DNA from: Gemmata obscuriglobus
GTDB lineage: Bacteria > Planctomycetota > Planctomycetia > Gemmatales > Gemmataceae
Length of the DNA: 32,000 nucleotides
Direction: 5' to 3'
Assembly: GCF_008065095.1 (NCBI RefSeq)
Contig: NZ_CP042911.1
Span: 6,420,001 to 6,452,000 of the forward strand
The position numbers and the translations under genes were made by a program. The notes below the pieces were generated by a model. That model saw only the letters and a list, made by a program, of their open reading frames with translations. It was not told the DNA's origin and made no database searches. Position 1 is the first letter of the stretch. Every line of letters begins with the position of its first letter. Shown piece after piece: positions 1-32,000 of the stretch.

Positions 1-1
1 G

Positions 2-1270
2 GCGCTCGGCCGCGTGACGCTCCTGAACGTGCGAATGACCGTTGAAAGTGCCGCGGGCAAGGCCGCGACCGGGTTCGGGTCGATGCCACTGGGCAACGTG
101 TGGGCGTACCCGTCGCGCCTGCTCACCTACGATCAGACGCTCGGCGCGATGCGGTTCCTCGCGTCGCGAATCGCCGACGGCTACCGGCTGTGCGGGCTGA
201 GCGGACACCCGATCGACATCACGCACCAGCTCGAACCGGAACTGCTCCTCGCCGGTAACGACTTCACCGCCATCCACCGGCCGAGCGACCCGGTCCCGAA
301 ACTGGCGGTTCTAGTGGTCGCGTCGGCGTTCGACGCCGCCCTCCACGACGCCTACGGCAAACTTCACGGCCTCAACTGCTTCCGCACGTACACGCGCGAG
401 TTCCTGCCCGACGACCTGGGCCACTACCTCGGCGCGGAGTTCAACGGGTTGCACCTCGACGACTTCATCACGCACGAGCCGAAGCCTTCAATGCCGCTGT
501 ACCACCTGGTCGGCGCGCTCGACCCGATCACCCCGGAAGACGTCACACAGCCCGTCGGCGACGGGTTGCCGGAACACCTCGCCGAGTGGATCACGCGGGA
601 CGGCCTCACGCACCTCAAGATCAAGCTCAACGGCGACGACCTTGGATGGGACGTGGAGCGCTGCGTTCGCATCAACGCCGTCGCCGAAGACGCGCAACGC
701 GCGCGGGGCGTGACGACGTGGTGGTACTCACTCGACTTCAACGAGCGGTGCCAGAACGTCGGATACCTGATCGAGTTCCTTCAGAAGCTCCGGGAGCGCA
801 CCCCGGCCGGCTATGACCGCGTGCAGTACGTCGAGCAACCGACCGCGCGGGACCTGAACGCGCACCCCGAGAACAAGATGCACGCCGCGGCGAAGCTCAA
901 GCCGGTGGTGATCGACGAATCGCTGCTCGATCTGGAATCGCTGAAACTGTCGATGGAGATGGGCTACACCGGCGTCGCGTTCAAGGCGTGCAAGGGTCAA
1001 ACGCAAACGCTGCTGCTCGCCGCTGCGGCGCAAAAGTACGGCCTGTTCCGGTGCGTGCAGGATTTAACGTGTGTGGGGGCGTCGCTGATCCACTCCGCGG
1101 GCCTCGCGGCCCACATTCCCGGGGTGGCCGCGATCGAATCGAACGGCCGCCAGTACTGCCCCACAGCGAACGTCGCCTGGGATGCGAAGTTCCCGGGCGT
1201 GTTTACCATCACCGGCGGCAGCATGAACACCGCGCTTCTGAACGGCGTGGGCCTCGGCGCGGTGAGTTAG
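2..1270 (+). CDS. Enolase-superfamily enzyme (mandelate racemase/muconate lactonizing enzyme family), probably 5'-truncated by the window edge
   Basis: ORF 14..1270 stays open back to base 2. Barrel-domain signatures occur in the expected order: LKIKLNGD (KxK), SLDFNE, YVEQP, VVIDES (metal ligands), FKACKG. About 200 aa precede the KxK motif and the N-terminus looks incomplete. Stop TAG at 1268-1270 overlaps the stop of the convergent gene. Confidence 0.75.
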   Translation, partial: ALGRVTLLNVRMTVESAAGKAATGFGSMPLGNVWAYPSRLLTYDQTLGAMRFLASRIADGYRLCGLSGHPIDITHQLEPELLLAGNDFTAIHRPSDPVPKLAVLVVASAFDAALHDAYGKLHGLNCFRTYTREFLPDDLGHYLGAEFNGLHLDDFITHEPKPSMPLYHLVGALDPITPEDVTQPVGDGLPEHLAEWITRDGLTHLKIKLNGDDLGWDVERCVRINAVAEDAQRARGVTTWWYSLDFNERCQNVGYLIEFLQKLRERTPAGYDRVQYVEQPTARDLNAHPENKMHAAAKLKPVVIDESLLDLESLKLSMEMGYTGVAFKACKGQTQTLLLAAAAQKYGLFRCVQDLTCVGASLIHSAGLAAHIPGVAAIESNGRQYCPTANVAWDAKFPGVFTITGGSMNTALLNGVGLGAVS

Positions 1271-2025
1271 GGCTCCTTCCGCTCGCGGTCGCGGCCGTCG
1301 GGTAGCACCTCCCACCCACGCTCCGCATCGGTCAAACGCTCACCGCCGGCGACGGTCAGCGACGCCCGCAGCGCGTCGGGCGTCACGTCATTCAACAGGC
1401 GGTGAACCGCGTCGTCCGCGGTCACGACCGCCGGGTGCTTGTACCAACTGCTGATGCCGTTCGGGCTATCGAGCCGGAAGTCCATTGTGTCGAACGCGAG
1501 ATCGCGGGGCTCCATCCAGTGAACGCCCAGGCCGTTGTTCTCGACGATCAGGATGGTGGAACTGGCGCCGTCGGTCACCTCATCGAACTTCCGCGCACTG
1601 GCCCCGGGCCACATCGTGTCCGGCCCGACCACCGCGAGATAGTTGGTCGTTGTGCCGAGCGGCTCCGTGCCGTGAAACGCGAAAAGCTTCGGCATTCGGG
1701 GCGCGAGCAGGCAGTTGTTCGGACCGTTCCACGGTTCATCAAACCGATACGCTTTGAAGAGTGGCTCCTGCTCAATGTAAGGCAGGATCAGGGTGCGCCA
1801 ACTGTGCCACGGCTTGCCGTCCGGCCCGACGACGTAGGCCGGCGGCAGGCGCCCGTTCGTCTCGGCGTAGTTGGCGACCGCCAACCCGAGTTGCTTGAGG
1901 TTTCAAAGGTCTGCCATGTTTCGCGCGGCGTTGCGCACCCTCTGAATGCCGTATCCAAGGGCACACAGACCAGCGCCGACCGTTCCGGCGACGGAGAGCG
2001 TGACGAACTGGCGCCGTGAGAGCAC
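1267..2025 (-). pseudogene. DUF1559-family (planctomycete prepilin-like) protein interrupted by an in-frame TGA, with a degenerate N-terminal leader
   Basis: ORFs 1903..2097(-) and 1267..1884(-) are in the same frame (2097-1884=213). Read-through gives ...GIQRVRNAARNMADL*NLKQLGLAVANYAETNGRLPPAYV..., which matches the DUF1559 hallmark ...QKVREAA.R..C.NNLKQ(I/L)GLA.HNY. TGA lies at 1903-1905. The leader SRRQFVTLSVAGTVGAGL replaces the usual G/FTLIELLVV prepilin motif. A possible GTG start at 2025 is preceded by GGGGGA. Confidence 0.55.
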
Positions 2026-2204
2026 GGGAGATCCCCCGGTAGTTATGGGGAGAGAACGAACCCCATACTGGCGCCCGTCAGTGGAAATTCCAAGCAAATT
2101 CGGAGCTAAGGTTCAGGGCGCGTCGCGGGTTGAAGTTCGTTCATCGACTTGGTAAGCCATCGAGCGGGGCATTCCTCTCGGCCCCCAGGAGTCGGACGCC
2201 TAAC

Positions 2205-3539
2205 ATGAGCACCCATTTGCCAGGGACCGGCGTCGACGACACGCCCGTCACTGAGCGCGACCTCGTTGAGTACTTCCACGAGGGTTCCAAACCGACACCG
2301 GCGTGGCGCGTCGGTGCGGAGTTCGAGAAGTTCGCCCTCGATCGCGGAACGGGACAGCAAATTGGTTTCGACGCGGGCATTGAGGGGGTGCTCCACGCCC
2401 TCGCCACGCATTTCGCCTGGGAACCGCACACCGAAGCGGGACGGCTCACGACGCTGACCCGCGGCCGGTCCACGGTTTCCGTCGAACCCGGCGGGCAACT
2501 CGAACTCTCGACCGCCCCGACGGCGCGTCTGTCCGAACTGCGGGCCGAGTTCGAAACGCACCTGCACGAGTTGCGGGCCGTGACCGACCCGGCGAAGGTC
2601 GCGTGGGTCGCGGCGGGGGTGACGCCGTTCAGCGCGGTGGAGGACATCCCGCTGAACCCGCGCCCCCGGCACCGGCTGATGGCCGAGTACCTGCCGACCC
2701 GCTGTCCGCACGGGCTGCACATGATGAAGGCGACCGCGAGCACGCAGGTCACCTTCGACTACAAGAGCGAGGCCGACGCTGGCCGCAAACTTGCGGTCGC
2801 GCTCAAACTCGGACCGGTGGTTAACGCGCTGTTCGCCAACGCGCCGCTGTACGCGGGGCGGCGGACGGAGTTCGTGTCGTTCCGGGGGCACATCTGGCAC
2901 AACATGGACCCCGACCGCAGCGGGCTGCTCACGGACCTGCTCGCGGATGAAATCACGTTCGACCGCTGGGTCCAGTTCGTTCTCGACGTGCCGCTGTTGC
3001 TACTCACGGACGGCGAGTCCCTGAAGCCCGCGCCGGGCGCCACGTTCCGGGAGTTCCTGCACAAGGGCATCGACGGCCGGCACCCGACGCGGCACGACTG
3101 GGACGTTCACCTCTCGACGGTGTTCACCGAGGCGCGGCTGAAGCGCTTCATGGAGGTGCGCGGCGCCGACGCGACCCCGGCCCCGCTTGTCCTCGCCGTC
3201 CCGGCGGTGTGGAAGGGGCTGCTGTACGACGCAGCCGCGCTTGCGGCGGCAACGGATCTGGCCGGAAACTTCACGCCGGAAGAGCTGCGCCCGCTTTCGG
3301 AAGCCATTGCGCGCCGGGGGATGCGTGCCGAGCACCGCGGCATCCCGCTCGCCCGCTGGTGCCACGAGGTGACCGCGATCGCGGACACCGGCCTCAAGCG
3401 CCAGGGCGAGGATGTGACGTTCCTCGAACCCGTTCGCGAACTGCTCGACGCCGGCCGTTCGCCTGGGGAAATGTGGCCGCGCGGCGGAGACGTCGCTCAA
3501 CTGCTTGGAGCCGTCGAGTACACCGGCCTGCTGTCGTGA
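2205..3539 (+). CDS. gshA: Glutamate--cysteine ligase, plant/proteobacterial GCS2 type
   Basis: Long ORF 2130..3539. The first ATG is at 2205 (MSTHLPGTG). Family-typical stretches: VEYFHEGSKP, RVGAEFEKFALD, GGQLELSTAP, ATASTQVTFDY, HLSTVFTEARLKRFMEVRGAD. Confidence 0.8.
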   Translation: MSTHLPGTGVDDTPVTERDLVEYFHEGSKPTPAWRVGAEFEKFALDRGTGQQIGFDAGIEGVLHALATHFAWEPHTEAGRLTTLTRGRSTVSVEPGGQLELSTAPTARLSELRAEFETHLHELRAVTDPAKVAWVAAGVTPFSAVEDIPLNPRPRHRLMAEYLPTRCPHGLHMMKATASTQVTFDYKSEADAGRKLAVALKLGPVVNALFANAPLYAGRRTEFVSFRGHIWHNMDPDRSGLLTDLLADEITFDRWVQFVLDVPLLLLTDGESLKPAPGATFREFLHKGIDGRHPTRHDWDVHLSTVFTEARLKRFMEVRGADATPAPLVLAVPAVWKGLLYDAAALAAATDLAGNFTPEELRPLSEAIARRGMRAEHRGIPLARWCHEVTAIADTGLKRQGEDVTFLEPVRELLDAGRSPGEMWPRGGDVAQLLGAVEYTGLLS

Positions 3540-3584
3540 GCCGCACGTTCTGGTGCGGCTCCGCTTAACGCGCCGCCCTTCCCT

Positions 3585-4052
3585 TCATCCGCTCACGTTC
3601 CGATCGCCGGCGGGAGCCGACTCGGCCGAGCGGTCGTACCGCGCACGTGCCGCCTCAATCAGGGTGCGGTTATCGCGTGCCCACTGTCCGAGCGCAAAAA
3701 TCGGCGCCCGCAGCGACTCGCCGAGATCGGTCAAAGCGTAGTCCACGCGCGGCGGCACGGTTGGGAACACGGTTCGGGAAATGAGCCCGTCCCGCTCCAA
3801 CCCGCGGAGCGTGAGGGTCAGCATCCGCTGCGACACGCCAGCGAGCGAGCGTTGCAGTTCTTTGAAGCGTTTCGGGCCGTCGGACAGCACGATAACAACC
3901 AGCACGGTCCATTTCTCGGCGATCAGCGACAGCAGCTCGGCTCCCGCTTTGCACCCCTCACGCAGTTCGGCGTGGTTGCCCCGCCGCAGGTGCCCTTTCA
4001 GCTCCGCGAGTTCCTGATCGGGGGTGGGCACACGCGTGTTACTCTGTTCCAT
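3585..4052 (-). CDS. HxlR-family winged-helix transcriptional regulator
   Basis: KWTVLVVIVLSDGPKRFKELQRSLAGVSQRMLTLTLRGLERDGLISRTVFPTVPPRVDYALTDLG is a canonical HxlR/DUF24 domain. ATG at 4052. Divergent from the azoreductase gene. Confidence 0.85.
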   Translation of the reverse strand: MEQSNTRVPTPDQELAELKGHLRRGNHAELREGCKAGAELLSLIAEKWTVLVVIVLSDGPKRFKELQRSLAGVSQRMLTLTLRGLERDGLISRTVFPTVPPRVDYALTDLGESLRAPIFALGQWARDNRTLIEAARARYDRSAESAPAGDRNVSG

Positions 4053-4082
4053 GTCTGTGCCTTCTTGAGACGACCGGCGACA

Positions 4083-4115
4083 CCGGTATCATGCCCACGG
4101 CCACTGCGTGATACC
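4083..4115. promoter_or_regulatory. Candidate operator: inverted repeat GGTATCA-N17-TGATACC in the HxlR/AzoR divergent intergenic region
   Basis: GGTATCA at 4085-4091 and TGATACC at 4109-4115 are perfect 7-bp inverted repeats, flanked by CCGG on both sides. They lie between the divergent start codons at 4052 and 4166. Confidence 0.3.
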
Positions 4116-4165
4116 AGCCGGACGCCCCGCCCTGTCGGGCGGCGTCGCGGCATTTGGAGCGAACG

Positions 4166-4777
4166 ATGAACGTTCTGCACGTCGATTCCAGTATCCTTGG
4201 CGCCCACTCCGTCAGCCGGGCGGTGTCTGCGGCCGTCGTGTCCCGGCTGCGCGAGACGCACCGCGACGCGAACGTGGTCTACCGCGATGTGGCCGCCGCC
4301 CCGCTCCCGCAACTCACCGGTTCACTTGCGGCCACGCTCGGCAAGTCAGCGGATCAGGTTCCGTCCGAGGTCGCCCGCGAGGCGGCCGCTTTGCGCCAGG
4401 CGCTGGGCGAAGTCCTCGCGGCCGATGTCATCGTTGTGGGGGTGCCGATGTACAACTTCGGCATCCCGAGCCAGCTCAAGACGTGGCTGGACGCGCTGGC
4501 CGTTGCCGGGGTCACGTTTCGCTACTCGTCCGCCGGTCCGGAAGGGTTGCTCGGGAGCAAGCGACTGGTCATCGCCTCCTCGCAGGGCGGCTTCTATCGC
4601 CCCGGAACGCCCGCTGTGGCGTTCGAGCACCAGGAGAGCCATCTGCGGGCCTTCTTCGCCTTCCTGGGGCTCACCAACGTGCAAGTGGTCCGGGCGGACG
4701 GCACCAAGGTATCCGGCGGCGACGAACACGGGCTACCGACGGCGCTCCGGGAGGCAGCCGCGTTGCAGGTCGCGTAA
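4166..4777 (+). CDS. azoR: FMN-dependent NADH-azoreductase
   Basis: MNVLHVDSSILG..SVSR, VVGVPMYNFGIPSQLKTWLD and ..FRYS..GPEGLL are typical AzoR/AcpD motifs. ATG at 4166 is preceded by GGAG at 4156-4159. Confidence 0.85.
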   Translation: MNVLHVDSSILGAHSVSRAVSAAVVSRLRETHRDANVVYRDVAAAPLPQLTGSLAATLGKSADQVPSEVAREAAALRQALGEVLAADVIVVGVPMYNFGIPSQLKTWLDALAVAGVTFRYSSAGPEGLLGSKRLVIASSQGGFYRPGTPAVAFEHQESHLRAFFAFLGLTNVQVVRADGTKVSGGDEHGLPTALREAAALQVA

Positions 4778-4826
4778 CCACGTGCGGGTACGCTCTCCCC
4801 ACACGTTACGGGTCACGGCTGGGGCG

Positions 4827-6041
4827 TTATTTCCAGACCGCGACTTGCCCGGTGCGCAGTGACTGGTTCGCCAGGTGCGCACCGGCGGCGGCACCGACAC
4901 CGGCTTCCGCCGGGCACGCCACTTTCTTCGACCGGTCCCGGATCGTCTCGACCCAGTTTGTGAGGTGCAGCAGCTCGCCGTCGGGCTTGTCGTAGAAGTC
5001 CAGCCCTTTCTCACCCGTTCCCAGGACGAGCGACTTGGCCTCGGGCAGTTTCTTACCGCGGTCCGGGATGATCTCGTACCGCCCGCGGTCGAGGTACAGC
5101 GTCCCCTCGGTGCCCATGAACTCGCACATCGAGCCGTTCCGGTTGTTGCTGAACGTCCCCTCGAAGTAGACCTGCACCTGCTTGTCGGGGTAGCGCAGGA
5201 GCGTCTGAACCGTGTCGGGCGTTTCCCACACGCCTTTCGCGGCAAACCAGTCCCCCACGCTCGCAGCACTCGCCGGGTGATCGAGGTCGAGGAACCAGTG
5301 GACCACGTCGAGCCAGTGAACCATCAGGTCGGTGAAGATGCCCCCGCCGAAGTCCCAGAACCAGCGCCACTGGCGGAACTTGTAGGCGTCGAAGTCTTGG
5401 GCCTTCGCGGTGCCGAGGAACCGCTTCCAGTCGACCTTGTTCGCGTCGAGCGCTTCCTTGCCGCGCTGGAACCGGTTCGCGTTGCGGTTCCACGTGCAGT
5501 GAACCTTGTGGACCTTGCCCACCACGCCGGCCTTGAGGAGCTTGTACGCTTCGAGAATGTGCGTCATGCTCCGCTGCTGGGTGCCCACCTGAACGACCCG
5601 CTTGTGCTCGTTCTGGGCCGCGATCACCGCCGCCCCTTCGCTCAAGTCGTGCGTGAGCGGCTTCTCGACGTACACGTCTTTCCCGGCCTTGCACGCGTCC
5701 ACTGTGAGCGGAACGTGCCAGTGGTCCGGCGCCGCGATCAGCACCGCGTCCACATCTTTGCGGGCGAGCAGTTCCTCGTGTTTGGTGGTGGCGAACGCCT
5801 TCGGGTCGGCGAGCTTCTTGCCGGCTTCGAGGTTGTCGGCGAACACGTCACATACTGCGGTAATTGTGACATTCGGCAGCGCCGGGAACGACTTGAGCAG
5901 GTGCTTGCACCGCCCTCCGACCCCGATCAGACCGACCCGGAGCGTGTCGTTGGCTGCAAAGCCCCGGGACGTTTCAACCAGAAGCGCGCCGGTGGCGAGC
6001 GCGGACGAAGAAAGGAATGTGCGGCGGTGGTGTATGAACAT
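4827..6041 (-). CDS. Gfo/Idh/MocA-family oxidoreductase with twin-arginine (Tat) signal
   Basis: MFIHHRRTFLSSSALATGALL is a Tat motif. LRVGLIGVGGRC is an N-terminal Rossmann motif, and VYVEKPL is the EKP motif of the family. ATG at 6041 with GAGG 8 nt upstream. The ORF-track start at 6071 is probably an upstream extension. Confidence 0.85.
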   Translation of the reverse strand: MFIHHRRTFLSSSALATGALLVETSRGFAANDTLRVGLIGVGGRCKHLLKSFPALPNVTITAVCDVFADNLEAGKKLADPKAFATTKHEELLARKDVDAVLIAAPDHWHVPLTVDACKAGKDVYVEKPLTHDLSEGAAVIAAQNEHKRVVQVGTQQRSMTHILEAYKLLKAGVVGKVHKVHCTWNRNANRFQRGKEALDANKVDWKRFLGTAKAQDFDAYKFRQWRWFWDFGGGIFTDLMVHWLDVVHWFLDLDHPASAASVGDWFAAKGVWETPDTVQTLLRYPDKQVQVYFEGTFSNNRNGSMCEFMGTEGTLYLDRGRYEIIPDRGKKLPEAKSLVLGTGEKGLDFYDKPDGELLHLTNWVETIRDRSKKVACPAEAGVGAAAGAHLANQSLRTGQVAVWK

Positions 6042-6093
6042 ACGGCACCTCAAAGGGAGAAGTGCCGCCACGATAAACGGAAATCACGGGCGG

Positions 6094-6131
6094 GAAAAGA
6101 AAAACCCCCGCGGTGGGCGAGCCGCGGGGGC
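6094..6131 (-). terminator. Intrinsic-terminator-like hairpin plus T-tract on the minus strand, about 55 nt upstream of the oxidoreductase start codon
   Basis: Minus strand reads CCCCCGCGG-CTCGCCCA-CCGCGGGGG followed by TTTTTCTTTTCC. The 9-bp GC stem is 6106-6114 paired with 6123-6131, and the T-tract is 6094-6105. Confidence 0.55.
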
Positions 6132-6533
6132 CGGATGAAGGCGACCCATCCGTTGAACGGGTGAATGAACCGCTGCGGTTATGCGCTCAATGGCCACGAA
6201 TGAAGCAGCGAACCAACTAAAGACGGTTCGAATCAAATAGCCACAACCAGCAAACGGCCGGCAGTACTTCCCTGGCAAGCGAGTTAATCACACTTAGTAC
6301 GGGTTGGAACACAAATAGTTTCACCTGATTCCATTTTCGCCCCAAAAAATGAAAGCGCGGGATACAGATGAAAGAAAAATGAGGCGTAATGGAATTTCCG
6401 TCTCGCCACCCTCTACATTCCGTTTTTAGCCCCCACTGCCCTCCGGCGAATTGTGCAGCTCAGTTGCCGAATTGTGTTTTGCGCTCGATGGGGAACAGCG
6501 AGCGCGACACCAAACTGGTAAAAGCACTTTCGA

Positions 6534-7589
6534 CTACTCGTCAGGAAAGCGTTTGCTCGCGGTCACAACGGGCTTATTGTTCTGACCGAGGACCACGATG
6601 GAGGTCGCGGCGCCCGGAGTTGCGTCAACGAGTTTCAGCCCCTGCTCAGGTGGCAGCACGCTAACGGCCTTCGTCATACTGTCGGCCGTGATGCCGTTGG
6701 GAGCGATCACCGTTACGCTGCGGCGCCCGGTAAGCCCGACCCCGGTTTTCGGGTCGAGAACGTGCGAGTATCGCACGCCCGCGATCTCCACGAACTGTTC
6801 GAGGTCGCCCGAGGTCGAGACCGCGGCGTTGGCGAGTTTCAGCGTGCGCGGCTTCTGGCTCTTCGCGATCGGCGCGATGTCCACCTTCCACGCCTGCTCC
6901 CCGGGCGGGGGATCGCCACAGGTGATGTCGCCGTAAGCGGCGACGAGTGCTTGCGTGATGCCGAATTTCTCGCGCAACAGCTTCAACGCCTCGTCCGCGG
7001 CGTACCCCTTCGCGATGCCCCCGAGGTCGAGTTGCATTCCCGGGATGGTCAGCCGCACAGTCTTCTTTGTGGTGTCCAGTTTCACCTTCTGGTATCCCAC
7101 CTTCGCGCGGGCAGCGGCCAGTTCTTTCGCGTCCGGGAACTGTTGGGTCCGGCGCGCGAGACGCCACAACTGCACGACAGGACCGACCGTTACATCGAAC
7201 GCCCCGTCCGACTTCTTGGATAACTCGTCGGCCTTCTGGAGCACGAAAAAGAGGTCATCGCCGACTGCGACCGGATCGCCCACGTCGGTCGCGAATGCCT
7301 TACACAGGAGCGTCAGCTCGCTGTCCTTCTTGTAGTCGCTCATGGTCGCGTCGAGTTGGGCCACGCGCGTAAAGGCCGCGTCGGCAGCTTTTTTCGCAAC
7401 GGCCTTATCGGTGGCGTAAAGCACGATGCGGAACGTCGTGCCCATGTGCTTCGACTCGAACTCGAAGCGCGACGGCTCGCCCTTCAACACGTTCGCGACG
7501 AGGCGAGGGCCTGAGGGCGGGTTGATTTCGCCACCCGGAGCCGCGAACATAAGATGAATCAGCACGCCCGCGACGACGAACTCGCTCAT
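6534..7589 (-). CDS. apbE: FAD:protein FMN transferase (ApbE family), secreted or membrane-anchored
   Basis: Family-typical MSDYKKDSEL, FDVTVGP, LDLGGIAKGYAADEA, VSTSGD, YSHVLDPKTG. ATG at 7589 is preceded by GGAGG. N-terminal hydrophobic segment VVAGVLIHLMFAAPG. Confidence 0.85.
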   Translation of the reverse strand: MSEFVVAGVLIHLMFAAPGGEINPPSGPRLVANVLKGEPSRFEFESKHMGTTFRIVLYATDKAVAKKAADAAFTRVAQLDATMSDYKKDSELTLLCKAFATDVGDPVAVGDDLFFVLQKADELSKKSDGAFDVTVGPVVQLWRLARRTQQFPDAKELAAARAKVGYQKVKLDTTKKTVRLTIPGMQLDLGGIAKGYAADEALKLLREKFGITQALVAAYGDITCGDPPPGEQAWKVDIAPIAKSQKPRTLKLANAAVSTSGDLEQFVEIAGVRYSHVLDPKTGVGLTGRRSVTVIAPNGITADSMTKAVSVLPPEQGLKLVDATPGAATSIVVLGQNNKPVVTASKRFPDE

Positions 7590-7642
7590 TTTGCGCCTCC
7601 GGCCCGTTGACAGCGGCCCTTCCAGTAGGGAATCTAACAGGT

Positions 7643-8773
7643 ATGCCAACCCGACACATCCTCTCCATCGCATTCTGCACCGCGCTGCCGCTCCTGGCGG
7701 TCGCGGTGAGCGCGGACGACAAACTGGCCCCCAAACCGTCCAATAAAGTCGCCGAAACGCCCAAGGCCGCCAAACCGGAAGCCGGCAAGAACTACGTCGA
7801 GAAGACGAGCGGCTTCAAAATGGTCGTGGACGACCCGGACACCGACCCGCCGAAGACTCACAAGGAGGAGATGAAGGCGCAGTTCGAGATGGTCTGGGTG
7901 CCCGGCGGCGAGTTCACGATGGGCAGTCCCGCGGGCGAAGCGGGCCGCGAGGCCACCGAAGGGCCGGCGCACAAGGTGAAGGTCGGCGGCTTCTGGATGG
8001 CCAAGTTCGAGTGCGGCTGGGACGAGTTCGACACCTTTTGGTACGACGAGAACTTCCTGAAGGCCGACAACTTGGAGGCCCAGAAGTTCGGGCCGGACGC
8101 GGTGACCCGCCCGACCAACGCGTTCGTGGACGCGACCTACGGGCACCCGCGCGACGGGCACCCCGCGCTGTGCATGACGCACCACGCCGCGATGATGTAC
8201 TGCAACTGGCTTCAAAAGAAGACCGGCCGCGCGTACCGACTGCCCACCGAGGCGGAATGGGAGTACGCCGCCCGCGGCGGTAAGGGCGACACCGCGTACT
8301 TCTTCGGCAACGACCCGAAAGGGCTCGCCGACTACGCCTGGTTCAAGGACACCTCCCCGACCGACGACAAGCCCGCGGGCGTGACCCACAAAAGCGGGAC
8401 CAAGAAGCCGAACCCGTTCGGGCTGTACGACATGTACGGCAACGTGTGGGAGTGGACCCTCGACCAGCACGACCCGAAGGCCTACGAGAAGTTCGCGAAG
8501 AACCCGCTTTCGCTCGGTCCGGTAACACTGCCGACCGATGAGAAGTGGGCGCACGTCGTGCGCGGCGGGTCCTGGGCCGATAAAGCCGACCGGTGCCGCA
8601 GCGCGGCGCGGCGCGTGTCGGACAAGAGCTGGATGAAGTGGGACCCGCAGGAGCCGCAGAGCATCTGGTGGCTCACCCGCATGGACGTGATCGGGTTCCG
8701 CGTCGTACTCGCCGAGAGCGAGCAGCCCGAACTCGTGGGGCTGAAGCCCAAGGTCGTGAAGAAATCGGAGTAG
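7643..8773 (+). CDS. Formylglycine-generating-enzyme (FGE/SUMF1) family protein with signal peptide
   Basis: WVPGGEFTMGSP, HKVKVGGFWMAKFE, YCNWLQKKTGRAYRLPTEAEWEYAARGG, NPFGLYDMYGNVWEWTLD and VVRGGSW are the FGE-sulfatase domain hallmarks. ATG at 7643. Signal-like MPTRHILSIAFCTALPLLAVAVSA. Confidence 0.85.
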   Translation: MPTRHILSIAFCTALPLLAVAVSADDKLAPKPSNKVAETPKAAKPEAGKNYVEKTSGFKMVVDDPDTDPPKTHKEEMKAQFEMVWVPGGEFTMGSPAGEAGREATEGPAHKVKVGGFWMAKFECGWDEFDTFWYDENFLKADNLEAQKFGPDAVTRPTNAFVDATYGHPRDGHPALCMTHHAAMMYCNWLQKKTGRAYRLPTEAEWEYAARGGKGDTAYFFGNDPKGLADYAWFKDTSPTDDKPAGVTHKSGTKKPNPFGLYDMYGNVWEWTLDQHDPKAYEKFAKNPLSLGPVTLPTDEKWAHVVRGGSWADKADRCRSAARRVSDKSWMKWDPQEPQSIWWLTRMDVIGFRVVLAESEQPELVGLKPKVVKKSE

Positions 8774-8793
8774 CGTTCGGTGTTTCGCGTTTC

Positions 8794-8876
8794 GTGTTTG
8801 GAATTTAGTGCTCGGCACCGCACTCGCAAGGGCCGTTGGTGTACCAACCGACCACCAGCCACTAAGCACCAAACAC
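8794..8876. repeat. Interrupted inverted repeat between the FGE-like gene and the next oxidoreductase gene
   Basis: GTGTTTGG (8794-8801) and TTAGTG (8805-8810) are complementary to CACTAA (8860-8865) and CCAAACAC (8869-8876). An inner GTTGG-TGTA-CCAAC hairpin lies around 8835-8848. Confidence 0.35.
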
Positions 8877-8895
8877 ATCTCTCCCCGGAGGTCCC

Positions 8896-10206
8896 ATGTC
8901 GAACCGTCGTGATTTCCTGAAGGCGTCCGCCGCTGTCGGCGGGGCCGCGAGCGTGAGCGGGCTGGCGAGCGCGTTCGCCGGCGGCGCGAGCGACACGATC
9001 AAGGTCGGGCTCATCGGCTGCGGCGGGCGCGGCATGGGGGCCGTCAAGGACATCCTTAATGCCGAGGAGAAGATCAACGGCAACGCCGCCAAGCTCGAGA
9101 TCGTCGCGGTGGCCGACGCGTTCAAGGACCGGGTCACCAACGCGGTGAAGACCTTCACCAACGAGAAGGGCAAGGACTACGGGCGGTTCGTCAAGCAGGT
9201 GAAGATCACCCCGGACACCACCTTCGACGGCCTCGACGCCTACGAGAAGCTCCTCAAGACCGACGTGAACCTGGTGATCCTGGCGACCCCGCCGGGGTTC
9301 CGCCCCTACCACCTCGAAGCGGCCGTGCGGGCCGGCAAGAACATCTTCTGCGAGAAGCCGGTCGCGGTGGACGCCACCGGCGCCCGCAAGTGCTACGCGC
9401 TGGTCGAGGAGTCGAAGAAGAAGAACATCGCGATCGTCGCCGGCACCCAGCGCCGGCACCAGAAGGGGTACATCGAAACCGTCAAGAAGATCCAGGACGG
9501 GGCGATCGGCGAGCTGCGCGCCGCCCGCTGCTCGTGGAACGGCCGCCGCCCGTGGTTCCACGAGCGCCCGGCGGGGATGGCCGACAGCACCTACCAGCTC
9601 CGCAACTGGTACCACTACCTGTGGGCGTGCGGCGACCACATCGTCGAGCAGCACGTTCACAACCTGGACGTGATCAACTGGATCGTCGGCGACCACCCGG
9701 TCAAGGCGGTCGGGTTCGGCGGCCGCGCTCTCGGGCCGGCGGGCGACCCGAAGAACGTGGGCCAGATCTGGGACCACTTCGCGGTGGAGTACGAGTACAA
9801 GAGCGGGCTGCGGCTCTCCAGCTACTGCCGCCACATCCCGGGCGACGACGACGTGTCGGAAACCGTGTACGGCGAGAAGGGCCAGACCTACACCCGCGAC
9901 GGCGTCTACCAGATCAACAAGCAGCGGTCCGGCTCGGACGACATCTCGGCCTACGTGCAAGAGCACATCGACCTGCTCAACAGCATCCGCGCCGGGCGGC
10001 CGCTGAACGAGCTGAAGGACGTGACCGACTCGACGTTCACCGCGATCTTCGGCCGCAACGCGGCCTACTCGTGCCGCACACTGAACTGGGCCGACGCCCT
10101 GGCCTCGGCGGAAGACACGATGCCGAAGGACCTCGCGCTGGACAAGCCGCTGGACGCCACCCGCGCCCCGGTCCCGGGCGTGTGGAAGCTGCCCCCGAAG
10201 GCCTAA
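8896..10206 (+). CDS. Gfo/Idh/MocA-family oxidoreductase with Tat signal
   Basis: MSNRRDFLKASAAVGGAASV is a Tat motif. IKVGLIGCGGRG is a Rossmann motif and IFCEKPV is the EKP motif. ATG at 8896 is preceded by GGAGG. Confidence 0.9.
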   Translation: MSNRRDFLKASAAVGGAASVSGLASAFAGGASDTIKVGLIGCGGRGMGAVKDILNAEEKINGNAAKLEIVAVADAFKDRVTNAVKTFTNEKGKDYGRFVKQVKITPDTTFDGLDAYEKLLKTDVNLVILATPPGFRPYHLEAAVRAGKNIFCEKPVAVDATGARKCYALVEESKKKNIAIVAGTQRRHQKGYIETVKKIQDGAIGELRAARCSWNGRRPWFHERPAGMADSTYQLRNWYHYLWACGDHIVEQHVHNLDVINWIVGDHPVKAVGFGGRALGPAGDPKNVGQIWDHFAVEYEYKSGLRLSSYCRHIPGDDDVSETVYGEKGQTYTRDGVYQINKQRSGSDDISAYVQEHIDLLNSIRAGRPLNELKDVTDSTFTAIFGRNAAYSCRTLNWADALASAEDTMPKDLALDKPLDATRAPVPGVWKLPPKA

Positions 10207-10220
10207 GCGGCAGATAGAAG

Positions 10221-10334
10221 GCAGAAGAGGGTTCACCGCAGAGGGCACGAGAGGGCGCAGAGAAAACAAAGAGAGTTAAAATGATCTTTGCTTTCTCTGC
10301 GCCCTCTCGTGCCCTCTGCGGTGAACCCTCTTCT
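10221..10334. repeat. Very long palindrome (about 50-bp stem, 14-nt loop) between convergent genes; probable bidirectional terminator or REP-like element
   Basis: 10221-10270 (CAGAAGAGGGTTCACCGCAGAGGGCACGAGAGGGCGCAGAGAAAACAAAG) is the reverse complement of 10285-10334 with a single mismatch. The loop is AGAGTTAAAATGAT. The arm contains the iterated sub-motif AGAGGG/AGAGAA. Confidence 0.8.
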
Positions 10335-10344
10335 GTTTGCTTGC

Positions 10345-11232
10345 TCACTGAGCGAGGCCGAGCACCTTGTCCATCTGCGCGGCGATCTTCTTGAGGTGCT
10401 CTTCGCCCCCGCCGCCCACCTCGGCCGTGGCCCAGCCGTCGTAGCCGATCTCGCCCAGGGCCGCGAGCACGTCCGGCCAGTTCTCGTCGCCCTCGCCGAT
10501 CGCCACCCACTCCTTCGACTTGCTGTACCCCTTGAAGTCGAACTTCAGCATCCGCTTGCCGAGCTTGCGGATCCAGTCCGCGGGCGGTACCCCGTATTTG
10601 ATCATGTTCGAGCAGTCGAAGTACGCGCCGACGTACTCGCTCTTGAAGTCGTCAACGTACTGGATCAGTTGCTCGGGTTTGGTGATGAAGTTGTTCCACA
10701 CCACCTCGATCGCGATCTTCACCTTCAGCTTTTCCGCGAGCGGGAGGACCTTTTTCACCTCCGCCTGCGACCGCTCGTAGCACTGCTGGTAAGTCACGTC
10801 CTTGTTCACCACACCGGGGACGAGGAGCACCGTGTCGGCGCCGACGGTTTTGGCGTCCTCAAGTGCGCCCCGGAGGGCTTCGAGGCCCTTCGCGCGGATC
10901 TTCTCGTCGGGATGAGAAAGCGTGTCGCGCCAGTGGACCGAATCGACCACGCCGTGGATGGCGACCCCGGTTTCCTTGCTCGCCTTCACCAGGGCGTCGA
11001 GGTCGCTGGTGCCGGGGCTGTCGATCTCGACGCCCTGAAAGCCACACCGCTTGGCCAGTTCCAGACGCGCCAAGTGGGTGCCGCCCTCGAGCCGAACCAT
11101 CCCGTACTTGACGGCCTTCTTGAGCTTCGGCTTCTTGACTTCGGTGGCGCACAGGTACGGGCCGGTCAGTGCGGCAGCCGCGACGGCCGTGGTGGTGCGC
11201 AGGAAGTCGCGGCGCCCGAGCGGACGGTTCAT
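10345..11232 (-). CDS. Sugar phosphate isomerase/epimerase (xylose-isomerase-like TIM barrel) with Tat signal
   Basis: MNRPLGRRDFLRTTTAVAAAAL is a Tat motif. GFQGVEI, KIAIEVVWN and YFDCSNM are typical AP-endonuclease-2/xylose-isomerase-like barrel stretches. ATG at 11232 with GAGGG upstream. Confidence 0.8.
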   Translation of the reverse strand: MNRPLGRRDFLRTTTAVAAAALTGPYLCATEVKKPKLKKAVKYGMVRLEGGTHLARLELAKRCGFQGVEIDSPGTSDLDALVKASKETGVAIHGVVDSVHWRDTLSHPDEKIRAKGLEALRGALEDAKTVGADTVLLVPGVVNKDVTYQQCYERSQAEVKKVLPLAEKLKVKIAIEVVWNNFITKPEQLIQYVDDFKSEYVGAYFDCSNMIKYGVPPADWIRKLGKRMLKFDFKGYSKSKEWVAIGEGDENWPDVLAALGEIGYDGWATAEVGGGGEEHLKKIAAQMDKVLGLAQ

Positions 11233-11411
11233 ATGAGTTGCCCTCGGCGAGTAAAAGGGAGGGCGTCCGTTCCGGTGTTGCGGCGGCGGGCGAGTTTCCG
11301 GAGCCGCGCCGGCGCTCCGCGCCGGTTCTGCGAATTGTTACGGTTGCGCGAAAAGGACGCAAGAGTTCTGTTGGGAGAAAAACGACCCGCTGCCCGAACC
11401 AGTGCTGGCCG

Positions 11412-11906
11412 TCACGCACGCCATTCTACAGTTGCGGATTGCCCGGGCGCCTCTTCCACTTCCACGCGAAGGACTTCGGGCGTGAAGTTCTCGTTCGTCT
11501 TGAGCGACTCCCACAACCGACCCGCGATGTACCGCGCGATCAGTTCCGCCGTGGTGTTTTCGATGGGTAGTAAGATGCAGTCGCCGCGCGGGAACAGCCA
11601 CTCGCGGTCCTCGTACCGCACCTGCACACACTGGGGGGTAGGGGCGACGCTGATGACCGGGTTGTTGGTCGCCAGCAGCATGTGGTGGTCGAGTTCGTCG
11701 GTGATCTCCTTCGTCCGCTTCTTGAGCGCGATGAAGTCGAACACGTAGAAGTCGTCGGGGAGCAGCGGCCCCTCGACCTCGACGGCGCAGCGGTAGTTGT
11801 GCCCGTGGAGCCGCTCGCACTGGTGCCCGCGGTAGCTGATAAAGTGCCCGCAGCAGAACACGAGGTGGTCTTTCGTGACGCGGACTTTGAACCGCTCGGT
11901 CGGCAT
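11412..11906 (-). CDS. 6-pyruvoyl-tetrahydropterin synthase / QueD-family protein (pterin branch of the H4MPT cluster)
   Basis: FCCGHFISY..GHQCERLHGHNYRCAVEVEG and ..YVFDFIALK..LDHHMLLA are the PTPS fold with the CxxxHGH motif. ATG at 11906 lies 2 nt after the TAA of the upstream gene (TAACCATG). The ORF-track start at 11987 is an extension into the neighbouring gene. Confidence 0.8.
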   Translation of the reverse strand: MPTERFKVRVTKDHLVFCCGHFISYRGHQCERLHGHNYRCAVEVEGPLLPDDFYVFDFIALKKRTKEITDELDHHMLLATNNPVISVAPTPQCVQVRYEDREWLFPRGDCILLPIENTTAELIARYIAGRLWESLKTNENFTPEVLRVEVEEAPGQSATVEWRA

Positions 11907-11908
11907 GG

Positions 11909-12784
11909 TTACAACCAGTCGGAGACGTTCCACCGGAACGGGGCGGAAGGAGTCACCATATTCTCCCGCAACGCGACGAACAGGCAAGCGGTGATGAGGT
12001 CCGCCGTGGTGCCGGGGTTGAGCCTGTTCCCGTCGCTCCTCAGGTGCCGGTCGAGCGCGACGCCCGCGGCGCGACCGGCAGAGGTTTCGAGGCCGCCGAG
12101 CGCGAGCGCCGCCTGCGCCCGGCGCTGAACGTCTTCCGTGACCGCCGCGCCGTTCTTCCGCGCGATGAGCGAATCCGGGTGGGCCGCGAGCCAGCGCAGT
12201 TGCGAATCGACGATCGCCGCTTCAACGCTACCAAATTTAGCGAATGCGATCGTGAACGTGGGTACGCCGAAATCGAACACGTCCGCGAAACCGTTGGCGT
12301 ACTGCCGGGCGATCATGTCGCGTTCGGCGGCCAGTTTCATCGCTTCGAGGAGAGTGACGGTAGGTTCTTCGCGCACGTCCTGCTCCGGCGCGCCGCCGAG
12401 CCCGCCGGGGTTCGCAAGCCGGATCGCTTCGTAAACCAGGCGAGTATCGTCCGTCGTCAGCCCTTTGAGAATGTCGGCAACCTGTACCCCGGGACGCATT
12501 CCGCTCCATTCCGCGGCGAGCGGAGCGAGCAAGAGGATGATGCCCAGGTTCGTGTTCTGGCCGACGACCGCCTGCGTGCGTTCCACGGCGTCGAAAACCG
12601 TAGCTCCGACGGACCGGTTGCCAGCGTGTTGAAGAACTGGCCCGATCACCGCCCCGCTGAGCAGAAAATCGGTAAGGGCCGTGTTCGCGAAATCGGCGCC
12701 CCGATGAACGTTCCCGACCTTGCGGGCGCAGGCTTCCCAGATGCAAGCCGTTTGTGCCAACTCACCCGTTGTAAAATCGATCAC
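11909..12784 (-). CDS. Triphosphoribosyl-dephospho-CoA synthase (CitG/MdcB-like) family protein, of the type found in H4MPT gene islands
   Basis: ACIWEACARKVGNVHRGADF..DFLLSGAVIGP and NTNLGIILLLAPLA match the CitG-like family pattern. GTG start at 12784 lies 1 nt after the stop of the upstream gene. Confidence 0.75.
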   Translation of the reverse strand: MIDFTTGELAQTACIWEACARKVGNVHRGADFANTALTDFLLSGAVIGPVLQHAGNRSVGATVFDAVERTQAVVGQNTNLGIILLLAPLAAEWSGMRPGVQVADILKGLTTDDTRLVYEAIRLANPGGLGGAPEQDVREEPTVTLLEAMKLAAERDMIARQYANGFADVFDFGVPTFTIAFAKFGSVEAAIVDSQLRWLAAHPDSLIARKNGAAVTEDVQRRAQAALALGGLETSAGRAAGVALDRHLRSDGNRLNPGTTADLITACLFVALRENMVTPSAPFRWNVSDWL

Positions 12785-12785
12785 G

Positions 12786-13637
12786 TCACCTCTCGGTCAC
12801 GAACCGCACCACTTCCTTCGCCACATCCACGCCGCACGCGGACGCGAGCGCCTTCCACCCCGGCACCGCGTTCACTTCGATCACGAACAGCTCGCCGTTC
12901 GGCCCCGGAAGCAGGTCCACGCCCGCGACCGGGCAACCGACCGCCCGGGCGGCCCGCAACGCGAGAGCGGTTTCGGCTTCGCTCAGCGTCACGTTCTCGG
13001 CGGTTCCGCCCTGGGCGACGTTGGTGCGCCAGTCCGCGCCCGCCGTGCGCCGCATACTCGCGATCACGCGATCACCCAAGACGAACGCGCGAAGGTCCCA
13101 CCCCGGGTGCCGCACGAACTGTTGAAGGTAAATCACCTGGCCCGTTTGCTCCAGCACGCGGAACGTGCGCCACGCGGTTTCGGGATCGGTAATGCGGCAC
13201 ATCCCGCGGCCCTCCGACCCGAACAGCGGCTTCAGAACGACATCACCGCCGAGCGCCGCGAAGTAGGTCATCGCGTCGTCGCTGCGCTGGCACACGGCCG
13301 TCGGAGGCGTGTCGATCCCCGCCCGCGCGAGCCGCGCGGTGGTGAGGTACTTATCGACGCACACCTCCACCGCTCGCGGCGGGTTCAGTACCGGTATGCC
13401 GCGGGCCGCGCACTCGTGCAACAGGTCCATGCGGAAGACGACCTGTTCCAGCGACCCGGCGGGCATCGTGCGCACCAGGAGGGCGTCGTGTTCCGACAGC
13501 GGAACGGACCCGGCGTTCACGCCTGCCGCGAGCGCGCGGAAGTCGAGTGGCGCGGCGGTGTGCCCGAGTTCGGCCGCCGCGCGGACGAGGTCCTGCACGT
13601 GCCAGCCGCTGCCGCCGGAAAGAATCGCGATGTTCAT
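12786..13637 (-). CDS. RimK-family ATP-grasp ligase (MptN-like, tetrahydromethanopterin:glutamate ligase type)
   Basis: MNIAILSGGSGWHVQDL, VLNPPRAVEVCVDKYLT, VVLKPLFGSEGRGM, DWRTNVAQGG, VAGVDLL..GELFVIEVNAVPGW. ATG at 13637 overlaps the mch stop (ATGA). The 533-aa ORF in the track is an upstream extension. Confidence 0.85.
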   Translation of the reverse strand: MNIAILSGGSGWHVQDLVRAAAELGHTAAPLDFRALAAGVNAGSVPLSEHDALLVRTMPAGSLEQVVFRMDLLHECAARGIPVLNPPRAVEVCVDKYLTTARLARAGIDTPPTAVCQRSDDAMTYFAALGGDVVLKPLFGSEGRGMCRITDPETAWRTFRVLEQTGQVIYLQQFVRHPGWDLRAFVLGDRVIASMRRTAGADWRTNVAQGGTAENVTLSEAETALALRAARAVGCPVAGVDLLPGPNGELFVIEVNAVPGWKALASACGVDVAKEVVRFVTER

Positions 13638-14581
13638 TCGCCCAGCCCGAAGGACCGCCGCAAAAGGCCGGGTTCGACGCCGCCGAACTGGTGACACCGG
13701 CCGGTCTTCAGGTTGCGGAACTCCACTTCCGCCGGCGAGAACAATAGCGGATCGATCTGGTAGAAGTCGCCTTTGTAGTGCGTAAACACATCCGCGAACG
13801 GCTTCCCGTGGTCCTTCGATGACGACGACGGCACCTTCGGCCCCATCCGCTCGAGCACCTCGTCGTCGGCGCGGACCCACAGCACCACCTTCGCGCCGTA
13901 AAGGATCGCGTCGTTGGTGCGGCCCATCGCCTGAACGAAGTCCGGCGTGGTGGGCGGCAGCGGCGCGACCCCGTACCCGCTGACGACCTGGGTCACGTCG
14001 AACTTGAGTTCGTGGAGCTTGTGCAGCGCCGTCTCGACCGACCGGGCGACGATCTGCGTGGTGCCCGCGAGACTCTGCGTCGGGGCCACCAGCAGCGTGA
14101 GGTGCTCGGCCACGAGCGGCAGTTTCGCGACGATGTTGGCGACCACCTCGTCGGTCGGGTGGCGGTCGGTTTCGAGCACCCCGACCGCGAACGGCGACTC
14201 CTCCTTGCCCGCGATGTGCTGGAAGATCTCCTCGCGCGCCGACAGGGCGCGCATCGGCCCGGAGCCGTTCGCGTAGAACTTGCCGACCTTCACCTGCCAG
14301 CCGGCGTACTGCGACGCCAGGCACGCGCGCACCGGGTCGTCCGTCGTGACCTGGACCGCCGGCCCGCCGAGTTCGGGAATCGGGCACGGGACGTACTCGA
14401 CTTCGCCCGCGTCGCCCAAGCAGACCCGCGCCATCAGCAGCCCGGCCGCGAGGCTACCGCTGACCGCCCCGCCGCAATCGATGACCCGCGCCCCCGCCAC
14501 CTTGGCGACGTGAACGCGGAGCCGGGCGGCGTTGCGTTCGACTTCGTCCGCGAGCAGTTGCGCGCGCTCGTTGAGGGTCAT
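13634..14581 (-). CDS. mch: Methenyltetrahydromethanopterin cyclohydrolase
   Basis: MTLNERAQLLADEVERNAARL..GARVIDCGG..GSLAAGLLMARVCLG and ..ASQYAGWQV..FYANGSGPMRAL closely resemble bacterial and archaeal Mch. The product is about 315 aa. ATG at 14581 overlaps the stop of the upstream gene (ATGA). Confidence 0.9.
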   Translation of the reverse strand: MTLNERAQLLADEVERNAARLRVHVAKVAGARVIDCGGAVSGSLAAGLLMARVCLGDAGEVEYVPCPIPELGGPAVQVTTDDPVRACLASQYAGWQVKVGKFYANGSGPMRALSAREEIFQHIAGKEESPFAVGVLETDRHPTDEVVANIVAKLPLVAEHLTLLVAPTQSLAGTTQIVARSVETALHKLHELKFDVTQVVSGYGVAPLPPTTPDFVQAMGRTNDAILYGAKVVLWVRADDEVLERMGPKVPSSSSKDHGKPFADVFTHYKGDFYQIDPLLFSPAEVEFRNLKTGRCHQFGGVEPGLLRRSFGLGE

Positions 14582-15798
14582 AGGGAGTGCTCCGCGAAGA
14601 GGCGATCGAGTTCCGCAGCCCGTGATCTTAACCGCTCGCGCACGTCTGCGGGTGTGCTTCCCGTCGCGAAAAAAGTGAGCACCGGCCACCCGGGTTGGAT
14701 CGCACTGCCCGGGTCGGGAATGTCGGCGAACCCCGGCAGCCGCCACGGATCGAACGCGCCCGCGAGGTCCGCGTCCCACGGCCCCGCGTTCGGAAAGGTG
14801 ATCGCGTGCGGGGCGTAGTAGATCGCTTTCCCGACGGGCGCACAGCCCCGCGGCGGCGCAACGAAATGAAAGCGGGTGGGGTTCGAGGAAAAACAATCGC
14901 GGTGAGTCGGCATGATCGCGGACCGCGTCGCTAATTCGATCACCTCGATCGCCGCGGTATAACGCGGGTTGACCTCGACCGGATGCAAGGAATCGGAGCG
15001 TTGAATGAAGTCGAGCCCCCAGCAGCCGCGGACGCCGATGGTCCGGTTGGCATCGAGCGTGTTGATCCAGAGGGCCGCACTTTGGGGCAGTTCGACCGGG
15101 CCAATGTTGCCACAATACGCGAACGGCTCGGCGTGCAGCCACGGTTCGCCGATGAGTTGTTGGGTGACGCCGAACAGTTCGGTTCCGTCCGGCCAAAACG
15201 GCATTTCGTTCAGGTCGCTCACGAACACCGCGGACATCGGCACGCCTTCGACCCACTCCTGAAAGTAGTGCCGGTCGGACGCGGCTTCGCCCGGTTCCGT
15301 GAAGCGGATTCCGATCCCCCCGCCGGACGCGAACGGCTTGCGGAGCCACCGGCCTTCGGTCGGGCACGGTTCACCGCGCGGGACCAGACGCGGGGGCTCG
15401 AACCCGGCACGCTGGAGTATCGGGAACAGTTCGAACGGATCGCGAGCGCGGGCCAACACCTCGGGCGGGTTCCCCCACAGCTCGCGCGATTCGGCGAGTC
15501 GGGCGATAACGTGCGGGTAATTCTCCAGACCTCCGGTGTAGAGCACCGGCCCCGGAGGGAATTGCATCGCAAGGTCGGGAATCGCGTCCGGGTAGCCGTC
15601 CGGCGGGCAGACGGCGCACGCGGAAACGACCCGCTTCAGGTCGCGGTCGGCGAACTGGTCAATTGCCCAAATAAAACGACTGTGAAGCCTGGCTCCGCGG
15701 GCGACAGGCGGCGAGGCGAATGTAGAAACGCCTGCGCGGGCCAGCGAATGAACCGCCGCCCGCGCGCTCGAACCGACAACGCCAACAACACCGGTCAC
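14578..15798 (-). CDS. ATP-grasp domain protein (predicted ATP-dependent carboligase type associated with H4MPT clusters)
   Basis: VGVVGSSARAAVHSLARAG N-terminus, WLRKPFASGGGIGIRF, WGLDFI...HPVEVNPRYTAAIEV. GTG at 15798 overlaps the TGA of the upstream gene (GTGA). Confidence 0.75.
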   Translation of the reverse strand: MTGVVGVVGSSARAAVHSLARAGVSTFASPPVARGARLHSRFIWAIDQFADRDLKRVVSACAVCPPDGYPDAIPDLAMQFPPGPVLYTGGLENYPHVIARLAESRELWGNPPEVLARARDPFELFPILQRAGFEPPRLVPRGEPCPTEGRWLRKPFASGGGIGIRFTEPGEAASDRHYFQEWVEGVPMSAVFVSDLNEMPFWPDGTELFGVTQQLIGEPWLHAEPFAYCGNIGPVELPQSAALWINTLDANRTIGVRGCWGLDFIQRSDSLHPVEVNPRYTAAIEVIELATRSAIMPTHRDCFSSNPTRFHFVAPPRGCAPVGKAIYYAPHAITFPNAGPWDADLAGAFDPWRLPGFADIPDPGSAIQPGWPVLTFFATGSTPADVRERLRSRAAELDRLFAEHSL

Positions 15799-18700
15799 CG
15801 GTCCGCCACCGGGGTCGGCAGGCCGAAGAACCGCCGCAGGGCCTGAAGCTCGGGGATAATCATCACCCGCATCACGTCCGCGTAGTCGTCGGTCCAGGCG
15901 TCCACGCCGTTCAGCTTCACGACCGGCCGGAACCCGTACCCGGTTTCCGCTTGCAGCGCGTCCATGAGAGTCGTGAACGGCCCGTTCCGCCGGATCAGGC
16001 CCGCGAACCGCTGCGCCTGCGCGTCGCCGGTTCGCTTGTCCAGGTAGTCCAGGACGGTCTCCTGCTGCTTCGTGAGCGCCTTGTCCAGCAGCGGCCCCAG
16101 TTCGGGGTACTTCACCCGAGCGATGCGGATGAGTTGCTCGCTCTGACTGTACTCGCCCATCATGTCGCCGAGTTCGGACGCGATTCGGTCGCCCAGATGC
16201 TCGCGTTTGCGGGCCAGTGCGACCCAGCTTGACGCCGTCTTCCCGGGCCGCCCCTCGGCGTTATCGTTCCACACCCGGGCCACGAGGTTGTGGTGCTCGG
16301 CGATGGCCGCGACCACCGGCTCCAGTTGCACGAACTTGTTCGAGATGTGCAGCGCCAGGATGCCGTCGTCCGTGAGCCGTTCGAGGTACAGGGCGACCGC
16401 CTCGTTGGTCAGCAGGTGGACCGGGATCGAGTCCGAGCTGAACGCGTCCACCAGCAGCAGCGCGTACTTGCGGTCGGTGTCTTCCTTGAGCTTCAGGCGG
16501 GCGTCGCCCATCCGGAAATCGATGTCGGCGCCGCGCTTGCGGGCGTCGTCCACGTAGGTGAACGGCCCCATCAGCGGCGCGACGGGCGCCGGCGCGGGCG
16601 CCACCTCGTGTTGCGTGACGGGGGCGGTGCCGGCGGGACGGGTCCGCGCCGCTTCTTCGTACTCCTCCTGGGTGTAAACGATGACCCCGCGGTCCTTCAT
16701 CGGCTCCTTACCGGGGAGACGGTTTTTCAGCTCCGCTTCGTACTCTTCTGGGGTGAAGATGCGGGCGCCCATGCGTTCCGCGTCCTTTCGCACGTCCGGG
16801 TCCGCGGTCGGGGCGGCGCCGCGCTCCCGCAGTGCCGTCTCATAGTCCTGCTTCGTGCGCAGGGTGTACATGGGCCCGAGCCGCTCCAGTCGCTTGCGCA
16901 CCTCGTCGTCGAGCGGAGCTGTTCCGAAGGCCCGCAGGCTCTTTTTGTAAGCCTCCCAGGCTTTCAGCCCCTTCTCGTGTTCCGCGCGTGCCCGGTCGTA
17001 CTCCTCCTGGGTCAGGATGCGGGCGCCCAGTTTTTCCACCTTGGCGCGTACGTCCGGGTCGGCGATCGGCGCGGAGCCGCGCTCCTTCAAGTCGCTCTCG
17101 TTCATCACCTTCCAGGGCGTTTCCACGATCCGCCGCACCGCCGGGTCGATCTCGTAGAACGTGAGCTTTTGGCCGGCGCCGACGTAGCAGGAGGCGCTAC
17201 CGGTGCCGAGCCCGACCATCGCCACCGGCGCGTTCGCGTCGGCGCCGCCCTTGCGGGTACGCAGCTCCTGGAACATCGCCCCGACCGGCCCGCTCCGGTG
17301 GTAGTACGTCAGCGGCTCTTCGCGCGGGTTGAAGCGGAGCTGCGTGCCGAACACCGCGACGTTGTCCCACGGGTTCAGCGCGGTGAGCCGCTGGAACTCG
17401 TCCGCCCAGTGCGGGCGGAACGTCTCGTTGATCTGCGTCCCGTGCAGCGTGGTCCCGTGGACGAGCCGCGTGTACTGCCCGCGCTGCTCCACCTTCAAGA
17501 TGCCGAAGAAGCTCCGCTCCGTGTAAACCACCTTCGCCTCGTCGCTGGCTTCGTCGCGGAAGGTGCTGATGCCCAGGATCGCCGCCACGCACAGGGTGAA
17601 CCGGAGCGGCCGGTCCACGAAGAAGAAGCACACCATCACCGGAACGGCGTACACGAAGATGTTGTGGACCATGCTGGCGCTGTCGAGCGACAGGGTGCTC
17701 GCGATGCTCCGCACGGCCCGGTTGTACCATTCGAACTGGCCGAACTTCAGCATCTGCCAGAACACTAGCCCGATCAGCACCGGCACCACGATGTCGAGCG
17801 CCAGAGCGACCTGCCGGTTCTGGTCGAGCAGCCGGACGAACCACCGGCCGGCGGCCGCCAACGGGGACGCCGCCGCCGCAGACGCGCCCACGTCGGGCGC
17901 GGTTTTGGCGTCCATGGGCTTTTGGTTCGGAGTACCATCTTCGGACGAGTTCAGCCGCGGCACCATGAGGCACGCGACCAGCAGCACCAGTTTGTACTCG
18001 TAGTCCTGCACGAACACGAGCGGGGCGACCAGCGAGTTGAAGATGCCGCCGAGCACGCCGCCGAGCGACATGATGAGGAAGTACGTCGTCAGGTACTGCG
18101 GGCTCGGGCGGTCGCGCGCCAGTTCGTAGTGGCACATGAGCGCCGCCGTGAAGAACGTCACGAGGTGCAGCAAAAGGCTGATGCCGACCCGGTTGCCGAT
18201 CACGCCCGACGTGATCGAGAACACGAGGAGCAGGATCATCACCGGCGCCAGGTTCCCGATCAGCAGCCGGAACCACGGCGGCACCCGGCCGAACGCGATG
18301 ATGAACGTGACCAGGTACAGTGCCAGCGGCCCGACCCAGAGCAGCGGGATGCTGGCGATGTCGGTGGTCATGTGGAAGGTGACCCCGAGCATGAGGCTGC
18401 TCGGGACGAACGCGAGGGCGGTCCACTTCGCCATCCGGCCCCACGACGGGGGCGCCTCGATCGGCGCCGGGGCGGCCTTCACGCCGGTCGCTCCGCCCGG
18501 GGCCACCCCGAGCGGGTTCACCGCCGCCTTTCCGCACGCGACGATCAGCGCCGCGAGGCCGACGAACCCGACCGCCCACACCCACGTCTGCCCGCCCTGG
18601 GTCAGGTTCGGCTCGATGAAGAGCGGGTAGCCGAGCAGCGAGATCAGGCTGCCGAAGTTGCTCGCGGCGTACAGGAAGTACGGGTCACGGGCCGACGGGT

Positions 18701-19133
18701 GCCCGGTGTACGTGAACCACTTCTGGAGCAGCGTCGCGGTGGTGGAGCACACGAAGAACGGTATCCCGATGGCCACCGTCATGATCGCCAGCACGCTCAG
18801 CACCGGGCTGGAGTCGCCCGACGGGGCCAGCGCCTCGACCACGGCAATGGGCGTGTGCTTCGCGCTGAACAGCGCGGCCAGCACGAACACCGCGACCGGC
18901 AGCGCCAGAACCGCGCAGTGAACGGCCCACTGCTTCTTGTGGTCCTTCTGGCGTGTCAGCCGGTCGGCGTAGAGGTAGCCGAGCAGCAACAGCGCCTGGA
19001 AGAACACCATGCAGCCGTTCCACACCGCCGGGCTGCCGCCCAGCAGGGGCAGCACCGCCTTGGCGACCATCGGCTGAACCATGAACAGCAGTGACGCGCT
19101 CACGAACATCGTGACGGCGAACAGCAGCGGCAC
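15795..19133 (-). CDS. Large polytopic membrane protein fused to a spermidine-synthase-like (class I SAM-fold) domain that carries an internal repeat insertion
   Basis: 1112-aa ORF. The N-terminal ~500 aa contains many hydrophobic helices and opens with LLFAVTMFVSASLLFMVQPMVAKAVLPLLGGSPAVWNGCMVFFQALLLLGYLYAD, typical of 'fused MFS/spermidine synthase' proteins. The C-terminal part has VAMVGLGTGSASCY...LTFYEIDP and GDARLKL...YALLLVDAFSSDSIPVHLLT. Confidence 0.85.
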   Translation of the reverse strand: MPLLFAVTMFVSASLLFMVQPMVAKAVLPLLGGSPAVWNGCMVFFQALLLLGYLYADRLTRQKDHKKQWAVHCAVLALPVAVFVLAALFSAKHTPIAVVEALAPSGDSSPVLSVLAIMTVAIGIPFFVCSTTATLLQKWFTYTGHPSARDPYFLYAASNFGSLISLLGYPLFIEPNLTQGGQTWVWAVGFVGLAALIVACGKAAVNPLGVAPGGATGVKAAPAPIEAPPSWGRMAKWTALAFVPSSLMLGVTFHMTTDIASIPLLWVGPLALYLVTFIIAFGRVPPWFRLLIGNLAPVMILLLVFSITSGVIGNRVGISLLLHLVTFFTAALMCHYELARDRPSPQYLTTYFLIMSLGGVLGGIFNSLVAPLVFVQDYEYKLVLLVACLMVPRLNSSEDGTPNQKPMDAKTAPDVGASAAAASPLAAAGRWFVRLLDQNRQVALALDIVVPVLIGLVFWQMLKFGQFEWYNRAVRSIASTLSLDSASMVHNIFVYAVPVMVCFFFVDRPLRFTLCVAAILGISTFRDEASDEAKVVYTERSFFGILKVEQRGQYTRLVHGTTLHGTQINETFRPHWADEFQRLTALNPWDNVAVFGTQLRFNPREEPLTYYHRSGPVGAMFQELRTRKGGADANAPVAMVGLGTGSASCYVGAGQKLTFYEIDPAVRRIVETPWKVMNESDLKERGSAPIADPDVRAKVEKLGARILTQEEYDRARAEHEKGLKAWEAYKKSLRAFGTAPLDDEVRKRLERLGPMYTLRTKQDYETALRERGAAPTADPDVRKDAERMGARIFTPEEYEAELKNRLPGKEPMKDRGVIVYTQEEYEEAARTRPAGTAPVTQHEVAPAPAPVAPLMGPFTYVDDARKRGADIDFRMGDARLKLKEDTDRKYALLLVDAFSSDSIPVHLLTNEAVALYLERLTDDGILALHISNKFVQLEPVVAAIAEHHNLVARVWNDNAEGRPGKTASSWVALARKREHLGDRIASELGDMMGEYSQSEQLIRIARVKYPELGPLLDKALTKQQETVLDYLDKRTGDAQAQRFAGLIRRNGPFTTLMDALQAETGYGFRPVVKLNGVDAWTDDYADVMRVMIIPELQALRRFFGLPTPVADR

Positions 19134-19533
19134 GGGTTACTACTCCGGGTTCGGCGGGGCGCGGGCAAGGTTCCTCGAAGTGTATCGAACCCGCGAAGGG
19201 GCGAGTAGTTTCGTGTTCATGAGAAGCACGCGGGAGAGTTGCCGAGGTTCCGGAACCCGAAGTCGGGCCACATCCGGCGCACGGCCCGTGAAATCGGGGC
19301 CGGGTCTGGCCCGCATAACGGTGCCGGACTTGTTCCCCCGACGCGCACACAGGAATAACCCCGCCAAGGCGTGCAGGCATCCGTTGCCGCCTACCGCTAA
19401 TACCCGGGCCGGCGGGCCAAGCGGCGGCGGCGCCTTTTGACGGCCGTGCAGTTGCAACATGCCCGTTCACGTGCCAAGGTCATTCCGGAAGAGTCGCAAG
19501 TCGGCCGACTCGAAAACATTAACTGAGGGGCTC

Positions 19534-19914
19534 ATGCGAATCGTTCTGGGTTGCGTGGCGGCGCTGGCGTTGTGCGGGTGGACGCGCGCAGACGACAAGG
19601 ACGAGAAGATCGACGCCAAGAAGCTGGTCGGCAAGTGGACCACAGAGAACAAGGAGCTGGGTGCCAAGCTCATCGTCAACTTCGCAAAGGATGGGAAGCT
19701 GGCCATAACGGTCAAGGCAAAGGGTGAGAAAGACGTCCAGATCAAAGGAACATACAAACTGACTGGAAACCAACTGACCATGACAATGGAGGGCGACGGC
19801 AAGGAGCACAAGGAAACGCTCACCGTTCTGGAACTGGACGAAGACGACCTTGTGACCAAGGATCCGAAGGGCAACAAGGACACTTACAAACGCGTTGAAG
19901 AGGACGACAAGTAA
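19534..19914 (+). CDS. Small secreted K/D/E-rich protein (lipocalin-like; resembles a Gemmata paralogous small-protein family from memory)
   Basis: ATG at 19534 is preceded by GAGGGG. Signal peptide MRIVLGCVAALALCGWTRA. LVGKWT...YKLTGNQLTM is a lipocalin-like pattern. G+C is visibly lower than in the neighbouring genes. Confidence 0.7.
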   Translation: MRIVLGCVAALALCGWTRADDKDEKIDAKKLVGKWTTENKELGAKLIVNFAKDGKLAITVKAKGEKDVQIKGTYKLTGNQLTMTMEGDGKEHKETLTVLELDEDDLVTKDPKGNKDTYKRVEEDDK

Positions 19915-19960
19915 ACCTGATACCGCCTTGATCCCCTGGCAACTCGCGAACACGTTCAGA

Positions 19961-19990
19961 GTGACCGGCGGCCGTTGCGATGCCGGTCAC
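19961..19990 (+). terminator. Hairpin terminator candidate downstream of the small secreted-protein gene
   Basis: GTGACCGGC (19961-19969) pairs with GCCGGTCAC (19982-19990), with a 12-nt loop, followed by the T-rich TTCGCATTTCTCGGGTTTGC. Confidence 0.45.
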
Positions 19991-20085
19991 TTCGCATTTC
20001 TCGGGTTTGCGTGCCACCGCCGTCCGGTGCCATTAAGGCCGCGGGCGCCGGGACAACTCGGCGCAGCACCGCGAAATGCGGTGAC

Positions 20086-20940
20086 GGAACCGGTTCAAAT
20101 CAGACTGCTGTGCGAACCGGTTCCGCCGCCGGGTTACTTTCGGATAGTGTGCAGGTTACACGCGTGCGGCAACCTGTGCCCGAATCAACCTTCACCGGAC
20201 CGGCATCGCGGACCGTCCGCGGCGTAACGCCGCAGCATTCGCTAACTGGACCGGCAGCGGAACCGATGGCCCTTGGCAATCTCCGGCGGAGGCACGTTCT
20301 GTCGTCGGGCTACTTTCTGGCTTGCCTGGGGATAAACCGGACAGGCAACCTGTGCCAGATTCTCCCCATCAATTGGTAGGCACCGAAAACCGTCCGCGGC
20401 GTAGCGCCGCAGGAACCTCTAACTCTTCAACAATAGAACGCAACCTCCGAGACAGTTTAATCGGGTTCCGCCGTCGGGCTACTTTCCCACCGTGCGTCGC
20501 GACCCCGGACGGGGACCACCTGTGGAACAAGGGGCATCGCGCTGACAGGCACTGAGAACCGTCCGCGGCGTAACGCCGCAGGAACCGCTAACTCCGCGAC
20601 GGCGGAACCGTTCCCACAAACAACACAGGGCGAGCGGCGGTTACTTTCCAACCTGTCACCTCCGGCGCCGGGGTGTCGATTCCTGATCGATGCCCCGACG
20701 GCGGCGTGCCTCCGGCACGCTGAACTGGTCGTAACCAGAAACCGCCCGCGGCGTAGCACCGCAGATCAAGCTAACTCGGACCGCTCGCCCCGTGTACCTC
20801 GGTGTGGGCTGTAGGGCTACTTTCCTCCTAGGGCATCGTAGGCCGTTGCATACAACCTGTGTGTCCGCAACGGCCTGACGTTCCTGCGATCGGCACTGCG
20901 AACCACCCGCGGCGTAACACCGCAGATCAAGCTAACCGGG
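20086..20940. repeat. Array of five tandem composite repeat units (candidate ncRNA genes or phased binding sites); not CRISPR-like
   Basis: Units are approximately 20131-20246, 20307-20423, 20476-20592, 20638-20775 and 20814-20936.
- Block A, GGGYTACTTTC: at 20131, 20307, 20476, 20638 and 20814.
- Block B, ACCTGTG: at 20172, 20348, 20518, 20651 and 20855.
- Block C, GGCAYYGNGAACCGYCCGCGGCGTARCRCCGCAG-N5-6-CTAAC: CCGYCCGC anchor at 20213, 20390, 20559, 20742 and 20903.
No conserved reading frame. Confidence 0.8.
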
Positions 20941-21182
20941 CCGACAACCCACACCACGTTTCAGCTCTCGCCGCGCCAGAGTTCTGCGTTATCCGGTCGA
21001 GTGATGGAGCCACCGATAGCCGGCTCTGCGTGATTAGCGCAGCAAACCACATTGGCCCCCCCACCAATCGGCAACTCGATCCAGGCTACACAACTGCCGG
21101 ACGTACCACAAGCGGTTCGATCCGCCAACAACCGGGTGTGTCGCGATTGTTTGCGAAGTCCGAGTTGAGTTCAGATATGCGA

Positions 21183-21220
21183 CGAGCCCCGGTGCCTTCT
21201 GCGGAAGGTACCGGGGCTCG
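21183..21220. other. Strong 17-bp hairpin downstream of the repeat array, about 210 nt beyond the prkA stop
   Basis: CGAGCCCCGGTGCCTTC (21183-21199), loop TGCG, GAAGGTACCGGGGCTCG (21204-21220). The single non-Watson-Crick pair is G.U on the plus strand and C.A on the minus strand. Confidence 0.5.
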
Positions 21221-21428
21221 CGTATTCGCGCTGCCGGGGAGTGGAAGGATGGGGGTGCCCTGAGCCGCACCCTCCAATGCTTATGGCTGCTGCTTCCGCC
21301 CTGACCAGGTTCACACCTTCAGGTCGGTCAGGCCCCCACCCATCCAAACCCCGGCGGCGGTATCTCCAAGCTCAAAGCGACAAGTACCAAGGCAAAACTC
21401 GCCGACACTTTGCCTTCGACTTTCGACT

Positions 21429-23483
<2,055 letters not shown>

Positions 23484-23922
23484 GGGTGAAGTTAACCTCC
23501 GTGGGCTGGGCGGGGGCGGCGCCCGCAAGCGCCGCCGGGAACCGCGCCAAAAAGCTGACACCGCTCGGCGGCGCCCCGGTTCGCAGCAAGGGGGCTCGCG
23601 CTCGGTTTCTGTGCCCGGTGCGGCCGGATCGGTCGCGGAGCCGTGGCGAGAACGGGAAGGGCCGCACCAAGGCGGCCCGGAGCCGTGAGGCTGGGCGAAC
23701 GGCTCAGACCAGGGTAACCGGTCCCCCGCCCCCCCGCAATCCCGTACTCGGGCCGGCGGCCCCAATTTGCCGCCCCATTCTACCGCGACGCCGTGTCCCC
23801 ATCCAAGTAGTCAAGGGCCGGCGCGCAACTCGGCTTGCGCGAATCGATCCGGTAACGTAGACTCCCGGACACGTCCGGCGAATAATGGCCGGGCTCTCGG
23901 GTCCACGTAAGGAGGCGCTGTC

Positions 23923-24318
23923 ATGCGGAATCTGCTCGCACTATTCGGGTTGGTGGTGATCGGGTTCGGCGGGGTCGGCTGGTACATGGGCTGGTACAAG
24001 CTGAACGTCTCCAAGAACACCGACGGGAACCTCCAGATCACTGCCGACGTTGATACCAAGAAGGTGAGCACGGACTCGTCGGAGATCTTCAAGAACGTCG
24101 GCGCGGTGATCGGCAACCACGTCGATAAAGCCGCGCAGGACGCGAAGACCGCCGCGCCGCAAACGGCTCCCGGCGCCACCCCGGGTCCGGTAGTCGCCCC
24201 GACCCAAACGCCGAACATCAAACTGCCGGAACTCCCCGCGGTACCCGGAACGGCGCCGGCACTGCCGCCCGCCAGCAACCAGGGACCGATCCCCTTGATC
24301 CCGCCCAAGCCGATGTGA
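23923..24318 (+). CDS. Hypothetical membrane-anchored protein with Pro/Ala-rich C-terminus
   Basis: ATG at 23923 is preceded by the strong RBS AAGGAGG. One N-terminal TM helix, LLALFGLVVIGFGGVGWYMGWY. Followed by a terminator hairpin. Confidence 0.65.
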   Translation: MRNLLALFGLVVIGFGGVGWYMGWYKLNVSKNTDGNLQITADVDTKKVSTDSSEIFKNVGAVIGNHVDKAAQDAKTAAPQTAPGATPGPVVAPTQTPNIKLPELPAVPGTAPALPPASNQGPIPLIPPKPM

Positions 24319-24365
24319 CCATCGCGCGAAAGCCGGATCGTGTCCGCTCAACCCGTCTGCGTCAC

Positions 24366-24392
24366 GAAGCCCGAGCGGTGTGCTCGGGCTTC
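24366..24392 (+). terminator. Hairpin terminator candidate
   Basis: GAAGCCCGAGC (24366-24376), loop GGTGT, GCTCGGGCTTC (24382-24392). The 11-bp perfect stem lies about 45 nt after the stop at 24318. Confidence 0.5.
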
Positions 24393-24588
24393 GACACTTT
24401 ACCCGCCCTGAACCACTTCAGTTGCGTCCCCAGGCGCGAACCTCTACCGGTCGCACCGTTTCTAACGTCTTCGCCGGCGCATTCCCACCGCCCCGCTGAT
24501 TGACGCCCGTTCAGTTGACAGGTATACACGTCTTGCCGGGCGCGGCTCGCGCCGCGTTCCGAGCCCAACACCACCGAGGTTTCCCGCG

Positions 24589-25422
24589 ATGGAGCTGATC
24601 GAGTCCAGGTCGATTTTTTCGCCCGCGACCGGGTTCATCCGCCGCGGCGGGTTCGAGTGGACCTGCAACCCGTATGTCGGGTGCACCTTTGGCTGTACTT
24701 ACTGTTATGCGGCCTTCCTGCCGCAGAACCGGCGCCCCGCGAACGAATGGGGGAAGTGGATCACCGCCAAGAAGAACGCCGCGGCGCTCGCCGAGAAGCA
24801 GGCCACGAAGGTGGCCGGACAACCGGTGTACCTGTCGAGCGTGACCGACCCGTACCAACCCGCCGAGCGGAGCCTGATGCTGACGCGCGGCATCCTGGAG
24901 GCGCTGCTCCCGCACCAGCCGCGGCTCACGATCCAGACCCGCGGCCCGCTGGTCGTGCGCGACATCGACGTGCTGAAGGACTTCCGCTCGCTCCGCGTGA
25001 ACGTGTCGATCCCGACCGACTCGGAGCGCGTGCGGCAGCAGTTCGAGCCGAAGGCGCCGCCACTGGAGGGCCGCTGGGACGCGGTGCAGCAACTGAAGGA
25101 CGCCGGCGTCAGCGTCGGCGTGTGCGTGACCCCGACCCTGCCCATCGAGAACGTGGACACGTTCGCGCGGCGCATCGCGGACTTCAAACCCGATGTGGTG
25201 GTGTGCCAGGACTTCCACGATGCCGGCGGGCGGTTCGGTGCGGACACTGGCGCGACCGCGCGCGGGCTGCTCGCGGAAATCGGCTGGGGGCCGGCGGACT
25301 ACCGCCGGTTCGTGAACCGCCTCCGGCACGGCGTGCGCGTGTTCGAGGGCGAAAGCGGCTTTTTCCCGCCGCCCGCGGCCGAGGCACCGGTTGCCGTCCC
25401 CGCCGTAAAGTTGTTTGATTAA
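24589..25422 (+). CDS. Radical SAM protein (SplB / DNA-photolyase-like COG1533 type)
   Basis: CNPYVGCTFGCTYCYA contains the CxxxCxxC radical-SAM cluster motif near the N-terminus, and SSVTDPYQPAE is typical of this subfamily. ATG at 24589 with GAGG upstream. Confidence 0.8.
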   Translation: MELIESRSIFSPATGFIRRGGFEWTCNPYVGCTFGCTYCYAAFLPQNRRPANEWGKWITAKKNAAALAEKQATKVAGQPVYLSSVTDPYQPAERSLMLTRGILEALLPHQPRLTIQTRGPLVVRDIDVLKDFRSLRVNVSIPTDSERVRQQFEPKAPPLEGRWDAVQQLKDAGVSVGVCVTPTLPIENVDTFARRIADFKPDVVVCQDFHDAGGRFGADTGATARGLLAEIGWGPADYRRFVNRLRHGVRVFEGESGFFPPPAAEAPVAVPAVKLFD

Positions 25423-25455
25423 CTTGCGTGTCGCCCCGCTCGCGACGGAGGTCCG

Positions 25456-25821
25456 ATGCCCGCGCTAAAGCCGGTGGCGAAGTGGGTACTCGCGCTGCTG
25501 TTCGTCGCGGCCGGGGTGAATCACTTCGTCAACCCAGACTTTTACGTCAAGATCATGCCGCCGTACCTGCCGTGGCACTACGAGCTGGTGCTGGTCAGTG
25601 GCGTGTTCGAGATCCTCGGCGGGGCAGGGCTACTGGTCCCCCGCCTTCAACGCGCCGCGGCGTGGGGACTGATCGCTCTGCTGATCGCGGTGTTCCCGGC
25701 CAACGTCCACATGGCCCTGAACCCGGACGCGTTTCCGAACATTCCCCCGGCGGCGCTGTGGGGGCGGCTCCCGTTCCAGACACTGTTTATCGCGTGGGCG
25801 TACTGGTTCACGCGCCGGTAA
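25456..25821 (+). CDS. DoxX-like family small membrane protein
   Basis: 121 aa with 3-4 hydrophobic helices. VAAGVNHF..P..Y..IMP and ..FEILGGAGLL...LIAVFPANV match the DoxX-like pattern. ATG at 25456 is preceded by GGAGG. Confidence 0.7.
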   Translation: MPALKPVAKWVLALLFVAAGVNHFVNPDFYVKIMPPYLPWHYELVLVSGVFEILGGAGLLVPRLQRAAAWGLIALLIAVFPANVHMALNPDAFPNIPPAALWGRLPFQTLFIAWAYWFTRR

Positions 25822-25837
25822 CTGTTGGAGTCGCCAA

Positions 25838-26854
25838 ATGCCCGATCGCGCCACCGTACTCGCCGCGCTTGCCGAATACGTCAACCGACCGGCAACCGCG
25901 CACGACATCCGAACGGAGCCCGGAGAAATCTTCTCCGCCCCGCCCTTCCCCCAACTCGTCCGATTCCTTCCATCCCTCCTAACGAAAGAGGAGTGGGACG
26001 CGTTCGTCCCGGAGATGGCCGCCCTGCTTCGCGGCGGTGACCCGTTTCGCGTGTCCGCGCTCGCGCTGAACTGCGGTTCGCTCGTGGAACAAGGCGTTCC
26101 CGCGGCGCTCGTCGCGCCGCACCTCCTGGCCGCGCTGCCGCGGCACCTCGCGCTCGCCCGGCGGGCGGCGAGCGCCACATTTGACGCCGATCCGGACGCC
26201 CTCCGAGCCCAGAGCGGGCTGACGTTCCTGCTGCTCGCGACGATGGCCGTGCTGTGTCGCGGCGCGGCGTTCCGACAGGCCGCACGGGCGAACCCGGACA
26301 TCGTGACCGGCGTGGAGTCTCTCCGCAAGGAGCACCGCGAGGCCGACTTCGTCGCTCAGGTCCTCGGTTTCGTGGACGGCGTCGAACTGCTCGTTCTGGT
26401 TCCGGACGAGGGCAAAGGGTTTCGGGTCGTACTGGAGGCCGTGAACACCAACGGGCACCTGTTCACACTTCTCCAGGCGGCGCTGCTGGGTGGCGGCCAC
26501 CTCACGGGCGAAGCGATCGACGACGAAGTCGTCGCCGTCGCCACCGGCGAGCGCCCGCACGAGGAATTACTGACCGACCACGCCCGGTTTAATTTCGCCC
26601 CGTGGTTCGCACCTGGAGACGCCGTCAGTGCCCTGGCGGCCCTCCCGATCGAAGGGAGCCCCAGCGACATCCCACAACTCGACGGCCAACGGATCATCGT
26701 TCTCGGTCCGCCGGTGCTCGGCTCGCGGTCGTGGGACAGTAACTTCTTCGCCAACATTCACGACGCGCTGCGCTCGCGAGTCACGGTCGTTGAAGTGCTG
26801 CCGCCCGAGCGAGTGACGGCGTGGCTCGACCGCATCCGGCAGGCCGCGCGCTGA
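25838..26854 (+). CDS. Hypothetical protein (no domain recognised)
   Basis: 338-aa ORF. ATG lies 16 nt after the DoxX-like stop, with GGAG upstream. Co-directional with both neighbours, and the amino-acid composition looks coding. No motif I can name. Confidence 0.6.
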   Translation: MPDRATVLAALAEYVNRPATAHDIRTEPGEIFSAPPFPQLVRFLPSLLTKEEWDAFVPEMAALLRGGDPFRVSALALNCGSLVEQGVPAALVAPHLLAALPRHLALARRAASATFDADPDALRAQSGLTFLLLATMAVLCRGAAFRQAARANPDIVTGVESLRKEHREADFVAQVLGFVDGVELLVLVPDEGKGFRVVLEAVNTNGHLFTLLQAALLGGGHLTGEAIDDEVVAVATGERPHEELLTDHARFNFAPWFAPGDAVSALAALPIEGSPSDIPQLDGQRIIVLGPPVLGSRSWDSNFFANIHDALRSRVTVVEVLPPERVTAWLDRIRQAAR

Positions 26855-26924
26855 AAACAGCGAAAGTTCATACACCTCCAGGAACAGTCACGCGGCCCGG
26901 CGACCGAAGTAGAGCGTTCCTGCG

Positions 26925-27767
26925 GTGCGTACCAACTCCACAACCTCTATCGTGGTCGGATCTCTGATCGCCCTCGCTGCGCTGATCGGCGGGTTGTGGT
27001 GGCGCGAGCGCCCGATCCCTGAAGCCTCCGCACAACCGCTGATCGTATACGCCGCCCCGACCAGCCGGTTGCCGCTCGAAGTCATTGCGGCCGACTACGA
27101 GCGCGAAACCGGCCGACGGGTCGAACTGCGCATCGGCCCGTCAGAAGACATCCTCACAAAAATCCGGCTCCCCGCGCCCGGAAAGCCCGCCGACCTCTTC
27201 ATTCCGGCCGACGACAGCTACGTTCGCCAGGCGCACGAACTCGGGCTTGTGACCGCATCGGCACGCATCGCGCACATGCGTGCCGTCGTGCTGCTCACAA
27301 AAGACAATCCGAAGAACCTCGCGGAGTGGGCCGATCTGCTCCGCGACGGGGTAAAAGTCGCAGTCCCGAACCCCGGCGCGGCAGTCGGAAAGCTGACGCG
27401 CGAGCACCTCGCCGAAACCGGGCGCTGGGCGGCCCTCGCGCCCCGTGCGGTTGACACCGGCAGTGTCACAGAGGCCGCCAACGCCGCCCGCCTCGGAAGC
27501 GCCGACGCCGCGGTCGTGTGGGACGCGGTCGCCGCCGCGCCGGCCTACCGCGGGCAACGCGTGCTAGCACTTCCGGAACTCGCGCCGGCCACCGGGCGCG
27601 TCGATGTCGCGCTTCTGTCGCAGTCGCGCGACCCGGAAGTTGCACGAACGCTCATGAACCACATCACCGATCCGAATCGCGGTCTGGTACGGTTCCGCGA
27701 GTTCGGGTTCCAGGTCGAAGAACAGGCGGGCGGAATCAGTTCCCGTTTGCGGAGGCCTCGCCCGTGA
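26925..27767 (+). CDS. modA: Molybdate/tungstate-type ABC transporter substrate-binding protein
   Basis: N-terminal anchor IVVGSLIALAALIGGLWW. LIVYAAPTS...VELRIGPSEDILTKI...DLFIPADDSY...VAVPNP..AVGK are ModA/WtpA-like periplasmic binding-protein patterns. The stop overlaps the modB start. Confidence 0.75.
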   Translation: MRTNSTTSIVVGSLIALAALIGGLWWRERPIPEASAQPLIVYAAPTSRLPLEVIAADYERETGRRVELRIGPSEDILTKIRLPAPGKPADLFIPADDSYVRQAHELGLVTASARIAHMRAVVLLTKDNPKNLAEWADLLRDGVKVAVPNPGAAVGKLTREHLAETGRWAALAPRAVDTGSVTEAANAARLGSADAAVVWDAVAAAPAYRGQRVLALPELAPATGRVDVALLSQSRDPEVARTLMNHITDPNRGLVRFREFGFQVEEQAGGISSRLRRPRP

Positions 27768-28579
27768 GCCCTCCCCTTCCCGATCCGGTTCCGCGCTCGG
27801 ATCGGATCTTCTACCTCGCGCTCGGGTTGCTCGGCGGGTCGTACGTCGCGATCATTGTGGCACTCCTCGCGGCCGACCTCGCGCGCACCTCAACGGGCGA
27901 CATCGGCCGCGCGTTCCAGTCGCCACAGATCCGCAGCGCCGTGGGCTTGAGCCTCCTGAGTTGCTCTGCGGCGGCAATCATTTCGGTGTGGGTCGGGGTG
28001 CCACTCGGCTATCTGCTATCGCGCACCCGGTTCTGGGGCCGCGGCGCGGTCGACCTGCTCCTTGATGTGCCGATCCTGCTACCGCCACTGGTCGTCGGGC
28101 TGAGCCTGCTCATCCTGTTCCAGACCGCGCCGGGTGCGTGGTTCCAAACGCACGTCTTTGCAGTCACCTACGCGGTGCCGGGGGTGGTGTTGGCACAGGT
28201 GGCGGTGGCGGCCGCGTTCGCGGCGCGCACGATGCGCACCACGTTCGATCAGATCGACCCGCGGGCGGAACAGATCGCCCTGACCCTCGGCTGCCGACGG
28301 GCACAAGCCTTCTGGCGGGTTACGCTCCCCGAAGCCCGGCGCGGGGTGCTGACCGCGTTCACCCTCGCCTGGGCGCGGGCGCTCGGCGAGTTCGGCCCCA
28401 TCCTGGTGTTCTGCGGGGCCACCCGGATGCGGACCGAGGTGCTTTCAACGAGCGTGTTTCTGGAACTGAGTGTGGGGAACTTGGAAGCCGCCCTTGCGGT
28501 ATCGCTGCTCATGATCGCGGTCGCCGTCGGCGTACTCGCGCTCACCCGCGCGTTCGGCCTTCGTGTTCAAGGGGGATGA
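27764..28579 (+). CDS. modB: Molybdate-type ABC transporter permease
   Basis: GTG at 27764 overlaps the modA TGA (GTGA), with GGAGG at 27751-27755. Contains multiple TM helices and the EAA-loop-like LGCRRAQAFWRVTLPEARRGVLTAFTLAWARALGEFG. The upstream part of the ORF-track product (from 27518) overlaps modA. Confidence 0.8.
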   Translation: MSPPLPDPVPRSDRIFYLALGLLGGSYVAIIVALLAADLARTSTGDIGRAFQSPQIRSAVGLSLLSCSAAAIISVWVGVPLGYLLSRTRFWGRGAVDLLLDVPILLPPLVVGLSLLILFQTAPGAWFQTHVFAVTYAVPGVVLAQVAVAAAFAARTMRTTFDQIDPRAEQIALTLGCRRAQAFWRVTLPEARRGVLTAFTLAWARALGEFGPILVFCGATRMRTEVLSTSVFLELSVGNLEAALAVSLLMIAVAVGVLALTRAFGLRVQGG

Positions 28580-28612
28580 GAGAAGCGACCTTCAGAGCGG
28601 CCGCCCGCCGCC

Positions 28613-29035
28613 TCACACCGGGACGGTGCGAGCGTACTCTTTCGCCATCAGCGGCGACGTGAGCAAGTGGTCGGCCGTCGCCTCGTTGCACGCAACGGGA
28701 ATGTTCCACACCACCGCCACGCGAATGAGCGCCTTCACGTCCGGGTCGTGCGGCTGCGCTTCCAGCGGGTCCCAGAAGAAAATGAGCGCGTCGAGCTTCA
28801 GTTCCGCGATGAACGCGCCGATTTGCTGGTCGCCCCCGAGCGGGCCGGACAGGAACCGGTGAACCGGGAGCCCGAGTTTCTCGGCCACGAGTTTGCCCGT
28901 CGTGCCGGTGCCGAACAGTTCGTGCGCGGCGAGCAGGTCGCGCCGCGCCGCCACCCAGGTCAGCAGTTCGGGCTTCTTGTTGTCGTGCGCAACGATCGCG
29001 ATGCGCTTGCGGGCCGGGACGGTTACCGTGGGCAT
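28613..29035 (-). CDS. mgsA: Methylglyoxal synthase
   Basis: [56 protein letters not shown] are canonical MgsA motifs. 140 aa. Confidence 0.9.
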
Positions 29036-29120
29036 CCGACTGGCTCCGTGAGCGGGCGGGACGAGCGCGGGGCTATTGTTTATCTCGGGGCCGCTTCGCT
29101 CCGGTGGAGTCGAACGCTCG

Positions 29121-31244
29121 TTACTCTCCCAACAGTTGCTTCAGCACCGACGCCGGCGCCTCCGCGTAGCTGTGCGGCTCCATACTCATTGCGGCTCGGC
29201 CCTGACTCAGGCTACGAACCTCGTTGGCGTACGTGAACAGTTCCGACAGCGGCACCGTCGCGACCACTTCCGCCATGTCGCCCGCCGAACCGGTGTCCTG
29301 CGACTCGATCTGTGCCCGCCGCCGCGCCATGTCGCCGGTGATATTGCCCACGAACGAGAGCGGGGTCGACACCGTCACCTTCATGATCGGTTCGAGCAGT
29401 TGCACGTTCCCCTCGGTCGCCTGCCGGTAGGCGCGGACCGCGGCGTTAATGAACGCGTCTTCAGTCGAGAGCTGCGGGTCGAACTTGGCATCAATGATGC
29501 GCGCCTGGGCGTTCATCATGGGGTAACCCATTTCGCCGGTCTGGAGCAGGTCCGCCAGCGTCTTCTCGGCGGCCGCCAGGAGCGCGACCGGCGTCGGGTT
29601 CTCGGCCGGCACCGCGTTGAACACGCCCACCGGCTTCTCGGTCTTGAAGTTGGTGAACGACACCTTCAGCTCCGCGAACGCGGGCTTGTCGCCGAGCCGG
29701 TCCACCTTGATGTCAACCGAGCGCGGATCCTTCAGCATCTCGCGGTAGCTCACGCGCGGCTTGCCCGCCCGCACCTTCAGGCGGAAATCGCGCTCGAGCC
29801 GGTGCCGCTTCACCTCCAGATGAAGCGTCCCCATCCCGCTCATCAGCGTCTGGCCGGTGTCCTTGTCGGCCCGCACCTTGAACGTCGGGTCTTCGAGCTG
29901 CAGCACCTCCAGCGCCAGCGCCAGCTTGTCCTTGTCCCCGCCGCTCTCGGGCTCGATCGACTGGCTGACCACCGCTTCCGCGAACGTGATCGCTTCCAAC
30001 AAGATCGGGTGCGAGGTCTCGCAGAGCGTGTCACCGGTCACGGTGTCTTTCAGCCCGACGACGCACACGATGTCGCCCGCGGGGCCGGACTCCACCTCTT
30101 CGAGCCCGCGCGCCGGGTCCGCGTGCACGTGGAACAGCTTCGCGACGTTCTCCTTCGCGTCCTTGCCAGGATTGAACGCCCGCATGTTGGGCTTCATCAC
30201 CCCGGAGTACACCCGCACGAAGAACCGGTTGCCGCTCGGGTGCCACGCGGCCTTAAACACGAGGCCGCAGAACGGCTCCTTCGGGTCCGGCTTCCGCTTC
30301 TGCTCCTTCTTCCCTTTGGGGTCGGTGCCCGTCACCGGCGGCCGATCGAACGGGCTCGGCAGGTACAGCGTTACCGCGTCGAGCAGCGGTTGGATGCCGA
30401 TGTGTTCGCGCCCGCTCCCGGCCAGAACGGGGTAAATCTTGCGCGCGAGGCACTGTTCGCGCACCAGTTGCCGCACCTTCACGGGATCGGGGTCTTTGCC
30501 GTCCAACACGACCGAGGTGATCAGGTCCTTCTCGTCGTGAGCGGTGAGCGCGTCGAACAGCTTCTCGCGGTACTCCTGGGCTTCAAGCAGGCTGTCTTCG
30601 GGAATGTCGGCGACGCGCACCGTTTTGCCCAGATCGCCCGCGTCGAAGAACTTCGCCTTCATCTCGATGAGGTCGATCACCCCGCCGAACGGCGTGCGGC
30701 TGTCCGCCGGCCCCCCGCTCCCGATGGGAATGACGATCGGGACCGGGCGCCCCTGCTCTTCGGGGTTCGGGGTGAGCCGGGAGTTGACCGACTCCAGGGT
30801 GCGTGCGAAGTTCGCCCCGACCACGTCCATCTTGTTGACGAACACGAGCCGCGGCACGCCGTACCGGTTCGCCTGGCGCCACACGGTTTCGGACTGCGCC
30901 TCCACGCCCTTCTGCCCGTCGAACACCACCACCGCGCCGTCGAGCACGCGGAGCGAGCGCTCCACCTCGGCGGTGAAGTCCACGTGCCCGGGGGTGTCGA
31001 TCAGGTTGATCGTGTGGCCGGCCCACTCGAACGGCACGCACGCCGAGTAAATCGTGATCCCGCGGGCCTGCTCTTCGGGGTCGTAGTCGGTGTCCGTCGT
31101 GCCCTCGTCCACGCCGCCGAGTTTGTGTTTGGCGGCGGCGTAGAACAGCAGGTGTTCTGTGGTGGTGGTTTTGCCCGCGTCGATGTGCGCGATGACCCCG
31201 AGGTTTCGGACGCGGGTCAGGTCGAATCCCTTATCTTTGGCCAT
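29121..31244 (-). CDS. fusA: Translation elongation factor G
   Basis: [26 protein letters not shown] and NKMD are the GTPase G1/G3/G4 motifs, and EF-G domains II-V follow through the 707-aa product. Located downstream of rpsG as in the str operon. Confidence 0.95.
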
Positions 31245-31413
31245 CGCAGCACCGGGGGTCGGGTATCAGGTCTCAGGGGTCAGTTTACGGGCTCCGCACT
31301 CCGGATCGAAACGCCGGCGAGCCAGCGCGGACGGGCGGACAAAAGGAAAGTGGCCAGTAACCGGCGCCGGGTTCGGCACGGGTCACTGACCACCGAGTGT
31401 TGATCGCGTGTAA

Positions 31414-31890
31414 TTACCAGGCGAAGTGGCTGAACGCCTTGTTGGCTTCGGCCATCTTGATGGTCTGCTCGCGCTTCGCCATCGCCTCGCCCTGGCGCTG
31501 GTAGGCCGCCATCAGCTCTTCCGCGAGGCGCAGGTACGTCGGCCGGCCGGACTTGGCGCGGATCGCGGCCAAGATCCAGCGGATCGCGAGGCTCTCGGCC
31601 CGCTTCGGCTTCACCTGCATCGGCACCTGGTAGTTCGCACCACCGACGCGCCGGGACCGCACTTCCAGCGTCGGCTTGATGTTGTTGAGCGCCTCGGTGA
31701 ACACCTGGATCGGGTCGGCGTCCGGCATGCGCTTCTTGATCTGGTCGAGCGCGTCGTAGACGACGCGAGTGGCGACGGACTTCTTACCGTCGCGCATCAG
31801 GCAGTTGATGAACTTGCTCAGGAAGAGGGACCCGTAGCGGGTGTCCGGAGCGAGCTTCGTGTAGCTGGCGGTGCGAGTTTTGGAGCCCAT
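31414..31890 (-). CDS. rpsG: 30S ribosomal protein S7
   Basis: LSKFINCLMRDGKKSVATRVVYDAL, VEVRSRRVGGANYQVP, and the C-terminal ...ANKAFSHFAW. 158 aa, upstream of fusA. Confidence 0.95.
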   Translation of the reverse strand: MGSKTRTASYTKLAPDTRYGSLFLSKFINCLMRDGKKSVATRVVYDALDQIKKRMPDADPIQVFTEALNNIKPTLEVRSRRVGGANYQVPMQVKPKRAESLAIRWILAAIRAKSGRPTYLRLAEELMAAYQRQGEAMAKREQTIKMAEANKAFSHFAW

Positions 31891-32000
31891 TGTTCGTCAG
31901 TCTCAAGTCGTAAGGTCAAAAAGCCGTAAAGTCGTGAACCGAAAGGTTGTCGTCGACTCAACGACCGGTTTGTGTCCCTGCCGTCTTCTGTCAGCCGCAA

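What the first reader, a model, noticed from the sequence alone, without database searches (positions are those of the whole stretch)
20086..20940. Five tandem composite repeat units with fixed-length variable inserts in a 1.5-kb ORF-free gap
The gap between the small secreted-protein gene (stop 19914) and prkA (stop 21429) has no credible ORF. It contains five head-to-tail units, each built from three conserved blocks.

Block positions:
- Block A, GGGYTACTTTC: at 20131, 20307, 20476, 20638 and 20814 (periods 176, 169, 162, 176).
- Block B, ACCTGTG: at 20172, 20348, 20518, 20651 (ACCTGTC) and 20855.
- Block C, about 45 nt, GGCAYYGNGAACCGYCCGCGGCGTARCRCCGCAG-N5-6-CTAAC: CCGYCCGC anchor at 20213, 20390, 20559, 20742 and 20903.

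Spacing:
- A to B is 41, 41, 42, (13), 41 nt.
- B to C is 41, 42, 41, (91), 48 nt.
- The roughly 30 nt between the blocks is unrelated in sequence from unit to unit, so these are constant-length, variable-content inserts. Unit 4 is rearranged.
- The tail from C to the next A shortens progressively (94, 86, 79, 72 nt).

Evidence against coding: the periods are not multiples of three, and block C falls in different frames in different units.

Hints of RNA structure:
- Block C contains the hairpin GCGGCG-TAA-CGCCGC. In units 4 and 5 the substitution produces C.A on the plus strand but G.U on the minus strand. This weakly suggests an RNA read from the minus strand, the same direction as prkA.
- Block B sits in the loop of a mini-stem whose arms differ between units while staying complementary: GGCA/TGCC in units 1-2, CCA/TGG in unit 3, ACA/TGT in unit 5.

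Possible interpretations:
- A tandem battery of small structured RNA genes with unit-specific 'guide-like' segments.
- One long modular ncRNA.
- Protein-binding blocks phased about four helical turns apart.

I do not recognise it as any described RNA family or repeat class.
Basis: seen in the sequence. Interest (0 to 1): 0.85.

Follow-up and report, generated by a model that had tools for sequence, protein, structure and literature searches.

The report
Tandem retron template-RNA genes without RT
The five repeats are five tandem copies of the small RNA gene that a bacterial retron reverse transcriptase copies into single-stranded DNA, sitting far from any reverse transcriptase gene, which is an unusual "split, multi-template" layout for a known kind of system.

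Summary
There are five head-to-tail units of 160-180 nt at window 20116-20956, with blocks A, B and C where stated.

They are not a new RNA class. Each unit is a retron msr-msd non-coding RNA of the type XIII (Mx162-like) family, read from the minus strand. Each has:
- a 13-17 bp closing stem (a2/a1) that differs between units but stays complementary;
- a UAGC priming-G motif;
- a near-invariant 8-bp msr hairpin (block C);
- a variable msd hairpin with a conserved ACAGGU apex (block B);
- a conserved 3' junction (block A).

A covariance model built from the five units finds the same RNA directly upstream of RT_XIII genes in other phyla. It also finds it in 3-6-unit arrays beside Gemmataceae RT_XIII operons (HEAT-aldo/keto-reductase protein, RT, FGE-sulfatase).

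The 32-kb window has no RT. In Gemmata algarum the RT operon and the RNA genes lie on different contigs. RT-less arrays of at least 10-11 units occur in metagenomes.

My best reading is a satellite array of templates used in trans (inferred, not shown). It is a new variant of a known kind. The closest precedent is Nannocystis Ne160.

The parts
20800..20956 (-). Unit 5 (first in transcription order). a2 arm 20956-20944; UAGC with candidate priming G at 20932; msr hairpin 20925-20907; msd region 20906-20823, with hairpin apex (block B) at 20855-20861; 3' junction AAGUAGCC 20822-20815; a1 arm 20812-20800.
   Evidence: Covariance model hit of 132 bits. Parts mapped. Arms also reported as inverted repeat I12.
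20623..20795 (-). Unit 4. a2 20795-20780; priming G 20771; msr hairpin 20764-20746; longer msd region 20745-20647, with an extra hairpin and apex CAGG (plus-strand CCTG at 20682-20685); 3' junction 20646-20639; a1 20638-20623.
   Evidence: Covariance model hit of 105.7 bits, found only with filters off. Parts mapped. Arms reported as I7.
20464..20609 (-). Unit 3. a2 20609-20597; priming G 20588; msr hairpin 20581-20563; msd region 20562-20485, with apex at 20518-20524; 3' junction 20484-20477; a1 20476-20464.
   Evidence: Covariance model hit of 143 bits. Parts mapped. Arms reported as I10, 13 of 13 complementary.
20293..20442 (-). Unit 2. a2 20442-20428; UAGA variant of the priming motif with G at 20419; msr hairpin 20412-20394; msd region 20393-20316, with apex at 20348-20354; 3' junction 20315-20308; a1 20307-20293. 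The closing stem is 15 bp with four G.U pairs and one A.C mismatch on the minus strand.
   Evidence: Covariance model hit of 150 bits. Parts mapped. Stem composition read from the sequence.
20116..20267 (-). Unit 1 (last in transcription order). a2 20267-20252; priming G 20242; msr hairpin 20235-20217; msd region 20216-20140, with apex at 20172-20178; 3' junction 20139-20132; a1 20131-20116.
   Evidence: Covariance model hit of 147 bits. Parts mapped. Arms reported as I6.
21245..21340 (-). SRP (4.5S) RNA gene, upstream of the array on the same strand. It is context, not part of the retron element.
   Evidence: Rfam RF00169 at 47.9 bits, above the gathering score. The gene is conserved after prkA in relatives L143-L146.
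21183..21220 (-). Terminator-like hairpin after the SRP RNA. Homology with the closest relative ends just beyond it, at about 21180.
   Evidence: Inverted repeat I4, 17 nt arms, 94% complementary. Alignment with L146.

Best explanation
**What it is.** Window 20116-20956 (minus strand) is an array of five genes for retron msr-msd non-coding RNAs of the type XIII (Mx162-like) family.

**How each unit folds.**
- The 5' arm (a2) pairs with the 3' arm (a1).
- A conserved GAGUUAGC follows a2 and carries the guanosine whose 2'-OH would prime reverse transcription.
- The invariant hairpin CUGCGGYGYUACGCCGCGG, plus the GGUU...GUGCC...CAGUU stretch after it, would be the msr part that the reverse transcriptase recognises.
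- The variable hairpin capped by A-CAGG-U, together with the GGAAAGUARCC junction next to a1, would be the msd template.
- Copying would start at block A, giving DNA 5'-GGYTACTTTCC..., and run through the hairpin. Each unit would yield its own roughly 70-95 nt msDNA (my estimate from the lengths of the msd regions; not measured).

**Where the enzyme is.** No reverse transcriptase is encoded in the window. I infer that the templates are used in trans by a type XIII RT operon elsewhere in the genome (HEAT/aldo-keto-reductase protein, RT, FGE-sulfatase protein), as a satellite array of a split, multi-template retron.

**Shown versus inferred.**
- Shown: family identity, structure, strand, linkage of this RNA to RT_XIII in other genomes, and unlinked RT and RNA genes within one Gemmata genome.
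- Inferred: transcription, use in trans, msDNA production and biological role.

**Confidence.** About 0.9 for the family identity and about 0.5-0.6 for use in trans. The figure given (0.8) is for the statement as a whole, weighted towards identity.
For: **1. Structure**
- The closing stem is 14 pairs. All 14 show changes on both sides, and 93.7% of cells are paired. None of 500 shuffles reached the observed covariation, and slid controls give 36-54% paired.
- Across 37 units the mean ungapped closing stem is 14 bp, with unrelated arm sequences.

**2. Priming motif**
- NAGC lies 4-9 nt before the hairpin in 86 units: TAGC 67, CAGC 10, GAGC 7.
- These are the variants listed for validated retrons, including Mx162, Sa163 and Mx65 (PMC6868368).

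**3. Linkage to the RT**
- Model R1, built from the five units, hits RNAs lying between SWIM_XIII and RT_XIII genes in L052, L007 and L129. PADLOC scores are RT_XIII 1e-141 and SWIM_XIII 6e-149.
- It hits five copies directly upstream of RT_XIII in the Polyangiaceae locus L049.
- It hits six copies after RT-FGE in the Gemmataceae locus L140, and three copies beside HEAT-AKR/RT in L142. One L142 copy scores 107 bits and has the same GGAGUUAGCG motif and a similar a2 arm.
- About ten more loci carry the signature hairpin upstream of RT_XIII.

**4. Published type XIII properties**
- Type XIII has its own distinct ncRNA structure and includes experimentally validated msDNA producers (PMC7736814).

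**5. Unlinked layout**
- The window has no RT, SWIM or HEAT homologue even at tblastn E-values up to 50.
- In Gemmata algarum JC673 the RT operon (contig 222, L150) has no unit within 8 kb, even with filters off. Two units lie on contig 77 (L074).
- The Gemmata sp. G18 RT locus likewise has no unit.
- RT-less arrays of at least 11 units (L122) and at least 10 units (L136) occur in metagenomes.

**6. Conservation of the msd apex**
- ACAGGT is present in 42 of 79 distinct units, against a shuffle mean of 1.3, and sits mid-way through the msd region.

**7. Intact units**
- All five window units keep every element. Their arms have diverged by compensatory change, which argues for selection on the fold.
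Against: - No RT was shown in the source genome. I could not scan that genome.
- There are no expression or msDNA data.
- The candidate priming G lies about 8 nt beyond the last Watson-Crick pair of a2/a1, not directly at the stem end as in Ec86. The conserved internal loop there is unexplained.
- Unit 2 has UAGA rather than UAGC.
- Spacers between units are as short as about 5 nt (U5 to U4), and no sigma-70 consensus promoter was found. Transcription must therefore be polycistronic or use an unrecognised promoter.
- The array is absent from the syntenic prkA-SRP RNA locus of relatives whose PrkA is 98, 95, 92 and 89% identical. It is therefore evolutionarily unstable, which also fits a selfish or decaying element.
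- The invariance of the msr hairpin is partly imposed by the search pattern used to collect homologues.
Confidence: 0.8

Rival explanations
1. The units are relic or pseudogene copies. They would be duplicated retron ncRNA genes spread by unequal crossing-over or retrotransposition, no longer used by any RT and slowly decaying.
For: - There is no RT within 32 kb.
- The array is absent at the syntenic locus in close relatives, and homology ends right after the SRP terminator.
- Lampson and Rice interpreted RT-less msr/msd repeats in Nannocystis as products of duplication or retrotransposition, as summarised in PMC6868368.
- Unit 2 carries UAGA.
Against: - All five units keep complementary a2/a1 arms although the arm sequences differ. 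They also keep an intact msr hairpin, apex and 3' junction. Neutral decay would break pairs rather than compensate them.
- The same RT-less pattern recurs in many genomes and in arrays of at least 10-11 units.
- In G. algarum the RT operon has no cis ncRNA at all, so unlinked copies are the only candidate templates found there. That genome was not scanned as a whole.
Confidence: 0.12
2. The units form a non-autonomous, SINE-like retroelement. They would multiply and disperse through the genome by borrowing the retron RT, with no benefit to the host.
For: - Several loci occur per genome in unrelated housekeeping contexts. One Frigoriglobus MAG has three contigs with units.
- Presence at the prkA locus is variable.
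- One locus lies next to an integrase (L110) and one next to a transposase fragment (L079).
Against: - A cDNA primed at the branch G would carry only the msd part. The dispersed copies contain the whole a2-msr-msd-a1 unit.
- Units within one array differ strongly in their stems, which does not fit recent bursts of copying.
- No target-site duplications or conserved termini were seen, though I did not search for them systematically.
- There are almost no copies on viral contigs.
Confidence: 0.1
3. The units are RT-independent structured small RNAs. They would be retron-derived RNAs taken over for another role, such as protein sponging or regulation, and working as RNA only.
For: The units are strongly structured, conserved, multi-copy and unlinked from the RT. 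Their position next to the SRP RNA gene suggests a housekeeping RNA neighbourhood.
Against: - The elements under strongest conservation are exactly those that retron reverse transcription needs: paired ends, NAGC, the msr hairpin and the template junction.
- The same elements are conserved in RT-linked copies.
- The SRP neighbourhood is not conserved for units elsewhere.
Confidence: 0.08
4. This is the first reader's reading: a battery of guide-RNA-like genes, or a CRISPR-like array, whose roughly 30-nt variable inserts target other nucleic acids.
For: Conserved blocks alternate with variable segments of near-constant length.
Against: - The variable segments pair with each other within each unit, forming the msd stem and the a2/a1 stem.
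- blastn finds no match to phage or plasmid records.
- Units are 160-180 nt with three conserved blocks each, unlike a repeat-spacer array.
- Linkage elsewhere is to a retron RT, not to cas genes.
Confidence: 0.02

Closest known systems
Type XIII retrons (RT clade 10: Mx162/Retron-Mxa1, Mx65, Sa163, Ne144; Mestre et al. 2020, PMC7736814)
   Same: - The RNA is homologous to ncRNAs sitting directly upstream of RT_XIII.
- It has a paired a2/a1 stem, an (U/C/G)AGC priming motif, a short msr hairpin and a long msd hairpin.
- Relatives carry HEAT/ARM-type accessory proteins, with a weak hit to HEAT-ARM_XIII.
   Different: - There are five tandem ncRNA genes here instead of one.
- No RT, SWIM or HEAT gene lies within 32 kb.
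- The Gemmataceae RT operon carries an FGE-sulfatase protein and a HEAT-aldo/keto-reductase protein and has no SWIM protein.
- The predicted msDNAs are shorter than Mx162's 162 nt.
Retron-Nex1 (Ne160) of Nannocystis exedens (Lampson and Rice 1997, as summarised in PMC6868368)
   Same: [quoted passage not shown] That is an RT-less repeat cluster in the same myxobacterial RT group.
   Different: - The phylum differs (Myxococcota versus Planctomycetota).
- I could not read the original paper or compare sequences.
- Here the absence of an RT holds over 32 kb, and the same layout is shown across many Gemmataceae genomes with arrays of up to at least 11 units.
Engineered 'multitrons' (retron ncRNA or msd arrays for multiplex editing; PMC10370050)
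   Same: One RT would serve several arrayed msr-msd units, each with a different msd, expressed as an array.
   Different: Those arrays are synthetic, built on Eco1. This one is natural, and that paper's text does not describe natural arrays.
Diversity-generating retroelements (RT plus an FGE-sulfatase/C-type-lectin target protein)
   Same: The Gemmataceae operon pairs an RT with an FGE-sulfatase-fold protein.
   Different: - The RT scores as retron RT_XIII.
- No template-repeat/variable-repeat pair links the FGE gene and the RNA units in L140.

Membership tests
Retron msr-msd ncRNA (type XIII) | The 5' and 3' ends of the transcript pair (a2/a1 inverted repeats), enclosing msr and msd. | tested here: met
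   The five units have 13-17 bp stems. In the 38-sequence alignment all 14 pairs show changes on both sides, 93.7% of cells are paired, and 0 of 500 shuffles reach the observed value.
Retron msr-msd ncRNA (type XIII) | A priming guanosine in a conserved (T/C/G)AGC motif at the inner end of a2. | tested here: inconclusive
   UAGC is present in 4 of 5 units and UAGA in unit 2. Among 86 related units the counts are TAGC 67, CAGC 10, GAGC 7. However, the motif lies about 6 nt past the last Watson-Crick pair of a2, and the 2'-5' branch itself cannot be tested here.
Retron msr-msd ncRNA (type XIII) | One to three short conserved msr hairpins, followed by a long msd stem-loop. | tested here: met
   The 8-bp hairpin is invariant apart from G-C to G.U changes. 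Every unit has a variable long hairpin, and the ACAGGT apex is present in 42 of 79 units.
Retron msr-msd ncRNA (type XIII) | Sequence and structure homology to ncRNAs that lie next to type XIII RT genes. | tested here: met
   Model R1 hits RNAs next to RT_XIII in L052, L007, L129, L049, L140, L141 and L142 at 45-107 bits. The RT identity comes from PADLOC.
Retron (complete system) | The ncRNA gene is contiguous with a retron RT gene. | tested here: not met
   tblastn with RT, SWIM and HEAT queries finds nothing in the 32-kb window even at E-values up to 50. The 10 kb to the right of the window holds rpoB, rpoC and ribosomal protein genes.
Retron (complete system) | Production of branched msDNA. 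| not testable with these tools
   This needs nucleic-acid extraction or sequencing of small ssDNA.
CRISPR array | Short identical direct repeats separated by unique spacers of similar length, usually near cas genes. | tested here: not met
   Units are 160-180 nt with three conserved blocks. The variable parts are self-complementary. Tandem Repeats Finder reports no array. Loci elsewhere are linked to an RT.
REP/MITE-type dispersed repeat | Conserved terminal inverted repeats and many near-identical copies. | tested here: not met
   The terminal arms differ in sequence between copies and covary. Copies are dispersed, but no whole genome could be scanned to count them.
Any Rfam 15 family | A covariance-model match to one of the 4227 Rfam 15 families. 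| tested here: not met
   No hit lies over the units at the gathering threshold. At E-values up to 10 only weak, partial matches (15, 13 and 13 bits; BTH_s19, P17, Acido-Lenti-1) touch the array. No unit in 19 related loci is hit either.
Diversity-generating retroelement | A template repeat and a variable repeat linking the RT locus to a target gene. | tested here: not met
   No repeat is shared between the FGE-sulfatase gene and the RNA units in L140.

The most novel reading that the evidence does not exclude
Gemmataceae may run a naturally 'split, multiplexed' retron. A single type XIII RT operon (HEAT-aldo/keto-reductase protein, RT, FGE-sulfatase protein) would serve many unlinked ncRNA genes. 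These are scattered singly and in tandem arrays of 2 to at least 11 units, and each would template a different hairpin msDNA with a common CCTG loop. The cell would then carry a repertoire of msDNAs instead of one. That would be a natural counterpart of engineered multitrons and would depart from the rule that a retron is one RT with one contiguous ncRNA.
Probability: 0.5. Interest if true: 0.72.

Novelty: new variant of a known kind. Interest (0 to 1): 0.6.

Why it matters
- Retrons are defined as an RT with one contiguous ncRNA gene. This locus and its relatives show a lineage in which the template genes are multiplied, diversified and physically separated from the RT.
- If the units are used in trans, one RT makes a repertoire of msDNAs. 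That bears on how type XIII retrons sense or act, since their function is still unknown.
- It would also give natural design rules for arrayed retron templates used in multiplex genome editing, for example unit-specific a1/a2 arms, 5-50 nt spacers and a constant msr.
- In practice, retron finders that anchor on the RT gene will miss these RNA genes, and Rfam has no model that detects them.

Tried and rejected
**Searches that found nothing over the units**
- Rfam at the gathering threshold found nothing over the units, and at E-values up to 10 only weak partial matches (13-15 bits) touch the array. The only real hit in the region is the SRP RNA.
- ARAGORN found no tRNA or tmRNA.
- Tandem Repeats Finder did not see the array.
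- The sigma-70 and terminator scans were not informative.
- blastn against phages and plasmids gave no match.
- The viral-contig scan gave three weak hits without an RT.

**Hypotheses tested and dropped**
- A sixth, degenerate unit at 19950-20110. There is only a stray a2-like arm and a hairpin-like fragment, scoring about 5-11 bits.
- A conserved protein neighbour for the orphan units. The flanks are unrelated housekeeping genes.
- A DGR reading of the RT plus FGE-sulfatase pairing. No template/variable repeat pair was found.
- Integron attC, Y RNA, 6S RNA, ToxI-like and bridge-RNA ideas. I raised these from memory and dropped them once linkage to RT_XIII was found.

**Attempts that failed**
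- Identifying the source genome. The lipocalin-like protein is not on record. The EF-G look-up gave only a Logan contig from SRR5887509.
- Reading Lampson and Rice 1997, and the September 2026 'Minerva' preprint that mentions 'ncRNA array'. Neither is held.

**Weak result**
- A direct-repeat-like covariation between the 5' and 3' junction motifs is only weakly above control: 3.15 against 2.83 +/- 0.10 matches out of 7.
Full report
**1. Checking the observation**

- Block A (GGGYTACTTTC) is found at 20131, 20307, 20476, 20638 and 20814 and nowhere else in the window. None of 100 shuffles reached five matches.
- The core of block C (CCGCGGCGTARCRCCGCAG) is found five times, at 20217, 20394, 20563, 20746 and 20907.
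- Tandem Repeats Finder does not report the array, because the units are only about 62% identical column by column.

The gap is not otherwise empty. Rfam places the SRP RNA gene at 21245-21340 on the minus strand at 47.9 bits. A strong hairpin follows it at 21183-21220.

**2.

The repeat finder reported long inverted repeats that bracket each unit:

| Unit | Outer arm | Inner arm |
|---|---|---|
| 1 | 20118-20132 | 20251-20265 |
| 3 | 20464-20476 | 20597-20609 |
| 4 | 20623-20637 | 20781-20795 |
| 5 | 20801-20815 | 20941-20955 |

- Unit 2 has a 15-bp equivalent that is rich in G.U pairs on the minus strand.
- The arm sequences differ between units but stay complementary. Each unit is therefore a discrete RNA of about 150-175 nt with paired ends.
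- Folding each unit gives a closing stem on both strands, but the minus strand is more stable in all five units.
- For the whole array the minus strand folds at -409.7 kcal/mol (z -5.9). The plus strand folds at -370.7 kcal/mol (z -2.4).
- The block C hairpin has a U.G at its second pair in every unit. On the plus strand that position would be a C-A mismatch.

**3. Relatives**

- No Rfam family matches the units at the gathering threshold. At E-values up to 10 only weak, partial matches of 13-15 bits touch the array.
- I scanned one genome per species for the block C core. This returned 120 loci, many of them chance hits in high-G+C genomes.
- A covariance model built from the five minus-strand units (R1) separated real relatives from chance. 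Full-length matches appear in Gemmata, Frigoriglobus, Fimbriiglobus and other Planctomycetota. They also appear in Myxococcota, Anaerolineales and Armatimonadia, often as two to five tandem copies.
- On the 38 distinct sequences, all 14 pairs of the closing stem show changes on both sides and 93.7% of cells are paired. None of 500 shuffles reached the observed covariation, and slid controls fall to 36-54% paired.
- The 8-bp hairpin is invariant apart from G-C to G.U changes. Part of that invariance is imposed by the search pattern.

**4. Identity**

- In the Anaerolineales locus L052 the RNA lies between two genes on the same strand, 42 nt upstream of the second. Pfam calls that second gene RVT_1. 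PADLOC calls it RT_XIII (1e-141) and calls the upstream gene SWIM_XIII (6e-149).
- L007 and L129 have the same arrangement.
- In the Polyangiaceae locus L049, five tandem copies sit directly upstream of an RT_XIII gene.
- By tblastn, about ten further loci from the scan carry the signature hairpin within about 1 kb upstream of an RT_XIII homologue.
- Type XIII is the retron class of RT clade 10. It has its own ncRNA structure and includes the experimentally validated Mx162, Mx65, Sa163 and Ne144 (PMC7736814).

The anatomy of the units fits the retron msr-msd plan described there and in PMC6868368:
- paired a2/a1 ends;
- a priming G inside (T/C/G)AGC: here UAGC in four units and UAGA in unit 2, and TAGC 67, CAGC 10, GAGC 7 among 86 related units;
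- a short conserved msr hairpin;
- a long variable msd hairpin.

| Block | What it is |
|---|---|
| C | The priming motif plus the msr hairpin |
| B | The conserved A-CAGG-U apex of the msd hairpin (ACAGGT in 42 of 79 units against 1.3 expected) |
| A | The junction next to a1, where cDNA synthesis would begin |
| 'Variable inserts' | Largely the two arms of the msd stem |
| 'Tails' between units | The a1 and a2 arms plus short spacers |

**5. The Gemmataceae version**

- An RT search shows that Gemmataceae encode this RT family. Hits include Frigoriglobus tundricola, Gemmata sp. JC673 and Gemmata sp. G18. PADLOC scores them as RT_XIII at about 1e-106 to 1e-108.
- The operon is a HEAT plus aldo/keto-reductase protein, transcribed divergently from the RT, which is followed by an FGE-sulfatase protein. 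There is no SWIM gene.
- In MAG locus L140, six tandem RNA units follow the FGE-sulfatase gene on the RT strand.
- In L142, three units lie beside the HEAT-AKR gene. One scores 107 bits and shares GGAGUUAGCG and an a2 arm like that of window units 1-3.
- No template/variable repeat pair links the FGE gene to the units, so this is not a DGR.

**6. The unlinked layout**

- The window has no RT, SWIM or HEAT homologue even at tblastn E-values up to 50. The 10 kb beyond its right end encodes rpoB, rpoC, S12 and S7.
- In Gemmata algarum JC673 the RT operon on contig 222 has essentially no intergenic space and no R1 hit within 8 kb, even with filters off. Two units lie on contig 77 of the same assembly (L074).
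- Gemmata sp. G18 shows the same empty RT locus.
- A metagenome scan with the priming motif plus the hairpin returned 18 loci. One 4.2-kb contig holds at least 11 tandem units, and one 1.9-kb contig consists of at least 10 units. Only the Armatimonadia-like locus has an RT.
- The flanks of the other loci are unrelated housekeeping genes, such as MetH, menaquinone synthesis, a sigma factor and a porin.

**7. Synteny**

- prkA followed by the SRP RNA is conserved in relatives whose PrkA is 98, 95, 92 and 89% identical. None of them has a unit there.
- The alignment with the closest relative ends just after the SRP terminator, at about window 21180.
- The array therefore sits in a variable segment and is not a stable feature of this locus.

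**8. Mechanism and confidence**

- I am confident (about 0.9) that these are five type XIII retron msr-msd genes on the minus strand.
- That they are functional templates used in trans by an RT operon elsewhere is inference (about 0.5-0.6). It rests on three points: all elements needed for retron priming are preserved, the arms have diverged by compensatory change, and the G. algarum case shows RT and RNA genes unlinked in one genome.
- The main rivals are relic copies, a SINE-like non-autonomous element, and RT-independent RNAs.
- Open points:
  - the priming G lies about 8 nt beyond the last canonical pair of a2/a1;
  - no promoter was recognised;
  - spacers of about 5 nt imply a polycistronic precursor.

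**9. Novelty**

- The kind is known. A partial precedent exists: Retron-Nex1 (Ne160) of Nannocystis is described as several duplicated msr/msd repeats without an RT within a kilobase (PMC6868368). I could not read the original paper.
- Arrayed retron templates are otherwise known to me only as engineered 'multitrons'. That paper's text contains no mention of natural or native arrays (PMC10370050).
- A September 2026 preprint mentions 'ncRNA array' together with reverse transcriptases, but it could not be read. Priority therefore cannot be settled here.
- I rate the finding a new variant of a known kind, of moderate to good interest.

Noticed in passing
window 21245-21340 (-) and 21183-21220: An SRP (4.5S) RNA gene and a terminator-like hairpin lie directly after prkA. 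The prkA-SRP RNA pairing is conserved in Gemmataceae relatives (L143-L146). The hairpin shows compensatory changes relative to L146.
   Followed up: yes
window about 21180 and downstream (lower coordinates): Homology with the closest relative (PrkA 98% identical, L146) stops right after the SRP terminator. In relatives, the gene after the SRP RNA is DUF444, TPR or a Pkinase-FGE-sulfatase gene. Here it is the array, then a lipocalin-like gene (19459-19914) and a 1112-aa ORF. This looks like a rearrangement or insertion breakpoint.
   Followed up: partly
L140 5315-11414; L142 5213-9509; L150 and L151 5846-10525: Gemmataceae carry a type XIII-like operon made of a HEAT plus aldo/keto-reductase protein, the RT and an FGE-sulfatase protein, with no SWIM gene. 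In L036 my ORF call runs the RT C-terminal part and the FGE domain together in one reading frame. PADLOC recognises only the RT, plus a weak HEAT-ARM_XIII hit.
   Followed up: partly
L062 1616-1662 (-) and 1762-1808 (+); L086 1093-1138 (-); window 20703-20718 (weak): Rfam Acido-Lenti-1 RNA motifs score above the gathering threshold close to retron units in L062, about 50-240 nt downstream of the two units. L086 has one about 3 kb from its unit. The window has only a 13-bit partial hit, inside unit 4.
   Followed up: no
All units: 5' GGAG(G/U)UAGC and 3' GGAGGUA-AGUAGC / GGAAAGUAGCC: The motif before the priming G and the motif before a1 look like direct repeats that change together in some lineages, for example GAAGGUCAGC / GAAGGUCAGUG in L026 and GAGCUAGC / GAGCAAGUAG in L049. 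Over 74 units the signal is weak: 3.15 against 2.83 +/- 0.10 matches out of 7.
   Followed up: partly
window 20116-20131, 20252-20267, 20464-20476, 20597-20609 (and the unit 2 arms): Units 1-3 share nearly the same a2/a1 arm sequence (GGUUCCGC...). In the minimum-free-energy fold of the whole array, the a2 of unit 3 pairs with the a1 of unit 1. Units 4 and 5 have unrelated arms. In a polycistronic transcript, cross-unit pairing could matter.
   Followed up: no
window 20419: Unit 2 has UAGA instead of UAGC at the candidate priming site. CAGA is reported for Ec67 in PMC6868368. Unit 2 is also the unit with the most G.U-rich closing stem.
   Followed up: no
Upstream flanks of single units in L003, L006, L022, L062, L074, L094, L095, L104, L117 and others: A -10-like box (TACACT, TATAAT, TAAACT or TAAGCT) lies about 6-10 nt before the a2 arm of many units, suggesting each has its own promoter. 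In the window only unit 2 has such a box (TAAACT, plus-strand coordinates about 20456-20461).
   Followed up: partly
window 15795-19133 (-): A 1112-aa ORF has no Pfam or PADLOC match and no homologue in any fetched locus.
   Followed up: partly
window 20059-20096: Just downstream of unit 1, on the RNA strand, there is an a2-like arm (GAACCGGUUCCGUCACCG) and a degenerate copy of the hairpin core (GCGGUGCUGCGCCG). These may be the remnant of a sixth unit. The model gives only about 5-11 bits.
   Followed up: partly
L074 2955-4148 (-): In Gemmata algarum the two unlinked units lie next to a stand-alone aldo/keto reductase gene. The same domain is fused to HEAT repeats in the RT operon. This may be coincidence.
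   Followed up: no
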